Positions 1 through 64,000 of a stretch of 64,000 nucleotides of DNA are shown one piece after another (the stretch's first letter is position 1; the number at the start of each line of letters is the position of its first letter). The notes beneath the pieces were generated by a model. The model searched no databases and was not told the DNA's origin. It saw only the letters and a list, made by a program, of their open reading frames with translations. The stretch is taken from positions 96,001-160,000 of the forward strand of contig CAVTUQ010000004.1 of assembly GCA_963737905.1 (NCBI GenBank). The letters are read 5' to 3'. A program made the translations under genes and the position numbers. This stretch comes from an uncultured delta proteobacterium (GTDB taxonomy: Bacteria; Desulfobacterota; Binatia; UBA9968).

Positions 1-4
1 CGCA

Positions 5-589
5 GTGGGAAGCTTGGCCGGCCCCGCGTTGCTCACCCTGAAAATAATCTTGAAAAGCGTCGGCCTCAATTCCGAGGACGTCACTTATATCGTTACCGGT
101 CCGACCGCATCCCGTTACGCGGCGCTCAATTCAGGCGTCGTTGACGCAACCTTGCTCACGCCACCGTTCACCCTTCACGCAAAAAAAGCCGGATATACTC
201 TTTTCGATAATATCGGGGCGATGAAAGAGATCGAGTTCGCAAACGCATCGATTATCACGACGAGAAAATTCGCCCAGCAAGAACCCGCCCTGGTCGAGGC
301 CGTTATCAAGTCGATCGTCGAAGCGCTGCACGTCTATAAGACCAACGCCGCCGAGACGCTGCCGATCTTGAGAAAATATTTGAAAATCCAAAATTCGGAC
401 GAGCTGCAACATGTCTACAAGTTCTACGACTTGGTTGCGAAGCCGTACCCTTCCATCAAGAGCGTCAAACTGTTTTTCGATTGGTCGAAATATCCAAAAG
501 CAAAGACGGCCGACCCGAAGCAATTTGTCGACCCCAGCTTCGTCGAAAAATTGGATCGGCAAGGCTTTATCGATTCACTCTATAAATAA
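5..589 (+). CDS. NitT/TauT-type ABC substrate-binding protein (5' part outside window)
   Basis: RYAALNSGVVDATLLTPP and C-terminal KQFVDPSFVEKLDRQGFIDSLYK, shared with paralogs at 3610-4590 and 39426-40421. Confidence 0.85.
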   Translation: MGSLAGPALLTLKIILKSVGLNSEDVTYIVTGPTASRYAALNSGVVDATLLTPPFTLHAKKAGYTLFDNIGAMKEIEFANASIITTRKFAQQEPALVEAVIKSIVEALHVYKTNAAETLPILRKYLKIQNSDELQHVYKFYDLVAKPYPSIKSVKLFFDWSKYPKAKTADPKQFVDPSFVEKLDRQGFIDSLYK

Positions 590-824
590 GGGCGCTGCCG
601 CGGGCGGCAATTGCATCCCAACCAGGATCTACTTCAGAGATTTTCCGAAGCTTTAACACCGGAGCATTAAGCCGCAGTAATGAGGCGGATTTTCTGTAAA
701 CGAATTGAACCGACCGTAGCGGATGGAACCGACTTCAGCTATTGTCGCCCTAAGTTGTAAAGGTGTAAAACGTTATGTAGACTTAATAGATGGACATTAC
801 TCCACAATAGGATTGAGTAAGACC

Positions 825-1129
825 ATGGAGAAAAAAACACTTAAGATTATCCAAGTGCCCATGGAAGACAGCAACTATTAAAACAGATCGATGCAACCGA
901 AGGCCGCTCTCATTAGCACCGAGGACTTGGAGAGGCTCGAACGATTGTGAAGCAGAGAGACCGCGCAGCATTCATTCGTGAGGCTTGTCAGCAGCGCCTG
1001 AAAAGCCTGCATGCCAAGGAGCTCGATCGCTTGTACATACAAGGACACCAAAGCCGCCCGGAAAATCTCGACTGGGCTGAGAGCTCCGCCAAGTTGCTGT
1101 CCAAACGGCTGCCGAAAGAAAAGTGGTAA
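825..1129 (+). pseudogene. Disrupted ribbon-helix-helix antitoxin upstream of mazF
   Basis: ATG825 gives MEKKTLKIIQVPMEDS then an early stop; RAAFIREAC... resumes in ORF 947-1129, which abuts the toxin start. Confidence 0.6.
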
Positions 1130-1444
1130 ATGAAGCGCGGCGAGGTCTGGTGGGTGGATCTGCCGGCGCCGGCTGGTCGGCGTCCCGCGGTGCTCTTGAG
1201 CCGCGATGCCGCGTATCGCGTACGCGCCGCGATTACAGTCGCGCCTGTCACGCGTACCATTCGAAGTATCCCGGTTGAAGTTATACTGGATCAAAGTGAC
1301 GGCATGCCGGCTCGTTGCGTGGTCAATCTTGACGACATCACGACTCTGCCGAAAGTTCTGATCAAGCAGCGAATCACGGCTCTCTCAACGGAAAAGATCC
1401 AGCAAGTCGATCAGGCGATACGATTTGCTTTGGACTTAGACTGA
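1130..1444 (+). CDS. mazF: PemK/MazF family toxin
   Basis: MKRGEVWWVDL..GRRPAVLLSRD..VAPVT motif, 104 aa. Confidence 0.9.
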   Translation: MKRGEVWWVDLPAPAGRRPAVLLSRDAAYRVRAAITVAPVTRTIRSIPVEVILDQSDGMPARCVVNLDDITTLPKVLIKQRITALSTEKIQQVDQAIRFALDLD

Positions 1445-1633
1445 CGAGCATGACGTATCGAGCAGGTCGTGGATAGACAGGTTAGAGTACTTACAGCTAC
1501 GTTGCGCCCGTCACAACCTGCAGAAACACGACCACATTGTATGAGTGAGATCAGGTACATCAGATGTAAAGGCCCGACCCTTTTTTCTAAGCTCCGCTCA
1601 TCTTCTTGACAAGCAACAATCGTTTTGTAACGA

Positions 1634-2689
1634 ATGAATGTCCTGAAAGCCGAGGCGCACAAAATGATGCGGATACTAAAAGGGTCTTTCTATCAACTTC
1701 TTTGCGGCAGTTTAGCGGCTACGCTGCTTTTCTATACCTCTCCAGTCAATGCTGAAACCCTGGATGAGACCTATCAGAGAGCGTTGAAGGAAGGTGGAAG
1801 ATTAAATCTTTATGGGACTTTGACACCCACCACGGCGGTCGCCGTCCTGTCGATTTTCGAAAAGCGCTTTCCTGGTATTAAAATCGAAAATACCGGCGCG
1901 AGCGGCGATAAGATCGTTGCGCGAGCCATTTCCGAAGCGCGCGGTGGGAGAACCATCGGAGACGCTTTTCACATGAATCTCGAAAACGTGATGCAAGTGC
2001 ACGAACAAGGAATGGTTCTCGAAAAGGTTCCGCCTGAAGCCGACCTCTATTCCAATAATCTAAAGGGCTCCTACTGGGTAGGCACTCGAATAAATACGAT
2101 CGTGGCGGCGTGGAATACAAATCTACTTAAAAAGCAGGAAGAACCCAAACAGTTCGAGGACTTTGCCGATCCAAAGTGGAAGGGCAAGCTTCTAGCGGAG
2201 CCGCGTGATGCCGAGCTTCTGGTTGCCTTCGCCAACCACAAGTACAACAACCTCGACAAAGCTGTAGCGCTACTCCAAAAAATTGCCGCGAATGACGTGG
2301 AATTTCATCCTGGCCATCCGCAGTTGGTGGAGCTCCTGGTCGCCGGACAAGGTTCTGCTTGCATCACTTGTTACACCCATCATCTGTTGCCCAGGATGAA
2401 GAAAGGTGCGCCGATCGCGTACATGTTCTCCGAGGGGATAGGTACGGTGAGTGCCACCGCGGTATTCAAAAATGCGTCTCATCCGAACTCGGCGTGGCTT
2501 TTTTTCCGCTGGGCTTTGACCGACGAAGGACAAAAAGCATTTGCTATCGAAGGCCGCATGCCCGCCAATCCGAAAATAGAGCCGGTTGAGAAGACAGGAC
2601 TCGACAAAGTCTATACGCTAGGTGAAAAGGATTCCCGAGATTTTTCTAAATACGAGAAAATTTGGAAGGGAATATTTAAGCTCAGATAA
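1634..2689 (+). CDS. Extracellular solute-binding protein (iron/thiamine-type)
   Basis: Signal peptide, AWNTNL..PK..ED..DPKWKG, HPNSAWLFFRW..TDEGQ; paralog of 11964-13016. Confidence 0.85.
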   Translation: MNVLKAEAHKMMRILKGSFYQLLCGSLAATLLFYTSPVNAETLDETYQRALKEGGRLNLYGTLTPTTAVAVLSIFEKRFPGIKIENTGASGDKIVARAISEARGGRTIGDAFHMNLENVMQVHEQGMVLEKVPPEADLYSNNLKGSYWVGTRINTIVAAWNTNLLKKQEEPKQFEDFADPKWKGKLLAEPRDAELLVAFANHKYNNLDKAVALLQKIAANDVEFHPGHPQLVELLVAGQGSACITCYTHHLLPRMKKGAPIAYMFSEGIGTVSATAVFKNASHPNSAWLFFRWALTDEGQKAFAIEGRMPANPKIEPVEKTGLDKVYTLGEKDSRDFSKYEKIWKGIFKLR

Positions 2690-2710
2690 CGTGCGGCAGT
2701 CGCCAATCCG

Positions 2711-3523
2711 ATGAGACCCATCCCCATCCCCGCGCAGGTTCCGGCCAAGGACGGCATGGCGCAGATTCCCGACACCCGTCTCTGGTACTGGGACACGGGT
2801 GGCCAGGGGGTACCGATCGTGCTTCTGCATCCGGCGACCGGTAGCGCTTTGATCTGGGGTTACCAGCAGCCGGTGCTAGCGAAGGCTGGCTACCGCGTCA
2901 TCGCCTATTCGCGGCGTGGCTATTACAACTCTGCACCCTTCGACCGGAACAATCCTGGTATCGGCTCCGAGGACCTTAGGCACCTCGCGGATGTCCTGGG
3001 CCTTGGACGATTTCATGTGGTGGCGTCGGCGGCCGGCGGCAGTATTGCGTCGGACTTCGCGTTCTCTTACCAGGACCGGCTCCTGAGCCTGACCATTTCC
3101 AGCAATTCCTTCGGGGTGCGCGACGGGGAGATCGCGAAGGCGGCGGCGTTCATTCGCCCCAAGGGCTTTGAGCAATTGCCGGCCGAATTTCGCGAGATCG
3201 GTCCATCATACCGAGCAGCCAACCCCGAAGGCGTGAAGGCGTGGCTGGAGCTCGAGCACAAAGCGCTGATTGGCTCCGAATATCGACAAACGCTCAAGAA
3301 TGAGATCACTCAGGCGAGGCTCAAGGATCTCAAGCTGCCGACGCTGCTGATTGCCGGCGCTGCGGACTTGTTGACGCCGCCGTCTATCTCGCGGATGATC
3401 GCGGCCGAGATTCCCAACAGCCGGGTGGTGCTGATGCCCGAGGCCGGTCACTCGTCGTACTGGGAGCAGCCGGAGATCTTCAATCGCGCCGTGCTCGAGT
3501 TCATCGGCGGCCAGTCGAAATAG
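2711..3523 (+). CDS. Alpha/beta hydrolase fold protein
   Basis: IVLLHP, YSRRGY, PTLLIAGAAD, EAGHSSYWEQPEIFN. Confidence 0.85.
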   Translation: MRPIPIPAQVPAKDGMAQIPDTRLWYWDTGGQGVPIVLLHPATGSALIWGYQQPVLAKAGYRVIAYSRRGYYNSAPFDRNNPGIGSEDLRHLADVLGLGRFHVVASAAGGSIASDFAFSYQDRLLSLTISSNSFGVRDGEIAKAAAFIRPKGFEQLPAEFREIGPSYRAANPEGVKAWLELEHKALIGSEYRQTLKNEITQARLKDLKLPTLLIAGAADLLTPPSISRMIAAEIPNSRVVLMPEAGHSSYWEQPEIFNRAVLEFIGGQSK

Positions 3524-3609
3524 CCCGAAGGTTCACAACTTTGGCGTGGGAGGTGGTGCAGTCTCATTTTTAGAGAGTGCGGGTCTAGACTTGCCTAAGT
3601 CTACCGGAG

Positions 3610-4590
3610 TTACTTATACAGGCTGTCAATGTAGCCGGACTTGTCCAATTCCTGAATAAAACGCGAGTCCATGAACTCGGCCGGGTTGGCCGAGCGCGCG
3701 GCCGGGAGTTTCTTTGCCAGCTCATCGAGAATCGTCTTAAACCCTTCCGCCGATGGATAGGGCTTGACTTCTGCCGTCGCTTTCAGCTGCTGATAAGAAT
3801 CCTCCAGAACTTTCTCGTCTTTGATTTTCATATAGCGCGCGATCGCGCGTTTCGGGACCGCTGGATTAACGCGGATTAGCTGGACGCCTTCGACGATCGA
3901 CTTGACCACTCGGCGCACCACGTCGGGGTTTTTGGCAATATACTTTTGGGTCGTGTTGAGCCCCACTTGCTGAAACGGAATATCCATCTCCTCCATGTTG
4001 GCGAACACGCGCATCCCGGCTTCGACGGCTTTGTTGTAGTACGGCGGCTGAAGCAGCGCCCCGTCGAAGGTTTTGCCCGCGATCAACGAAGTCGCCACCA
4101 CCGGAGCGGAATCGCCGACTTGAATTAATCGGACATCCCGCTCAGGGTCGACGCCGAGTCTATTCAGCAGCAGCCGCATGGTGGCGTCGTTCACCGTGCC
4201 ATAACGCGTCACCCCCAGAACCTTCCCTTTGAGCTCGGCCAGCGTGCGAATTTCCGGCCGCACTACAAGGCGATAATTAAGCTTCTGCTGAAAGCTTACG
4301 ATCATCACCAGATCGGCGCCTTGCACCCGCGCCGGCGCCAACAGGCTCGCCGAATAGCTGCACATGTCGATCTCGCCGGCGATCATCGCCGACTGGCCGA
4401 GATTGTTGCGCAGGAAAAGAATCTCAGGATTCAACCCGTTCCTTTCAAAGAGCTTGCCTTCCTGGGCGACCCACAACATCGCCGTCGCCGGGCTCAAGCC
4501 GGAGTAGCCGATGCGGATTCTATCAGCGGCGAAGCTCGGAGAGATAAACAGGAACGAGATCAGAAATGACAGTAACGCGAGGAATTTCAC
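3610..4590 (-). CDS. NitT/TauT-type ABC substrate-binding protein
   Basis: Signal peptide, IRIGYS, ELKGKVLGVTRYG, FMDSRFIQELDKSGYIDSLYK. Confidence 0.85.
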   Translation of the reverse strand: MKFLALLSFLISFLFISPSFAADRIRIGYSGLSPATAMLWVAQEGKLFERNGLNPEILFLRNNLGQSAMIAGEIDMCSYSASLLAPARVQGADLVMIVSFQQKLNYRLVVRPEIRTLAELKGKVLGVTRYGTVNDATMRLLLNRLGVDPERDVRLIQVGDSAPVVATSLIAGKTFDGALLQPPYYNKAVEAGMRVFANMEEMDIPFQQVGLNTTQKYIAKNPDVVRRVVKSIVEGVQLIRVNPAVPKRAIARYMKIKDEKVLEDSYQQLKATAEVKPYPSAEGFKTILDELAKKLPAARSANPAEFMDSRFIQELDKSGYIDSLYK

Positions 4591-4790
4591 GCCATTGGTC
4601 TCCTTAATTTCTGTCTATGCCTTCACTCTTTCTCTCTCCCATTGCGCTAGAGAACTCCGGAAGTCGGACCGCTAAGACTCAAGGCAGGCTTTTGGAACGA
4701 GTGAAACTGGCTTCGTTTTAGATAACGCTGAATCAATAGTATGCGTGGTCGACCCGAGATTTAGCGCTCACGACGTCGTTCGCCCATGGC

Positions 4791-5150
4791 CTACCGCTTC
4801 GCCGCTGAGCGAAGGGCCCTATCCGATTTCCTCGGCCGCTTATTGGACCGAGCACGACGACCATTTCCTGCCGGGCTGCGCAAGTGCACGGATTTTTCAG
4901 GACGATGTGCCGGGACGCCGTGAAGCATTCCTTCAACGCTGATGTCTTCATCGACCTCCGGCCAGTGCACTCCTTGTCCATCGCCGATGAGCTCAAAACG
5001 TCGTCGTTGTTTGACCGTTGCTTCCGACAAACGCCAGGACCATACCAACGGCACACTCAACACCCGACCGTCCACCAGGTAAGCGATGATCGCATCTGAA
5101 GTAACTTTCACATTTCGAATCCTGGGCTCAATGTTCTCCACAATGCTCAT
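4791..5150 (-). CDS. DUF2442 family protein (putative antitoxin)
   Basis: DGRVLSVPL.W..RL..AT..Q...FELIGDG.GVHWP..DEDISVEG. Confidence 0.85.
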   Translation of the reverse strand: MSIVENIEPRIRNVKVTSDAIIAYLVDGRVLSVPLVWSWRLSEATVKQRRRFELIGDGQGVHWPEVDEDISVEGMLHGVPAHRPEKSVHLRSPAGNGRRARSNKRPRKSDRALRSAAKR

Positions 5151-5370
5151 GCCATGCCTCCGTTATGGTATCCCGGTGAATTCCGATCAATCGCCGGATG
5201 GTGTTTAGTTCCCTAGCGGTGAATCCGTGATTTTTCGCCAATTGGATCGGTTCCAACCAGAATTTGCAGGTCCGCCGTTCCCGACGTACATGAATGTGAA
5301 TTGGTTCGTTGCAGTCAAAGCTATAAAAGAAGAACCAGTACGGTCCTGGAATACCCTGAATCTTCGGCAT
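5128..5370 (-). CDS. DUF4160 family protein (putative toxin)
   Basis: FFFYS.D..EP.HIHV....CKFWL; overlaps the DUF2442 gene. Confidence 0.85.
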   Translation of the reverse strand: MPKIQGIPGPYWFFFYSFDCNEPIHIHVRRERRTCKFWLEPIQLAKNHGFTARELNTIRRLIGIHRDTITEAWHEHCGEH

Positions 5371-5566
5371 TCAATCACATGCCAATCTTTCCCGTCAAAA
5401 GACTAGCACGACTTAGCACTTGCCGCCACGAGCTCCATTAGACGCCCCAATGACCGTCGTGGTTCGGACCAGGCTAAGTCTGAGCAGTGCAGCAAATTTC
5501 TACCACGGGATCGCGTTTTTTAGTGTTAGTACCTCATTTCCCGGCGCGAATTCGCGCCCGTGAGCT

Positions 5567-5700
5567 TTACTTAGATTCCCGCAGTGCATACACCACCTGC
5601 CCGCTCGACTTCGCGTGCATGGCCCTCGAAACCAAGCTCGCTTTTGACCTTCTCAGCGAAAGCCAAACTGCCAACCGCAAATTGCTCTGACCAGCGTCGA
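5567..5700 (-). mobile_element. 3' remnant of a Y1/RAYT-like transposase
   Basis: RWSEQFAVGSLAFAEKVKSELG..HAREV..GG/YALRE resembles C-terminal tails of this family as I recall them; no catalytic domain. Confidence 0.45.
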
Positions 5701-6145
5701 ATCTTTCGAGAATTCCCGAATTTCGAATTTCCACGTTCTGTTTCTGTAAACCATTTGAACGGAGCGTTACGGTTGAAGATATAATGAGAAATTTGTCCAA
5801 CTATAGTAGTCAACAGCGTCCCCGGCCCCGGCCGCCGGGACCTTAGCCTTCACGATTCATCTCTTAGACGAAATGTATTAGTGCAAGACCCCTATACAGA
5901 GGTCAAAGAGAACAGCGGTAATGACGGCGAAAACTTGTGCGATTGACTACTCGCCGCTGCGGCGATAAAGCTCCCGTCAAAGAAAAAGGGTGTCTAAAAT
6001 TCCTATACGTGGCACTGCGCGACCATCGCAGCACGGCGGTCAGATGATCTCTCGTCCGGGGATCGGCGCGAAGGCCGTGCCGGACGGTAGCTTGAGCGTA
6101 TCATCCGGACGCGGGTTTCCCGCAACTTAGTGAAAGGCGAACTCA

Positions 6146-6919
6146 ATGGGTGAATACACTCTGCCCCATAAGTTAGTGGGCGAACAGCAACGGTTGGCGC
6201 TAATGTCAGCGTTGCTGGATCCCGTCGAGCTCGCTCACATTGATCGACTTGGAGTGCGTCCAGGCTGGCGGTGCCTGGAAGTCGGCTGTGGCAACGGATC
6301 GATCTCCCAGGCTCTGGCTGAGCGCGTGGCGCCCGCTGGTCACGTAGTCGCGAGCGACATCGATCTCAGTTGTATCGTGGACCAGCAATTGCCGTGTCTC
6401 GAGGTCCGCCGAATCGATATCCTTGAGGATGTAGTAGAAGCAGGTGGCTACGATTTCGTCGTCGCGCGTGCCCTGCTTCACCATCTCACGCCTGCGCGTA
6501 AGGCCTTGGAAGGCATGGTCAGCGCGCTGAAGCCCGGAGGCACGCTGCTTTCCGTCGAACCGGACATGCTGCCCTGCACTGTCGCCGAGCCGGATTCGAT
6601 GCACAGGTTCTGGGAAGGATGGCTAAAGTGGTCGGTTGAAGCTGGCATCGATTACTTTGTCGGCCGCAAAATTCCCGCCTGGCTGGATTCGCTCGGACTG
6701 AAGGATGTTGCGGGCGAAGGGCACACCGCGCAGTTCAACGGCGGGTCAGATTGGGCGACATACTGGACCGAGACCGTGCGGGAGTTGGCGCCCTCACTGC
6801 TGAAATCGAGTTATGTTACCGAGAGCATGCTCGAGGAGTTTCATGCCCGTCATCACGACCCGCATTATTGGACCAGCGTCATGACATTCACGGCCAATTG
6901 GGGACGCAAGCCGGCATGA
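6146..6919 (+). CDS. Class I SAM-dependent methyltransferase
   Basis: CLEVGCGNG, YDFVVAR, LKPGG motifs. Confidence 0.9.
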   Translation: MGEYTLPHKLVGEQQRLALMSALLDPVELAHIDRLGVRPGWRCLEVGCGNGSISQALAERVAPAGHVVASDIDLSCIVDQQLPCLEVRRIDILEDVVEAGGYDFVVARALLHHLTPARKALEGMVSALKPGGTLLSVEPDMLPCTVAEPDSMHRFWEGWLKWSVEAGIDYFVGRKIPAWLDSLGLKDVAGEGHTAQFNGGSDWATYWTETVRELAPSLLKSSYVTESMLEEFHARHHDPHYWTSVMTFTANWGRKPA

Positions 6920-7205
6920 GCCAAGATTGGCGATAGCGAGAGAGTTGATTGAAATGTGGCTTTCACTCAGCTCGTCACACTGTTGACTAAGCGAGTAGGT
7001 CATGGAAACGCTCATCGGGTCGCGAACACAAGAACCGGTTCAATTAATCGGATGTGGCACGGCTAGAGTTTGTCCAGTAGTCAACAGCGGCCCTGTCGCC
7101 TCTGCAAGTTTTGTTTATGTGATTTACTTAATAGATTTAGGCAAGTCTGACACAGCCTCCAACCACGAGTGTCTCGGCAAATATTGCGGTTAGGCTCGGC
7201 ATACT

Positions 7206-7673
7206 TTAGTCCGAGGCGTGGTTAATTAGAATCTGATACTCCCATAGTTCTCCCGCCTTAATCGTGACCGGACAAGCCTCGTCATTCATATTTCCAAACA
7301 TACAGTATTTTTTACCCTCGTCTTCGACTAAGACACTGTAAGATCCCGCTGGCAGTTCTATTTCATACAAGCCATTCTTTGATTTTACGACCCGGAGAGG
7401 AGGCATAGCTCTTGGTAGGTATGGACCGCGCCACTCATGTTTTAAACCGAGAACCGAATAAATGTAGATCTCACGGTCGACAAGCCTGCGAGTACAAGGA
7501 TCCCTTTCTGGCGGCATATCCACTGTACCGTCTTCTCGCCGGTGCACGATGCGAGGCTGACTGCGTATTCCGATGAAATCGGCACCGATTCCGAAGCAAA
7601 TCGGCAATCCGAGGAGTCGGAGCGAAGCGACGCTGGGATTTTGTTCATAACCTAAGGGTACTGTTGGTTGCAA
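7206..7673 (-). CDS. Hypothetical protein (start uncertain; possibly a remnant)
   Basis: NGLYEIELPAGSYSV resembles a carboxypeptidase-regulatory-like beta-sandwich. Confidence 0.35.
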   Translation of the reverse strand: MQPTVPLGYEQNPSVASLRLLGLPICFGIGADFIGIRSQPRIVHRREDGTVDMPPERDPCTRRLVDREIYIYSVLGLKHEWRGPYLPRAMPPLRVVKSKNGLYEIELPAGSYSVLVEDEGKKYCMFGNMNDEACPVTIKAGELWEYQILINHASD

Positions 7674-7683
7674 GTCCGTTAAA

Positions 7684-8097
7684 TCATTTCTTGGTTTTTC
7701 TGATCGACTCTCCTTTCAGTTCGATTTTGTAAGCGTGGTGCAGCAAGCGATCCAAGATGGCATCGGCGACGGTGGGTTCACCGATGATGGTATGCCAGTC
7801 TTTGATCGGGCACTGGCTGGTGATGACAGTGGGATTTTTCTGATAGCGGTCCTCGATGATTTCGAGCAGATCGTTACGTTGCGAATCATCGAGTGGAGTC
7901 AGAAACAGATCATCGAGGATAAGCAGTTGGACCTTGGCCAAGCGGGTGAGCATTTTGAGATGGGAGCCGTCGGCTTTGGCTTGAAGGAGCATTTCGAACA
8001 GACGCGGAGCGCGCAGATAGAGTACGGTGTAACCGTGGCGCGCAACGAAGTTGCCGAGCGCGCAGGCGATGTAACTTTTGCCGACGCCCGTGGGCCC
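7684..8097 (-). mobile_element. istB: Truncated IS21-family helper ATPase IstB (from Walker A to C-terminus)
   Basis: GPTGVGKS, LLILDD, ADAILDRLLHHAYKIELKGESIRK; N-terminus and istA absent. Confidence 0.85.
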
Positions 8098-8601
8098 TCG
8101 AGTGATGGACGTATCGGAAAAGACGACGTTCGAATTCTGAGTAGAGCAAATTTCGAACGGCGAATTGAGGAATTGAAACAGGATTCCGAGGGACAAGAAC
8201 AAGATGCTCTTATCCGCGGCATTTATGTGCTTCGCCAATTCTGCGTTGTTGAGAGAAAAACCAATGTTGTACTTGTTTCGGAAGCCACCCTGCAGCAGAA
8301 CACGAAGATCAGGGCCCTGCTCTATCGATTGCTAGATTATAGAATTATCCATAGTGCGGGAACAGCACTGACTCATAAATCGCAGCCCGGTACGTATCAC
8401 GCGTTCGCGATCGATATTGGTTGTTATGCCCACATGCGCGTGCTCGAGGATAAGTTCACTGAAATTGACCTTGCGGATCCGGAAGCCAAAGAAAAGATGA
8501 GGTCTGCTCCTATCTTAGATGAGAAGGACTTCGAAACCATTTGGGAGTCTGTTCCCACAGACCCCGAACTAGCTTTAAAAAACCAGGAAACCTTGTCGTA
8601 A
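8098..8601 (+). pseudogene. 3' fragment of an unidentified lower-GC gene joined back-to-back to istB
   Basis: Open frame ending ...LLYRLLDYRIIH...FAIDIGCY...ETLS*; its 5' side is only the antisense of istB. Confidence 0.5.
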
Positions 8602-9039
8602 AAAGTCAAACATATCTGTTTCCGCTACATGTTTCCAAAACTAGACAGACTCACGCTCAGGAAGCTACCTCCATAAGAAAATTTCTGGGGTGCAAATGGA
8701 CGAGACTCGATTCCAGGACGGTTCAGCGGCAGAGTCGGAGAATCAGGCTTGAATACGTGAATAAAGCGAGAATAGGTCAGGATCAAGAAGATTTCATTGG
8801 AATTCATTGGTGATTGGAATTCCTTGGTGTCAGACTTGTCTAACTCTATTAACCTAACTTCCCTGATCGTAATCATGTGCATTCCACCAGCTTGAGCGGA
8901 GGCGCCAGGATCACGCACGATAATCTCGCAGAACTGCAAGCCGCGACACATCGAAAATTGAGAGAGTCTCTGCGTTCCGAGTCGACCGTTTTACTGACCG
9001 CCTGGCTACCTAAAACTCAAAAAGCTTCGTTATCCCAGT

Positions 9040-9160
9040 AACTCTCCGTCCAGCCTGCGCCGCGGCTGGACGATAGAGTTGGGAATACTCCTTCCCGTTG
9101 TCGTAGGCGATCTTCTCGCTGGCCTTCTGCGCACGGTCCGGATGATTCCACAGATACTTG
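9040..9160 (-). pseudogene. 3' remnant of an amidohydrolase paralog
   Basis: KYLWNHPDRAQKASEKIAYDNGKEYSQL matches the C-terminus of 17707-18792 (KYLWNHPDLSRKTKEKIAYHNGKEYFQL). Confidence 0.75.
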
Positions 9161-9282
9161 CGCGTCGAGGGCCGGCCTGAGTAATTGACTTGTCCGTGCG
9201 GTGAACCAGATTCGAGCAAGCTTCATCGCGTCGATCGTCCGCTGCTGTGAAAGTTTGCTCACGGCCTTCATGGGCCGGCGGA

Positions 9283-9576
9283 TTACTGTTTCATATCGTT
9301 GGTCACGAAATCGTTCCATTCACTGATCGCCTCACTTGCCGCGCGGCGGTGGATCGTGGCGGCATCTTCCTGCTGTCGAACAAACTCCTCGATGCAGGAT
9401 TTGTATGCATTCACTGCTTCGTTAAATTTGTCTGCTTCCTGTTGGGTCTTGATCTCAGCAGCTTTACCTGGCTTGCGACATGAGTGAGAGGGAGCAGAAG
9501 AGTCCGCCGCGTTGGCGAGTGGCGCGGCAAATACTAGAAATACAATGGCGGCGATGCGGCGAATGCGGGCTTTCAT
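9283..9576 (-). CDS. Small secreted helical protein with two Cys
   Basis: GGAGGGAG RBS, signal peptide ending ANA, 97 aa. Confidence 0.7.
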   Translation of the reverse strand: MKARIRRIAAIVFLVFAAPLANAADSSAPSHSCRKPGKAAEIKTQQEADKFNEAVNAYKSCIEEFVRQQEDAATIHRRAASEAISEWNDFVTNDMKQ

Positions 9577-9941
9577 GGCTCCCTCCAGAGGTTTACTTTT
9601 ATCGCATTAAATCATGCGGAATCCTACAGCCGCGCAGGCGTACCAACGCTAAGGAGCATTCTAGAAAAATCCTTGGATATCGTCACCCTCGCCGACGATC
9701 CGTCTTTGCACACGAGCTGTGCGAAGTAAAAAGAAATTGGACCGAGACTTTCTGAAGCGAACTTGTGTCGCAAAAGAAGATAGATCAAATAGTTTTGACA
9801 CGACCTCATTCTAATTTTTTCTTGATTAGAGCGAAATTCTGGATTAGATGAGAGTATCGCGAAATCCACTCGACATTTTGTGCGGAGAATCTGCCCTATC
9901 TGGCATGCGCCCAAGACGGCCGCGGACAGCAGGAGATATTC

Positions 9942-11825
9942 ATGAAGCCAAGCATCGCCCCGAACCACGGATTAGTCTCGCTTGTCGCGTTATTCTTGCT
10001 AATGCTCGTTGGCGTCGCCGGCACTGCCGGCGCACAAATAACGCCACCCAAGTGCCCTTCAAAGGAATGCAGCAAGGTAATTACGTTCTATAACAATACT
10101 CCAACCGCGATCTTTCCGGTGATTCAGGCTGGGTTTCAGAATCCTGATCCCTGGTTGCAAGCGCTTTTCAGCGATGACACGAAACCTTATGCGGAAACCC
10201 ATTATTCCCGGGTGTATATCAATCCCGTTAATGGCGTTCCGCCCGGAGGTCACGTATCGGTTACGGTTCCATGGTACTCTGAGCTTTCGCAGGACGTCGA
10301 CCAGTTTATCGACTGGTACAATGGTGGTCGCATCTATATCTTTGATAGCGCAGCAGCTCTCAGCGCGGCGCACGAAGCGGACAAGAACAGTCCGCTCTCC
10401 GTAACCGCGAACTCTCCGGTCGTTTCTTGTGAGGATTGCGAGCAGCCGTTGACTATCTACAAAGATCCCCTCGCTTTCCCGCCAAGCATTCCGTTCCAAT
10501 TGGTGGAGTACACCTTTGCCGACGTCGGGACTCCGGCTGGCGCTAAGCCCCATATCATAGATTTAAATGTCGGCTATAACGTTTCTTATCTCGATCAGAT
10601 ATACCTGCCGGTCGCCCTGGCGCCGTGTCGCACCGAGCCGTGCGACCGTCCGGATCCCACTGCCGTGGGCTATCTAGGCACGGTTCAAGCCGTGAATGAT
10701 TTCCGATCGACACTTACGCAATTTTCTAATACCCAAGGCTGGCCTCTATACAACGATCGGCTAGACGATGCCACGCGCCCACGACTTCCTGGGACCTACA
10801 ACCTCCTTGTTGATAGGGTAAATGTCGTAGAGAACCACCAACCATCGCAGTTCACCGCGCCCGGTGTAGCCGTAAAAAACTTGATCAATCAATGGAATAT
10901 CTGCACTTCCAACGCGGCTAACATGAACAATTGTCCACAATTTAGGATTTATCAGGAAATCAATAACTATTTCAGAGCTAATTACGCGCTATATAGAAAA
11001 GCAAACAGTGCTGACTGCCCGCCGTCGGCCTCTTATCCTATCCCCGCAACGCTAACGCCCCTTAACATCATGCCGTATGTTTATGGTTGGGTGCCGTTTA
11101 ATTCCGGATGTCCACCGTCTTTCAATGCTCTCAAAACATCCCCGGGGCCGGAACAGGTTTTCGACCAGGCATTATTCGATTATGTCCACAGCCTGCAGTA
11201 CAACTACCGGAGCGCGAAGCAAAAGCAACAATTTTTTAATCCATTCGTAGCCCTGGTTCATGGTCAGCTCGAGGCAAATGGCTACGCATTCTCTGTAGAT
11301 GACGCCGTCGGTTTTCAAAATCACCCTGCCGAGGGGCTTATCGTTGCGGTCGGAGGGGCGTCTGGATTGCCGAACGGGCAGCCGGTTGTACCGCCTCCGG
11401 ACTTCACGACGGATTTCGTGGTGAGTCTGGGAGATTCGAAAGCCCAGCAAAGGCCAATGTGGACAAGTTACGGGATATGCAAGAACTCCGCGGATACGCA
11501 ATTCCCGCCTCTGGCACCGGGCGCACCGGTAGATACCCCGCAAATTATTGTCGATACCGTCGCGTATCAGATTTCGCCGACGCAGCCGTGTACCATAACC
11601 GTCACCGATGCCGCCAACAGGAAATACCAATTCACCATACGAATGCCGGTACCGTGGCCGTCCCATTCGGGGACGGGTTTCGACGCGCAGGTCATGACCT
11701 GCGTCAACAAAAATGACGGCTGGTGTACTAATATCAACGAGTTGTCGACGCCGGACCCCAACCCGCAATTTGTTCTCTTTACACCGCCACCGCTGGCTCC
11801 CACGAGGGCGCGGCCGAAGCGGTAA
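9942..11825 (+). CDS. Large secreted Cys/Pro-rich protein, possibly GH64/thaumatin-like
   Basis: AGGAG RBS, signal peptide, YNVSYLD and GYAFSVDD motifs. Confidence 0.65.
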   Translation: MKPSIAPNHGLVSLVALFLLMLVGVAGTAGAQITPPKCPSKECSKVITFYNNTPTAIFPVIQAGFQNPDPWLQALFSDDTKPYAETHYSRVYINPVNGVPPGGHVSVTVPWYSELSQDVDQFIDWYNGGRIYIFDSAAALSAAHEADKNSPLSVTANSPVVSCEDCEQPLTIYKDPLAFPPSIPFQLVEYTFADVGTPAGAKPHIIDLNVGYNVSYLDQIYLPVALAPCRTEPCDRPDPTAVGYLGTVQAVNDFRSTLTQFSNTQGWPLYNDRLDDATRPRLPGTYNLLVDRVNVVENHQPSQFTAPGVAVKNLINQWNICTSNAANMNNCPQFRIYQEINNYFRANYALYRKANSADCPPSASYPIPATLTPLNIMPYVYGWVPFNSGCPPSFNALKTSPGPEQVFDQALFDYVHSLQYNYRSAKQKQQFFNPFVALVHGQLEANGYAFSVDDAVGFQNHPAEGLIVAVGGASGLPNGQPVVPPPDFTTDFVVSLGDSKAQQRPMWTSYGICKNSADTQFPPLAPGAPVDTPQIIVDTVAYQISPTQPCTITVTDAANRKYQFTIRMPVPWPSHSGTGFDAQVMTCVNKNDGWCTNINELSTPDPNPQFVLFTPPPLAPTRARPKR

Positions 11826-11963
11826 GGGCGGACTGGAAAGGGATGCGTGGCGGCGCAGCTTGGCCCAAAGCGATTTGCGAAGCTACCTCGTGCACTGTTC
11901 GAATAGAGTATATTCTTCAACGACGGTGCCGCGGCCGGTCAGCTGGAAAACCGCTCCCGAATT

Positions 11964-13016
11964 TCAACGGATCTGAAAGATTTCCTTCCACGTTTTCTCG
12001 TACTTCGGAAACTCTCTGACATCGTCGATGGTCAGCATGTAAGGTGTCGTAGGCCGGGTTTTTTCCAGAGGTTCCACTTTGGGATGAGCAGGAGTTTCAC
12101 CCGCTTGAGCATAAACCTTCTGTCCTTCTTCACTGACGACCCAGCGAACCCAGAGTAGCGCGGCGTTGGGATGCGGGGCTCCCTTCATTACCATCACAGA
12201 GCCGCCGACTTCCCCCACACCTTCCGTCATTAGCGGTTGAATCGGGGCGCCTTTTTTCATGCGCGCAGGAAAATGGTGCGAGTAACAAGTGAAACAAATG
12301 GCGCGCTGGCCGGCCAGCAGAAACTCGGTCAGTTGCGAATGGCCCCGATGAAACTCCACTTGATTGGCGGCTATTTTTCTGAACAGATCGATCGCCTTTT
12401 CATCGCTATTGTATTTTCGTTTGGCAAATCCGACCAGCATCTGGTAATCGCGCGGCTCGCCCATGATGTTATCTTTCCATTTAGGGTTGGCGATTTCTTC
12501 ATAGGTTTTTGGCTCCTCGCCTTTCTTGACCAGATTCGTGTTCCATCCCGCAATATAGTATTGCGTATCCGTGGCGACCCAAAGGTCGCCTTTCAGCTGG
12601 GCCGGATATGCCGCTGCCTCGGGAATCACGACGTGCTCTACGATTTTCAGGTCCAGGATCTGCGGCAAGTAGGTCAGCGCTCCGCTTATGACGTCGGCAA
12701 TGACCCGGCCTCCCTTCTGCTCGGCGAGCACTCGCGCGATCAGCTTATCGCTCGTGGCGTCGATATGATCGACCGTAACGCCGGGAAAGCGCTTCATGAA
12801 CGCAGGCGGAATCACCGACATCGCGCTAGGGGATAGCGGCGCATAAAGCGTAATCTTTCCTTCCTTTTTTGCTTTCTCATAAAGTTGATCGAGTGAATCC
12901 GCTGCGGCCGCGAAAAGCTTGCCGGCAGGCGCGCCGCAGATAATGAGGGCCAAGGCGATGGTCGACACAAAGGTTGCGGATCCGATCGAACTCGATAAAT
13001 TTGCCTTGTGATTCAT
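11964..13016 (-). CDS. Extracellular solute-binding protein
   Basis: Paralog of 1634-2689; GGAG RBS before ATG13016. Confidence 0.85.
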   Translation of the reverse strand: MNHKANLSSSIGSATFVSTIALALIICGAPAGKLFAAAADSLDQLYEKAKKEGKITLYAPLSPSAMSVIPPAFMKRFPGVTVDHIDATSDKLIARVLAEQKGGRVIADVISGALTYLPQILDLKIVEHVVIPEAAAYPAQLKGDLWVATDTQYYIAGWNTNLVKKGEEPKTYEEIANPKWKDNIMGEPRDYQMLVGFAKRKYNSDEKAIDLFRKIAANQVEFHRGHSQLTEFLLAGQRAICFTCYSHHFPARMKKGAPIQPLMTEGVGEVGGSVMVMKGAPHPNAALLWVRWVVSEEGQKVYAQAGETPAHPKVEPLEKTRPTTPYMLTIDDVREFPKYEKTWKEIFQIR

Positions 13017-13389
13017 TTCACTTCTCCGTGATTTTTGTTCCATGGTTCTGAGCCAATATCCGAGGAAAACTTTCCTTGCTTGCGGACACGTTTGTGAACC
13101 GGTCTCTGCAACTCCTCCATGTCGGAAAACACCGACGATGTCAAACCTTACGCCAGGCACCGAGACCACGCCACCACCATGCTATGGTCTTTCCGGCCTT
13201 AGCGGCTTGCTTTCATCTCTACCGCCGTCACGTGTTATATCAGTCGGAAGAAAAAATCCTCAAGACTCGCGGGCCGGCAACCGAACTCGCGCGCAAGCTT
13301 CTCGACTAAAAGGCGGCCCGTGAAAATCATGGAGGATGGGCGAGCTTCGGGCACGCCGTTCTATGCTGAGACTCAAAAAGCCGGTTGCC

Positions 13390-13824
13390 TTACCCCACGA
13401 GCGGATTGACGACGGTGAGTGTCGGAAAGCGGCTGAAGTCGCGATCGGAAGTCCACAACTCGCGGACGCCATGATCGCGGCAGACCGCGGCGATGCGAGC
13501 ATCATGGACTTGAGGACCACTGATGCGGCCGTGCTCAAGGAGGGAGCGAAGCTCCGGCCAGTAGCCTTCGGTCTCTGCCAACAGGACCAAACTCGGCGAC
13601 TCAAACCAGGCTTCGATTTGATCGATGGCGGCGGCGATCGGGGTGGGCGGCGAATAAATACGCGGGTGAGTTACGATGGCAAGAAATTCATGTATACAGG
13701 GCCACGGGATCGCCCAAGGAGACTTCGCTTCAGCGAGTTCCGTGATCTTGGTCAGGGCCGCATCATGCCACGGCGAGTCCTCGCGATGAGCGTAGACGAG
13801 CAAATTGGTATCGACGGCGATCAT
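13390..13824 (-). CDS. vapC: PIN-domain toxin VapC
   Basis: IAVDTNLLVYA, HDARIAA, TSDRDF. Confidence 0.9.
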   Translation of the reverse strand: MIAVDTNLLVYAHREDSPWHDAALTKITELAEAKSPWAIPWPCIHEFLAIVTHPRIYSPPTPIAAAIDQIEAWFESPSLVLLAETEGYWPELRSLLEHGRISGPQVHDARIAAVCRDHGVRELWTSDRDFSRFPTLTVVNPLVG

Positions 13825-14066
13825 CCGCCCCTTCCCTGGTAAATCGCTTCACGAATTCGTTCCCACGTTGCATCTTGCACCCCGGGCTGAAGCCCCTTGC
13901 CCTTGAACGCCGCCTTCCGGAGCCGAAACACACCGCGACTTTTTCGTTCCGCGACGATTCGCCTGAGACCCTGCTCGACGTATGCCCGAACCGTCGTCCC
14001 TTCCTTTGCGGCGAGTCTCTTGGCCTCGTCCAAAAGTGAATCTGATATCTCTATGGTTGTCTTCAT
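13821..14066 (-). CDS. vapB: VapB-type antitoxin
   Basis: MKTTIEISDSLL..AK..A; ATGA overlap with vapC. Confidence 0.85.
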   Translation of the reverse strand: MKTTIEISDSLLDEAKRLAAKEGTTVRAYVEQGLRRIVAERKSRGVFRLRKAAFKGKGLQPGVQDATWERIREAIYQGRGG

Positions 14067-14360
14067 ATGGGTATATGTATCATTGTATATGGCTGTACAT
14101 CAAGTCGGCAGGCGCGTAGGAGCGGCACAGGTCAGGCCGACGCGGTTGACCGAGAGTTGCGACTCCGTATAAGTTACACGTTAGCGGCGGATCAGATCGA
14201 GAGGTGCTGGTGAGAAATCAGTGGACACGAACGGGGCGAATAATTGCGTTCCTCGTTCGGGGTAACGCTGAGATTCTAAGGGCGATTGGCGACCGTTTGT
14301 CGAGCTGATTGAGAGGGCTCGTAAGTGGGGATGCTCTTGACAACGAAGATCGGAGGCAAT

Positions 14361-14915
14361 ATGGGCAGCGAACAAAGAGGACCTGAAGTCGGAGAGCGTG
14401 CTCCGGAGTTTTTCGTCAAGGTGGGGAGCGACAGATTGGCATTGAGCCAACTCGCAGCCCGTCATGACAAGCTGGTTCTCACGAGCCAAGACAGCTATCG
14501 GTATCACCCCAACTGAGCCGCCAGTGTCGCTGCTTCGTTGAAGCAGGACTACGCGAAGATCGTTCGGGCCGGCGCTGAGTTGGTCATGATCTCGCCGGAT
14601 TCTCGGGAACAACACCACCAATACGCGTTTACACTTTTCGGCGAGGAGCTGCCTTACCTTTTCGTTTCAGATGGAGATTTCGAAATCGCGCGGTGCTACG
14701 GTCTGATCCGCCAAGAGGAACATCCCCACGGCGGCTTCTATGATCGCTCGCTCTGGATCTTGGATCCCGACGGCGTAATCACCCATAAGAGTCTTCCCTG
14801 GACAGGGAACGCCAGCATCAAAGAGTATCAAAAGTTGTTCAGCCTGATCGGCAGCGATCCGGGAGAATGGCGGGCCACCTGCGGCGTTCGGTTTGAAAGG
14901 GGCCACACTGAGTGA
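14361..14915 (+). CDS. Predicted selenoprotein, AhpC/TSA-like, Sec52 (TGA 14514-14516), 184 aa
   Basis: ORFs 14325-14516 and 14538-14915 are in frame; GGAGG RBS; VGERAPEF...HPN-U...ELVMISPDS..PYLFVSD..RSLWILDPDG; hairpin follows the TGA. Confidence 0.75.
14530..14546 (+). promoter_or_regulatory. SECIS-like hairpin
   Basis: CTGCTTC-GTT-GAAGCAG, perfect 7-bp stem 13 nt after the TGA. Confidence 0.7.
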
Positions 14916-15080
14916 AGGGTAAACGGCCGAGGATCATGTCTACCTGCACGTAGCTAAGAAGACCAAATCAAGACTAGCATTTGACGGCAACGCTGACGCG
15001 CCGACGAACCGTAGCCCCGAGCTACCCATTGTCAGAAAATCCGACCCTAACTAATAGGACTCCCTCGCGCGCCTTTGCGT

Positions 15081-16325
15081 TTATTGCCGTGCGACGATGC
15101 GGCTCGGCGTTACCAAAATAATCCGGTTCGTACTCGTTTGATGGATCAGCAGGTTCCCGTCCCGCGTCGGCCTCATGTGCCTCAAGATGCCGCCGTAAAT
15201 TCCTCCAGAGGGGATGGCCCAGCTCTGGAATCGCTCCGTTTTAGGATCGAAACGGACGAGCGCATCCGGCCTCTGCCCGGACTCATTGTACCAAACGATA
15301 CCGTCCACGACCGCGATGGCGTAGGGATGGGATTTTGGCCCGCTGGGAGAAGGCCATTCCTTGATATCGCCCGTTTTCGGATCCAACCGGCCCAGACGCC
15401 CCATACCGGAATTGACATACCAGATCATACCGTCCTTCGCGATATCAAGGCGCCGCACCGTTGTCTTGGCATCGGGCAAGGGGTATTCCCGGATTGCCAT
15501 CGTGTCGGGATCAACTTTCAGCAGACAGTTGCCGCCGTTGCAGGCGACCCACAGGCTGCCGTCGGAGCTCACCTTGATCCCGTATGGCCGCGAATTTGGC
15601 CTCGCCACCTTTACCAGCTTGATATCGCCTGTCGCCGGGATCAAGCGGCCCACCATGTTGCTTACCTGCAAGGTGAACCACAGCGTCCCCTTCTTGTCGA
15701 AGACCGCAGTGTGTGGATCGCGGGCGGCGGGGTCGGGCATTTTGTACTCGGTGATCCTCCCGGTGCGCGGATCGAGTTTGCCGATCGTCCCGTTGCTGTT
15801 CCCCGTGTACCAGATGTTCCCTTCCTGGTCGGGAGTCACGGTGTGGGGCTTGGCGTTTTCCGGCAAGGAGTATTCCCAGACTTCGCCCGTTTCGGGATTG
15901 AGCCGTCCGACGAGGTTACCCCACATCCCAGCCCACCAGATTGACCCATCCGGCGCCTCGACGGGATCGCGGGCCCGTTGCCCGAGCGTCGGAACTTTCC
16001 ATTCCCGAAATGTTATCGATGTCTCGCCGGGCACCAGATTGGGCTTTAGTTGGGTTCCCGCGGGAAAATGCGTCGCCAGATATTTGGTTATCGTCTCGCC
16101 GGCCGCGTTGCCGGACAAATTCACCATCGACTGGATCAATTCCTGCCAGCCTTCACGGCTGTATCCGGAACTTCTCGTAATCAGGTTGGTCTCGTGACAT
16201 GCAGTGCAGAGGTTTTGGACTAGCTGCTTACCCTCGCCATCGGGCAATTGTTGACCCTGCGCCGTGATGGGGCCGATCATAAACAAAAACGCTCCCGCCA
16301 ATAATACGGTTAATGCTCTGTTCAT
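15081..16325 (-). CDS. Cytochrome c domain fused to a Vgb (virginiamycin B lyase)-like beta-propeller
   Basis: Signal peptide, CTACH heme motif, repeated G.IW..G..G.L.P.TG...E blades. Confidence 0.85.
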   Translation of the reverse strand: MNRALTVLLAGAFLFMIGPITAQGQQLPDGEGKQLVQNLCTACHETNLITRSSGYSREGWQELIQSMVNLSGNAAGETITKYLATHFPAGTQLKPNLVPGETSITFREWKVPTLGQRARDPVEAPDGSIWWAGMWGNLVGRLNPETGEVWEYSLPENAKPHTVTPDQEGNIWYTGNSNGTIGKLDPRTGRITEYKMPDPAARDPHTAVFDKKGTLWFTLQVSNMVGRLIPATGDIKLVKVARPNSRPYGIKVSSDGSLWVACNGGNCLLKVDPDTMAIREYPLPDAKTTVRRLDIAKDGMIWYVNSGMGRLGRLDPKTGDIKEWPSPSGPKSHPYAIAVVDGIVWYNESGQRPDALVRFDPKTERFQSWAIPSGGIYGGILRHMRPTRDGNLLIHQTSTNRIILVTPSRIVARQ

Positions 16326-16515
16326 GGCTTCCTCCACAGCTAAATTAAAGATACTTCACTCTACACCTGTACGGTCTGAGTATACAAAGGATACCAATGG
16401 GGTGACCGAAGCTCCGGCCAGTGTCTTCGGTATCTGCTCGGCGAGTTAAACCGGCGAGCGAACCGGACCAAGAGGCTCTTAACTTCCAAACGCATCGTTG
16501 TGAAAGGAGTCGCAA

Positions 16516-17557
16516 CTAACCAACCTCAACGGTTTCCCGGGGAGCGACTGTAGGCACGGCCTGCCCGCGGTAAGCTAACGGCGTCGAGCCGGTCCAACGT
16601 TTAAAGGCACGGTTGAAAGCGCTAGCCTCGGAATAACCCAACAGAAAGGCTATCTCCGTAAGCGTGTGACTGCGGTTTCCGAGATAGCTCAGCGCGAATC
16701 GCCGGCGGGTATCGGCGACGAGTTTCTTAAAATCCATTCCTCGCTGCTTCAGTTGCCGCTGCAGCGTGCGCGGACTCATCGCCATTTTCTTTGCCACCCG
16801 TGTGAGATTCGGGTGTCCTTCCCTCATCGACTCGGCAACTGCTCTTCGAGCGGACGCGAGCACTTCGTCTTCTTGCGGCATCTCTTCCAGGACCCGTTCA
16901 AGGTATCGCCTCATGATCTCGTAAAGCCGTTCGTCAGCGGCGGGTACCTGCCGCTCGAGAAACTCACGCTCGATAACAAAAGCATTGGTGGAATAGCCGA
17001 ACAGAACGGGCGCGCGAAAAATTCGCTGGTGCTCTGAGATCTGCTCCGGGGCCGCGTGCGCAAAACGGACCTCGAGCGGTGCCCACTGGCTTCCCACCAT
17101 CATCCGAATCGTGTTAAGCCTGATCGCCATACTGTACTCGTTTTCTTGGCGCGGGACATCGATTCCTAAATCCTGAGAGAACGTATTGAAGGTAGGCTCG
17201 CTGTTCATCAACGGTAAAGAACACCTTGGCCGCCTGGTTATAGAGTTTCAAGTATCTTGCTACGTGGCCATCCGCAACCGCGATGGTGGGGGAATTCAAG
17301 ACGACATAGGTCAACGGACCGATATTTTTGAGATTGAAACGCTCGCCAAAGTGTAACCCAAAGCAAGCATCGCCTGTCGCCCGGGCAGCTTCCTCTAGAA
17401 TCCGCGCAAACGTGGAACAAGGGATAAAGCTTTCCGCGTTAGACAGAACCGCGCGATCCAAGCCCAGTACGCGCAGGACCTGATCAGGGTTCGCACCTGC
17501 GCTATCAATGGCCTCGAGTAGGCCAGTAGCCGCGGCCACTGAGATCATCGGCCTCAT
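16516..17557 (-). CDS. AraC family regulator, one frameshift near 17165
   Basis: N-terminal ligand domain (17114-17557) plus MSPRTLQRQL...EIAFLLGYSEASAFNRAFKRWTG. Confidence 0.8.
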
Positions 17558-17706
17558 GCGCGGTCAGTCTTTCTTAGTTTTGCCGCTTAGGGCTGCAAAA
17601 AATTGTATCGTAACGGCACGAATCAGGCTTGCTCCAAGCGATGCGGTCGCACGACAACTTCGATCAAACGGCCCGCCGACACCAAGATTTAGTGTGCGCG
17701 CTTATC

Positions 17707-18792
17707 TCAGTTCGCTTTCCGGCCAGCCGGCGCCGAGACCGGACGATCTAGTTGGAAATACTCTTTCCCGTTATGATAAGCGATCTTCTCCTTGGTCTTC
17801 CGGGAAAGATCCGGATGATTCCACAGGTACTTCAAGTTCTTGGGGAACTCACCGTCCCAGTGAGGAATATCGGACGCGTAGAGAAAGTGGTCGTCGCCGA
17901 CATACTCGATGGTCTGAGGCAGGAGTCGCTCCTCGGCCTCGAGACTAAAATAAACGCGGGACTCACGCACCACCTCGCTGGGTTTTTTCTTTAGATGAGG
18001 CGCCTCGAACTCGCCCCGCAATTCCCAGTGCTCGTCCATGCGGTCCAGCCAGTAGGGGAGCCAGCTGGCGCCGATTTCAAGAAAGGCCAGGCGGAGCTTG
18101 GGGAAGCGCACCGGCACCCCCTGGAAAATCATGCTGGTGAAATGCAGAAAGATGCCGACCGGGAATGTGTAGCAGTGCACCTCGGCGAAGGTTCTGAGCG
18201 CGCCCGCGCCGACCTCGGCCGAAGAGCTGCGGTTGCCGTGGACGGAGAGCGGCACGTCGAGCCGCTGTGCCTCTTCATAGAGCGGGTCGTACATCGGATC
18301 GCCGAGCGCCGTGGGCAAACCCATGGAAAGCAGCTCGAAGCTCACCAGGCCCAATTCAGTAACGCCCCGGCGGAGCTCCTTGGCGGCCTCCTGCGGCCAT
18401 TTGAGTGGTAGCACGCCGACGCAGTGGATGCGGCCGGACAGCGCGTTGTACTCCTTGGCGAAGTGATCGTTGGCGGCGCGGCAAGCGGCGACGCAAAACT
18501 CCGGCTCGCGAAGCTTCGGGATATTGCCGGAGCCGGTAGGGAAGAGCACCGCCTCTTCGATGTTGTATTCGTCCATGATCTTGAGCCAGGTCTCGACCTG
18601 CTGCGCCGGACTCATGCCGCGATCGTAGCCGCGGTAGCCGAGGGTATCAAAAAGGTCCGTGTCGAAGGGCTGATCGGAGGGCCAGAGGCCCGTGTTGCGG
18701 CGGTTCCACGGTGGCTCCAAATATTTGCGGATGTCGCTTTGGCGTTCCAACACATGCCCATCGGCATCTATTACTGGCGGCCAGTCAGCCAT
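17707..18792 (-). CDS. Amidohydrolase_2 family protein
   Basis: IDADGHVLE, SVHG, FLEIG, YASDIPHWD. Confidence 0.9.
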   Translation of the reverse strand: MADWPPVIDADGHVLERQSDIRKYLEPPWNRRNTGLWPSDQPFDTDLFDTLGYRGYDRGMSPAQQVETWLKIMDEYNIEEAVLFPTGSGNIPKLREPEFCVAACRAANDHFAKEYNALSGRIHCVGVLPLKWPQEAAKELRRGVTELGLVSFELLSMGLPTALGDPMYDPLYEEAQRLDVPLSVHGNRSSSAEVGAGALRTFAEVHCYTFPVGIFLHFTSMIFQGVPVRFPKLRLAFLEIGASWLPYWLDRMDEHWELRGEFEAPHLKKKPSEVVRESRVYFSLEAEERLLPQTIEYVGDDHFLYASDIPHWDGEFPKNLKYLWNHPDLSRKTKEKIAYHNGKEYFQLDRPVSAPAGRKAN

Positions 18793-18928
18793 GTTCCTTC
18801 CTCCTTACAATTGTCTTTTGAGTTTACGGCGCCGATCCTATCACCACGCCAGGACGTGTCAACTGTTTAGGGTTCACGGTCGCAAAACCCTTGGGTCCGC
18901 TCAAGCGGTTCTGAAGGGTGCTCGCAGG

Positions 18929-19876
18929 TTATTCTGGATGGCTCCTCAGCCAGTCGATGTACTCTTCTACAGCCCGCTTGATGTCGTACTTTGGCCGGTA
19001 GCCCGCTTCTTCCTTGATCCGGGTGATATCCATGTAAGCATTCGGTCGGTATTGCGGATTACGCCCGGGTTGCAGACTGACCTGGGCATCGGGGACCGCC
19101 GCTTTCACTGCCGCGACAAACTCTCCGTACGTCATCGGCCTCTCGCTGCCGATGTTATAGATTCGGTGCGACAGTTTGTCAGCCATCTGGAGGAGCTGGA
19201 TTGCCGCGGCGCAGTCCTTGACATAAAAAGCGCCGGTATCGTCCTCTTCATACGGCGCACCGCGTCGCGCGCCGGTAAAATCGGTGGGCATCCCTTTGGC
19301 CGCCGCATGACATATTCGACTGGTGGGGGCGGCAAGGCTGTGGTAAAGCGGGCCGAACGGGTTACCGATGCGCAACGCCACCACCTCGAGATTCGTCCGG
19401 GAGGCGTAGTGGAGTCCGAGGATCTCCAGCGCCTTTTTGAATGTCTCGGTGGGATAGCCGGAGTGTACGGGCAAAAGCGCTTCTTCGCGGAACGGCCCTT
19501 CGGGGAGGCTCGCATAGACAGCGATGGAGCTGGCCAAGCTTACGCGCCTGACATCGAATAACCTGGCGGCCTCGAGGATATTTAAAAACCCCATCACGTT
19601 GACTCGGTAATCCTCTGCCGCGGATAAGACCCCCAGGCCGGGCACGGCGAGGTGGACGATGCCGTTGACCTTGCGCCTTCGCACTAGATCGATCACGTCG
19701 TGGCCGGCTGTGACATCCAGCGTCTCGATAAATGCGCGTTTGCCGATCTCGCTCTTGATGAAATCAGGCTGCCGCCGCATCTTATAATGGGTGAGCACCA
19801 CCTGCTCGCCGACATCCAGGAAGCGCCTGGCCGTGTGGAGGCCGATAAATCCCAGGCCACCGGTGATCAGAATCAC
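18929..19876 (-). CDS. NAD-dependent epimerase/dehydratase family
   Basis: ILITGGLGFIG, SSIAVY, YVKDCA, YNIGS. Confidence 0.9.
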   Translation of the reverse strand: MILITGGLGFIGLHTARRFLDVGEQVVLTHYKMRRQPDFIKSEIGKRAFIETLDVTAGHDVIDLVRRRKVNGIVHLAVPGLGVLSAAEDYRVNVMGFLNILEAARLFDVRRVSLASSIAVYASLPEGPFREEALLPVHSGYPTETFKKALEILGLHYASRTNLEVVALRIGNPFGPLYHSLAAPTSRICHAAAKGMPTDFTGARRGAPYEEDDTGAFYVKDCAAAIQLLQMADKLSHRIYNIGSERPMTYGEFVAAVKAAVPDAQVSLQPGRNPQYRPNAYMDITRIKEEAGYRPKYDIKRAVEEYIDWLRSHPE

Positions 19877-20118
19877 GCCGCCTCCTCGACCCGCATTTCA
19901 AACTCTGCGCCGGCTTTTTTGTCGTTCGTTCAACGTCCACACGACTGTGATCAATTCACATGTTTGCTCAATCGCGCAAATTGGCAACGGTGGAATTGCC
20001 TTCACGGTTTCTAGGTCGATTATGGTATGAGAAATTCTAATTCTCTCTAGCGCCTGCTAAACCCAACTCGGAAACTGGACTCTGCAGCGATCCGAACACA
20101 CAAAAGCAAGCGTCTCAT

Positions 20119-21789
20119 TTAGTCATGTTTGCCCAACGCCGACTTCTTAAACTCCGTCCTCATCTCCGATTGCAGTCGCCCCAAACGGTACTTTCGCCAA
20201 TCGATAAACCTGCCGACCTCCGCCAGCGCCGGATGGACTTCCTGGATCTTGCGCCACATCTCTTGGGCGATGAAACGATAATCCGGATGGCCTTGCGGCA
20301 TCGTGCGCAGCTCGCACAGGTGGACGGCTTCCCGCAGATTCATCTTCATATACCAGCGGATTTTGTAAGCAAACGGAACCACATACTGCGCTTCGCCAGG
20401 CAGGTCACAGTAAATTTCCTCGTAAAGTTTCGCCGACGCGTTCATGCATGCATCGAATTCGCGCTTGAAACCCGCTTCTTCGATTTCCCGCGGAGTGTCG
20501 TAGCCGTGCACTGTTGTGAAGGCTTGCCGCTCTTGGGTCAGGATCCGGTGGCGATGGAGGTCGCGATAGAGTCCGAGGTTGCCCAGAACGTCGAACGTAT
20601 AATACACGTTCTCAAAGGCCCGGCCCGGTTTATCGCGCCGATGCCGCCGCTGGCCGAAGTGTTCCTGCAAGATTTTTCGCCGTTCATTCGCATCCATGCG
20701 CAACGCCATCTCACGGAGCTGCTGGAGCGGCTGCCGCGCATGCGGATAAAGAAGACCGGCAATAACTTTTTCCTCCGCGTGCCGATCGTAGTCCACCAGC
20801 ACGACAGGCTCACTTAAATTTACCGAAACATCATTCAGTGTTTCACGGGCCAGGCTCCGCGCCGTTGCCAATATTCCGCTGAGGTAATCGTTCACCTGCG
20901 ACCGTTTCACGAATGACGGGATAAGTTGGTTCAGCTCACCGCGCAGCGCGCTACCGAGCTCCTTCGCTTCGGTCAGTTCATGCGAGTAAAACTTGCTGAT
21001 CAGATACTCGAACGCCTGGCCGACGCCGAACATGCCCACATTCGTCAGAGTCGCGGCAGGCAGATAACTGCGCAGCACGTCGCACGCATGGGCCCGCACG
21101 GTGGCGCGATAAGCGGTCTCAGCCCAACGGTGCAGGCGGTCGTTTTTCTTAGCGTCAGCGTACGGCAGTGCTTTGCCGGTGGTCGGGTCGCGTACCTCCA
21201 GCTGCTCGATGGGTAGCGCCTTGGCGATCGACGCTAACATCGGCTCCATCTGGCGCGAGTAAGTGTCAAAGAGCAGATTCATCACTTCGACGTAGGAGTC
21301 CCGGTGGCGCGAAGCCATGATCTTGGGCTCCTGGTAAAAAGGATAGTTGCCCGCCGCGTCCTTCTGATCGAAGCGGACGTAGCGCGTGGATTTTTCCAAA
21401 GGTGCGATGCCAATGCGCGCGTCTTCTAAAATTTTCGCTGCGACGTTGGAAATATTCTCGCAGGCGATATGCGCCCCGCCCAATTGTGCCACCGAATCAT
21501 CGCCATAGCCCACCAGCACACGGTCATAGAAGGCGCGGGCTTTTTTTAAGGCGGCGCTATCGTCGCCGGCCGAAGTCTGCCCTCCGAGTAGATCCTTCAG
21601 CCCCAGCTCGGGGTCGCCGAGAAATTCGTCGAAGAAGGTGCGCCGCAGACTCTTAGTCGAGCGGCTATAGCGGGAAAACAAAGCGCCGGCGACTTCCTGG
21701 GGTAATTTCAGGCCGAAAACGGATCGGTCGAGATTGGTAAAAAACGGGGCGAGCGCCATTTGCTCGTCGGCGGTGAACTCCTGACTCAT
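20119..21789 (-). CDS. thyX: Long tandem-domain FAD-dependent thymidylate synthase
   Basis: ALFSRYSRS, LEKSTRYV, RDLHRHR, MNLRE..H..ELR. Confidence 0.85.
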   Translation of the reverse strand: MSQEFTADEQMALAPFFTNLDRSVFGLKLPQEVAGALFSRYSRSTKSLRRTFFDEFLGDPELGLKDLLGGQTSAGDDSAALKKARAFYDRVLVGYGDDSVAQLGGAHIACENISNVAAKILEDARIGIAPLEKSTRYVRFDQKDAAGNYPFYQEPKIMASRHRDSYVEVMNLLFDTYSRQMEPMLASIAKALPIEQLEVRDPTTGKALPYADAKKNDRLHRWAETAYRATVRAHACDVLRSYLPAATLTNVGMFGVGQAFEYLISKFYSHELTEAKELGSALRGELNQLIPSFVKRSQVNDYLSGILATARSLARETLNDVSVNLSEPVVLVDYDRHAEEKVIAGLLYPHARQPLQQLREMALRMDANERRKILQEHFGQRRHRRDKPGRAFENVYYTFDVLGNLGLYRDLHRHRILTQERQAFTTVHGYDTPREIEEAGFKREFDACMNASAKLYEEIYCDLPGEAQYVVPFAYKIRWYMKMNLREAVHLCELRTMPQGHPDYRFIAQEMWRKIQEVHPALAEVGRFIDWRKYRLGRLQSEMRTEFKKSALGKHD

Positions 21790-21889
21790 TTTTGGATCAT
21801 CCTCGAAAAAACCGTGCCGCCATTCTAGTCAGTTCTGCGACAATAACAAGCCATCTCAGCGCGGCAGAGCCGCAACAAAACTCGGAATA

Positions 21890-22012
21890 TCTCGCGCAAA
21901 GGCGCACTTTATCAGGTCGACCGAAGGGAGAAATCTTCTCCAGATCCCTCGCATTCGCTCGGGATGACGGACTATGTCTCGTCACTTGGCGTTCTTGGCG
22001 TCTTGGCGCGAG
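21890..22012. repeat. Intergenic REP-like palindromic element
   Basis: CTCGCGCAAAGGCGC...GGCGTCTTGGCGCGAG imperfect inverted ends enclosing AGATCCCTCGCATTCGCTCGGGATGAC. Confidence 0.45.
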
Positions 22013-22109
22013 CAAATCCCTGTTTTGGGTACGCCACGGACCACTGGAAAGATTGCGCATGCTGCGGAAAGTCTAAACTAGAGACGAAGCTGCCAATGAC
22101 ATTCTTTTT

Positions 22110-23267
22110 TCAGCGAGTAGCTTCAGGTTGGCAGATCGTATGGACAAGGGAGTCGAGCAATCCCCGTTTCCTTCCGGAGAAGCGGATCAGCGGAGAGAGC
22201 AGGCCTGGACGATAGATTAGCCACCGAAGAAGACATTGATTCCCCAACGCGTCCGGAAAGCCGACCGGCACTCCCGCTGGTATGAGCATAACCGGTCCGC
22301 AGAAAAGTCGCCCTTTCGAAACGCCCGATCCATGGTGCTTGCTGCCAGTTTGCCGCTTTTCAGCGCGAAGTAGATTCCTTCGCCGGTGACTGGCTCGTTG
22401 ACACGGGCGGCATCGCCGACCAGCAAAACCCCATCGGCATAAGCGCGCCGGGGCGGAAAATAGACCGGATAAGTCGAGCGCATTTCGCTCACCGGACCCG
22501 CTTCGAAGCATCTCTTTCAGCCAGGGATTCTGCGGCAGAATGGATCGCAGCAGAGACTGCGCCGGTCTGCCATCGAGCAACCGACGCTTTTCAATGGCCA
22601 TGCCAAGAGTGACAGTATCGCCATCGAGGCCGACGACGCCGGCGTAACCACCGGGGAAAAGATGAATCTCAACCTTGCCGGTAGTTTGCCTCGCGCACTT
22701 TAGTCGAAACTGGAACCCCACCGACCGCCCTTGCATCGTCGCCGGATCAGCCAATCTCAAGTGGTGCGCTACCCAGGAGTTTCTGCCATCTGCGCCGATC
22801 AACATTCGCGCGCCGATATCCTCGAAAACATCGGACTTGTCAGGCTTCAGTATCCACCCACGGGGTTGGCGCGTGAGTTCTTTAGGCCTCCAACCATCGA
22901 GAACTGTGACCCCTAAGCGTCTTGCCTTTTCGAGCAGGACATAATCCAGATCGAAGCGACGCAAGCCCAGACCGAAAACCGTTTCATCATTACTTTTCCC
23001 CAAAGGAACTTCGGACTGCGCTCCGGAAAAAGAAGTAAAACGAAATGTTCTGATCTTTTCGTGAGGCCGCGCGAGAACCTCTCTCGCCACCCCTAGCTCA
23101 TCCAGCAGCGGCCAGTTCACGGGACTCAAAAAATCGCCGCAGAGTTTTTCCCTGGGAAACTGCTCTTTATCCAGAAGCGCCACCGAATAGCCGTTGCGTG
23201 TGAGGTGAATAGCCGTTGATGATCCGGCCGGGCCGGCGCCAACGATGGCCACGTCGAGGTGCTTCAT
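22110..23267 (-). CDS. FAD-dependent oxidoreductase (geranylgeranyl-reductase-like), two frameshifts
   Basis: DVAIVGAGPAG, FPREKLCGDF, IGADG; LLVGDAARVNEPVTGEG lies in the alternate frame 22217-22492. Confidence 0.8.
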   Translation of the reverse strand: MKHLDVAIVGAGPAGSSTAIHLTRNGYSVALLDKEQFPREKLCGDFLSPVNWPLLDELGVAREVLARPHEKIRTFRFTSFSGAQSEVPLGKSNDETVFGLGLRRFDLDYVLLEKARRLGVTVLDGWRPKELTRQPRGWILKPDKSDVFEDIGARMLIGADGRNSWVAHHLRLADPATMQGRSVGFQFRLKCARQTTGKVEIHLFPGGYAGVVGLDGDTVTLGMAIEKRRLLDGRPAQSLLRSILPQNPWLKEMLRSGSGERNALDLSGLFSAPARLCRWGFAGRRCRPCQRASHRRRNLLRAEKRQTGSKHHGSGVSKGRLFCGPVMLIPAGVPVGFPDALGNQCLLRWLIYRPGLLSPLIRFSGRKRGLLDSLVHTICQPEATR

Positions 23268-23269
23268 GA

Positions 23270-23968
23270 TCAGCTTGAGACGGAAATAACTGTCATCTGG
23301 CGGTAGGGGAAGATAGGAACGAGTCGAAACGGACCGACGGCAGCCTCCCGGAAAAGCTTGCGCCATTCGTTCAACGTGAAAGCCCGCCTAACTGAAAGCG
23401 GACCATCGAAGCGAGTCATCTCATTTCGGGTAAAAAGTTGTGTGATCACGCGAATACCCCAGTAAGCCAGGGGATCGCGCACCAGATCGCTCACAAGGAT
23501 CGCCTTCCGCGCCAGTCGGGACCAGGCTTTGAGCAATGCGATGCTCTTGTCTTCGGAAAAATGATGCAGCATTTGAGACGATAGCACAAAATCAAAGGAA
23601 GCCGCCTTGAACGGCGGCGCTATTCCGTCTCCCCTGATGACCGTGATCTCCGGCCACTGTTGAGTCTGATGCACGGCTTCTTGGGCGGTCACCGGTTCAG
23701 GCTCGAGAGCGACTACCCTCGCTTCGATGCCTCGGTCTCGAGCCCACTGGACGATCACCTTGGGAATATCGCCGCTCCCTGTGCCGACATCGAGAAGAGA
23801 AAACCGACTCATCCTATCTTTACCGACCAGTCGCTTTAAGCCCTTCATGATGCCCCGATAGCCACCGAGATAGCGATTGATAATACGTAAATTGCGCAGA
23901 TCCTGGACCAGGAGCTCTCTGGGATTTCCCGGTAAATCCATCATCTCCTTTTTCGTGCTTCGTTTCAT
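23270..23968 (-). CDS. SAM-dependent methyltransferase
   Basis: EMMD, LRIINRYLGG, LLDVGTGSGD, DGPLSVRRAF; ATGA overlap with the KAS gene. Confidence 0.85.
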   Translation of the reverse strand: MKRSTKKEMMDLPGNPRELLVQDLRNLRIINRYLGGYRGIMKGLKRLVGKDRMSRFSLLDVGTGSGDIPKVIVQWARDRGIEARVVALEPEPVTAQEAVHQTQQWPEITVIRGDGIAPPFKAASFDFVLSSQMLHHFSEDKSIALLKAWSRLARKAILVSDLVRDPLAYWGIRVITQLFTRNEMTRFDGPLSVRRAFTLNEWRKLFREAAVGPFRLVPIFPYRQMTVISVSS

Positions 23969-25245
23969 TTCAAATTTCCTCGCCCGACGACCAGGGCGGA
24001 ATTTTTCGATCCGAAGCCGATGCAATTACAAAGCGCGTAGTCGACGGCTTTGGCGATGCCGCGATTGGGGATGTAATTGAGATCACACTCAGGGTCCGGC
24101 TCTTCGTAGTTGATTGTCGGAGGGAGAAAACCGTCGTTCATCCCGAGGATCGCGCTGACGACTCCCGCTGCACCGGAGGCACCTTGCGGATGGCCGATCA
24201 TCGATTTGAGCGAGCTCATGGGAATTTGGTACGCGTCTTTGCCAAAGCACAGCTTGACGGCCAGGCTCTCGGTTTTGTCGTTCAGGACCGTTGAGGTGCC
24301 GTGCAGCGCCAGGTAACCGATTTCATCCTTGCAGATCCCCGCATCCTGGACCGCTATCGTCATCGCGCGAGCCGGCTCCTCTCCGCAGGGGTCCAAACGG
24401 ACGCGATGATAAGCATCGCAAGTCGATCCGTAGCCCAGCACCTCGGCGAAAACCGCCGCGCCGCGGGCGAGCGCAAGCTCTCGCTCCTCCAACACCAAGC
24501 TCCATGCACCCTCGCCCAGCACAAATCCGTCCCGCATGCGATCAAAGGGACGCGACCCGCCGTGAGGGTTCTCGTTATGGGAGGTGGAGACCGCCTGCAT
24601 TATACAGAAGCCTTGCATGATCCCGGGAGTGATCGTTGCGTCGACACCGCCGGTGATCAGACGGTCGGCAAGACCGAAACGGATCATATTGAAAGCATAG
24701 CCGATGGCGTCGGTGGAGCTGGTGCATCCCGTCGAGATCATGTGGCTCGATCCGCGGAAATCAAAATAAAGCGACACTTCGCTCGAAATCGTGCCCAGAG
24801 TCGAGCTGGACACATTATAGGCGCTCACTTTACGCAATTGATCAGTGAAGTAGAGACGATATTGCTCTTCGATAAAGTCCGGCGTGCCGCCGCCGCTCCC
24901 GAGCACAACGCCCCAGGAGCGCTTTTCTTCCAAGCTCGTTTCGTGCAAACAGACCTGGGCCACGCCGAGCGCTTCCTTCGTTGCCGCGATGGCGAGAGGA
25001 ACCGCGCGTCCCACGCGCTTCAGCTCCCTCGGCGCGAGATAGTCTTCCGGTTTGAAGTGTTTCACCTCACCGGCAATGCGGCACGAAAGGGATTCAGGAT
25101 CGAAAAAAGTGATGGTATCGATGCCGCTCCGTCCACTACGAGTGGCATCCCAAAATTCTCCGATGCCGACGCCGTTGGGACTCATCGCGCCTAGCCCAGT
25201 GACGACGACCCGGTGTCGCTTTGGATGGCCATTATTGCCGTTCAT
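23965..25245 (-). CDS. Beta-ketoacyl synthase (FabF/KS-alpha-like)
   Basis: RVVVTGLG, STGCTSS, DGFVLGEG, HGTST, KSMIGH, FGSKN. Confidence 0.9.
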   Translation of the reverse strand: MNGNNGHPKRHRVVVTGLGAMSPNGVGIGEFWDATRSGRSGIDTITFFDPESLSCRIAGEVKHFKPEDYLAPRELKRVGRAVPLAIAATKEALGVAQVCLHETSLEEKRSWGVVLGSGGGTPDFIEEQYRLYFTDQLRKVSAYNVSSSTLGTISSEVSLYFDFRGSSHMISTGCTSSTDAIGYAFNMIRFGLADRLITGGVDATITPGIMQGFCIMQAVSTSHNENPHGGSRPFDRMRDGFVLGEGAWSLVLEERELALARGAAVFAEVLGYGSTCDAYHRVRLDPCGEEPARAMTIAVQDAGICKDEIGYLALHGTSTVLNDKTESLAVKLCFGKDAYQIPMSSLKSMIGHPQGASGAAGVVSAILGMNDGFLPPTINYEEPDPECDLNYIPNRGIAKAVDYALCNCIGFGSKNSALVVGRGNLK

Positions 25246-25362
25246 CTTGACTCTTCACACGGCGAAATGCTTCACTTCGAGCATAGCACCCGGGGAACGG
25301 TCCGTTAAGGCGGTGCCGGAAGAATCCAGAGTTTTTCCATCAGAGAGAAAAGTCGCCTATAG

Positions 25363-26160
25363 ATGACATTTCAAAACCAAGTTGTCCTGATCACCGGTGC
25401 ATCCAAGGGCATCGGCCGGTGCCTCGCCATTGACATAGCGTCGCGGGGAGCCATCGTCGTCGGCTGTGGCCGTTCGCCGGAAGGATTGCAGGCGCTGTCG
25501 ACCGAATTGCGTCGCACCAGCCCTTTATCCACCGCCGTTAAGTGCGACGTAGCTCAACTCGATCAGGTTCGCGCGATGGTTGCCAAAGTTCTCTCCGAGT
25601 TCGGCAAGATCGACATTCTGATCAACAACGCCGGCATCGGCATGCGCAAGCCTTTCGCCGAAACGCCCATCGATATCATCGAAGACGTGATGAGAGTCAA
25701 TTACCTCGGCACGGTCTACTGCACCCACGAAGTCCTGCCGTCGATGATCGCACGACGGAGCGGGCACATCGTGAATATCTCCTCCGCCGCAGGAAAGATC
25801 GGCACACTGAACCTAGCCGGTTACTGCGCCTCCAAGTTTGCCGCGAACGGGCTCAGCGAAAGCCTCTACCACGAGCTCACACCCCTTGGAATTAACGTAT
25901 CCGTTATCTGCCCGGGTGCGGTGCGAACCGACTTCAATAAAGGGTTCGCGGACACGCCGCCTAAATCACCTTCCGCATTAGTCGTCAGTCCGGAATTTGT
26001 TTCAGCGGCGGTGATCAAGGCCATCGAGAAAAAGCGCTTCGAGGTCGTGCTGCCGCGTTGGTTGGCGTTGATCTGTTGGTTTAAAGGCATGGCTCCAAAC
26101 CTTTTTCGCACGGTTGCGCGCCGTTCTTTCCGGCATGTTGTGGAAAACAAAAAGACGTGA
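25363..26160 (+). CDS. Short-chain dehydrogenase/reductase
   Basis: TGASKGIG, NNAG, YCASK. Confidence 0.9.
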   Translation: MTFQNQVVLITGASKGIGRCLAIDIASRGAIVVGCGRSPEGLQALSTELRRTSPLSTAVKCDVAQLDQVRAMVAKVLSEFGKIDILINNAGIGMRKPFAETPIDIIEDVMRVNYLGTVYCTHEVLPSMIARRSGHIVNISSAAGKIGTLNLAGYCASKFAANGLSESLYHELTPLGINVSVICPGAVRTDFNKGFADTPPKSPSALVVSPEFVSAAVIKAIEKKRFEVVLPRWLALICWFKGMAPNLFRTVARRSFRHVVENKKT

Positions 26161-26223
26161 CATATAAAATAAACGAGCACGCAGCAAAGCCGCAGGGTAT
26201 CAAAAAAACAATTTAGGGGATAC

Positions 26224-26814
26224 ATGTTACTCAAAACAATTTTCGTTCTGTTGTGGTTCCTATCATTCAGCCATTTCCCAGCGTTCGCCCAATTAGGTCC
26301 TAAGGATGGGACCGATCTGAGTCCAACGGATCTCCAGCGAGTCAAAGTAGGACAGCCCGCGCCTGACTTCACGCTGCAAGATGTCGACGGCAAAAACATG
26401 TCGCTGTCGGATTTCCGCGGGAAGAAGTCAGTTGTCCTGGTCTTCTATCGCGGCTACTGGTGACCCTTCTGCATCGAACAGCTCGGGAAGCTGAAAAGTT
26501 TATTGACGAAACCGCAGAAAGAGAAGATCCAGATTCTTGCCGTCAGTGTCGACAGCCATGAAGACTCTAAAAAATTCGCCCAGATGCTCCAGAAGCGCTT
26601 CGAAGGTGAGTTCGACTTTCCACTTCTGGAAGACAAAGACCACAAAGTGATCAACCGCTACGGGATATTCAACCCGGATGGTTCTGGCTGGCCCCATCCG
26701 ACTACTTTGGTGATTGATCCGCAGGGCGTGGTGCGTTGGAAATTCGTAGAAGTGGATTACAAGAAGAGACCTTCCAACGAACAGATACGACAGCAGTTAG
26801 CCAAGATTAAATAG
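26224..26814 (+). CDS. Predicted exported selenoprotein, AhpC/TSA family, UxxC, Sec80 (TGA 26461-26463), 196 aa
   Basis: In-frame read [21 protein letters not shown] joins ORFs 26224-26463 and 26503-26814; signal peptide. Confidence 0.9.
26479..26493 (+). promoter_or_regulatory. SECIS-like hairpin
   Basis: CAGCT-CGGGA-AGCTG 15 nt after the TGA. Confidence 0.55.
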
Positions 26815-27934
26815 CCGAGTTGCCGATCCATGGGATGCGGGTAGAGGCCCTTTCTGTTCGGAACACCAGGCAAGATCGAGAAAACGTTCGAGCTCTCGGT
26901 CGTCGATCACCGGAGCTTCCACACGATGGCGAGCGAGCAATCTGCGCGCGGCCGAGTCATCGAACTGAACGTCTTGTTTTAGATAATCTCGATAAGGCGA
27001 CAGCATCCGCGCCACTCTCATTTCGAGGGGCGATCGGATGGCCAGCCGTTCGGTAGCATTCACAAGAGACAGATTGTGTAAGTCGAGACGCGCGCTCATC
27101 ATCTCCAGCATGCGCTTTTGCGTGGGTGGATCTTTAGCAACAAGATGAATCGTTTTGCCTGCCGCTTCGGGATCGTCACTCAGTCGTTCAATGGCCGCCG
27201 CGACGTATTCCACTGGAACAATATTAAATCGAGCCTGGGGTCGGCCCTGAATACGAAGAGGAGTATTTCCGGCGCCGGCTTTGCACGACAAGGCGATCAG
27301 GAGCCGGAGAAACGCCAAAAACAGGTTGGACGGCACTCCGCCAGGCGTTGAGGGCGCGCCCCCGACAACGATGCTAGGTCTGAAAATTACTAGATCGACT
27401 CCAAGCTGGCGGCAGGTTTGTTTGAGCCGGATCTCTAGCTCCAGCTTGAGCCGTTCATAACCATTGTGAAATTCCTGCCCCACATCCGTTTGGTTTTCAT
27501 AGATCATGCCTTCGCGGCCGCCGCAAACAAACGCCGTTGAGATATGGACCCAACGAGCGTAAACCCCCGGAACGGAGGATTTTAAGGAGAGCAAGTGGCC
27601 CGTCGATCTGAGCAAATCGCGCTGATTCTTGCTCGCTGGCTGAGAAAGTCGTCTCTCCGGCGCAGTGGATCACCGCATCGATGGTTGACCCGTGGCGCTT
27701 AAGATTGCCCTGTATCACAGCAGGATTTGCGAGATCTCCGTCCACCACCTCGAGCGATCGCCGAGAAACTTCACCAAAGATTTCCGCCACCCGCTGCTCT
27801 CCCGTTAGTCCAGCCCGGTGCCGGGCCAAGATCACCACGCGCCGGCCGGCCAGCAAAAGGCGACTAACCACATGCCTGCCGATGAAGCCCGTAGCGCCGG
27901 TTACGAGGACCGCCGGATCTGATTTTCTGAGCAT
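26797..27934 (-). CDS. Extended SDR/thioester-reductase-like protein, frameshift near 27575
   Basis: VLVTGATGFIG, IHCAG, HISTAFV, YERLK, RPSIVVG. Confidence 0.8.
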
Positions 27935-28651
27935 GAGAGATTCCTACGATTGAGGCTCCGTCCTCCCCACCTATCCCAGTGCCCCGCGTACCGCTGCGTG
28001 TCGAGTCTAAGCGAATGGAGAAAAAGAACCCATAGAATGAACGACAAAGCACGCCACGGACCCCACGTGAGGAAACGGCGTCCTGACGTAATCAGCGGGA
28101 GAGGAATGACTTTCGTCCGACCCCGTCTTTTCAATCGCTGGCTAAAATCTAAGTCTTCCATGAACACGTCGCGATAGCCGCCAATTTCGCGAAAGATCGC
28201 GGCCCGCACGAAGATGCCCTGATCCCCGTAATAGTTGCGCGTCAGAAAGTAGCGCCGCCGGTTGATCCAGCTGATAAACCTTAGACTCCATACCGCTTTC
28301 TGCAAAGCGGTGCTCGAAAGCTCCTCCTAAAATAGCGTTGTCTTGCAAAACGCGCTGGATCTCCGTCAAGGCGTCCAGCGGCGGAAACGAGTCCGCGTGC
28401 AGAAAGAAAAAGATATCCCCGACGGCTGCGGCGGCGCCGGCATTCATCAGAGCCGCGCGGGTGGAACGGCCAGGCCATAAAATACGCGCGCGCCCGGCCA
28501 CGGCATCTTCGGTCGCTTTTATGCCACCCGAAGCGGCCACGATAATTTCTGCCGTTTCGATACCACCCAAGCGCTCCAAGTGATCGAGTGTGAAACGAAG
28601 CGCTTGAGCGTCATTTCGAGCAGGTATGATGATCGAGATAGACGGATCCAT
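27901..28651 (-). CDS. GT2 glycosyltransferase, TIGR04283-like, frameshifted
   Basis: ISIIIPA, RA..MN.GA, FLHAD, YGDQGIFVR, MED, TSGRRF; paralog of 49300-49977. Confidence 0.8.
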
Positions 28652-28907
28652 AGCCGGTCAGTCGCATTCCGCCGCGTCAACGAAACCCTCTGACTGTTTC
28701 TCTAACCAGCACATGCTTCGGGAGCTTCACCGAGCTTAGCAAATTTTACATCAAGCTTACTCAGCCGATCAACTCGCTTCAACGAGGATCAGGCGAACTG
28801 GACATCGCCGTCCAGGATGGACACCTCCCTTCGCCCCGCGCAAGGCGATCAGTTCGACTTCAACGCGACAAACTCTACAAGTAGTTCTCAATTTTAGCAT
28901 CCACTCG

Positions 28908-29507
28908 CTACAGCAGTTTTTTTCCAACCATCAGTGCGTCGACGTAGTCTTTCCGCAAGCTCGCGTAGTCCTCCGTCAATTGGACACCCAGCGCATCCGC
29001 CATTCGCGTGATAAAGTTTCTGTAACTGGTGACCGCGGCGATATCGAGAATCTCGGACTCACTCCAACCTGCCTCCTTTAGGGTCCGCACATCGGGCGCG
29101 TCCACTTCGCTCGGGCGAAGGGTAATTTTCTCAGCGTACTCGAGCATGGCCTTATCCTTGTCATCCAGCTTCGACTGGCGAAAATCGCGCGCGACCGCCA
29201 TCACGAGATCGTAATCTCCATTGACTTCTTTACGGAGAAACTCTCCGTGGGCAACGGTTCAATAACTGCACTTGAGCAGCGCACCGACGAGAACGGAGAT
29301 CATTTCTTCACGTTTGACTCCCAGGCTGGAACCGCCAAATTGAATCGCCCTGGAAAATACGTGCTGGGCTTCGAGAAGGTCAGGCCGGAGGCTAAAAATC
29401 TTCGCGATGTTTGAGACTTTGCCGGAGTGGTGATTCATTCTTTTCTGATAAATCTCTTTGATCTTGCCTGTCGCCTCCGACTCCTTGATGGTTTTAATAA
29501 AAGGCAC
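28908..29507 (-). CDS. Predicted selenoprotein, AhpD/CMD-like, CxxU, Sec83 (TGA 29261-29259), 199 aa
   Basis: EMISVLVGALLKCSY-U-TVAHGEFLR continues in frame into ORF 28908-29204. Confidence 0.92.
29232..29248 (-). promoter_or_regulatory. SECIS-like hairpin
   Basis: ACGGAGA-GTT-TCTCCGT starting 10 nt after the TGA. Confidence 0.8.
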
Positions 29508-29533
29508 CTTTCAAGTTCTCCTTTCAGGGATCG

Positions 29534-29625
29534 TTATCGACATAGGCCGCTTTGCTCGAGCTCGCGGATCAACGTGTCATCGATAAATTGCCCCGGTTTT
29601 ACATCCTTGGCGAAGCTGTCGGCAA
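29534..29625 (-). pseudogene. 3' remnant of a NitT/TauT-type substrate-binding protein gene
   Basis: Reads AKDVKPGQFIDDTLIRELEQSG, matching the SBP C-termini elsewhere in the window. Confidence 0.65.
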
Positions 29626-29638
29626 GACATGTGCGGCA

Positions 29639-30193
29639 TCACCCACGAAGAAAATCGTGACCGGAGATTCCCATCGCGTCGGCCATGCGATCGTTGAAAT
29701 TGTAAAGGCAGATTACGTAGACGATATCTAAAATATCTCGATCGGCGAAGCCGTGAGAGCGCAGTCTGTTGATATCGTCTTCGCTCGCCGTCGACGGCGC
29801 GATCGTCAGCTTGACCGCGTAATCCAACATCGCACGCTCCGCGGCCGGCAAATCTAACCGCGTGTAATCCTGCTTGATGCCTTCGACCAAAGGATCGTCG
29901 TTCGATTCGGTACGGAGAGCCTCCCCGTGCGCGGTCATTCAATAACTGCAATGGTTGGTCGCCGATACGACGGTCGCGATCATCTCGCGCTGGCGCCGCG
30001 TGATGCGCGATTCGCCGCGCATGATCCCGACGTCGATCTCGCGCCAAGCGGCCAGAACGTCGGGATTCAGGCTTTGTACTTGCCGGATCATCGAAACTTT
30101 TCCTCGCGCCGCCGACGGGCCGGCGCCAGACTCGTAAATTTCTTTCAGCTTGCCGGTGGCCTCAGACGGAGGGATCGTGCGGATGTAAGGCAT
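29639..30193 (-). CDS. Predicted selenoprotein, AhpD/CMD-like, CxxU, Sec85 (TGA 29941-29939), 184 aa
   Basis: REMIATVVSATNHCSY-U-MTAHGEALR; ORFs 29939-30193 and 29639-29938 are contiguous in frame. Confidence 0.93.
29912..29928 (-). promoter_or_regulatory. SECIS-like hairpin
   Basis: ACGGGGA-GGC-TCTCCGT (one G-U pair) 10 nt after the TGA. Confidence 0.75.
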
Positions 30194-30196
30194 GAT

Positions 30197-30409
30197 TCAC
30201 TCCTCTGCTCCAGATTGAGATCCGCGAGCATTGTTCACGGACAACACATGGCGCACCGCTTCAATAATTTCATAGCGACAGTCGCTTTTTTCCGGAACAC
30301 GGCGCAGCTGGACAACAATATTTTCCGCCTCTGCGCGCGAGTAGAACAATCCCACCGTGCTGACCTCGCCGTTGAGACGAATTTCGTTGACGTAGAGCTT
30401 TTCCATCAT
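30197..30409 (-). CDS. Small hypothetical protein within the operon
   Basis: 70 aa, GAGG RBS, fills the gap with 3-4 nt spacers. Confidence 0.7.
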   Translation of the reverse strand: MMEKLYVNEIRLNGEVSTVGLFYSRAEAENIVVQLRRVPEKSDCRYEIIEAVRHVLSVNNARGSQSGAEE

Positions 30410-30413
30410 TGCC

Positions 30414-31286
30414 TCACCAAGACTTCGGCGTCTTGTAGCCGACTTGTTTTCGTTCCTTCATGAAAGCTCTGTAAGTCCCCGGATGAGATTTCACGTTGTA
30501 GGGACAAACGTCGACGCACAGATGACAGTATTCGTCCCGCAGTCGCGAATAGGGATAGCACTTTTCCAGATCGATGAGCCAGCGTTTGATGCCGTGCGTG
30601 ATGACATGATCTTGCGGGATCGCGTCGCCCGGGCAATTCAACTGGCAGACGTTGCAGTTCATACAAACGTCCTGCACGCCGAATTCGCGCGGGTGATCCT
30701 CGACCAGGGGCAGATCCGTCGTGACAAAGCCCGGACGGAAGCTGGAGCCGTACTTTTCGTTGATCAAGCTGCCGTGGCGGCCGAGCTCGCCGAAACCCAC
30801 CTGATAAAATATCGGAATGGCCTGCACCTCGCTGGCGCCATTGTGGTGTGCGCGCGCCGGATAGCCAAGCGCGCGAACGTAAGCCGCGAGATCGCTCGCG
30901 ATCTCGGTGCACTTGGCATAGGTCCGCATCGCTTCTTCCTCTACGGCGTTGGCGCCATGGACAACTTTTTCGTAGTCTTCCGCCACGCAGGCGACGATAA
31001 CAAATTCGTGCGGCACATCCTCGCCAAGGTCGATCATGTGCGGCTGCAAGCGGCAGATCCCGACCATGTTCGCGCCGAGTTCCATCGATTTGGCTTTGAT
31101 CTGTTCCGTCATCCCCGCCAAATCACTAACTTCGACGCGTTGTGAATTGACCGGGCCATCGCGGAACGGCGCGAGCTTCACCCAGCTATCGCGGTAGGCC
31201 TGAATCTTCGGCGTCGCCGCGGTGTAATGACGCGCCGTCTCCATTCCCGCCGCATGGACCATTGAAGCCAATACCGGATCAGCCAT
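30414..31286 (-). CDS. Reductive-dehalogenase/QueG-like protein with two [4Fe-4S] motifs
   Basis: GFGELGRHGSLINEKYG..FR...VTTDLPL, CMNCNVCQLNCP, C..CHLCVDVCP; no Tat signal. Confidence 0.85.
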   Translation of the reverse strand: MADPVLASMVHAAGMETARHYTAATPKIQAYRDSWVKLAPFRDGPVNSQRVEVSDLAGMTEQIKAKSMELGANMVGICRLQPHMIDLGEDVPHEFVIVACVAEDYEKVVHGANAVEEEAMRTYAKCTEIASDLAAYVRALGYPARAHHNGASEVQAIPIFYQVGFGELGRHGSLINEKYGSSFRPGFVTTDLPLVEDHPREFGVQDVCMNCNVCQLNCPGDAIPQDHVITHGIKRWLIDLEKCYPYSRLRDEYCHLCVDVCPYNVKSHPGTYRAFMKERKQVGYKTPKSW

Positions 31287-31385
31287 GCCTTGTTCTCGCC
31301 TCGGTGTTATTCCACGCATACTAACGAACCCTTCCTGCGATCATCTTCACGCTGCAATCCCTGCTTCCTTCTCATTCAACCGGAG

Positions 31386-32493
31386 CTAATCCTCGGTCCA
31401 CGCATCGTCGTAAAATTCATGCGGGTTGAAGTCGAGCACCAATCCCCTGCCCTGCTTCGAAAGCTTGTCATAGATCAGCCCGCCGATGGCCGCGGCGCCG
31501 ATGCCCCAAAACGCGCAGTTTTTGAAGTAAGTGATTTGCGCTAGCATCGGTCCGTCCGGTTTTTTCACCCCGGATAACCTCTCCGGCGTCGACAATCTTG
31601 CGCGCGATGTTCGGACGATCGAGCGAGGCTTCCCAAAACACGGCGGTCTTGTCGAGTTCTTCCTGTCCCCAAACATTGGTCATTAAAATGTCGGACCGCT
31701 CCAGGGTGCGTTCGTCGATCTCCCGGCGCATTTGGTTGATATAGCCTCTCTTTTTCAGTGCGATATTGCTCGATACGATCGAGGTGACATGCTGGCCCGG
31801 AACCAGCCAATCGCCATCAAAAACCGGAACATTCGAATTGGTTGCGCAGATAATCACATCGGCGCCATTAACAACCTCGGCCGGTGAATCGACGGCGACG
31901 ACTTCGATGCCCAGAATCGCGGTCATTTCGACTGCGAATTTTTCTCGATTCTCTCGTGTCGGGCTGAAGACACGCACCTTGTTGATCGATTTCCGGATAC
32001 AGGTGAGCGCCAGGAGGTGGAGTCTAGCCTGGTCCCCAGCGCCGAAAACCCCTGCGACCCGGGAGTTTTTGCGCGCGAGCAGATCGGTCCCGACCATCGA
32101 GGCACAGGCCGTCGGCATCGCCACCACGCTGTTTGCGTCGGGCAGCTCTTTGGGATGCATTTCGCCGACTAGAATGAGCTTCAACGCCGCTGTGTCGCTG
32201 TCGTAAAGCACCAGAACCGGGCGCCCGCGGCGGGGATATTTTTGTTTGTCGCCGAAAATGCGCACAAGCTCCGCGTGCGTCATGATGCCCGTCGTGCCGT
32301 ATGCCGGCGCGGCGCCCTGGTGTAGCGTAATTCGCACGTTCTTCGGCGTGTGCGTGCGCCGCCGAAGCTCCGCCACCAGCGGGTCCTTCGCCCAATTGCG
32401 GAAGGCGTCCAGCATTGCATCCACTGCCTCCGACATCGCGAGAATGCCGCGGTGGTCGTCCGGTTTTGCTAAAATCGCCACTGGTGCCGCCAT
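31386..32493 (-). CDS. Ornithine cyclodeaminase/mu-crystallin family protein, frameshift near 31545
   Basis: GVFGAGDQARLH, VFSPTRENRE, ADVIICATNS, PGQHVTSI; the C-terminus GRT...ITYFKN shifts frame. Confidence 0.85.
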
Positions 32494-32511
32494 CGATTCT
32501 CCCTGATTTCC

Positions 32512-32793
32512 TTATTCGGGCACTTCGACGGTCACGTCGCCGACAATCCGCGCGACGCAAGCCAGCCTTTCGTCCGGCCCCGCGTTCATCATTTCGAGGG
32601 TCAATTCCTCGTTCTCGTTCTTTTCACTCAGGTGTTCTTTGCCGGAAAGGATCTTTACCCGGTCAGTGCCGCAAATCGCTTCGGTGCAGTCGTGGCGAAG
32701 CTGCAAGCCGTTTTGAATCGCCGAAACCAGGACCGTCGTGCCCACCGCCACTTCAAATGACTGTCCGGCCGGCATAAAAGTCACCGTCGGCAT
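32512..32793 (-). CDS. [2Fe-2S] ferredoxin, adrenodoxin-type
   Basis: HDCTEAICGTDRV...RLAC. Confidence 0.85.
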   Translation of the reverse strand: MPTVTFMPAGQSFEVAVGTTVLVSAIQNGLQLRHDCTEAICGTDRVKILSGKEHLSEKNENEELTLEMMNAGPDERLACVARIVGDVTVEVPE

Positions 32794-32796
32794 AGT

Positions 32797-33687
32797 TCAG
32801 GCCGCCATGCTTTTGATGCGCTCGATCGCTTCATTGATCATCCACTCGGGGGTCTCGTTGGCGCCGATGATACCCACCTTCTCTTTTCCCCGCAGCCACT
32901 CTAACCTGAGGTCGTCGACCTTTTCGATTTTGTGCACATGCGCGTTGAAAGCGCGGGCGACTTCGACCATTCGGGTCGTCATCCCTTCGGTCCAGCCGAA
33001 AATAATCATGGCATCGACTTGTTTAGCAAGCTTCTCAACCTCCGGAAGGCGCTGTAGCGAATCGATGCAGGCCGTGTTTCTAATCTGAACGTTGGCAAAA
33101 CGCTCGAGAATCCGAGCAATGATCTTTTTGTAAGTTTCCAGCCAGAAGGTCGTTTGCACGATCACGCCGATGGGCTCGAACCGAGTGAGACGAATCGATT
33201 CGACTTCTTCTTCGCGCTCGACGATAAAGACTTCTTTTCCCTTTTCTCGCGCAATGCCCTGAAGCCTTGGGATGCCGTGGTGCGTGCGGCTGCTGAGGAC
33301 GACGAGATGACACCCGTGCTCCAGCAGCTCGATCTCCGCCTCTTCCTGCTGCGTGACGAAAGGACAAGTCGCGTCGGCCATCAGCGTGAGGCCTTTTTCG
33401 CGCGCCTTTTCTCTCACCTCGGGCGGCGCCCCGCGCACACCGTAAATCAGTTTTTCACCGGCGTCTATTGATTCCATATCGCTGGTTGAGCGAATCCCCT
33501 GTTCCCCCAGCCCTTCCTTTTTGAAAGCAATGAAATCGAGATCGGGTCTCAGCGACCAAACCGCCAGATGATCGCCATGCTTTGCGACCATTTTCTGGTG
33601 GATGGCGCCGGCGCGATGAACGCCGACGCATAGCCCGCTCGGAGGGATTCCTTTCACGTTACTCAAGTCGCCTTTCAATATTTGCAT
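32797..33687 (-). CDS. IspH/LytB-like [4Fe-4S] protein (divergent)
   Basis: GLCVGV, DATCPFV, QTTF, NTACIDS, GANETPEW; GGAGGA RBS before ATG33687. Confidence 0.8.
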   Translation of the reverse strand: MQILKGDLSNVKGIPPSGLCVGVHRAGAIHQKMVAKHGDHLAVWSLRPDLDFIAFKKEGLGEQGIRSTSDMESIDAGEKLIYGVRGAPPEVREKAREKGLTLMADATCPFVTQQEEAEIELLEHGCHLVVLSSRTHHGIPRLQGIAREKGKEVFIVEREEEVESIRLTRFEPIGVIVQTTFWLETYKKIIARILERFANVQIRNTACIDSLQRLPEVEKLAKQVDAMIIFGWTEGMTTRMVEVARAFNAHVHKIEKVDDLRLEWLRGKEKVGIIGANETPEWMINEAIERIKSMAA

Positions 33688-33767
33688 GAGTTTTCCTCCT
33701 CGTACAGTCATCGCCGCACTGTCATTCCAAGAGGTCCCTGCGCGGTTTGCCGCGCCGATTATCGGTG

Positions 33768-34247
33768 TTAGACCGCCCGTGGCAAATCGATCGGCCCTCT
33801 ACTCTGGCGCGGCTCGACGTCAAAAGCTGCCGCCATTCGAACCGCGTAATTGTGATAGGCGATCGCCGTGGCGACCAGCAACACGTCCTTGTCGCTAAGG
33901 CCGGCCGCGCGCAGATCTTCGATATCCTTCTTGCGCACCGCGGCTTCATCGAGGGTACCCTTCTCCGCATAAGCCAGGACCGCCTTCTCCGCCGCCGTGA
34001 GCGTGAGCGCGCGCCAATCGCGCGCCGCTTGAGCCGCGAATGATGGGTCCAGCCGCCCGCCTACGGCGTCGACGAAGCGCTCGCAACGCAGACAACCGGC
34101 AACCACGAGACCGATCAAACTGTACAGGCGCGGCGTCAATTGATCGACAAGCAGGCCGTGCATCGCCGTGTCCGCGTCCAGCGCGGCGGGCGCCGCGCTG
34201 AGCAGATCGTCCATCCTTTTTCCTGGGACCATACGCAAACGGCTCAT
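33768..34247 (-). CDS. Degenerate AhpD/CMD-like protein without Sec
   Basis: DWR..LT.AEKA.L.YAEK.T..DIEDLRAAGLSD; active-site region reads GCLRCERF; ATGA overlap with the upstream gene. Confidence 0.8.
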   Translation of the reverse strand: MSRLRMVPGKRMDDLLSAAPAALDADTAMHGLLVDQLTPRLYSLIGLVVAGCLRCERFVDAVGGRLDPSFAAQAARDWRALTLTAAEKAVLAYAEKGTLDEAAVRKKDIEDLRAAGLSDKDVLLVATAIAYHNYAVRMAAAFDVEPRQSRGPIDLPRAV

Positions 34248-34891
34248 GATTTGTCCTCGTACAGCGTCGTCTGCAGCTGCTCACGCGTCACGCCGAAGGC
34301 TTCTAAAATTTCCTCAGGAAAGTCGAACTTTTCTTCCTCTACGCCGAGCAGGTCGGCGATGCGATCTACCCAGGTTCGGTATCCTGCTCCCAGACCGATG
34401 GCGAGGATCTGATCTTCATCAAACCCGGCTTGGCGCAATTTGTCGATGTCTCCGTCGGTAATTTGATCCGGCGTCAGGGTAAATTTTTCGGTGAACTCCA
34501 GCATGGTTTTCTCCTGCTCGTCCAAGTCGGCTTCGCGCCAGTTGGAGATCACCTTGGCAACTTCCTCAACCGCCATTTTGCCGTCGACACGGAGAAACTC
34601 CCCGTGACCGATGCCTCAAAACCGGCAGCCGCTCAGCGCCGCAACCTGGGTGGCGATCAGCTCTTCCTTGCGCCGGCCCAAGCCTGAATGACCGGGCCGA
34701 TAGATGCCCCTGTCGAAACCGACTCGGGCTTCGAGCAGCGCCGGACACAGGCTAAAAATTCGCACGATGGGCGGCAGCTTGTCGCCGCGTCTCTGGCGCA
34801 CCGACGGGCTCAGCCGCGCGAGAGTACGCTGATAGACTTCCTTGAGTTCGCCGCTCGCCTCCGACTCGTGAATGACATCGATGAAACTCAT
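34244..34891 (-). CDS. Predicted selenoprotein, AhpD/CMD-like, CxxU, Sec92 (TGA 34618-34616), 215 aa
   Basis: ELIATQVAALSGCRF-U-GIGHGEFLR in frame with ORF 34244-34576. Confidence 0.92.
34588..34606 (-). promoter_or_regulatory. SECIS-like hairpin
   Basis: CACGGGGA-GTT-TCTCCGTG, same register as in the paralogs. Confidence 0.8.
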
Positions 34892-35574
34892 GAACCTTTC
34901 CCTTCACGCACCTGCCAGGGATCCGCCGGCATCGCCACACCGCGCTCCTTCGCTAACTTCTCCGCGCGCTCTGCGCCGGCTCGAGCGCTCTTTAGCTGCC
35001 ACTCGGCGACTTCCAGTCCGAGTCCATCGACCACCCGCACGCGGAAGTTGAAATAGGCGCACACGTGAACGATATCGAGAATGTCTCGGTCGGTCCAGCC
35101 TGCGTCTCGAAGTTTCTGTATATCTTCTTCCTTCATAGCACTCGGAGTTAAAGTTAACTTCTCGGCATATTCCAGCATCGTGTATTCGGCTGGCGTCAAT
35201 TGCATTTCGCGCCAATCCGATTTCGCCTGCTCCACCGCCAGATCGTCGCCACCCTCTTGACGCAGAAACTCTGCGTGGGCGACGGTTCAGAATCGACAGT
35301 TGAGCGCCCCTGAGGTCACCGTCGCGATCATTTCCCGCTGCGCCGTCGTGAGCCGGGATTCCCCTCGCATGATTTCCCACATCAGCTCCGCGGTATGCCA
35401 CATCGCTTTGGGATTGAGGCTGTGCAACATCGGCGGGCTAACCGGCGGTCCACCGGCTGACGCCTCGCGCTCCCGGTTGATTTTTTCACCCCGGCGCTGC
35501 TCGCGGATCTTTGCGTAAACCTCTTTTAGCTCTCCCTGGGCTTCAGCCTCGGGTGTGACCTTGATCCATGGCAT
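34888..35574 (-). CDS. Predicted selenoprotein, AhpD/CMD-like, CxxU, Sec96 (TGA 35289-35287), 228 aa
   Basis: REMIATVTSGALNCRF-U-TVAHAEFLR in frame with ORF 34888-35235. Confidence 0.93.
35244..35284 (-). promoter_or_regulatory. SECIS-like hairpin with lower stem
   Basis: CGTCGCC...ACGCAGA-GTT-TCTGCGT...GGCGACG. Confidence 0.8.
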
Positions 35575-35815
35575 TTGACTGTTCTCTTTCTTGACAGCCC
35601 TGATTTACTAACCGTTTGTCTTGTCTGATTCTGTCAGAATGAACTCATGTTGTCGCCCGCCGTCCCTGTATGCTCCAATGCATCTTGATACGCCAGCAGT
35701 TGGGGCTGAAGCGCAAATCGTCCGCCGCGCCGGCGAGATCGTACAGTTTCATCGAGCTAAGTATCGCGGGTAAAAGTGACTAGTCTTCCTCCAAGACCTG
35801 CCTCAAGAGATCAAA

Positions 35816-35851
35816 GTTGACTAACTACTACTAAGTATATAAGTAGTCAAC
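35816..35851. promoter_or_regulatory. Inverted repeat: candidate operator and divergent promoter
   Basis: GTTGACTA-N20-TAGTCAAC ending 1 nt before the gntR ATG; TTGACT on both strands. Confidence 0.55.
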
Positions 35852-36595
35852 ATGCTCCTGGCCAAAAAACCCGGCTCGCCTTTTCCTCTCTACTATAAGG
35901 TGATGATGGAAATCCGGGATAACATCTTATCCGGAAAGTGGGGCTCCGGCTTTCAAATTCCGGGGGAGATTGATCTCTCCCGGCAACTGGGTGTCAGCGT
36001 CATCACCGTGCGACAGGCCCTGGGACAGTTGGCGCAAGAAGGCTATCTAAGACGCGAAAAAGCAAGGGGCACCTTCGTAAACTGGAAGGGTCCTTTGAGA
36101 CAGTCCGTGAGTTTAGAAGTGCCGGCGGATGATCTCGCCACCATCAATCCTGACAGCACAAGCTTCAAACTCCTATCATTCGATCTCATTGAGTCTCCGG
36201 TAGACATTGAACAAAGTCTCCGGATACCGCGTAAAGAAAAAATAACACGCATTATTCGGATCCGATTATCCCAAGGGCAACCCCTCGCGTACGTGATTTC
36301 CTATGTCCCCTCGCGAATCGGTTCCAAGATTCAAGAAAAGGAGCTCGCGCGATCGCCCCTCAATACCATCGTTGAAGACCTCCTGCCGTTCAAAATCACT
36401 CGAGTGAAACATACGGTTGCGGCGAGGCTGGCCGATGATGAGGTGTCGGCTCACCTTGGGATCCCTCCGGGGTCACCGGTGCTTTACGTCGAAAGAGATT
36501 ATCTTCATAAAAAGGAAATGATTTTGCGATCCGTGGGCTTCTATCGGACTGACCTTTTCACTTACGAGCTCACGCTCAAACGCCGATCTCGCTAA
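35852..36595 (+). CDS. GntR family regulator, HutC/UTRA subfamily
   Basis: PLYY..IPGE.DLSRQLGVSVITVRQAL..L..EG..RGTFV plus UTRA-like C-terminus. Confidence 0.92.
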   Translation: MLLAKKPGSPFPLYYKVMMEIRDNILSGKWGSGFQIPGEIDLSRQLGVSVITVRQALGQLAQEGYLRREKARGTFVNWKGPLRQSVSLEVPADDLATINPDSTSFKLLSFDLIESPVDIEQSLRIPRKEKITRIIRIRLSQGQPLAYVISYVPSRIGSKIQEKELARSPLNTIVEDLLPFKITRVKHTVAARLADDEVSAHLGIPPGSPVLYVERDYLHKKEMILRSVGFYRTDLFTYELTLKRRSR

Positions 36596-36630
36596 CTGGT
36601 TATATCAGGTTCGTACCACTGGGGGTTTGT

Positions 36631-37395
36631 ATGATGAACATTGATGCTCTGAATGACCTCGCAGCCAACCGGAGAAGCATCCGCGGCTACGATAAGACAA
36701 AAAACGTTCCCGATGAAATGGTGCGAAAGATTCTCGATTGCGCCCGCTGGGCGCCTTCGGGAGGCAACGGCCAGCCTTGGGAATTTATCGTTGTCCGCGA
36801 TGAGAAAACTCGTCATGAGATCGCAGATATCTTCTTGAAGCAGCAAGAGCATAAAAAGGAAATGGAGATGGCTGTGCGCGGCGACGCGAAGATGACCGGT
36901 GATGGCTTCCGACATGCGCCGGTGCATCTCGTCGTGTTAGGTGACCCCAGGGTGAAAGAGACCTATCCGGTGAGAACGATGCTGGATAAGGCGGACTCCC
37001 ACTTCTACACAGGCCTGGCCAGCGCCACCTTGTTGATTCATCTGGCTGCGACTTCTCTCGGCTTGGCATCTCAGTATGTCAGCGACGCAAGCTCACCCTA
37101 CATGGAAACCATGCTCAAAGTTCTTCTTGGGGTACCCGAGCCTTTGAGGGTTTACCACCTGATTCCACTGGGCTATGCGAGCAAACCGATTCCCGCCCGG
37201 CCTCGGCGCGAGGTTGATGAGATGACCCACTATGAGCGCTATGACATGGCGAAATACAGAAACGACCGCGAGTTTCAAAAGTTCGTCATGACTGCCAGCC
37301 GGAGAGGTTACTACGGAAAAAAAACCTGGGTGGAGGACGATACGAATCAAACAACCGACCCTAAGGGAGGAAACAATGAGCAAGAAACAAGGTAA
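36631..37395 (+). CDS. Nitroreductase family flavoprotein
   Basis: RRSIRGY, ARWAPSGGNGQPWEFIVV, LAATSLGL. Confidence 0.9.
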   Translation: MMNIDALNDLAANRRSIRGYDKTKNVPDEMVRKILDCARWAPSGGNGQPWEFIVVRDEKTRHEIADIFLKQQEHKKEMEMAVRGDAKMTGDGFRHAPVHLVVLGDPRVKETYPVRTMLDKADSHFYTGLASATLLIHLAATSLGLASQYVSDASSPYMETMLKVLLGVPEPLRVYHLIPLGYASKPIPARPRREVDEMTHYERYDMAKYRNDREFQKFVMTASRRGYYGKKTWVEDDTNQTTDPKGGNNEQETR

Positions 37396-37927
37396 AGTCG
37401 ATCTGGCGAAATTTCGCGAGGTCCATCAAGAGCAGCGGGAGCAGGCGAAGAAAGGTCCGGAAGGCCATACTCTCGTTGCCCGCGCCGTAGTCCGGCTCGT
37501 CGAGGACCAGCTCAAAGAGGCGAGAGTTGGGGAGTACACCATCCAGTGCGATGAGGCCAAGTCGCGCAAGGGCGGCGGTAAAGCGCCATCACCGCTGCAA
37601 TACTTTGTCGCCGCGGCGGGATTTTGAATGTTCAGTCAACTGGCGCGGTACGCGTCTCAATTGGGCATTGAGATCGAGGATGCGGAGATGGATATTCGAA
37701 TGACCTACGACACGCGCGGCAAGTTACTGTTAGCCGATGTCTCTCCGGCCTGTCGTGAGCTGACCTATGTTTTTAAGATTGAGAGCCCGGCGTCACCGGA
37801 AAAGGTGCAGGAGTTATTGCAGATGATCGAGAAGGGATGCCATACCATCAACTCGCTGAGAAATCCGGTGCCCGTGTCAGGGAAACTTGTCCATAACGGG
37901 CAAGAATTCGCCGTTCCTTCAACTTAG
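37376..37927 (+). CDS. Predicted selenoprotein, OsmC/Ohr family, Sec84 (TGA 37625-37627), 183 aa
   Basis: DE..GG...PSPLQYFVAAAGF-U-MFSQ; second Cys in GCHTINSL; ORFs contiguous in frame. Confidence 0.9.
37628..37668 (+). promoter_or_regulatory. SECIS-like hairpin
   Basis: Upper GGCGCG-GTA-CGCGTC; lower ATGTTCAGT/ATTGGGCAT with G-U pairs. Confidence 0.7.
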
Positions 37928-37969
37928 CCCGTCTGCTAGGGAAGGATAACCATTAAACAAGGAGGTAAA

Positions 37970-38455
37970 ATGGCAAAGCAACTGAATATGGGCGACTTAT
38001 TTCCCGAGTACGTCGTGCAAACCGTGGATAATCGCACGCTTCATCTGCCACGAGACTTGTCCGGGGAATACTCGGTGCTAATTTTTTACCGCGGCGGTTG
38101 GTGACCTTACTGCAATCGGCAGTTGGCCGACTTCCAATCACACATCGACGAGTTCAAGAAAGAGAACGTCGACATCGTGGCCCTATCTGTGGATCCAATG
38201 GATAAGGCCAAGGAGACCGTGGAGAAGCTGCAGCTTACTTTTCCCGTGGCCTATGGACTCGAAGTGCCCAGGGATGCGGACAAAGTAGGCGCGTTTTGGG
38301 AGGAGCGGAGAAAAATCATCCACGCCACGAACTTTATTCTGGACTCAGACAAAAAGGTAGTCGACGCTTCTTATAGCATCGGCCCCATCGGCCGCATCGT
38401 CGCCGCCGACGCCCTGAGCCACGTCCAGTTCTTTAAAAAAAGAAAGGCACAGTAG
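37970..38455 (+). CDS. Predicted selenoprotein, AhpC/TSA family, UxxC, Sec45 (TGA 38102-38104), 161 aa
   Basis: AAGGAGGT RBS; MAKQLNMGDLFPE...LIFYRGGW-U-PYC-NRQLADF; 5' part is missing from the ORF track. Confidence 0.92.
38116..38130 (+). promoter_or_regulatory. SECIS-like hairpin
   Basis: TCGGC-AGTTG-GCCGA 11 nt after the TGA. Confidence 0.6.
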
Positions 38456-38595
38456 AGCTAAGATAACCCAAGGCTTGTTCTGTTACCAAGAGAGCAGGGT
38501 TCAGATCCTGGAATCCGTCAATCAAAGGCGGATGATTTTCATAAAATTCCTTGGTTTCCGATTGCGCGTATTCCGGAGCGATTTTCTTTTCCGAC

Positions 38596-39048
38596 TCACT
38601 TAGACACAGCTGTCTGAGCAAAGCCGGCAAGCGCTTTTTTCAGGTTTTCCACAGCCGGGCACTGCGACACCCCATGGCGTCGTGCCAGGAATTCGGGATC
38701 GTTGTACCCGAGCCATACCTGCCCGGACGCATCCTCCCAGACGAGCGCCTTAAGCGGCAGATCAATGCCCACCGTTTGGCTGCATTCCATAAACGGAGTG
38801 CCGCCCTGCGGATTACCAAAGATCAGCAACTCGGTCGAGCGCAGTTTCTTCCCTACTTTCGCTGCGCCGGCGGCATGGTCGATGCGCACAAATATCGTCA
38901 GCCCTTTCTCCTTAACAACAGCCTCGAGGCGATCCATCGTATCCTTCGGGTTATGCGGACTCTTAACCACGATGAGCCCATCCGCACCCCAGGTGAAAGT
39001 CGAAAGAGAAAACAAAAACATAACGATGACTGCTTGAACGATCTTCAT
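38596..39048 (-). CDS. DUF302 family exported protein
   Basis: RIDHAAGA, FGNPQGGTP, GIDLPLKALVWED; AGGAGG RBS. Confidence 0.88.
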   Translation of the reverse strand: MKIVQAVIVMFLFSLSTFTWGADGLIVVKSPHNPKDTMDRLEAVVKEKGLTIFVRIDHAAGAAKVGKKLRSTELLIFGNPQGGTPFMECSQTVGIDLPLKALVWEDASGQVWLGYNDPEFLARRHGVSQCPAVENLKKALAGFAQTAVSK

Positions 39049-39425
39049 GATAGACCTCCTAATACACCCGCCAGGATGATTGGCATAGCTTTGTCCGGCT
39101 GACGCCCAGCGTTCATCGCATGCGCTACCCCGCGATCTTCCAGTCGGCGGCAGCATGCGATTTCTACCTCGATCAACCGATCAATTGCTCATTGTTGCAA
39201 AAATCTTTGACCCTGGATTAACACGAGGCCTGCAAATTCCAGATAGAGCCAGCGACCGGCACTTGGTGCAGAGTTTATGGACCTCTGGCGCAAGGCTGTT
39301 GAGATCGAGCGTTATTCGCCCTTCTGATATCGGTGCCGCTTCAGCTTACTCAGCCTTTGATCACAAGGCACAAACAGTCATCCATGACTGTTTGTCTTTT
39401 ATAGGAGACGTCCCGACGTTTCCGA

Positions 39426-40421
39426 TCACCGCTTCCCGTAGAGCTTCTCGATGAAGCCGCTCGTTTTCAGCTCGTCCACGAAGCGCAGATCGACGAAATC
39501 CTCCGGCTTCGCCTTCGCGGCCTTGGGATCGAGAGTGGCCTGGATCTCCAGGGTGGTCTTTAGCCCCTCTAGGGTGGGATAAGTGTCATCAACCAGCAGC
39601 TCCTTATTAGAGTCGTAGACCTGCTCGAAGAAAGTGCGACTCGGCCCGCGCGAATATTTCTGCATGATCTTCACGACCGGTTCTTTGTTGTTTTTGTAGT
39701 AGTGGACCGCTTCGGCCATAGCCTGGACCAGGCGCTGAACCAAGTCGGGATTTTCACGAATCATCTGCCTCGTGGTTACCGTACAGTTAAACTGAAACGG
39801 AATATTGAGCTTGGCCATGTCGATAATCACCTTCATGCCGAGCTTTTCTCCTCGAATCTTTTCTGCATCGGTCCCTACCGTGAAGTCAAGCTGTCCGCTT
39901 GCCACGGCCGCCACGCGGGCCGGGGCGCCGCCGACGGTGACTCCCTTGATATCTTTGAGCGATAAACCGACTCCTTTGAGGGCCAACCGCAGAGCGAAGT
40001 CCGCCGCTGTCCCCGGAATATGCATGGCTGCGGATCGTCCTTTGAGATCTTCCGGAGACTTAATCTCAGACTTGCCAAAGACGTAATAAGGCAAGGTGTT
40101 GGTCAGGCTGTTGATGATGGCGATGTCCCCGCCCGCCAGTTTGCCGTTGATGACTGAGGTCCCGACGGCGCTCGTAAAAGGAACACCCCCCGATATGAGA
40201 GTCTGGATGCCACGGGTGCTGCCGTCGATGAAAATCAAATCGAAATCCAGACCGTGCTTTTTAAAAAATCCTGCATCCTTGGTCACCCAGTACGCGGAAG
40301 CCGCGGCGGGCGAATCCGAAATATAGGCGACGTAGCTCGTCGCTTCGGCACTTCCCGTGAGTCCTCCAACCAAAGCGAAGAAGCAAAATACGATTGCGAC
40401 GCGACAGTTATACCGTGTCAT
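39426..40421 (-). CDS. NitT/TauT-type ABC substrate-binding protein
   Basis: GFFKKHGLD, IKSPEDLKG, KPEDFVDLRFVDELKTSGFIEKLY. Confidence 0.85.
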   Translation of the reverse strand: MTRYNCRVAIVFCFFALVGGLTGSAEATSYVAYISDSPAAASAYWVTKDAGFFKKHGLDFDLIFIDGSTRGIQTLISGGVPFTSAVGTSVINGKLAGGDIAIINSLTNTLPYYVFGKSEIKSPEDLKGRSAAMHIPGTAADFALRLALKGVGLSLKDIKGVTVGGAPARVAAVASGQLDFTVGTDAEKIRGEKLGMKVIIDMAKLNIPFQFNCTVTTRQMIRENPDLVQRLVQAMAEAVHYYKNNKEPVVKIMQKYSRGPSRTFFEQVYDSNKELLVDDTYPTLEGLKTTLEIQATLDPKAAKAKPEDFVDLRFVDELKTSGFIEKLYGKR

Positions 40422-40651
40422 AAACCCTCCTTACTTTCGCTTTAGAAAACGTGCCGAATCTAGTCCTATTGCCAGGGAATTACAATCCATCTGCGGGGCC
40501 CAGCGATCGCTCCTATTTAAGATTGCGCCGTATACACTGGTCCCAGGTTGATTAAAGGTAAAGCTCGATATACCGGGCCCTACAATAGACGAAGTAGTGC
40601 GGTTTTTAGAGGATAGACTTTCGCAAATCGCTTCTTTACCAAGAATGATTG

Positions 40652-41647
40652 CTAACTTTGTGACTTTCCAAAATAAGCGGCGCCCTGAAGCGCGGCCTGG
40701 TCGTTCAAAATAACTTGCACCGGCATGTCCGAAAGAAGCTCCTGGTAACGACCCTTGTCGAGGAAAGTGCGCATGAAGGTGCCATCTTCGAGCTTGGCGA
40801 GAATTTTCGGCGCGATGCCACCGCCGATATAAACACCGCCAGTGGCCTTGCCCCGCAGGGCTAGATTTCCCGCTTCGGCGCCGTAAACCGACACAAACAG
40901 ATCAAGCGCTTGCACGCAGATAGCGCTGCTCCCGGCCAAGCCCTCATGGGAAATAACAACGCTCATGTCCTCCGCCGCGGATATTTTCTGTTTCAGCCAG
41001 TCGGGCTCCTCGAGCCGACCGCTATCTCGAAGGAAATCGTAAATATGCGCGATTCCCGGTCCGGAAACCACCCGCTCATAACTCACATGACGGAATTTTT
41101 TGATCAGATGCCGGAGCAGCTCGATTTGAGTCTCATCGGTGGGGGCAAAATCACCGTGGCCGCCTTCCGAAGCAGACGGATGATAATCGCTGCCATCGTC
41201 GAACAGCATCGCCTCGCCCAAACCAGTGCCGGCAGCAATCAAGACTTTGTTTCCCCGTTGCCCACTCACCCCTTGGTTGAGAGTGTAGAGTTCCTGAGAC
41301 TCTAGAGTGAAAATGCCGTAGGCCGCGGCCTCCAAATCATTGAGCAAAGCTACGGAATCCAGTTTTAACCGCTCTGCAATATTAGCGGAATCCACCACCC
41401 ATGGAAGGTTGGGGGTTTTGACTTGGCCGCCCACCACGGGACCCGCAATACCGAAACAAGCGCGGCCGATGGAAACCCGCTGATCGGCGAGAAATTCTTC
41501 TACGACAGGTTCGAGCCCGGGATATTGCTTGCTGGGAAATGTTTTCTTGACTTCAGATTGAAGCTTCTCTCCCTGGACCGAAAAAAGCGCAAGGTGGGTC
41601 TTGGTCCCACCGATGTCCCCGGCGAGAATGAGCTTGTTGCCAGCCAC
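40652..41647 (-). CDS. glk: Glucokinase
   Basis: LAGDIGGTKT, LLNDLEA, SEGGH, YERVVSGPG, GGGIAPK. Confidence 0.93.
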   Translation of the reverse strand: MAGNKLILAGDIGGTKTHLALFSVQGEKLQSEVKKTFPSKQYPGLEPVVEEFLADQRVSIGRACFGIAGPVVGGQVKTPNLPWVVDSANIAERLKLDSVALLNDLEAAAYGIFTLESQELYTLNQGVSGQRGNKVLIAAGTGLGEAMLFDDGSDYHPSASEGGHGDFAPTDETQIELLRHLIKKFRHVSYERVVSGPGIAHIYDFLRDSGRLEEPDWLKQKISAAEDMSVVISHEGLAGSSAICVQALDLFVSVYGAEAGNLALRGKATGGVYIGGGIAPKILAKLEDGTFMRTFLDKGRYQELLSDMPVQVILNDQAALQGAAYFGKSQS

Positions 41648-41685
41648 GGTTTTCTAATCTTTGCTACAGTTTCAAGTGGTACGAC

Positions 41686-43233
41686 TCACGGGTGACGCCA
41701 GCGCCGCCCGTCGCGCTGCAGAAACTCATCGGCCTCTTTCGGCCCCCAGGAACCGGCTTCGTAGTTGGGAAAATTCGTCGGCTTCGTCCCATCCCAAGTC
41801 TTGATGATTGGATCCACCAGCGCCCAGGCTTCCTCCACCCAATCGTGGCGGGTATAAAGCGTAGAGTCACCCTCGATGCAATCCTCCAGTAAAGTTTCGT
41901 AAGCTTCTGGTGAACTGTTGCCGAAGGCCTGCTCATAATCGAAATCGAGACTAAGCGGACTGACACAGATATCCGGTCCGGGGGGCTTGACTTCGAATGT
42001 CAACGATACGCCTTCGTCGGGTTGAATCCGCATCACTAGCACATTGGGGCTGACGTCATCCACCGCCGCGCAGGAGCGGAACAATAGCAGCGGAGGCCGC
42101 TTGAATTGGATCGCAATCTCGGTCACCCGCTTGGCCAAGCGCTTGCCCGAGCGCAGGTAGAAGGGGACACCCTCCCAGCGCCAGTTGTCGACGAAAAATT
42201 TGATCGCCGCGTAGGTTGGAGTCGGCGAATCTTTGGCAACGTCCGGCTCTTCCCGATAGCCGACGCACCTCTTTGCCGCCGATCCTGCCGCTGCCGTACT
42301 GCCCCCTCACTGCAAATTCCGCCACTGTATCCGGAGTCACGGGGCGAACGGACCGAAGTAGCTTCCCTTTCTCGTCGCGGGTCGCTTCGGCGCCAAAGGC
42401 CACCGGCGGCTCCATGGCCGTAAGGCAAAGCAATTGCAGCAGGTGGTTTTGAAACATGTCCCGCACAACGCCGGACTTGTCATAGTAACCGCCCCGATTT
42501 TCCACTCCCACGGTTTCTGCCGCGGTAATCTGGACGTGATCGACGTAGCGCCGGTTCCAGATCGGCTCAAAGACGGCATTGGCGAAACGGAAAACCATGA
42601 TATTCTGCACCGTCTCTTTGCCGAGATAATGATCGATTCGGTAGATCTGTTTTTCATCGAGTACTTCATGCACTCTGCGGTTCAGTTCCCTCGCCGTCTC
42701 GAGGTCGGTACCGAAGGGCTTTTCGATGATCACTCGGGTACGCGGCTCACCATCGCTTTCCCGTGATGTCAATCCGACCGACGCAATTTGCTGGACGACC
42801 GAGCCGTACAGCTCAGGCGGCGTCGCCAGGTAGAAAACCCGACCGGTTGAACGCGGCTGCCGCGGTCGAACCCATCGATAAATTCCTTGAGCCTCTGGTA
42901 ACCCTCCAGACCATCGTAGCTTCCGGCCACATAATAGAGATTGGCCGCGAACTGCTGCCAAACCGATTCGTCCTTGAGACCGGTCCGAGAGAACTCGCTC
43001 ACCGCCTCGCGCAGTTTTTTTCGAAATTCTTCGTGGCTCATTTCGCTGCGGGCGTAGCCGACGACGGCAAAGCGCTCCGGCAAGCGTTTTTCAAGAGCAA
43101 GGTTGTACAGAGCCGGGATCAACTTCCGTTTGGTGAGGTCGCCGGAGGCGCCGAAGATAGTCAAGACACAGCCCTGGGGCCGCTTGCCTTGGCGTAAATC
43201 CGTCGTCGTATAGGCGTGAGGATCGATGGACAT
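41686..43233 (-). CDS. zwf: Glucose-6-phosphate dehydrogenase, two frameshifts
   Basis: [28 protein letters not shown] spread over three frames. Confidence 0.9.
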
Positions 43234-43303
43234 AATTTCTTCTTTCCCTGGGGCCGCATTGCCTCCGCTAGCAATTTTAGCGCGTTTTCAGTGCCTCCCA
43301 GAT

Positions 43304-44431
43304 TCAAGCTTTCCGAGTCGGATCGGCGCCGATCATCGCGTTGCGCTTTTTTTCCAGTGCGCCGAGTAGCTGATCGAAAGACGCGGCAAAAGCGGTGACA
43401 CCGTCCTGCTGAAGCTTCTCGGTAATTGTGTCTAGATTGATGCCCAAAGCTTTCAATCGTCTCAGAACCGCCGCCGCGTCATCGAGACTGTCCCTCACGG
43501 TCTCTCCCGGCACCTGGCCATGATCTTTGAAAGCGTTGAGCGTCTCCGGCGGCAGTGTATTGACCGTGTCCGCGCCGATGAGGTGTTCAACGTAAAGAAC
43601 ATCTGAATAGGCGGGGTTCTTGGTGCCTGTGCTGGCCCACAGCGGTCTTTGAACGCGAGTGCCTCGCTGGCGCAGCGCGACAAACCCCTCGCCATGAAAA
43701 ATCTGGAGGAAACGCTGGTAAACCATCTTGGAATTAGCGATGGCGATCTTGCCGAGCAGGGTCTTTGCCTGCGCCTGTGCCGTTGCGAGACTCTCGAGGG
43801 CCCGATCCACCATGGTGTCCACCCGACTGACGAAGAAAGAAGCGACCGAAGCGACCTTCGATGGGTCTACGCAGCGCTCGAGGCCGCGAATGTACGCCCG
43901 CGCCACCGCTTCGTAATGACTCATGGAGAACATCAAAGTGATGTTGACATTTACGCCCTCGGCGATGAGCTCTTCGATGGCCGGAATTCCCTCGGGAGTC
44001 GCCGGGACTTTAATCATGACGTTGGGCCGGTCCACCGCAGCGCGCAAACGTTTGGCCTCGTTGATGGTGGCCTGGGTGTCATGGGCAAGATGCGGCGAGA
44101 CCTCGAAACTAACGTAACCGTCGGCGCCGCCGGTCTCGTCATAAACCGCGCGAAGAACATCCGCTGTCATCTGAATGTCCTCGATGGCAAGTCGTTCGTA
44201 GAGGTTCCCCACTTCCGCCTTTGGGTGCTTTGCCAGCAGCGCGCGCAGCGCGTCGTCGTAATCCGTGCTGCCGGCGATGGCCTTCTCAAAAATGGTTGGA
44301 TTGCTGGTGACGCCGTGAATGCCGTCTTCGTCCACTAGCCGTTTCAACTCGCCGGTGCGAATGAGATCGCGCCGAATATAATCCAGCCAAACGGACTGCC
44401 CTTGTGCGAGTAATTCTTTCAGAGGGTTCAT
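43304..44431 (-). CDS. tal: Transaldolase
   Basis: WLD, GVTSNPTIF, MIKVPAT, LWASTGTKNP. Confidence 0.93.
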   Translation of the reverse strand: MNPLKELLAQGQSVWLDYIRRDLIRTGELKRLVDEDGIHGVTSNPTIFEKAIAGSTDYDDALRALLAKHPKAEVGNLYERLAIEDIQMTADVLRAVYDETGGADGYVSFEVSPHLAHDTQATINEAKRLRAAVDRPNVMIKVPATPEGIPAIEELIAEGVNVNITLMFSMSHYEAVARAYIRGLERCVDPSKVASVASFFVSRVDTMVDRALESLATAQAQAKTLLGKIAIANSKMVYQRFLQIFHGEGFVALRQRGTRVQRPLWASTGTKNPAYSDVLYVEHLIGADTVNTLPPETLNAFKDHGQVPGETVRDSLDDAAAVLRRLKALGINLDTITEKLQQDGVTAFAASFDQLLGALEKKRNAMIGADPTRKA

Positions 44432-44443
44432 GACGTTTCTCCT

Positions 44444-44543
44444 TTACACCGATTTCCCATAGCGCTTCTCCAGCGTTTTAATTTTCGCCACACGACGAAG
44501 ATGGCGCTCTTCCGCCGTGATCCGCACCGACGGCGATGCGCAT
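44444..44543 (-). pseudogene. rpiB: Ribose-5-phosphate isomerase B with a large internal deletion
   Basis: MRIAVGADHGG fused out of frame to TAEERHLRRVAKIKTLEKRYGKSV*. Confidence 0.8.
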
Positions 44544-44545
44544 TT

Positions 44546-46597
44546 CTATTTCCCCAATAGCTTTGCGGCACGTTCCACGACGTGATCCACCGTGAAGCCG
44601 AGCTTTTCCATCACCACATTGCCCGGCGCCGAGGCGCCGAATCGCTCTATTCCAATAACGTCTCCACCGTCGCCGACGTAACGATGCCAGCCTTGCGGCA
44701 GAGCCGCTTCGACCACCAGCCGCGGTCGAATCGACGACGGCAAAACCGATTCGCGATACTCGCGGATCTGCAGATCGAACAGTTCCCAGCTTGGCATGGA
44801 AATCACGCGCGCCTGAATTTTTTGCTCCGCCAACTTTTGCCGCGCAGCTACGACCAGTGCCAATTCCGATCCGGTGCCGATCAAGACGAGATCGGGCTTA
44901 CCACCCGCCGCATCGGCCAAGACGTAGGCGCCCCGCCGGAGCCCCTCTGCCGGCGCGAATTCCTTCCGATCGAGAGTCGGAACGTTCTGTCGGGTCAATG
45001 CCAGCGCCACCGGCCGGTGGCGAGACTCGATGGCGACCTGCCATGCAACGGCCGTCTCATTTGCGTCACCTGGACGAATGACAATCAGCTGGGGGATGGC
45101 GCGGAGCGCCGCCAGTTGCTCGATGGGCTGATGGGTGGGGCCATCTTCACCGACCCCGATGCTATCGTGGGTGAAAACATAGATCACCCCCAGCTCCATC
45201 AGCGCCGCAAGCCGAATCGCCGGCCGCATATAGTCGGAGAACATCAGAAAGGTGGAACCAAAAGGGATGATGCCACCGTGGGCTGCCATCCCGTTGAGCG
45301 ACGCCGCCATGCCGTGCTCACGTACGCCGAAGTGCAGGTTGCGTCCGGCGTAGCTATATCCGCCGCCCGAGGAGCCCTGGCTGTGGGTAAAGTCTCTCTC
45401 AGAACTTTCAAAATCGCCGAGATTTTGCAGTACGGTAAACGTCGACGGATTCAAATCCGCCGAGCCGCCGATCAACGTCGGCAGCTTGGGCGCTATGGCG
45501 TTGAGAATTTTCCCGGACGCGGCGCGGGTGGCCAGTCCCTTGGCGTCGGCAGGGAAATCAGGAATCGCCGCATCCCAACCCTTCGGCAACTCGCCGTGCA
45601 TCACTTCTTCGAATTCTCGGGCCAGGTCAGGAAATTTTTGCGCATAATCAGAGAATCTCCGGTTCCATTCCGCCTCGCATTTTTCTCCCTTGCCGACGGA
45701 CTCGCGAAAACAGTTCAGGGCATCTTGGGGAACCCAAAAAGTCGGTTCCTCCGGCCAACCGAGCTTTTGTTTGGTTCGCTTCACTTCCTCTGCGCCCAGC
45801 GGTGAACCGTGGGCTTCGAAAGTGTCCTGCTTCCCTGGCGATCCGTAGCCGATGTGGGTGCGCACCAGAACCAGCGAGGGCCGCGCGGGTTCATCGCGTG
45901 CCGCTCGCAGCGCCCGGTCAATGGCCTCCACATCGTTTCCGTCTTCCACCTTTTGCGTGTGCCAGCCATAGGACTCGAACCGTTTGGCGCAATCTTCCGT
46001 GAAGGTGAGATCGGTGGAGGCCGCCAGCGAAATGTGGTTGTTGTCGTAGAGATAAATCAATTTGCCGAGCTTCAGATGACCGGCGATGCTGGCGGCTTCG
46101 GCGGCGACGCCTTCCATCAAGTCGCCGTCGCTGACGATCCCGCAGGTAAAGTGATCGACGATCTCGAACCCCGGACGGTTATAGCGGGCGGCCAGATAGG
46201 CCTCAGCGATGGCCATGCCGACCCCGTTGCCAAAGCCTTGACCCAGCGGTCCAGTCGTCGTCTCGACGCCCGGCGTCAACCCGCGCTCGGGGTGGCCGGG
46301 GGTGCGGCTCTCCCATTGGCGAAACCGCTGGATTTGCTCAAGCGGCAGATCGTAGCCCGTAAGATAAAGCATGCTGTAAACGAGCATCGACGCGTGACCC
46401 GCGGAAAGGACAAAGCGATCTCGATCGGGCCATAAGGGGTTGCGCGGGTTATATTTCATGAAGCGGGTCCATAAGACATAAGCCGTCGGCGCCAGTCCCA
46501 TGGGCGCCCCGGGATGGCCTGACTTCGCCTTCTCCACGGCATCCACGGAAAGCATGCGAATGGTATTGATACAGAGCTGATCGAGTGATTCGCTCAT
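44546..46597 (-). CDS. tkt: Transketolase
   Basis: [34 protein letters not shown]. Confidence 0.96.
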
Positions 46598-46678
46598 AGA
46601 GATATTAGCTCCCTTTTTAGCCGCGGCTCATAATCGCCACCTGATGGCTCGGCTCTCGAAGCCCGGGCCGACCCGCGA

Positions 46679-48496
46679 TCAACTTCCCCTGGCCAAAACG
46701 CGGTCGAGATTGAAGGCCGCACTGATAAGACCTAAGTGGGTGAAGGCCTGCGGAAAATTACCCAACGTTTCGCCGCAGTGACCGATCTCTTCGGCGTAAA
46801 GTCCCACATGATTAGCATAACCAAGCATCTTGTCGAACATCAAGCGCGCCTCTTCGATTCGGCCGGCCCGCGTCAATGCTTCGACCAACCAGAAGCTGCA
46901 GATGCTGAAAGCGCCTTCAAACCCGCTGATGCCGTCTACCGGGTCATCATCGCTGAGCGAGTAGCGATGCACGAGGCTATCCATCGCCAAGCGATCCTGG
47001 ATCCGGTCCAAGGTCCGGATCATGCGCGGGTCGCTGGGCGAGACGAAAAAAACCAGCGGCATCAGCAGCAGGCTCGCATCCATCCGATCGGAGCCGTAGT
47101 ACTGCACGAAAGAATTGCAGCTCTGGTTCCACCCCTGTTCCATGATTTCGCAGTAGATCTGGTCCCGATTCTTTAACCAGCGCTCTTGATCGGCCGGAAA
47201 ACTTCGCTTGGCGGCGAGCCGCAGCCCGCGGTCGAGTGCCACCCAGCACATCAGCTTCGAGTAAACGAAATGACGCGGTTCGCCTCTTATTTCCCAGATC
47301 CCTTCATCCGGCCGGCGCCAGTTGTTGCAAACGTAATCGAGCAGTCGCTCGAGATTACGCCATAAATCATAGGCGATGGGCGCGCCATATTTATTATAGA
47401 GGTATACCGAATCCAGCAGCGCCCCATAGATGTCCAGTTGCGACTGCCGGTAAGCTCCATTGCCGACACGCACCGGCTTTGAGTTTTTGTAACCTTTCAA
47501 GTGGGGCAGACTCTCCTCGGTGAGTTGGGAATGGCCGTCAATAGCATACATCGGCTGCAAAGAACCATCCGGATTAAGCTGCCGGCATCTCTCTTCCAGC
47601 CAATCCATGAAATGGCCCGCCTCCTCATGAAAACCGAGTCTCATAAGGGCGTATACAGTAAAACTCGCATCTCGCATCCAGCAAAAGCGATAATCCCAGT
47701 TGCGAACGCCGCCCACCCCCTCGGGTAAACTGGTCGTGGGGGCCGCGACAATAGCGCCGGTGGGCGCATAGGTGAGCAGCTTCAGGACGAGGGCGGAGCG
47801 ATGCACCATCTCCCGCCAGCGCCCGGTATATCGGCTCTGAGACAGCCAGCGCTTCCAGAAATCAATGGTCTCGCGAAAGGCGGTCTCCCCGGTTTTCTCG
47901 GGAATCAGCAGATTGGCCTCGCTTCCCCGATCGGCTTGACGGAGAAAAAATGTTGCCGTGTTGCCGCGGGGAAGAGAAAACTCCGCAACCACGCCCGTGC
48001 CTTCGATGGTGAGCGGCACCGGCGAGGCCAATCCGACGGACGCGGAAGGGCTGACAAATGTGGCACCTTGAGGAAACGGATGAATCTCGTGCTTATCGCG
48101 GGCATAATTGAAAGCCGGAAAGCATTCCAAGCGAAAACGCACGTGCCCTGCTACCGTGCTGACCCGCCGAATGATCTGATGATAGTTCGGTGGAGCGTAG
48201 ACGAGGCTGCGTCCCTCGATGGGCATGAAATCGATGAGTTCGGCAATCCCCTCGGCACAATAGAACCGGGTAATGAGAACGTTCGTATCCGGCAAGTAAA
48301 GCTGCTTGCAGCGCTCCGGGGATACCGCAGTGATTTTGAAATATCCGCCCTTTTCATCGTCCAGGATGGTGGCAAAGACGCTGGGTGAATCAAAGTGCGG
48401 CAGACAGCACCAATCGATGGAGCCATCGAGACCCACCAGCGCCACGGTATGGAGATCACCGATGACGCCGTAGTCTTCAATAGCCTTATAAGCCAC
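46679..48496 (-). CDS. GH15 glucoamylase/trehalase-like protein
   Basis: [35 protein letters not shown]. Confidence 0.92.
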
Positions 48497-48614
48497 TTCT
48501 ATTCTCTCTTACCAGATCAAACACACTGCCATAACTGGTGGGGCGATGGGGAGCTTTTAATTTAATGTTAACACAATTAAGGCGGGCTGCCAGTCGCGGG
48601 AGCAAAATTCCAGC

Positions 48615-49316
48615 TCAGTCTACGACACCGGGCATTTTTTTCAGTCCCAAGCGTTGCATCATTAGCAGAGTATTTGGCATTGCCTTCTTAAGTGCAGTGT
48701 CCGCAACAGAATCCAGGTAAGTCAAATCATCCGGCGTATCGATATCGAACCAGGGGGCAAGAAGATGATAGTCAATTTTCAAGGAGGCGAGCTTGTTCTG
48801 GGTATCCGTTAAAACTTTACTGTGGCTCCAGCTCATCCCCTCGAAAATTTGCGGCGTCGGGTGGTTGCAACCCACTAGATAGTAACCGCCGTCGCGGCTC
48901 GGTCCCAGCACAACGCGGTTCTCTGATGCTTCCAGAAAGGCGTAAGCCTCACCAAAAAAGTTGAGCGGAACGGGTGGCAAATCACCGCCAATGAGTACAA
49001 TGTTCTTGTGGCCCATCCGAGACAGTCTTTCGAAAACCGCAGCCATACGGGCACCGAGGTCGTCGCCTTGCTGCGGAAACAGGCGAAAGCGAGCCGGCGC
49101 GAGTTGCGCCATCAAGAGCTGCGTGTCGTCGGGCGCAAAGGCGAGATAAAAATCGGCCGTGTCCAATTTTTGAAGGTGATTTAACTGATCGACGAGGAGA
49201 GAGCGGGAGAATTCCATCGCTTCTTCAGCAGTGAAAGTCGGCTGCAAACGGGTCTTGACCTGACCGGCTAGAGGAGCCTTGGCCAATACCACAAGGGCGT
49301 TAGCGCGTATCGCCAT
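48615..49316 (-). CDS. TIGR04282/DUF2064-like transferase
   Basis: AKAP..GQVKTRL, QQGDDLGARM, LGPSRDGGYYL, DIDTPDD. Confidence 0.88.
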   Translation of the reverse strand: MAIRANALVVLAKAPLAGQVKTRLQPTFTAEEAMEFSRSLLVDQLNHLQKLDTADFYLAFAPDDTQLLMAQLAPARFRLFPQQGDDLGARMAAVFERLSRMGHKNIVLIGGDLPPVPLNFFGEAYAFLEASENRVVLGPSRDGGYYLVGCNHPTPQIFEGMSWSHSKVLTDTQNKLASLKIDYHLLAPWFDIDTPDDLTYLDSVADTALKKAMPNTLLMMQRLGLKKMPGVVD

Positions 49317-49977
49317 AGTATCGTGTTAGACGAATCGGAGAAATGCCGGCGAGATAAAGCGACTTGAGCAGCCACATCTTCAATAACGTGCGCCATACCC
49401 CCTCTTTCTCCCAGCGCCGCGCCGAAGTAACTACGCGGCTCCGCAGACAGGCGACCGCGCCTCTGCGTTTGAGCGCCCGCGAGAAGGCGATGTCTTCCAT
49501 TAGAGGAATGTCAGGGTAGCCGCCCAGTTCTGCAAAAACCTCGCGTCGCACAAAGATCGCCTGGTCGCCGGTGGCGACTTTCGAAATCCGCGAGCGCAAG
49601 CTGATCATGAAGCCAATCAGTTTGAGCATGGGTCGCACAGCGTCTAGTTGAAGATCGAAACGACCACCGACAACCCTCTGATCCTCCAACGCCGAACGAA
49701 TATCGTCGAAAGCGGACGGCGGAAGCCGGGTGTCCGCATGAAGAAATAGCAGCACGTCGCCGGTCCCGCGTTGCGCGCCGAAGTTCATCTGTCGCGCCCG
49801 CGCCTTTGGCGTCGCGTAAAGTTCCACGCCGAATTTCCGGCAAACTTCCCGGGTGCCATCGCTGCTCCCGCCGTCAACCACAATCAGCTCGTCAGGCTTT
49901 AGCCGCTCAAGCCCCCGCAACGTCGCAGCGATGCTCTTCACTTCATTGAATACAGGAATAATGACGCTAATCCGCAT
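49300..49977 (-). CDS. TIGR04283-like GT2 glycosyltransferase
   Basis: VVDGGS.D, RARQMN.GA, FLHADT, TGDQAIF, TSARRW. Confidence 0.9.
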   Translation of the reverse strand: MRISVIIPVFNEVKSIAATLRGLERLKPDELIVVDGGSSDGTREVCRKFGVELYATPKARARQMNFGAQRGTGDVLLFLHADTRLPPSAFDDIRSALEDQRVVGGRFDLQLDAVRPMLKLIGFMISLRSRISKVATGDQAIFVRREVFAELGGYPDIPLMEDIAFSRALKRRGAVACLRSRVVTSARRWEKEGVWRTLLKMWLLKSLYLAGISPIRLTRYYGDTR

Positions 49978-49998
49978 GGATTGCCTTGCGCAAGCCCA

Positions 49999-50853
49999 TT
50001 AGGGTTGCGGCTTAGGCTCCGCGTCGTTCAGGCGCCAATCGTAGTCGTGTTCCAGGCCGCCGCTGTAATTTTGCAAAGCATCCGCCAGCCCCTTGTTGGC
50101 ATATTTCGCCCAATGCTCCATCAATCCTTCGGCGCTGCCGCCAAAATCTTCTTGAAACCAAATATAGATGCTCGACACCTTGAGTTTGCCGCTTTGCAGC
50201 GAAACACCGCGGGGGTGATTGATGTATTCCCCGGCGCCTCGCTCCAGCAAGGAATCGGTATTTTCTGCCGTAAAAGCCACCGGCTGCAAGTTCGGGCAAC
50301 CTAAGCTAGCGCAATTGACCGCGTAATGAATCCGATGGTCTTTCCAGATCGGTCTAAGAATACGGTGCTCGATGTCATCCAACGCCAGTTTTTCACCTTC
50401 CACAGTCATCAGTTTGGCACCCCATGGACCGCTCGAAAACAAGCCAGGCGAGATGTTGATGTCGCGAATCGATTTTACCGGAAAGCGGGTCAGAATGAGC
50501 TCCACCGTCTTGGCGTTGTAGAGATTGATCCAATAGGCTCTTTGCTCCGCCCGACTATAGCCGGTGACGGCAACCCTCTCCAGACTCTTGACGTAATTGG
50601 CCAGTGCTGTGCGATCTTCCGGCGCCACCCTGGCATAATCGACCCGGTTGATCCCTGAAGGGTGAGGCGCCACGATATATTTTTTCAGGAACGCGTCCCA
50701 AGCGCTATGATCGACTTTTTGATTGTTCGCCGGATCACTCTTGTCCCAGCGCGGCCAGAGATCGGCCTTCGATGCAGCGCCGGCTAGTTGCGCAACGAGC
50801 AACAGTGCAGGGCTCACAACGGTCAAAAACGGCCATCGACAAAAGTGTTTCAT
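49999..50853 (-). CDS. DUF547 family exported protein
   Basis: AYWINLYNA, DIEH.ILR, RIHYAVNCASLGCP, YDWRLN. Confidence 0.9.
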   Translation of the reverse strand: MKHFCRWPFLTVVSPALLLVAQLAGAASKADLWPRWDKSDPANNQKVDHSAWDAFLKKYIVAPHPSGINRVDYARVAPEDRTALANYVKSLERVAVTGYSRAEQRAYWINLYNAKTVELILTRFPVKSIRDINISPGLFSSGPWGAKLMTVEGEKLALDDIEHRILRPIWKDHRIHYAVNCASLGCPNLQPVAFTAENTDSLLERGAGEYINHPRGVSLQSGKLKVSSIYIWFQEDFGGSAEGLMEHWAKYANKGLADALQNYSGGLEHDYDWRLNDAEPKPQP

Positions 50854-50887
50854 GTTGTCTCTGAGACACTCCCATTAGGAAATGTTT

Positions 50888-53141
50888 TCAGCGTCGCCAT
50901 GCTAACCATTTTTCAAAGACTTTCTTTACGGTCGGCGTCAGTTTCGTGCGCATGTAGGTGTCGCCGATCTCCCGCAGCATCTCGGCTTGAGTTGGGTAGG
51001 AATGGATGGTCGAAGACAAAATGGCAGCGCTCTGTTTCGCGGTAATCGCGAGCGTTAATTCACCGAGCATCTCACCGGCATGGCGCGCGACAATCGTACC
51101 GCCAAGAATTCTACCCGTTTTCTTGTCGTAGTGAACGCGCGCGAAACCGTCGGTTTCCCCGTCGAGGATCGCTCTATCGACATCGCTGAGCGGTTGCGTA
51201 ATCGTCGCGACGTCGAAGCCGGCCGCCTGTGCGTCTTTCTCATAATAGCCGACATGGGCGATCTCGGGGTCGGTATAGGTACACCAGGGGATGACGAGAT
51301 CCGTCACCTTGCGGCGCGCAAGAAACAAGGCATTGGCGATAACCAAACGCGCCATGGCGTCCGCGGCGTGGGTAAACTTATATTTGGAGCAGACATCGCC
51401 GGCGGCAAAGATTCTCGGATTCGACGTGCGCATGCGCTCATCCACCAGCACGCCACTGCGAGTAAACTTGACCCCGGCTTTTTCCAATCCCAAACCTTCC
51501 AGGTTCGGCTGTCGGCCAACGGAAACGAGAATAGCGTCGCATTCGATCTCTTGATGGCCCCCGCTAACGCAGAAAAAAACCCGTTTGCCGAAGCCATCGC
51601 CACTCACCTTTTCAATGGCACCCTTAGTGACAATCGTGACGCCTTCCCCGCTCATCTGCCTGTGCACAATGGCGGCGGCGGCCTGATCTTCTTTGGGCAA
51701 GATTTCCCCACCATCGGTGATGAGTGCCACTTCGCTGCCGAAGCGCCGAAAGGATTGAGCCAACTCACAACCGATAGGCCCAGCGCCGATGACGACTAAC
51801 CGGCGCGGCAGCTTGGTTAGAGTAAAAATGGTTTCGTTGGTATGGTACCCGGCTTCCTTGAGCCCCTGGATGGGCGAGTTCAGCAGCGCGAGCACCGGTG
51901 GCAATCGCTGCACGGTCAAACTCCAACCGCTTACCATCGACTTCAACAACGGAGGGCCCGGTAAACGCGGCGTTGCCGATGTAAACATCGACACCCAGTT
52001 TCCGGAACCTCTCAACGGAATCATGCGCGCTGATCTCGGCGCGCAGCCGCCGCATCCGCTCCATGGCTGAAGAAAAACTCACACGAGGAGCTGAGGCGGT
52101 ATAAACACCGAACTCGGTTCCGTTCCGGGAATCGTAGGCCGCCCGCGCCGCCCGAATCACCCCCTTAGACGGCACGCAGCCAACATTCAAACAATCTCCG
52201 CCCAAGAGATTGCGCTCGATTAACGCGACCTTCGCCCCGAGCCCCGCTGCTCCCGCGGCGCTCACCAGGCCCGCGGTTCCCGCGCCGACCACCACCAAGT
52301 TGTATTTGCCGGAAGGCGTGGGATTGACCCATCGCGTCGGATGGCAGTTCTCGATCAACTGCTTATCGTACACATCATCGACAAGCATCATCTTGTCCAC
52401 GGTGGTGGGTTTGTGCTCGACATCGAGCCGCGGCAGACTTGACGTGATGCTGCCTTCCTGCTCTTGTTCCGCTTCCCGCAAAGCCCTGCGGGCGATGCGC
52501 GTCACGATCACTACCACCGTCACCGTAGCGAGCAGCCCCACGTACTTGAGGACCTGCTGGTAGAACCCCACCGACGCGTCTGCTTGTCCCACTAAGGCAT
52601 CCCGTGCTGCCGCACCGATGTACACATAGAGAAACATGCCTGGTAACATGCCAAGCAGATTCGCCAGCACATAAGCTCCGGTTTTGACCGTGGTCAGCCC
52701 GAGCAAATAGTTGAGCAAAGTAAAAGGGAATGCAGGACTCAAGCGCGTAAGAAAGACCATCTTGAATCCCTGGCGGCCGATGGCGAGATCGAGAGCGCGA
52801 AATTTCGGATTTCCCTCCGCCCAACGCGCCACTTTCTCGCGCAGGAACGTCCGTGCCAGCAAGAAAGCGCAGAGCGCTCCCAAGTTCGCCCCCACCAACA
52901 CCACAAGGAAACCCGTGCGCAGCCCGAACAAAGTGCCGGCGCCAATGGTCAGCGCACTACCTGGGATGAACAGCACAGTCGTAACTACGTAGGCAAACGC
53001 GACGACAACGGGTCCCACCGCGCCGAGGCTTTGCACATAGTATTCAAATTGTTTGAACCATTCGCGAAAAGGCAATAACAAGACCGCGGCCGCGATATCG
53101 GCGGCTATAAAGATGATAAGCGCAATCTTGCCGGCCCTCAT
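50888..53141 (-). CDS. TVP38/DedA membrane domain fused to a MerA/Lpd-like disulfide oxidoreductase, frameshift near 51880
   Basis: RLSPAFPF..NY, GAGTAG, GGDCLNVGCVPSK, IGAGPIGCE, HSYPT. Confidence 0.85.
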
Positions 53142-53172
53142 GATGTGTTCCTCGGTCTTTTGTCGCCTCCGT

Positions 53173-54300
53173 TCAGATGGCTGCCAGCCGAGACAAAACC
53201 GTATAAATCAGCCCCGCTATCACCGCTGCGGTTGGGAGCGTTAACAACCAAGCCAAAAGAATCGTGCGGATGACGTTCCAGCGCGCTTGTCCGTTGGCGA
53301 CGCCGATGCCGAAGAGCGCGCCACAGGAGACATGGGTGGTTGAAACGGGCAGGCCCCACTTGGAAGAGAAGATGACAAGAAAGCTTGTGACCAAATTCGC
53401 CAAGAATGCTTGGTCGGCATCCATGCCCGTGATGCGTTTGCTGACCGTCTCCGCCACCTTTCTGCCATTGATCAATCCCCCGAGCGCCATGATGGCTGCC
53501 ACGAGTATGACAGACCAAGCTAGGTCGAACGCGCCGGCGACCAAGCCCAGCGCGACAATCTTCGGCGTATCATTAAGACCGCGCGCAAAACTTACAGCGC
53601 CAGCGCTCAAGAAATGTCCGGCGTCGAGCAAATTCTGGCCGTTTAATCCAAACAAAGTTCCAGAAAGCGGCTGCGCACAGGCCGTCTGATTATCTACTAT
53701 CACGCGCAGGCCGGTCACCGATTCAGAAATGACAATTCCTTCTGGCGTGACGGCTCTCGGAACGGCTTCGCTGCCGATGCAAACGCAAATTTCTTTACTG
53801 AAACCGGGGGTTCTGAGCACGCGGCTTAACAACGGATAACCAAAGAGGGCCAGCATCACGGCCAGCAACGGGCTTACCAGGAGCGGCAGAAAAACACTCG
53901 TCAGAAGCGTATAAAAACCGAGCTGAAGCCCCACCGCTACGAAACCGCCACCGAAGAGAGCACCCGTTAAACTGTGGGTGGTCGAGATGGGGATGCCAAT
54001 CTTTGTTGCCAAGAACACCGTCAACGCTGCGCCGAGGATCACCGCGGCGACAAATGGTTGCGATTGCGTGAGAGACTCCGGCAGGAAGTCTTTTCCTTGA
54101 AAGATCGAAATAAGTTTGGTGGCGACAAAAAGTGCCGTGACGGAACCCGCTAGGGTCGTCAGAGTCGCCCACCAAAGCGCTCTGCGGTAGTCGGTGGTCC
54201 CGCTACCGAACAGCGTCGCAACACCCTTAAAGTTGTCGTTGGCGCCATTGGCATAAGCAACAAAAAGCATAGCACTGACGATGAGAATGGGCCAAACCAC
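53173..54300 (-). CDS. PiT family inorganic phosphate transporter
   Basis: NGANDN, PISTTH, GLNDT, PVSTTH. Confidence 0.9.
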   Translation of the reverse strand: MVWPILIVSAMLFVAYANGANDNFKGVATLFGSGTTDYRRALWWATLTTLAGSVTALFVATKLISIFQGKDFLPESLTQSQPFVAAVILGAALTVFLATKIGIPISTTHSLTGALFGGGFVAVGLQLGFYTLLTSVFLPLLVSPLLAVMLALFGYPLLSRVLRTPGFSKEICVCIGSEAVPRAVTPEGIVISESVTGLRVIVDNQTACAQPLSGTLFGLNGQNLLDAGHFLSAGAVSFARGLNDTPKIVALGLVAGAFDLAWSVILVAAIMALGGLINGRKVAETVSKRITGMDADQAFLANLVTSFLVIFSSKWGLPVSTTHVSCGALFGIGVANGQARWNVIRTILLAWLLTLPTAAVIAGLIYTVLSRLAAI

Positions 54301-54319
54301 TATTTCGCTCCTGAACGAA

Positions 54320-55282
54320 TTATGAAACCAGCGCGCCGCCGCAGCTGCTGCCGGCGCCGGCGGTGCAGGCGTAACAATGATCGCCGACCGTGATGGGCGG
54401 GTTCAGCAGTTGATCCAACGATGCCGAGAGGATGTTAAGCGCTTTGCCGTCCGTGTCGCGCATCGGCAGATCGAGCATCTGGTTGAAATCGCAGTCGTAG
54501 ATGGAACCTTCCCAGCCGACACTTACAAGATTGCGGCACATGACCTGCTCGAGGGTGGCGGCATTGAAGCTAGTTTCCAACAGTTCCGTATAGCGATCAT
54601 ATTCGCCGCGCAATTTGAGATGGGTGGCATAGCGGGTGATCGGCATGTTGGTCAAACAAAAAAGGTGATTGAACACGATGCCGAACTGTTCGCGGAGAAT
54701 CCGCTTATAATCTTGTTCCAGCTGTGCTTGCGGCGGCGGCAAGTGCGGCCCTACGGGATTGTAGACCAGATCAAGAATCAAGTCGGTGTCCGGTTGACCA
54801 TAACCGATTTCGTTGAACCGCTGTAATGCGCGGATGCTCAAATCGAAAGTTCCTTTGCCGCGCTGTTTGTCGACGTTTTCTTGGGAATAACACGGCAAGG
54901 AACAAACCAGCTCGACTTCATGCCGTTTAAGAAACTCCGGCAGATACTCCTTGCCGGGCTCGAAGATGACCGTCAAATTGCAGCGGTCCATCACGTGGCG
55001 CCCAAAGCGCCGCGCCGCGACAACTAAATAATCGAAATCGGGATGCAGCTCGGGCGCGCCGCCTGTGACATCGAGCGTGGGAATGTTCGTCCCGGCGAGA
55101 AAATGCAAGACGCCGTCGACGGTCTCCCGGCTCATCATTTCTGTTCGCGTCGGACCCGATTCGACGTGGCAGTGAATGCAGGCCAAATTACAGTAGCGGC
55201 CCATGTTCACTTGTAAGACATCGATGGCGCGGCGTTGTAGACCTTTACCGTGTAGATCTAGCCTTTGTGCGAAAGGTTGCAT
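54320..55282 (-). CDS. arsS: ArsS-like radical SAM protein (TIGR04167-type)
   Basis: CNLACIHCH, TGGAPE, YDCDFNQ, HCYACTAGAGSSCGG. Confidence 0.88.
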   Translation of the reverse strand: MQPFAQRLDLHGKGLQRRAIDVLQVNMGRYCNLACIHCHVESGPTRTEMMSRETVDGVLHFLAGTNIPTLDVTGGAPELHPDFDYLVVAARRFGRHVMDRCNLTVIFEPGKEYLPEFLKRHEVELVCSLPCYSQENVDKQRGKGTFDLSIRALQRFNEIGYGQPDTDLILDLVYNPVGPHLPPPQAQLEQDYKRILREQFGIVFNHLFCLTNMPITRYATHLKLRGEYDRYTELLETSFNAATLEQVMCRNLVSVGWEGSIYDCDFNQMLDLPMRDTDGKALNILSASLDQLLNPPITVGDHCYACTAGAGSSCGGALVS

Positions 55283-55291
55283 GGAAGATCA

Positions 55292-55325
55292 CCCTCACCT
55301 CGATCCTCTCCCGTCCAGGGAGAGG
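55292..55325. repeat. REP-like palindrome
   Basis: CCCTCACC..CCTCTCCC-GTCCA-GGGAGAGG, intergenic. Confidence 0.55.
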
Positions 55326-55401
55326 AAGGAAAGACTTATCGTGCTGGCGTCACTTTCTCCATCTCCACGTCTCCCCGTCTGCCTTTCTCCCTATTTGTAT
55401 C

Positions 55402-56608
55402 CTAAGGGCAGCAATTGGAGTCGGGCCCGCAGACACCGCCCGACAATTGTGTCACCTTGTAGCCCAGCCCCTTGGTCTCCCGGGGGTCGCGCTTGTGATC
55501 ACGCGCGCAATCGAAGACGCCGGCCTTGGCCAGCGCCACTTCTTCCCGCGGCGGCACCAGAATGAATTGCCCTTCGTAGGGCGGCTGGGAGTAGAGCTTA
55601 AAGGTCTTATCGCAGACGGCGATGCGCACGCCGCGCGGCAGCGTGTGCCCGTCGTCATCGACCACTTGTTTCCAAGGCCCACGGTAGATGACCGCTTGGT
55701 TGCGCTCGATGCATGGCCCTTCTTTGCCCTTGTATGCGGTCACCGTTACGGCGCGGAACTCGATGCCTTCGACCGTTTGATAAGCCTCCGAGCGAAACTC
55801 CTCGATTTTGATGCCGTAGAACTTGGCCTCTTCGAAGGCGCGCAAGAAATCTTCTTCTTGGAAAGCGCCGGAGACACAGGCACTCCAGAGATCGGGGATC
55901 GTTGGCGAGATGCTCTGGCACCGGCTCGTCGCTGACGATGTCGGAAATAGCGACCCGTCCGCCGCGCTTGAGCACGCGGTACATCTCGGCGAACAATTGC
56001 TTTTTGTCCTCAGGCCGAACCAGATTCAGCACGCAGTTCGAAATGATGACATCGATGGATTCGTCGGCAACTAACGGCTGTTCGTGACCCATCTTAGCTT
56101 CGACCTCCTGGAAGTGCGCGAGATCGGCCATGGACCGGACGGGATTGTCCTGCAGGTAGCGATCGATCAATTCCAGGTTGGTTTTCAGATCCTGGATCTT
56201 GCCGCGGCGGAACTCCACGTTGTGATAGCCGAGCTGATCGCCGATGGTTTTTTGATACTTGCGTGCCAATTCCAGCATTGGCGGATTGAAATCGACGCCA
56301 ATGACTCGGCCGCTAGGCCCGACAATTTGGGAAATGATGTAACAAGCCTTGCCGCTGCCAGAACCCAAATCAAGCACGATCTCACCCTCACGAATATAGC
56401 GCGACGGATCGCCGCAGCCATAGTCTTTCTCGATGATTTCCTTGGGGATAACTCTCAACAACGCTTGGTCATAACTCACCGGCAGACACAAGCAGGCGTC
56501 CACTTCCCGTGCCGCGTTGCCGTAACGCTGCAACACGGCAGCCTCGTAGTCAGTACCATTCCGATTACCGCTCTCTCCATTGGCTCGGATGACAGCTTCC
56601 CGGTCCAT
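55402..56608 (-). CDS. ArsM-like SAM methyltransferase, frameshift in a G4 run near 55895
   Basis: YGCGDP, LDLGSGSG, ISNCVLNL; removing one base gives DLWSACVSGA; C-terminal CC. Confidence 0.82.
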
Positions 56609-56724
56609 GCAGCCTCCCTTAAATCTCTTGTAAGGTAATGATTCTAAAGAAGATCACTTTCGAAATGACGGCGCAACTTAAAAATTGGCGTATTTCAGCA
56701 TTTTTCTACATTAGATAACCGTAA

Positions 56725-56751
56725 AACGTCGCCGGTTGCAAAAAAGTTCCC
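56725..56751 (-). promoter_or_regulatory. ECF sigma promoter for the methyltransferase-arsS operon
   Basis: GGGAAC-N17-CGTT. Confidence 0.7.
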
Positions 56752-56852
56752 CCGTGGCGGAGCGCCGGCCAGTAGCGATTGTTCTAGCCCTTCCAAGTGC
56801 CGAAGTCGTTGTCGATGGCAATCGGTTATTGAAAGCCATGTTTGTGGACATC

Positions 56853-56879
56853 GGGAACTCAGGCACCCAGTAAAACGTT
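56853..56879 (+). promoter_or_regulatory. ECF sigma autoregulatory promoter
   Basis: GGGAAC-N17-CGTT upstream of the sigma gene. Confidence 0.7.
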
Positions 56880-56922
56880 ATGTTGCTTAGACAGACTCTC
56901 TTCTATTCGTTAAAATGCCCGC

Positions 56923-57498
56923 GTGGCCGGGAAGCGAAAAACAGCAGACGCCGGGCGGGATGCTTTTGCGCGTGAAGCCATGGTTCATCTCGATCATTTG
57001 TATCGTGTCGGATTTCACCTGGCTAAACATCAAGACGAGGCCCAGGAACTCGTCCAAGAGACCTTTGTCCGTGCCCTTGCCGCTTACGAGCAGTTCAATC
57101 CCGGAACCAACATGAAAGCGTGGCTGACAAAGATTCTGCACAATCTTTTCTTCGATCGCTACCACCAAGGGAAACGATGGATTTCAACAGACGATCCAGC
57201 TTATGAGGAATCCGATTATTGGAAAGGACTGCCGGCGGAGAACCCTGGACCGGAGAGCCATGCCTTGGCGAGGGAATTAAACGCCCAAATCACCGATGTT
57301 TTGAGAAAGATCCCCGGAGAGTTTCGCGCTCCAATCGTTTTAGTCGACATGGGCGATTTCACATACGAAGAAGCTGCGGAAATGCTGTCATGCCCGATAG
57401 GTACCATTCGCTCGCAGCTTTCTCGCGGTAGAAAACTGCTGCAGGAATACCTGAGGCCATACGTAAGCAGCGAACAAGAAAAGGCCAAGCTAAAATGA
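56923..57498 (+). CDS. ECF sigma factor (SigR/SigH-like)
   Basis: LVQETF.RA...F.PGTN.KAWL, YEEAAEML..PIGTIRS.LSRGR. Confidence 0.92.
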   Translation: MAGKRKTADAGRDAFAREAMVHLDHLYRVGFHLAKHQDEAQELVQETFVRALAAYEQFNPGTNMKAWLTKILHNLFFDRYHQGKRWISTDDPAYEESDYWKGLPAENPGPESHALARELNAQITDVLRKIPGEFRAPIVLVDMGDFTYEEAAEMLSCPIGTIRSQLSRGRKLLQEYLRPYVSSEQEKAKLK

Positions 57499-58307
57499 CC
57501 TGCGGCGAAGCGCAAGAACTTATCACCGCGCTGATCGATCACGAGCTGCTTGACGCGGAGCGGTCCTCGCTGGAAACACATCTCAAGGAGTGCGCCCGCT
57601 GCCGGTTTGCTTTGGAAGAGGAGCGGGCTCTCAAGCAAGCGATCCGAGAGGCTGGCGATCGCATCCGCGCTCCCGCCGAACTCCGTAGTAAGATTCTCTC
57701 GGACCGGCGCGTCTTTCCTGAGACGAAACGATCCCCGCGCCGGTGGCAAGATTACATCTGGCCCATGCCGCATGTTCTCGGTCCGGCACTTGCCGTCGCC
57801 CTTCTCCTGGCCATCGCGCTCCCGGCGTTTGTCTTTCTTCAATCACGCAGCCAGCCTATGGCCGTTGCCGCCCTGGAGACATACGATCTTTTTCTCAGGG
57901 GCGAACTTCGCGTGCATAGGGCGGAAACCGCAGAGGAAATCGTCGCACAGTTGACCCGCACCGTGGGCGGGGACTTCCACCCCATGGGCTACAATCTCAC
58001 GGCCATGGATCTACGCCCTGTGGCGGGCTTGGTCCGTGAGATTGACGGTCGCAAGGTCCTCGTCGTCATCTACCAGGGCAAAGGCGGGACTCTCTTCTGC
58101 TACACTTTTCTCGGATCAGAAAAAGATGCACCACCCAACGCCGCCAGGTTTGTTGACGCCGCCAAGAAGATGAACTTTTATGCCTTCTCCCACAGCGGCA
58201 TTAACGCGGTGCTTCATCGTGAAGGCGAAGTTATTTGTATCCTGGCTTCTAAAATGTCAATGGAGGAACTTTTGGCCCTGGCGCAGTCTAAGGCCAAACG
58301 AACCTAA
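57495..58307 (+). CDS. Membrane-anchored zinc anti-sigma factor (ZAS)
   Basis: MTC...HLKECARC, one TM helix; ATGA overlap. Confidence 0.88.
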   Translation: MTCGEAQELITALIDHELLDAERSSLETHLKECARCRFALEEERALKQAIREAGDRIRAPAELRSKILSDRRVFPETKRSPRRWQDYIWPMPHVLGPALAVALLLAIALPAFVFLQSRSQPMAVAALETYDLFLRGELRVHRAETAEEIVAQLTRTVGGDFHPMGYNLTAMDLRPVAGLVREIDGRKVLVVIYQGKGGTLFCYTFLGSEKDAPPNAARFVDAAKKMNFYAFSHSGINAVLHREGEVICILASKMSMEELLALAQSKAKRT

Positions 58308-58476
58308 CATGGGCTGGCAATGTCATTCCGAGCTCTGCGATCTGAGTCAAAGGTCAGTCGATCACCCAGCGCAAAGGGGGGCTTGTTTCCATGCGTCGCG
58401 TAATTTTTTCCTAGCGCTCATTGTTTTTTCCAGTCTCGGTGCCTTCCGATACAAGGCATTTCGCCACAATTACAAC

Positions 58477-58492
58477 TGGCACTTACTTTGCT
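58477..58492 (+). promoter_or_regulatory. Sigma54 promoter
   Basis: TGGCAC-TTACT-TTGCT. Confidence 0.7.
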
Positions 58493-58506
58493 GTCAGACA
58501 TAGAGA

Positions 58507-59187
58507 ATGGTCGTTAAAAAATTCACAATAGCCATCCTGGGCACAGTGCTTTTTTCGGTTTTGAGTCTTTACATAGATCCGGCACTTGAGGGCACCGCCG
58601 GGCAAGCTGATACCCGTAACGACCGGCAGCATTTCAGGCAAAGGGCCGCGGAGCGTGATCTAGAGCGGCTTCAAAGGATCATGGGTCCTCTAGTACGAGC
58701 GACGAATCATCCGGACCGTCTAAATGAAATCCGAGTCAAAATCGCTGACGACTCCAATATTAATGCAGGCAGCGCCGGGGGAGGAGAGTTTGTTATAACA
58801 ACCGGTCTATTGCAGAAAGCCAATGACGAGCAATTGCGCGGCATTCTGGCCCACGAGATTGCCCACGACGATCTGGGACATCCCGTGAAGATGCAACTCG
58901 TAGGAACTGGTATAAGCCTCGGGGCAGCACTGCTGGAAAAGGTGTTTCCAGGAAGTGGGGCGGTAGCGCCGATCGCGGGCACCTTGATCGCGTCGAGTTA
59001 CAGCCGTCCGCAGGAATTGGAAGCGGACCGCCATGGGGTGACGATTCTGCGACGCGCGGGATATTCGAAAGAGGTGATGGTTCGGACGCTCAGCTGGATC
59101 ATGCAGATGCAAGGGAACAGCGGCGGCGGGTTCTTATCGACCCATCCTGCAACCGATGAGCGCATTCGTGCTCTCAGACAGCTCTAG
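58507..59187 (+). CDS. M48 family zinc metallopeptidase
   Basis: INA, LAHEIAH, YSRPQELEAD, STHP..ERI. Confidence 0.9.
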   Translation: MVVKKFTIAILGTVLFSVLSLYIDPALEGTAGQADTRNDRQHFRQRAAERDLERLQRIMGPLVRATNHPDRLNEIRVKIADDSNINAGSAGGGEFVITTGLLQKANDEQLRGILAHEIAHDDLGHPVKMQLVGTGISLGAALLEKVFPGSGAVAPIAGTLIASSYSRPQELEADRHGVTILRRAGYSKEVMVRTLSWIMQMQGNSGGGFLSTHPATDERIRALRQL

Positions 59188-59263
59188 CTTGGAGGCTCGC
59201 TCCTCGGTCACTCTTCCGTGAATAATGCGCAGGTTAGCGCTATCTCTTCGAGGACGTTGCAGG

Positions 59264-60277
59264 CTATCCGCCGAGAGAAATCATTTCGATTTTCTTGTGG
59301 CTCTTGGGATCGTAGCTTGCGTCGCGCAGTGCTTCCAACCGTTCGAGGGAATAGCGATCGGCGCGTTTGATCCATATCGAGCTGAGCAATTCCAGAATCT
59401 CCTCGTCCGAGGAGCCGTTGCGGAGGAGAGTCTTAATGTCATGACCCACCGCTGAAAAGAGGCAAGTTACGATTTTCCCGTCGGCGGTGATTCTCGCCCG
59501 CGTGCAACTCGAGCAAAACGGCTCCGTCACCGAAGCGATGACACCGATATCGCCACGTCCATCGACAAACTCGTAGTCCATCGACGGCGCGCTTCCCTGG
59601 GCCCGGCCGATTTCTTTCAGTGGATATCGGGCATGAATCTTTGCGATAATTTCCTTTTTGGAAACCAGTTTCTCCGACGTCCAGTTGTTGGCGTTACCGA
59701 CATCCATGTACTCGATAAAGCGCATGCCAAAGCCGTGCTCTCGGGAAAACTCCACCAGGGGAATGATATCGTCGTCATTCACGCCCCGTTCGACTACCGC
59801 ATTCAGTTTGATTGGATGAAGGCCATGACTCTTAGCGGCAAAGATGCCTTCCAGCACCTTGTTCAAGTCGCCCCTCTTGGTCATTCGCCTAAACTTGTCA
59901 TGATCCAAAGAGTCCAGGCTTACATTAATCCGCTGCAATCCCGCTTGTTTGAGCGATCGAACCTTCTCGGCCAACAGTGCCCCGTTCGTTGTTAAGCAGA
60001 GCTCTTTGAGCCCTTCGATTGCCGACAGTTTTTCAACCAGCCGATCGAGATTCTGTCGAACCAGCGGCTCGCCGCCGGTTAGCCGGATTTTCTCGACACC
60101 GACTCGAATGAACAAAGTTGCCAGCCGAGTAATCTCCTCAAAAGTAAGAATCTCTTTCTTATTGATCCACTCGTACTCGTCCAGCGGCATACAGTAGGTG
60201 CAGCGGAAGTTGCACCTGTCGGTTACGGAAATTCTAAGGTCACGAAGCGGTCGTTTGTAGACATCCATTACCATCAC
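59264..60277 (-). CDS. moaA: GTP 3',8-cyclase
   Basis: LRISVTDRCNFRCTYCMP, FCSSCTRAR..CL, C-terminal GG. Confidence 0.95.
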   Translation of the reverse strand: MMVMDVYKRPLRDLRISVTDRCNFRCTYCMPLDEYEWINKKEILTFEEITRLATLFIRVGVEKIRLTGGEPLVRQNLDRLVEKLSAIEGLKELCLTTNGALLAEKVRSLKQAGLQRINVSLDSLDHDKFRRMTKRGDLNKVLEGIFAAKSHGLHPIKLNAVVERGVNDDDIIPLVEFSREHGFGMRFIEYMDVGNANNWTSEKLVSKKEIIAKIHARYPLKEIGRAQGSAPSMDYEFVDGRGDIGVIASVTEPFCSSCTRARITADGKIVTCLFSAVGHDIKTLLRNGSSDEEILELLSSIWIKRADRYSLERLEALRDASYDPKSHKKIEMISLGG

Positions 60278-60382
60278 TTTTTACTATGCAATACCAGGCT
60301 CTTGGGTGCAAGACGCGGGCGTCCCCGCAACGGGCCTTTTAACTTTGCTGGCTATGGGGCGATCTGTTATCCTATCGCGGCA

Positions 60383-61855
60383 ATGAGCCTGCGCCAGCAG
60401 CAAATCGCAGTCTTTTTCGGCACCGTCGTGGTTATTTTCGGTATTTTCGCCGGAGGCGTTTGGCTGATCGCCCGGCGATTGACTACAGAGGCAACCCTGC
60501 AAACCGCCGTCTTAATGGCGCGCCAGGTTGAGATCGCCTTGGCTGACAGCCTGCGCCAGCGCCCCGCGCCCCAAGGGCGGATTATCCAGTCACAGCCTTC
60601 TTCGTCTTTTTGGAGCTTCTTGGGTAACATTTTTCCCGGCGTCGGTTCGAGGCCTAGGACGCAATACATCCCTGGACGCCCGGCCTCGCGGCAAGCTGAA
60701 GTCAAAGGATTAATGGAAGCCTTCGTTAGCCGCAGCGGCAGTATCGAAGCGATGTGGGTACTCAATGCCGACGGCAAGATTCTCTATAGTTCAAAGGGTC
60801 ACGAAAAGGGTGAAGCCCTGACCGATCCGAATCTCAGAAGCAGTCTACGGCGTGGTGTTACCAGTATCAATTCCCAGCACCAAGGGGAATCGACTTATTA
60901 CGACGTCCTGGTGCCGCTGCAAATGCCCGCTGGCGTGGAGGGACCGGGCGGTCTCAGGTTGTGGATCAATCCGGCGGACTGGACGGAGATGCTTTCAGGA
61001 CTATGGCGACAACTTACCTTGTTATTCGCCCTCGGCGGCGGCGTGGCTTTGCTGAGCGCGTTCCTGACCACGGCTCTCTACACGCGCCGCTTTCGCTTGA
61101 TCAGCGAAACTTTGCGCCAGGCTGAAGCCGGCACCTATCAAACCCGGCCCCAGTATCGGAGCCAAGACGAAGTGGGAACGAGTTTGGATTTGATCGACCG
61201 CCTGGTCATGAAGCAGCGCAAGACCGTTGGCGCACCCGCGCCAATGCAGCGCCTGGCCTACGCGGCTCGAACCTTGGCGCACGAAGTACGCACGCCTTTG
61301 AACGCCTTGGCGATTCATCTCGAACTTCTCCGCAACTCTGCCCAGACGGGCAACGGCCCGGACATCCAGCAAGAAAAATCCATCAGCGCGCTGGACGCCA
61401 GCGTCCGGCAAGTCGATCGACTCGTGCGCGAGTTTAGCGACTATTCCGCGCCGGTCACCATGGAAAGGAAAGCAACCGATGTATCCGAAGTGCTCGCCGC
61501 AAGCCTCGAAGCGGCGGCGGCACAATGCGCAATGAAGAATATTGCTCTAAAAAAAGATCTGGTCCCGGGTCCGTGGACGATTCAAGGCGACGGCACGCGT
61601 CTGCGCCAATGCTTCGACAACCTTTTGCGCAACGCCATGGAAGCCCAACCTGACGGCGGCGCCATTCATGTTACCGCTGCAAAAAAATCCAAAGAGTTGG
61701 TTCTACGGTTCGCAGACTCCGGACCCGGAGTAGCGCCGGAGCACCGCACTGAACTGTTTGAGTTTGGCAAAACGACGAAGATCGGCGGTAGCGGCATCGG
61801 ACTGCCGCTGAGCCAGCTAATCGTCGAGTCCCATGGCGGCTCGCTTGGTATATGA
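60383..61855 (+). CDS. Sensor histidine kinase (3' end possibly frameshifted)
   Basis: Two TM helices, AHEVRTPL, NLLRNA, DSGPG, GSGIGL. Confidence 0.88.
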   Translation: MSLRQQQIAVFFGTVVVIFGIFAGGVWLIARRLTTEATLQTAVLMARQVEIALADSLRQRPAPQGRIIQSQPSSSFWSFLGNIFPGVGSRPRTQYIPGRPASRQAEVKGLMEAFVSRSGSIEAMWVLNADGKILYSSKGHEKGEALTDPNLRSSLRRGVTSINSQHQGESTYYDVLVPLQMPAGVEGPGGLRLWINPADWTEMLSGLWRQLTLLFALGGGVALLSAFLTTALYTRRFRLISETLRQAEAGTYQTRPQYRSQDEVGTSLDLIDRLVMKQRKTVGAPAPMQRLAYAARTLAHEVRTPLNALAIHLELLRNSAQTGNGPDIQQEKSISALDASVRQVDRLVREFSDYSAPVTMERKATDVSEVLAASLEAAAAQCAMKNIALKKDLVPGPWTIQGDGTRLRQCFDNLLRNAMEAQPDGGAIHVTAAKKSKELVLRFADSGPGVAPEHRTELFEFGKTTKIGGSGIGLPLSQLIVESHGGSLGI

Positions 61856-61921
61856 AGATCAAAACGGCCATAGCGCGGGAGCCACCTTTCGTTTGACTCT
61901 ATCCTTGGAGGGGAATTAGTC

Positions 61922-63278
61922 ATGGCCCGCCCCCGTGCAAAGGTTCTCGTCGTTGACGACGATTCCTGCCACCCGCGACGGGCTAACGGCGCTGTTGGAA
62001 AACTGGGGCTATGGCGCCACCTCGGCGGCCGATGGCAAAGCGGCTCTTAAGATCTGCGAAAAGGAGCTCCCCCACGCCATCGTGACCGACCTGATGATGC
62101 CCGGCATGAACGGCATCGAGTTTATCGAAGGCCTAAACGAACAGGTGCGGCAAGTCGCCATCGTCATGATGACCGGCCAGGCGACCATCGAAACTGCGGT
62201 TCAGGCCATCAAGCTCGGTGCCTACGATTATCTCACCAAGCCGCTCGAGCCGGAGAAGTTGCGCGCCGTTCTCGAAAGGGGCCTTAAACAAGTCTCACTG
62301 GCTCGCGAATCGAGCGCTCTCCGCCAAAAGCTGGAGTCACCATTGGGTTCTTACGGGGCATTGATCGGGAAATCGACGCCGATGCGCGAGCTTTATAAGC
62401 AGTTGAGTCAGATTGCAGCGACGGATGCCGCCGTGTTGGTCAACGGTGAAAGTGGCACGGGCAAAGAATTAGTCGCGAATACGCTGCATGATCTCTCACC
62501 GAGGCGTGAGGGAAGCTTTCTTGCGCTGAACTGCGCGGCGATCTCCCCGACGCTTATGGAAAGTGAGCTTTTCGGGCACGAGAAAGGCGCCTTTACCAAC
62601 GCCATCGAGCGGCACTTGGGCTGCTTCGAGCAGGCTGACGGCGGAACGCTGTTTCTCGACGAGATCACGGAGATGGCAGCGGAAGTACAGGCGAAGTTCT
62701 TGCGCGTTCTGGAGGAAGGGCAGGTGCGCCGCATCGGTGGGAATACGAACGTACCGGTATCGGTGCGGGTCGTCGCTGCCACCAACCGCTCGCCGGCTGG
62801 CGCCGTCAAAGAAGGCAAGTTGCGCCAGGATCTTTTTTATCGCTTGAGCGTTTTTAGTGTGGAGCTGCCGCCCTTGCGGGAGCGTGGCGAAGACATAATG
62901 CTGCTGGCACGCTATTTCCTTGAATCCTTCGCCGAGAAATACCGGCGCCCCATGCTCCAATGGGCCACCGACTTCACGAGCGCTCTCCAATCTCACTTGT
63001 GGCCGGGCAATGTCCGCGAGCTACGCAATGCCATGGAGCGACTCGCGGTGCTGGCACCCGGTCCGAGCCTGACAGCGGCCGATGTGCAACAATTCTGTCT
63101 GGCCGCTGTAGTGGAAGAACCGTTCGATGCGGCACCGCTTTCACTGGCCGAGGCCGAGCGGCAAGCCATTGAACGTGCCCTGGCTGCTAGTGGCGGCAAC
63201 AAGACCCAGGCTGCAAGAATTCTCGGCATCACGCCTAAAACTCTGAACGCCAAATTGTCTCTTTATAATAAAGAGTAA
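61922..63278 (+). CDS. NtrC-family sigma54-dependent response regulator, frameshift near 61964
   Basis: KVLVVDDD from ATG61922 then a frame change; GESGTGKE, GAFTNA, WPGNVREL, Fis HTH. Confidence 0.9.
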
Positions 63279-63361
63279 TTTCTCCCTGTCGCGCTACGTT
63301 TTTACTTAGCCGGGTTACTCTCGATATTACGTAACTGGCTAACTTCACGAGCTTTTCCTCA

Positions 63362-63377
63362 TGGCACAAGCGTTGCT
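63362..63377 (+). promoter_or_regulatory. Sigma54 promoter
   Basis: TGGCAC-AAGCG-TTGCT. Confidence 0.75.
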
Positions 63378-63416
63378 CAACCATCCAAGTGGGCTATGTT
63401 CCTAAAGGGAGGACAA

Positions 63417-63548
63417 ATGAAATCACCTAACTACGTTGCCGTCTTGGCCATTCTCAACGCGATGTTACATCGCGTATCCGAGTCACTGCCTCAGATCGAA
63501 CAAGCTACTCGAGAATTGGGGCACGCTAAAATTGCCGCGACCAAGTGA
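63417..63548 (+). CDS. Small 43-aa ORF
   Basis: GGGAGG RBS just after the sigma54 promoter; MKSPNYVAVLAILNAML... Confidence 0.45.
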   Translation: MKSPNYVAVLAILNAMLHRVSESLPQIEQATRELGHAKIAATK

Positions 63549-63582
63549 AATTTGCGTGTAATCTTAACCCAGCGGAGATTTT

Positions 63583-63888
63583 ATGAAGCCGCACAAATAT
63601 ATCGCTGTCTTTTCTCTCCTAAACGCGTTGGCGTTTTGCTCGATACTTTCACCTGCAAATGCGGGACAGGGCGACAAAGGTTCGCAGTACGGCAGTCAAG
63701 CAAAGTCTCATATGAGCGAAAAGGGCGCCGCAAACTCAAACGCGCAGTGGTCGGCAGACCCGGAGCGAGGCTGGGTTCGCGCGGAAGAACGGCACCAAGG
63801 ACACGATGAGTCTCGAACAAAGGGCAAATCCAAGCAAAATCACGGCAAGCAAAAAGCCAATGGGGCAAAAGAGAAGACGAACAACTAA
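63583..63888 (+). CDS. Small secreted Gly/Lys-rich protein
   Basis: Signal peptide ending ANA, low-complexity mature part. Confidence 0.65.
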   Translation: MKPHKYIAVFSLLNALAFCSILSPANAGQGDKGSQYGSQAKSHMSEKGAANSNAQWSADPERGWVRAEERHQGHDESRTKGKSKQNHGKQKANGAKEKTNN

Positions 63889-64000
63889 CCAAATAAAGTA
63901 AAACTGCGAGATACATCGGATTGATGGGGAAGAAAGGAGAATTTGACAATGAGCACTAATACGAAGGTAATCGGTAAGGCTTCGGTGTTTTTCTTAGCGG

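Follow-up and report, generated by a model that had tools for sequence, protein, structure and literature searches.

In mycobacteria, AhpD serves AhpC; Sec, for its part, acts in deiodinases, which have a Prx fold. All three families of Sec protein considered here, AhpD-like, OsmC-like and Prx-like, are among the known selenoprotein families (PMC2398784, Table 2; table in PMC13188914), as the original prediction had stated for each of them. In vitro, a 2Fe-2S ferredoxin can serve the dehalogenase NpRdhA as electron donor (PMC7565698). Here, we describe a locus of a Candidatus Binatia genome, from an uncultured bacterium of soil, in which genes of these three families lie around an RdhA-like reductase. 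We found no description of such a Sec-gene neighborhood in the literature, the selenoprotein families themselves being already known.

Six genes with an in-frame TGA codon

The locus occupies positions 28908 to 38455 of the window, that is, the whole 64,000-nucleotide stretch of DNA that was analyzed. ORF, Pfam and NCBIfam analyses agreed with the gene order, strands and domains originally assigned to it (Table 1). The minus-strand genes are transcribed in the order AhpD4, AhpD3, degenerate AhpD, IspH-like, ferredoxin, OCD-like, FeS301 (RdhA/QueG-like), orf70, AhpD2, a 131-nt spacer and AhpD1; the plus strand carries, in order, a GntR/UTRA regulator, which is transcribed divergently from the minus-strand operon, a nitroreductase, OsmC and a Prx-like gene. 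As predicted, six genes contain a single in-frame TGA at the redox Cys: the four AhpD-like genes (C-x-x-U), OsmC and the Prx-like gene (U-x-x-C). The "scar" of a solute-binding-protein gene that had been suspected in the spacer is also real, with the gene being whole in two related loci and about 975 bp being deleted here.

Table 1. Features of the locus (TIGR01926 cut-off, 81.8 bits; SD, synonymous diversity over the hairpin vs gene mean)
Feature	Position	Strand	Details
AhpD1, AhpD-like selenoprotein	28908..29507	-	C-S-Y-U; Sec codon 29259-29261; TIGR01926 108.4 bits
AhpD1 SECIS-like hairpin	29232..29248	-	SD 0.0 vs 0.417, n=5
NMT1-like solute-binding-protein gene remnant	29508..29638	-	last ~35 codons; AhpD2-AhpD1 spacer
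AhpD2, AhpD-like selenoprotein	29639..30193	-	C-S-Y-U; Sec codon 29939-29941; TIGR01926 136.8 bits
AhpD2 SECIS-like hairpin	29912..29928	-	SD 0.032 vs 0.453, n=21
orf70, 70-aa protein	30197..30409	-	Binatia-restricted, 25 clusters only
FeS301, 301-aa minimal NpRdhA-type reductase homologue	30414..31319	-	PDB 4RAS NpRdhA, E 2.4e-54
OCD/mu-crystallin family gene, frameshifted	31386..32493	-	Pfam; ORF 31468-32493
2Fe-2S ferredoxin (Fer2)	32512..32793	-	Pfam
IspH-like paralogue	32797..33711	-	TIGR00216 143.4 bits, below 187.85
Degenerate AhpD-like protein	33768..34247	-	TIGR01926 52.6 bits, below cut-off
AhpD3, AhpD-like selenoprotein	34244..34891	-	C-R-F-U; Sec codon 34616-34618; TIGR01926 86.9 bits
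AhpD3 SECIS-like hairpin	34589..34605	-	SD 0.089 vs 0.433
AhpD4, AhpD-like selenoprotein	34888..35574	-	C-R-F-U; Sec codon 35287-35289; TIGR01926 127 bits
AhpD4 SECIS-like hairpin	35260..35276	-	ACGCAGA-GUU-UCUGCGU; SD 0.033 vs 0.435
Palindrome, candidate promoter/operator	35816..35851	.	GTTGACTA-N20-TAGTCAAC; abuts gntR start codon
HutC-type GntR regulator carrying a UTRA domain	35852..36595	+	Pfam GntR 57.2 bits, UTRA 92.9 bits
Nitroreductase-family flavoprotein, BluB-like (below cut-off)	36631..37395	+	Pfam; TIGR02476 70.5 bits vs 150
OsmC-related selenoprotein	37376..37927	+	G-F-U-M-F-S; Sec codon 37625-37627; NF041052 153.3 bits, cut-off 95
OsmC SECIS-like hairpin	37642..37656	+	GGCGCG-GUA-CGCGUC
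Prx-like selenoprotein	37970..38455	+	W-U-P-Y-C; Sec codon 38102-38104; Pfam AhpC-TSA 80.6 bits
Prx SECIS-like hairpin	38109..38123	+	ACUGC-AAUCG-GCAGU; SD 0.10 vs 0.445, n=5

TGA is an ordinary stop codon in this genome, where it closes 965 of the 2416 open frames of at least 350 codons and also terminates AhpD2, AhpD3 and AhpD4 themselves. The four Sec AhpD genes all score above the TIGR01926 cut-off, and their internal TGA is retained in 11/11 orthologues of AhpD4 covering the column, 20/20 of AhpD2 and 4/4 of AhpD1; for AhpD3, it is present in seven of eight primary high-scoring segment pairs (HSPs), and the eighth copy has both the TGA and the hairpin in a second HSP. Exactly one TGA was found in 46 of 50 AhpD-like matches across 41 genomes, and two of the remaining four do not span the column. 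The codon is likewise kept in OsmC (11/11 orthologues and 2/2 paralogues, 13/13 together) and in the Prx-like gene (5/5 and 6/6, 11/11 together). A Cys at the U column, which the original prediction had anticipated, is found in all 12 full-length AhpD2 homologues in an alignment of 16 taken from the 120 matches listed, of 151 in all.

A hairpin had been predicted downstream of each of the six TGA codons, and each is present, starting 7 to 17 nt after the UGA; that of the Prx-like gene is unusually near it. For each of the four AhpD groups, synonymous diversity is at its minimum for the whole gene in the 6 codons that span the hairpin (0.0 to 0.089, compared with gene means of 0.417 to 0.453). 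Of 315 cells of the 7-bp AhpD helix, 99.7% are paired, and the AhpD4 hairpin holds a compensatory G-C to C-G pair; this is the one helix pair that covaries, probably through a single event, a count that 493 of 500 shuffles also attain. In the OsmC paralogues, which have UCCCG-GUA-CGGGA, the GUA loop is kept and the stem is altered on both sides. The folding energy of four of the six hairpins is unremarkable (z = -2.40, +1.05, -2.57, -1.23, -0.21 and +1.08), and the case for these elements rests on conservation, not on folding energy.

The Sec machinery that the original prediction would require is present as far as selB (409.8 bits), selA (606.9 bits) and selD (381.4 bits, with an in-frame TGA of its own and hence Sec-containing) are concerned, and these genes adjoin one another on contig C29 (C29:71024-75669); tRNA-Sec, in contrast, was not found in the assembly. 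Aragorn at default settings reported 44 tRNAs in it, none of them SeC, and blastn with tRNA-Sec from five relatives gave no match. A tRNA-Leu accounts for the best RF01852 match (46.6 bits; cut-off, 47). Completeness of the metagenome-assembled genome (MAG) is 87.5% and contamination is 6.69%; all five complete relatives have a tRNA-Sec.

The missing tRNA, at least one real frameshift in the window (in the OCD gene) and two other neighboring genes that show as overlapping split ORFs are what could be cited for reading the six genes as pseudogene fragments or sequencing errors, with the TGA codons as true stops. That reading is already contradicted and seems to us extremely improbable: the TGA occupies the identical column in every covering orthologue, in dozens of independent assemblies (the related loci are nevertheless kin and not independent samples, and several bear discordant taxon labels in their titles), identity 3' of the TGA is as high as 5' of it (0.72 to 0.93 among orthologues), synonymous sites are conserved across the hairpin, homologues have Cys at the TGA column, and selA, selB and selD are present. 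Every computational approach that we could apply bears out the six genes as Sec genes, and we are nearly certain that they are genuine selenoprotein genes.

The FeS301 reductase and orf70

FeS301 matches NpRdhA, so that the original description of this protein as a B12-type reductase was right. The protein is cytoplasmic and probably combines a putative cobalamin-binding core, in which we infer the cofactor, with two [4Fe-4S] clusters. Foldseek comparison of the FeS301 model, a poor one with a pLDDT of 63, gave TMq values of 0.64 for NpRdhA, 0.56 for PceA and 0.39 for QueG. With residue roles taken from PMC7565698, the proton donor Tyr426 of NpRdhA is kept as the invariant Y134, whereas Lys488 is replaced by an invariant R195, the substrate-binding Ser422 is replaced by Ala, and Arg552 has no aligned residue.

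In a reading close to that of the original prediction, the locus would serve a dedicated pathway of reductive detoxification or catabolism. FeS301 would then be a true cobalamin-dependent dehalogenase or a related C-X/C-O reductase, and the selenoproteins would supply reducing equivalents or handle the leaving group, by analogy with the Sec of deiodinases. It is in keeping with this that a catabolic dehalogenase is nearest to FeS301 and shares its proton-donor Tyr, that a true QueG is encoded elsewhere in the genome (393.6 bits), that the locus encodes a metabolite-type regulator along with a protein of the nitroreductase family, and that a DUF302 protein, matching the DUF302 portion of a fusion model for the CrcB fluoride exporter, recurs next to the module. 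However, the TIGR02486 score of 108.6 bits is below the RDH cut-off of 160.35, the Ser422 and Arg552 positions are not maintained, and neither a substrate nor a halide transporter nor rdhB is apparent. In complete genomes of a distant clade, moreover, FeS301-orf70 sits in a housekeeping neighborhood, between tmk/holB/metG/tatD and pilin genes, which a constitutive function fits better than a catabolic one, and we consider the catabolic reading quite improbable.

orf70 adjoins FeS301 in 51 of 55 related loci. The predicted FeS301-orf70 complex scored 0.83 (best control, 0.00). In the calibration, 58 of 80 solved complexes attained this mark, as did 2 of 110 mismatched pairs; since the prediction used our own alignments, these rates apply only approximately. 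At least 94% of contacts agreed between runs, with a partner pLDDT of at least 75. The model points to orf70 being a subunit of FeS301 that docks at its ferredoxin-like domain. The orf70 stop lies 2 to 3 nt from the AhpD2 start, and AAGGAG is found within the orf70 3' end, each in 20/20 loci, and three in-frame orf70-AhpD2 fusions occur among relatives. orf70 is translationally coupled to AhpD2, and the docking, the coupling and the fusions together would place AhpD2 at the electron-entry side of the reductase.

A probable selenol redox relay and its alternatives

Computation has shown the Sec coding, the family memberships, the synteny and the predicted FeS301-orf70 contact. The most likely function, and on the whole probably the best explanation, is a selenol-based redox relay linked to the FeS301 reductase. 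Each UGA would be read as selenocysteine by the SelA/SelB/SelD system via the short downstream hairpin. The Sec genes cluster about a conserved core of two genes, FeS301 and orf70, and an AhpD-like selenoprotein would be held at the electron-entry side. The FeS301 Fe-S clusters and the AhpD C-x-x-U selenenylsulfide would exchange electrons, which could go onward to the OsmC-U and Prx-U peroxidases, much as mycobacterial AhpD serves AhpC. The 2Fe-2S ferredoxin, part of an IspH-paralogue/ferredoxin/OCD module inserted into the operon here, is a plausible electron donor. We lean slightly toward a coupling of the AhpD proteins to FeS301, infer the direction of electron flow, and regard a peroxide or electrophile substrate as an evenly balanced proposition.

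The AhpD/AhpC and Ohr systems are the models for a different reading, which the original prediction had set aside: a generic Se-based peroxide/disulfide defense island in which AhpD-U, OsmC-U and Prx-U form a self-contained set and the Fe-S/B12 enzymes adjoin by accretion or for oxygen protection, with no electron exchange with the reductase. All three Sec families belong to peroxidase systems, related loci carry an additional OsmC and a GST, and more Sec-OsmC and Sec-Prx paralogues are present elsewhere in the genome. AhpD-U orthologues (57 to 74% identity) also stand alone in sister-family genomes, beside an unrelated Mo-hydroxylase or Rieske oxygenase, and at 22 of the 23 distant-clade loci (55 to 79%), FeS301-orf70 has no Sec gene with it. 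The close orf70-AhpD2 coupling and the three fusions speak against such an island, as does the regulator, which, as predicted, is of the metabolite-type HutC/UTRA kind by Pfam and NCBIfam and not a classical peroxide sensor of the OxyR, PerR or OhrR type. On balance, we judge the defense island unlikely, while taking it seriously.

No NCBIfam equivalog matched the GntR/UTRA regulator above cut-off. The palindrome upstream, a candidate promoter/operator, is kept in front of four of eight GntR orthologues. No Shine-Dalgarno sequence is visible before gntR, so its mRNA may be leaderless. Nitroreductase orthologues of 91% lie next to GntR in two related loci.

A composite of three modules

The co-occurrence on which the original prediction depended is conserved in the near clade, with AhpD2-U coming after the reductase pair at 22 of 32 loci; of the 22 loci for which both flanks are available, 17 have a Sec-AhpD gene on either side of FeS301-orf70. 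A single fixed pathway, on the other hand, was not borne out, since the locus combines three modules that are also found separately. Sec genes flank the FeS301-orf70 core in one clade only, and its coupling to them is not obligatory.

The IspH-like, ferredoxin and OCD genes form a variable extra module: only 4 of the 24 near-clade loci with sufficient flank have them upstream, and one MAG has them at the second of its reductase loci (L081 versus L082), in both cases with or without OCD; the ferredoxin neighbors the IspH-like gene at 7 of 17 loci. In an alignment to PDB 3DNF, the IspH-like protein retains the three Fe-S Cys residues, with the catalytic Glu and the diphosphate-binding His being replaced, and a canonical IspH is encoded elsewhere (C2:716309-717136). 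The OCD frameshift is a 1-nt insertion near 31544 relative to five intact 368-aa orthologues in a DNA alignment. The degenerate AhpD lacks the N-terminal part and has the motif RCERF, which aligns with the first Cys retained and neither Sec nor Cys at the second position; its orthologues (65 to 77%) are found in related loci. Just outside the locus, at 26224-26814, is a seventh candidate Sec gene, encoding a secreted Prx-like protein with W-U-PFC.

Evidence for selenocysteine decoding of the six interrupted genes

Under the standard code, the locus falls into twelve short ORFs, which resolve into six genes once an in-frame TGA is read through in each: four AhpD-like genes (AhpD1 to AhpD4), an OsmC gene, and a Prx-like gene. 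The original prediction that standard annotation would return these genes as fragments is thus borne out, and the gene order and domains (Pfam, NCBIfam) are as it named them. Its interpretation as a dedicated pathway holds only in part, as the locus is modular. Neighboring genes are separated by 4-nt overlaps or gaps of 3 to 66 nt, save for one 131-nt spacer, and because this spacing is tight, it fits two divergent operons. The spacer, described earlier as a binding-protein scar, does retain the end (the last ~35 codons) of a gene for an NMT1-like binding protein, of which two related loci (L052 and L053) have an intact copy. Scans for promoters and terminators were at chance (6 found versus 4.6 expected and 16 versus 12, respectively).

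Features of the locus, its flanks, and related regions; operon genes are in order of transcription or plus-strand order
Feature	Position	Strand	Remark
196-aa Prx/ResA-like gene	26224-26814	+	candidate seventh Sec gene
NAD-dependent epimerase-like gene	26797-27934	-	two overlapping ORFs
GT2 glycosyltransferase gene	27901-28651	-	two overlapping ORFs
Whole locus	28908-38455		
AhpD4		-	Sec
AhpD3		-	Sec
Degenerate AhpD		-	
IspH-like		-	
2Fe-2S ferredoxin		-	
OCD-family gene	31386-32493	-	
FeS301	30414-31319	-	RdhA/QueG-like
orf70		-	70 aa
AhpD2		-	Sec
131-nt spacer			
AhpD1		-	Sec
Divergent promoter region	35772-35851		TGACTA-type half-sites
Perfect 8-nt palindrome	35777-35784		GACTAGTC
Element reaching the gntR ATG	35816-35851		GTTGACTA-N20-TAGTCAAC
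GntR/UTRA regulator		+	
Nitroreductase-family protein		+	
OsmC		+	Sec
Prx-like		+	Sec
DUF302 protein	38596-39156	-	
True QueG	C22:159290-160288		same genome
Sec OsmC/Prx-like paralogue	C39:17228-17746		same genome
Sec OsmC/Prx-like paralogue	C37:131625-132062		same genome
Sec OsmC/Prx-like paralogue	C44:26376-26858		same genome
Sec OsmC/Prx-like paralogue	C38:39855-40106		same genome
Group II intron reverse transcriptase/maturase	L129:10057-11409		sister-family genome

Comparative sequence evidence makes it almost certain that all six are selenocysteine (Sec) genes. The decoding genes selA, selB, and selD, proposed earlier as a check, are grouped on one contig of the genome (C29), each above its curated cutoff, and selD carries an in-frame TGA of its own. 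The tRNA-Sec proposed alongside them was not found in this MAG by aragorn, the RF01852 profile, or blastn; with its thresholds lowered, aragorn reported false tRNAs by the tens of thousands, and that output was discarded. All five complete genomes from this order carry a clear tRNA-Sec (73 to 78 bits). The source MAG (window G000:C4:96001-160000) is 87.5% complete with 6.69% contamination, and because it holds only 44 tRNAs, we read the gap as assembly incompleteness. A genome-wide reassignment of TGA was considered and ruled out, since TGA acts as an ordinary stop codon, closing 965 of the long open frames (2416 in all) as well as AhpD2, AhpD3, and AhpD4 themselves.

Frames broken by stop codons are also what six pseudogenes would present, a reading that we find hardly credible given how the related loci behave. 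Among the 66 loci fetched with FeS301, the 301-amino-acid RdhA/QueG-like protein of the locus, TGA is kept at the same column in all covering orthologues of AhpD1 (4/4), AhpD2 (20/20), AhpD4 (11/11), OsmC (13/13), and Prx (11/11), and in seven of eight for AhpD3, the eighth (L065) having the TGA and its hairpin in a second, frameshifted HSP. Orthologue identity past the TGA (0.72 to 0.93) is as high as before it. In the AhpD alignment, which comprised 16 of 120 listed database hits, 12 of 12 full-length homologues ("peroxidase-related enzyme," with a C-x-Y-C motif) have Cys at the Sec column, as had been expected. Closer hits stop at C-S-Y or carry W where the caller used another code. With the six genes split into twelve fragments and database orthologues cut off at the Sec codon or given Trp there, a selenium-dependent redox system of a widespread soil and groundwater lineage would be invisible to standard annotation.

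The hairpins that the original prediction placed just downstream of each TGA are likewise conserved, down to synonymous sites: in the related loci, the SECIS nucleotides are kept while flanking synonymous sites vary. The six-codon hairpin window has the lowest synonymous diversity of the gene in all four AhpD groups (0.0, 0.032, 0.089, and 0.033 for AhpD1 to AhpD4, versus gene means of 0.417 to 0.453), and it ranks second lowest in Prx and sixth lowest in OsmC. Pairing in the 7-bp helix of the AhpD hairpins is maintained in 99.7% of 315 cells, and the AhpD4 group shows one compensatory pair (G-C to C-G), probably reflecting a single event. Folding energies are unremarkable in four of the six genes. 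In a genome-wide scan for read-through frames with C-x-x-U or U-x-x-C, spurious high-GC frames were overwhelming, and no selenoproteome count resulted; among its 8972 candidates, Cys at plus or minus 3 was no commoner (242 and 259) than at other offsets (220 to 294). U-G-S-C-like motifs on another contig (C31) were recognized by eye in this noisy scan.

Selenoprotein families and their distribution

AhpD1, AhpD2, AhpD3, and AhpD4 score 108.4, 136.8, 86.9, and 127 bits, respectively, on TIGR01926 (cutoff, 81.8 bits) and have the C-x-x-C/U motif; the degenerate AhpD, at 52.6 bits, is not a member. The OsmC gene reaches 153.3 bits on NF041052, OsmC-related (seleno)protein (cutoff, 95), and the Prx gene reaches 80.6 bits on PF00578 (cutoff, 26), with the motif W-U-P-Y-C and no NCBIfam equivalog above cutoff. 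Judged by these matches, the genes add new members to selenoprotein families that were already known. That the three families had each been reported individually, as stated in the original prediction, agrees with these curated models and with the consulted parts of PMC2398784 and PMC13188914, in which AhpD-like C-x-x-U, OsmC-like, and Prx-like U-x-x-C proteins are listed.

Of the AhpD-like family in relatives, 46 of 50 matches, from 41 genomes, carry one TGA, 5 of the 50 coming from two unpublished genomes (G006 and G012). Matches occur in 14 of 24 genomes of family f1, 4 of 5 of f2, and 0 of 11 of f3. On this count, the Sec form is the rule for the family in the relatives searched, whereas Cys forms predominate outside this lineage. 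Almost every such gene is the Sec form, which indicates that the Binatia use selenium heavily, a trait that had gone unremarked. In sister-family genomes, AhpD-U orthologues occur singly, next to a molybdenum hydroxylase or Rieske oxygenase, and one lone AhpD1-type Sec gene adjoins a group II intron reverse transcriptase/maturase.

The AhpD-like selenoproteins described from marine metagenomes by Zhang and Gladyshev (2008) share the HMM family, above cutoff, and the C-x-x-U motif; unlike them, the operon here has four paralogues with Sec and a fifth, degenerate copy, and Sec is the rule in this lineage. A Prx-like U-x-x-C gene adjoining an AhpD-like C-x-x-U gene was recorded in 2008 on one metagenomic read (PMC2398784), which, in the part consulted, comprises two genes with no further context, whereas the present locus spans 9.5 kb, has a regulator and an RdhA-like core, and recurs in many MAGs. 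Colocation of several Sec families is also seen in the SAO system, with six Sec genes, and in the Tso operon (Haft and Gwadz 2023; Haft and Tolstoy 2025), as summarized in the consulted part of PMC13188914. It suggests pathway-level coordination, although families, lineage, and chemistry differ. Our searches found no description of this neighborhood, which the Haft and Tolstoy 2025 catalogues may already list, and no paper joining Binatia with selenocysteine or Binatota with selenoprotein; one review names reductive dehalogenase, selenocysteine, and AhpD together.

Additional candidates lie outside the locus. About 2 kb to its left, the 196-amino-acid Prx/ResA-like protein has the motif W-U-P-F-C and a signal-like hydrophobic N-terminal stretch, with no NCBIfam model above cutoff. 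The Sec OsmC/Prx-like paralogues elsewhere in the genome have TGA at the same column.

In mycobacterial AhpC/AhpD and OsmC/Ohr systems, a CMD-fold C-x-x-C protein stands beside a peroxiredoxin and an OsmC-type peroxidase. By analogy, the AhpD/Prx/OsmC gene set suggests the same donor-to-peroxidase logic, which would suit a plain peroxide defense island. We consider that explanation unlikely, though it is the strongest of the rival ones. Unlike in the mycobacterial systems, Sec replaces Cys in all partners and no lipoamide system is encoded nearby, and the Prx is a U-x-x-C thioredoxin-like protein and not a typical 2-Cys AhpC.

FeS301, its predicted 70-amino-acid partner, and a possible selenol relay

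FeS301 matches NpRdhA of Nitratireductor pacificus (PDB 4RAS, 6ZXU), a cobalamin/[4Fe-4S] enzyme, with an E value of 2.4e-54 across the B12-binding core and both [4Fe-4S] cluster motifs, whose Cys residues are invariant in 24 sequences. Its low-confidence AlphaFold model (pLDDT 63), used only to rank fold matches, places NpRdhA (TMq 0.64) ahead of PceA (0.56) and QueG (0.39). With residue roles taken from the consulted part of PMC7565698, Y134 aligns with the proton donor Tyr426 and R195 with Lys488, both invariant in the 24 sequences; Ala stands at Ser422, and Arg552 is unaligned. From these alignments, the nearest solved relative of FeS301 is the catabolic dehalogenase NpRdhA, which would favor a true dehalogenation pathway. 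We nevertheless regard such a pathway as very unlikely. FeS301 scores 108.6 bits on the RDH model TIGR02486, below the cutoff of 160.35. By sequence inspection it resembles NpRdhA in having neither a Tat signal nor an RdhB. Unlike NpRdhA, it has 301 and not 704 amino acids, does not have the duplicated N-terminal domain, and comes with a dedicated 70-amino-acid partner. The possibility that FeS301 is the QueG of this lineage was rejected, because a true QueG (393.6 bits) exists elsewhere in the genome; FeS301 itself reaches 42.9 bits on TIGR00276 (cutoff, 200). The family is common in metagenomes, with 1068 proteins at an E value of ≤1e-10, whose only annotations are ferredoxin and epoxyqueuosine reductase.

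The partner, orf70, follows FeS301 in 51 of the 55 related loci with enough flank. It has no Pfam or NCBIfam family and no informative Atlas neighbor, and its relatives form only 25 clusters among 1.84 billion representatives, assigned by the Atlas to Binatota. Complex prediction for the pair, run with our own alignments, gave a score of 0.83, versus 0.00 for the best control. Among 80 solved complexes, 58 reach this value, as do 2 of 110 mismatched pairs, a calibration that applies only roughly here. At least 94% of contacts recur between runs, and the partner pLDDT is at least 75. The predicted interface comprises FeS301 residues 235 to 252, between the cluster motifs, plus the FeS301 N terminus. 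This modeling supports binding of FeS301 to orf70. A link to AhpD2 is seen in the genes themselves: the last orf70 codons (AAG GAG) form the AhpD2 ribosome-binding site, the stop-to-start gap is 2 to 3 nt in 20 of 20 loci, and in three database proteins, orf70 is fused in frame to AhpD2, the sequence ending at the Sec codon. A 985-amino-acid database protein (P0263) has five orf70-resembling stretches and may be a repeat protein of the same small domain, and locus L082 has two orf70 hits in tandem.

Synteny in related genomes, which the original prediction had named as a check, revealed conserved co-occurrence where FeS301 is at least 80% identical (the near clade): AhpD2-U follows the FeS301-orf70 pair in 22 of 32 such loci. 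A recurrent layout runs GntR, Prx-U | (OsmC) AhpD4-U, AhpD3-U, degenerate AhpD, FeS301, orf70, AhpD2-U, OsmC-U, (GST) and is found in whole or part in L066, L067, L071, L075, L082, and L104, and without OsmC-U in L065. The IspH-like, ferredoxin, and OCD genes lie upstream of FeS301 in only 4 of 24 near-clade loci. One MAG has two paralogous FeS301-orf70 loci, L081 with IspH-like/ferredoxin and L082 with the Sec module; the two modules are merged in the window and in L059, a contig of G012. In the distant clade (55 to 79% identity), 22 of 23 loci have no Sec gene with the pair, which lies there between tmk/holB/metG/tatD and pilin genes. As kin, the related loci do not amount to independent samples, and several contig titles name a different phylum, a probable effect of binning. 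Unpublished genomes also enter these comparisons: G012 supplies the L049/L059 row of the synteny comparison and one AhpD3 row of the eight, and G006 supplies the L051 IspH-like/ferredoxin row.

In the mechanism that we consider most likely, the AhpD-like, OsmC, and Prx proteins would be selenol-based oxidoreductases of the peroxidase-system type, and FeS301-orf70 would be an Fe-S/corrinoid reductase. orf70 would hold AhpD2 next to the electron-entry domain of FeS301, so that electrons could move between the FeS301 clusters and the AhpD2 C-x-x-U center and possibly go on to OsmC-U and Prx-U. The AhpD-reductase coupling, the direction of electron flow, and the substrate are inferences. Because NpRdhA accepts electrons from a 2Fe-2S ferredoxin in vitro (PMC7565698, in the part consulted), the adjacent 2Fe-2S ferredoxin would be a plausible donor to FeS301. 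The published NpRdhA work, according to the same part of that paper, used a noncognate electron system. In its boldest form, our proposal is of a new cobalamin/Fe-S reductase system made up of FeS301, orf70, and a tethered C-x-x-U selenoprotein, whose physiological redox partner would be a selenol/thiol couple in place of ferredoxin or an NAD(P)H domain, and which would carry out selenium-driven reductive dehalogenation or deoxygenation in aerobic soil and groundwater Binatia, with OsmC-U and Prx-U as further relay members. We put this full form forward as a long shot. The conserved pairing with the 70-amino-acid partner and its coupled or fused AhpD-like selenoprotein offers a concrete candidate complex for the question of the physiological electron partner of nonrespiratory NpRdhA-type reductases.

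Accessory genes and the GntR regulator

The IspH-like protein scores 143.4 bits on TIGR00216, below the cutoff of 187.85, and a canonical IspH is encoded elsewhere in the genome. Compared with 3DNF, it keeps the three cluster Cys residues and has Gly for the catalytic Glu126 and Asp and Arg for the diphosphate-binding His42 and His74. Because of these substitutions, it is not an HMBPP reductase. The protein is a conserved paralogue: with a best E value of ≤1e-130 as the criterion, 22 of 40 relatives have an orthologue, at 65 to 92% identity. Compared with five intact 368-amino-acid orthologues, the OCD-family gene is frameshifted by a 1-nt insertion near 31544, a sign of pseudogenization or of faulty assembly. 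To the left of the locus, the epimerase-like and glycosyltransferase genes each consist of ORFs in different frames, possibly through frameshifts. To its right, the DUF302 protein, a type that recurs straight after AhpD2 in several related loci, matches the DUF302 part of an NCBIfam CrcB fluoride-exporter fusion model (114.5 bits; cutoff, 312), which faintly suggests a link to halides beside an RdhA-like gene.

The regulator at the head of the plus-strand operon combines an N-terminal winged helix (PF00392, 57.2 bits) with a UTRA domain at the C terminus (PF07702, 92.9 bits), which places it in the HutC/UTRA subfamily. No Shine-Dalgarno sequence is visible for gntR, so its mRNA may be leaderless. 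The palindrome at the start of gntR is conserved in four of eight orthologous loci, and its combination with a HutC-type regulator suggests metabolite control of the locus.

Follow-up and report, generated by a model that had tools for sequence, protein, structure and literature searches.

The gene family and the mechanism considered here are already known: AhpD-like selenoproteins carrying a CxxU motif (COG2128 / TIGR01926), together with their SECIS elements, have been described since 2005, when Zhang, Fomenko and Gladyshev reported the family from the Sargasso Sea and listed its SECIS in the legend of Figure 3 (PMC1088965). The family also appears in the GOS survey (PMC2398784), in a 2026 review (PMC13188914) and in BSepDB (PMC13326102). 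As given in that review, the general bacterial model used by bSECISearch has a stem of 4-16 bp, a loop of 3-9 nt with a G in its first two positions and most often a G or U after it, a UGA-to-loop distance of 16-37 nt, and a minimum free energy of at most -7.5 (PMC13188914). The SECIS of E. coli fdhF is described as an upper stem-loop of 17 nt, separated from the UGA by 11 nt, in which U17 is bulged and G23 and U24 are the named conserved loop positions (PMC8659212). In addition, a family-wide conserved bSECIS was found with RNAz in Sec-containing selD genes (Mariotti et al. 2015, PMC4561486).

A cluster of AhpD-like genes with in-frame TGA codons

The window, a stretch of 64,000 nt from an uncultured delta proteobacterium of the Binatia, contains four Sec-type paralogs and one Cys-type paralog inside 6.7 kb, with the following features.

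28908..29507, minus strand: P1, predicted AhpD-like (TIGR01926) selenoprotein gene (ORF, 199 aa, GTG start, motif CSYU-TVAH)
29259..29261, minus strand: putative Sec codon of P1, an in-frame TGA that falls on the second Cys of CxxC when aligned to Cys-type homologues
29232..29248, minus strand: candidate SECIS hairpin of P1, ACGGAGA-GUU-UCUCCGU, at UGA + 10 nt, -8.4 kcal/mol
29639..30193, minus strand: P2, predicted AhpD-like selenoprotein gene (ORF, 184 aa, motif CSYU-MTAH, TGA stop)
29939..29941, minus strand: putative Sec codon of P2, in-frame TGA
29912..29928, minus strand: candidate SECIS hairpin of P2, ACGGGGA-GGC-UCUCCGU, -7.5 kcal/mol
33768..34247, minus strand: fifth paralog, Cys-type (159 aa, CLRC), directly 3' of P3, 51.5 bits, no internal stop
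34244..34891, minus strand: P3, predicted AhpD-like selenoprotein gene (ORF, 215 aa, motif CRFU-GIGH)
34616..34618, minus strand: putative Sec codon of P3, in-frame TGA
34589..34605, minus strand: candidate SECIS hairpin of P3, ACGGGGA-GUU-UCUCCGU
34888..35574, minus strand: P4, predicted AhpD-like selenoprotein gene (ORF, 228 aa, motif CRFU-TVAH)
35287..35289, minus strand: putative Sec codon of P4, in-frame TGA
35260..35276, minus strand: candidate SECIS hairpin of P4, ACGCAGA-GUU-UCUGCGU, stem pair 4 being C-G, not G-C, -8.2 kcal/mol

All four TGA-containing genes exceeded the NCBIfam TIGR01926 cut-off of 81.8 bits in hmmscan (P1, 108.4 bits; P2, 136.8; P3, 86.9; P4, 127.0), P1 also matching the Pfam CMD domain, and P3 scored 79.2 bits, under the cut-off, in a six-frame search of the genome. 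The ATG of P3 overlaps the stop codon of P4 (ATGA), and the TGA stop of P3 shares nucleotides with the beginning of the Cys-type paralog, which has no TGA, no such hairpin and, in the alignment, no His four residues after CLRC.

The spaced pattern TGA-N10-ACGNNGA-NNN-TCNNCGT occurs four times in the window, on the minus strand only (29232-29261, 29912-29941, 34589-34618 and 35260-35289), once in each of P1-P4 with the TGA in place of the second Cys in CxxC(U)xxxH, and was absent from each of 100 dinucleotide-preserving shuffles. The four hairpins had been reported in a preliminary description, with sequences that proved exact, and its further statements that the loop always begins with G, that a CTC/CTG change offsets the G/C swap at stem position 4, and that the A/G difference at position 5 yields either A-U or G.U were borne out. 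Each 17-mer folds into a 7-bp stem with a 3-nt loop beginning G-U or G-G, 17 nt from the UGA, at -7.5 to -8.4 kcal/mol; the P3 hairpin is extendable to 8 bp as CACGGGGA/UCUCCGUG, at -10.1 kcal/mol. The terminal TGA of P2 is followed by no hairpin in this register, and the TGA stops of P3 and P4 likewise lack one.

The proposed fit to the bacterial SECIS model therefore holds for every sequence property that the review states, although the elements have a spacing and a loop size near the bottom of the permitted ranges and two of the four fall exactly on the energy limit (-7.5). Like the fdhF element they are 17 nt long, at 10 rather than 11 nt from the UGA, and three of the four share its GU in the loop; however, their stems are perfectly paired and lack the bulged U, a triloop replaces the E. 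coli loop, P2 has GG instead of GU, and SelB binding is in their case predicted. From the published AhpD-like family the locus differs in nothing of kind, as both have the same HMM family above cut-off, Sec at the second Cys of CxxU, and a predicted stem-loop just 3' of the UGA whose small apical loop contains a G; what is particular here is the number of paralogs in so short a stretch. The selD bSECIS is likewise a coding-region stem-loop beside the UGA that is conserved across a selenoprotein family, but in another gene family.

It is very probable, judging from sequence comparison, that P1-P4 encode AhpD-like CMD-fold thiol/selenol oxidoreductases with a UGA-encoded Sec at the second Cys of CxxCxxxH, and that the 17-nt hairpin is their bacterial SECIS, the most likely role of UGA and hairpin being selenocysteine insertion at each of the four genes. 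With the ribosome at the UGA, SelB loaded with Sec-tRNA(Sec) would bind the hairpin through its C-terminal part and deliver selenocysteine in place of termination by release factor 2; SelB binding, actual Sec insertion and enzymatic function are predictions of this model.

Loop sequences across the genome

Hairpins of two other Sec genes had been cited in the preliminary description as having similar loops, and both are present: CTGCTTC-GTT-GAAGCAG (14530-14546), 13 nt after the TGA at 14514-14516, and GGCGCG-GTA-CGCGTC (37642-37656), 14 nt after the TGA at 37625-37627. The suggestion drawn from them is that this lineage has its own SECIS consensus in the form of a GU-starting triloop, owing to a lineage-specific preference of its SelB; it does not conflict with the main explanation and bears only on how special the loop is. 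Over the 20 in-frame TGA sites of the genome, GUU is the commonest loop (7/20), AGUU or AGUUG accounts for 4 more, and the loop is 3 nt long in 12 of the 20 best hairpins, but the remaining 9 sites have GGC (twice), GUA, GUG, GGUACG, GGUCU, CGGGA, CAGGUCGC or, in one case, no convincing hairpin, all of these calls being rough because hairpins were picked by the stability of a perfect stem. Furthermore, the same AhpD-type hairpin is found with GGG, GCG, GGC and CGGGA loops in Gemmatimonadota, Chloroflexota, Acidobacteriota, Halanaerobiales and Bacillus. As small loops in which G is followed by U or G are the general rule in bacteria, G23/U24 being the conserved loop positions named in E. coli, and as the loops of this genome are varied, a lineage-specific consensus appears unlikely. 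It is the one part of the earlier interpretation that was not supported; the SECIS fit, the covariation, the comparison with Cys forms and the constraint on the peptide were.

Sec and Cys homologues and the choice of codons

Alternatively, the hairpin might lack an RNA function and be a by-product of codon usage and of peptide conservation (H-G-E-F-L-R, next to the active site). Free energy alone does not mark out these regions, as 66-nt folds around each site have unremarkable z-scores of -0.26 to -2.17; the 50-nt minimum free energy is equal in Sec and Cys rows (p = 0.34). The signal sits in exact position, codon choice and the comparison of homologues, for which 186 unique homologous sites from many phyla were available, 130 with TGA and 56 with TGY. 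At least 6 of the 7 register pairs are formed in 96/130 Sec rows and 1/56 Cys rows, a contrast that represents few independent events and is overstated by row counts, since the Sec/Cys state changes only 3 times on a FastTree tree of 109 columns, with one change forced by well-supported branches. A model-like hairpin (<= -5 kcal/mol) occurs in 124/130 TGA forms versus 14/56 Cys forms, and 30 of the 34 Sec rows in which the register hairpin is missing have another hairpin of this kind. In Sec rows (n=127) 84.1% of cells are paired, compared with 32-55% in shifted registers, and the observed pairing, the count of double changes and the covariation score were reached by none of 500 shuffles. Cys rows (n=54) have 48.9% of cells paired and thus do no better than their shifted registers (23-54%); the single Cys form that pairs at 6/7 (L046) is a point in favor of a by-product. 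An equally conserved hairpin in Cys-codon orthologs had been named beforehand as evidence that would speak against a SECIS; as Cys-codon homologues do not keep the hairpin, this objection does not apply.

Among Sec rows, pair 2 has switched from C-G to U-A in 7 and pair 4 from G-C to C-G in 20, and pair 7 has compensatory changes in 15. On the tree these compensatory changes correspond to at least 4, 4 and 9 events, respectively, and some of them alter the protein yet keep the pair. The covariation first noticed among the paralogs is thus real, by both pair counts and the tree of homologous sites, and reaches far beyond the four genes; an independent RNAalifold prediction places the core of this helix in the identical register.

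The stem consists of the codons of the catalytic His and of the five residues that follow it, so that RNA pairing and protein function act on the same 18 nucleotides. Its wobble positions are fixed (for example Arg CGU, Gly GGR, Glu GAG, Phe UUU), the Leu codon is CUC or CUG depending on Gly or Ala opposite, and the tolerated amino acid changes preserve base pairs. Among the homologues, Arg at +9, whose codon closes the stem, is CGT in 99/113 Sec rows versus 3/43 Cys rows (genome CGT usage, 14%), Gly at +5 is GGR in 80/88 Sec rows versus 8/26 Cys rows, and the probability of obtaining all 7 pairs from each peptide with random synonymous codons at genome usage is 0.003-0.016.

In related genomes the orthologs of every Sec paralog form a separate clade (7, 16, 7 and 11 rows for P1, P2, P3 and P4). 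Within these groups, in the same order, wobble sites vary at 3/3, 3/3, 2/3 and 3/3 positions of the spacer and at 4/4 positions downstream in every group, whereas inside the hairpin they vary at only 2/6, 2/6, 1/6 and 1/6 positions, the variants either turning A-U into G.U or losing the terminal pair. For instance, the hairpin is identical in 6/7 rows of the P1 group and reads ACGGAGA-GGC-UCUCCGU in 14/16 rows of the P2 group; in the P4 group it is identical in 9/11 rows, the other two having an A to G change that gives a G.U pair. Replacements also track pairing: five His-to-Asn variants retain the exact hairpin ('AC' kept), two Arg-to-Cys variants (CGU to UGU) retain the pair as G.U, and Arg CGU, where it is replaced by CAU (His) or CAA (Gln), changes together with His CAC to CAU. 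The suggestion that H-[GA]-E-[FA]-L-R is partly constrained by RNA structure is upheld by these near-frozen synonymous sites. Protein constraint alone acts on part of the motif, since Cys forms, too, frequently have H, L and R (56/56, 44/56 and 43/56, respectively), and the stem overlaps the catalytic His codon, both as expected of a by-product; with the wobble sites frozen in the hairpin and variable on both flanks, such an origin of the whole stem is nevertheless very improbable.

Selenocysteine machinery and stop codons

No tRNA-Sec gene was recognized by ARAGORN among the 44 tRNAs of this 87%-complete assembly, and nothing was found beside its sel operon; the best match to Rfam RF01852 in the assembly reached 46.6 bits, under the cut-off of 47, at a locus that ARAGORN calls tRNA-Leu, and relaxed settings gave one poor 75-nt candidate only. 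The genome encodes selA, selB and selD (606.9, 409.8 and 381.4 bits, respectively) together on one contig (C29, selD-selB-selA), and selD itself carries an in-frame TGA. TGA is an ordinary stop elsewhere, the commonest one, ending 273/672 long ORFs, which rules out its general reassignment. A reading in which the TGAs do not encode Sec, the genes being split or broken or the TGA standing for another residue, with a hairpin that serves something else such as pausing, mRNA stability or Sec-free read-through, would agree with the failure to find a tRNA-Sec gene in the assembly but is the least probable of all, given the sel genes and the stop usage above, a TGA exactly at the redox Cys in all 130 sites across many phyla with frames open on both sides, exactly one in-frame TGA in 50/52 family matches of relatives (G000 and two unpublished genomes left out), and the place of these genes in a CxxU selenoprotein family catalogued in PMC1088965 and PMC13188914.

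AhpD-like genes and the hairpins behind their UGA codons

Four AhpD-like genes of the window (P1 to P4) are complete frames when an in-frame TGA is read as selenocysteine (Sec), and a fifth paralog of the cysteine type is found among them.

AhpD-like genes in the window, with TIGR01926 profile scores
28908-29507, minus strand: P1, complete frame with TGA as Sec, Sec TGA at 29259-29261, 108.4 bits
29639-30193, minus strand: P2, complete frame with TGA as Sec, Sec TGA at 29939-29941, 136.8 bits
34244-34891, minus strand: P3, complete frame with TGA as Sec, Sec TGA at 34616-34618, 86.9 bits
34888-35574, minus strand: P4, complete frame with TGA as Sec, Sec TGA at 35287-35289, 127.0 bits
33768-34247: fifth paralog, Cys-type, without the His of the motif

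All four Sec genes exceed the TIGR01926 cut-off of 81.8 bits in the NCBIfam profile search, P3 scoring just below it (79.2 bits) in a six-frame search of the genome. NCBIfam names this family only as 'peroxidase-related enzyme'; the Pfam CMD domain is present in all four proteins, which are 36-46% identical to one another. In each of them the second Cys of the CxxCxxxH motif is replaced by TGA, giving CSYU..AH in P1 and P2, CRFU..GH in P3 and CRFU..AH in P4, with the His four residues past U and the CxxU aligned to the CxxC of Cys homologues. The stop of P4 overlaps the start of P3 in an ATGA, as does the stop of P3 with the start of the fifth paralog, and these three genes therefore look translationally coupled. 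The other genes between and beside them (window 30414-33711, minus strand, and 35852-37395, plus strand) encode a 4Fe-4S dicluster protein, an ornithine cyclodeaminase/mu-crystallin homologue, a 2Fe-2S ferredoxin, a LytB-family protein, a GntR/UTRA regulator and a nitroreductase, and taken together they suggest a redox island.

The pattern TGA-N10-ACGNNGA-NNN-TCNNCGT has exactly four matches in the 64-kb window and none in 100 dinucleotide-preserving shuffles. The letters of the hairpins are those given in the preliminary description, and all four start 10 nt past an in-frame UGA, with frames open on either side. The stems are perfect helices of 7 bp (that of P3 extendable to 8 bp) closed by 3-nt loops, GUU in P1, P3 and P4 and GGC in P2, and the UGA-to-loop distance is 17 nt in every case (a 10-nt spacer plus the 7-nt stem). 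The bare 17-mers have minimum free energies (MFE) of -8.4, -7.5, -7.5 and -8.2 kcal/mol in P1 to P4, respectively. The consensus bacterial SECIS, as set out in the text of a 2026 review (PMC13188914), has a 4-16-bp stem under a 3-9-nt loop, a UGA-to-loop distance of 16-37 nt, an MFE of at most -7.5, and a G within the first two loop positions that is mostly followed by G or U. The suggestion that the window hairpins fit this model is borne out for loop, stem, loop G, distance and MFE as that text defines them, two of the four lying exactly at the energy limit. Compared with the E. coli fdhF element as described in the text of PMC8659212 (an upper stem-loop of 17 nt that lies 11 nt from the UGA and has a bulged U17 and a loop containing G23/U24), P1 to P4 share the 17-nt size and have nearly the same spacing (10 versus 11 nt), but their stems are uninterrupted and lack the bulged U of the 5' arm; the loop GU is present in three of the four genes, whereas P2 has GG. 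A scan of the window with Rfam at gathering thresholds gave no match, and Rfam seems to have no model for the AhpD-type element. Free energy had no discriminating power, as z-scores of 66-nt folds were weak and the 50-nt MFE was equal between homologous sites with TGA and those with a Cys codon. The hairpins of P1 to P4 are very probably SECIS elements, and as such they would bind SelB and direct Sec insertion at the UGA.

In 2005 the AhpD-like proteins (COG2128, CxxU) were reported as a selenoprotein family new at the time, represented by 27 sequences and with a figure of the predicted SECIS (text of PMC1088965), and 299 'AhpD-like 1' and 70 'AhpD-like 2' sequences are counted in the text of the GOS survey (PMC2398784). 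The family is entered as 'AhpD-like protein, TIGR01926, CxxU' in the text of the 2026 review (PMC13188914), and serves as the browsing example in that of BSepDB (PMC13326102). No covariation analysis of the AhpD-type element was found by a full-text search for bacterial SECIS and synonymous constraint, nor in the consulted text passages of the works on AhpD-like proteins and selD. The elements of P1 to P4 illustrate cleanly a mechanism and a family that were both known already, and the existing understanding of bacterial selenocysteine insertion is unchanged by them.

Selenocysteine machinery and other UGA sites in the genome

In the genome carrying the window (6.7 Mb in 46 contigs, 87% complete), selD, selB and selA are adjacent to each other on contig C29 (71024-75669), each well above its profile cut-off. 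Its selD carries an in-frame TGA of its own, with a likely SECIS (GUGCAA-GUU-UUGCAC) 27 nt past it; for selD a family-wide conserved bSECIS has been demonstrated, according to the text of PMC4561486. Searches for tRNA-Sec (selC) in this 87%-complete assembly, with ARAGORN under default and relaxed settings, with RF01852 genome-wide and with an Rfam scan beside the sel operon, returned nothing convincing. TGA ends 273 of the 672 long ORFs, P2, P3 and P4 themselves terminate at TGA codons with no hairpin behind, and TGA is not reassigned in this genome.

In-frame TGA codons were found in 11 of the 21 matches to AhpC-TSA, in three of five to OsmC and in two of 12 to molybdopterin oxidoreductases, and at least 20 such sites are present across the five families searched (examples are C15:1559, C7:92021, C39:105389, C19:200805, C29:35634 and C36:54791). 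The window alone holds at least eight candidate selenoprotein genes, namely P1 to P4 and the following four, two of which are absent from the preliminary description, and the genome looks rich in putative selenoproteins.

Further candidate selenoprotein genes in the window
26347-26739, plus strand: AhpC/TSA (peroxiredoxin-like) gene with WUPxC motif, in-frame TGA at 26461-26463, absent from the preliminary description
37991-38362, plus strand: AhpC/TSA (peroxiredoxin-like) gene with WUPxC motif, in-frame TGA at 38102-38104, absent from the preliminary description
14514-14516 (TGA): Prx-like gene
37625-37627 (TGA): OsmC-like gene

Loops were tallied at 20 sites of the genome (10 AhpC-TSA, three OsmC, two molybdopterin, selD and the four AhpD-like genes), taking the most stable simple hairpin at each.

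Loops of the most stable simple hairpin at 20 sites
GUU: 7/20
AGUU: 2/20
AGUUG: 2/20
GGC: 2/20
GUA: 1/20
GUG: 1/20
GGUACG: 1/20
GGUCU: 1/20
CGGGA: 1/20
CAGGUCGC: 1/20
no convincing hairpin: 1/20

The hint of a lineage-specific SECIS consensus, drawn from loops beginning with GT, found no support: GU is common in this genome, but bacterial SECIS loops in general have G with U or G after it (PMC13188914, PMC8659212), and we see no need for a consensus particular to the lineage. This clade may favour GUU triloops, the loop at seven of the 20 sites of this one genome.

Selenocysteine and cysteine homologues compared

The species-level scan, with one genome per species, gave 78 loci from the best 80 of 532 confirmed relatives. 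The closest among these 80 (82-88% identity) are MAGs labelled Candidatus Binatia, 'delta proteobacterium', Thermodesulfobacteriota and Syntrophobacteraceae, and others belong to Gemmatimonadota, Chloroflexota, Acidobacteriota, Actinomycetota, Halanaerobiales, a Bacillus and more. A family search in 60 relatives of the window genome gave 61 matches, 59 of them with one in-frame TGA; with the window genome and the two unpublished genomes G006 and G012 excluded, the tally was 50 of 52, and these 52 matches supplied sequence for the comparison, G006 and G012 contributing to the first tally alone. Cys forms were drawn from relatives of two genomes that bear such a form. After removal of exact duplicates of the 120-nt stretch, of L145 (a locus without the first Cys) and of L152 (with neither TGA nor motif), the final set comprised 186 unique sites, 130 with TGA (Sec rows) and 56 with TGC or TGT (Cys rows). 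Two loci with a divergent CPFU motif and a different hairpin (L153, L154) were excluded from the counts, and five His-to-Asn rows that lay outside the first search pattern (L125-127, L129, L132) were added by hand.

The two genus-mates of the window genome, G001 (93% complete) and G002 (89%), gave no TIGR01926 match at E <= 1e-15, and 21 of 36 same-family genomes were positive; the distribution of the AhpD-like cluster may thus be uneven even between near relatives, or the cluster may have been missed in these two incomplete assemblies.

The register hairpin, that is the 17-nt hairpin of 7 bp and a 3-nt loop starting 10 nt after the UGA, was kept with at least six of its seven pairs in 96 of the 130 Sec rows versus one of the 56 Cys rows. 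When any model-like hairpin was accepted (a perfect stem of 4 bp or more, a 3-9-nt loop with G among its first two bases, and a UGA-to-loop distance of 16-37 nt), 124/130 Sec rows and 14/56 Cys rows reached -5 kcal/mol, and 102/130 versus 8/56 reached -7 kcal/mol. The other 34 Sec rows, which lack the register hairpin, belong to subfamilies with different hairpins, and 30 of these rows reach -5 kcal/mol. Imposed on 54 Cys rows, the register structure paired 48.9% of cells, which is not above shifted registers (23-54%). The one Cys form with six of seven register pairs, from a Cloacimonadota MAG (L046; AUUCAG-AAGCA-CUGAAU, -3.5 kcal/mol), sits in a small Cys clade nested within the Sec part of the tree, and its pairing may be accidental or may be left over from a SECIS that it once had.

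On a 109-column FastTree, built after masking the U/C column and the ten residues that follow it, P1, P2, P3 and P4 each fall in a well-supported clade of their own with orthologues of other genomes, and the Sec/Cys state changes three times, only one change being forced by well-supported branches. The row counts consequently compare a few old clades rather than 186 independent cases, and an independent-pairs test found one to three usable Sec/Cys contrasts, a number that does not suffice for a sign test, so that reliance is placed on covariation and synonymous sites inside the Sec clade. The structure proposed at the outset is kept, with covariation, in homologues with UGA and is dispensable in those with Cys, a contrast resting on about three Sec/Cys switches.

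A probable RNA signal within the codons of an active-site peptide

Among 127 distinct Sec rows, 84.1% of cells are paired, versus 32-55% with the 3' arm displaced by 1-3 columns, and the observed pairing, the double-changed cells and the covariation score were each reached by none of 500 shuffles; the number of pairs with any double change (three) was reached by 479 of the 500 and so is not above chance. At pair 2, U-A replaces C-G in seven rows (at least four changes on the tree), at pair 4, C-G replaces G-C in 20 rows (at least four changes), and pair 7 is changed in 15 rows (at least nine changes). The change at pair 2, seen in a Bacillus, Halanaerobiales, Anaerolineaceae and an Acidobacteriota MAG, alters the protein, as the His codon CAC becomes CAU together with Arg CGU becoming His CAU or Gln CAA. 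The core of the register helix was predicted independently by RNAalifold in the same register.

Codon choice is constrained as well. With positions counted from Sec or Cys, Arg +9 is encoded by CGT in 99 of 113 Sec rows versus three of 43 Cys rows, CGT accounting for 14% of Arg codons in the window genome, and Gly +5 is GGA or GGG in 80 of 88 versus eight of 26. Given the codon usage of that genome, the chance of all seven pairs is 0.003-0.016 per peptide for the four peptides, values that are not multiplied because the paralogs are non-independent. Within ortholog groups, third codon positions vary in the spacer and downstream and are largely frozen in the hairpin, where the variation consists of G.U in place of A-U at pair 5 or of a CGT-to-CGC change that opens the terminal pair only.

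Variable wobble positions in the ortholog groups of P1 (7 rows), P2 (16), P3 (7) and P4 (11)
10-nt spacer: P1 3/3, P2 3/3, P3 2/3, P4 3/3
Hairpin: P1 2/6, P2 2/6, P3 1/6, P4 1/6
Downstream: P1 4/4, P2 4/4, P3 4/4, P4 4/4

In the five hand-added Sec forms, all from relatives of the window genome, the catalytic His CAC has become Asn AAC (CFYUTESNGEFLR) and the entire hairpin is kept; in two relatives Arg CGU has become Cys UGU, the pair being retained as G.U. The proposal that RNA structure constrains the peptide beside the active site is well supported by covariation, codon choice and frozen wobble sites.

The same 18 nucleotides would serve as RNA signal and active-site peptide, an unusually clean natural case with many independent compensatory changes, and the element is useful for teaching and as a model for annotation, and its compactness may also suit it to engineering. 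Ordinary gene callers would split such genes, so recognising UGA together with the SECIS yields the correct proteins, four of them here.

We give an even chance to a broader reading, in which the Sec clade of TIGR01926 has one ancient minimal SECIS, a perfect, bulge-free hairpin of 17 nt kept in at least eight phylum-level groups and locked 10 nt past the UGA by its make-up from the codons of the catalytic His and of the five residues after it. This element would have steered the residues beside the active site, with Arg passing to His, Gln or Cys only by changes that keep the pair and the catalytic His to Asn with two stem bases kept, and the sister subfamilies would have swapped in other hairpins. 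If this is true, so compact and deeply tested a natural element could be put to use as a portable SECIS and as a covariance model for finding genes of this kind, which gene callers usually truncate.

In one Sec sister subfamily (L204-L209, L212-L214, L060, L038, L069 and L072), with the peptide H-A/G-x-D-L-R-A/V-E-V/I, the hairpin is CGA(C/U)CUC-CGUGCC-GAG(G/A)UCG, about 17 nt past the UGA. Its Asp wobble base (C/U) covaries with base 1 of the next-but-two codon (G/A), so that whether Val or Ile is encoded there goes with the synonymous choice made for Asp. In another group of Sec forms (L179-L182 and L148, HGAVASY) the hairpin starts 10 nt past the UGA and has a 4-nt loop, ACGGCGC-GGUC-GCGUCGU; the fdhF element of E. 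coli has a GGUC loop too.
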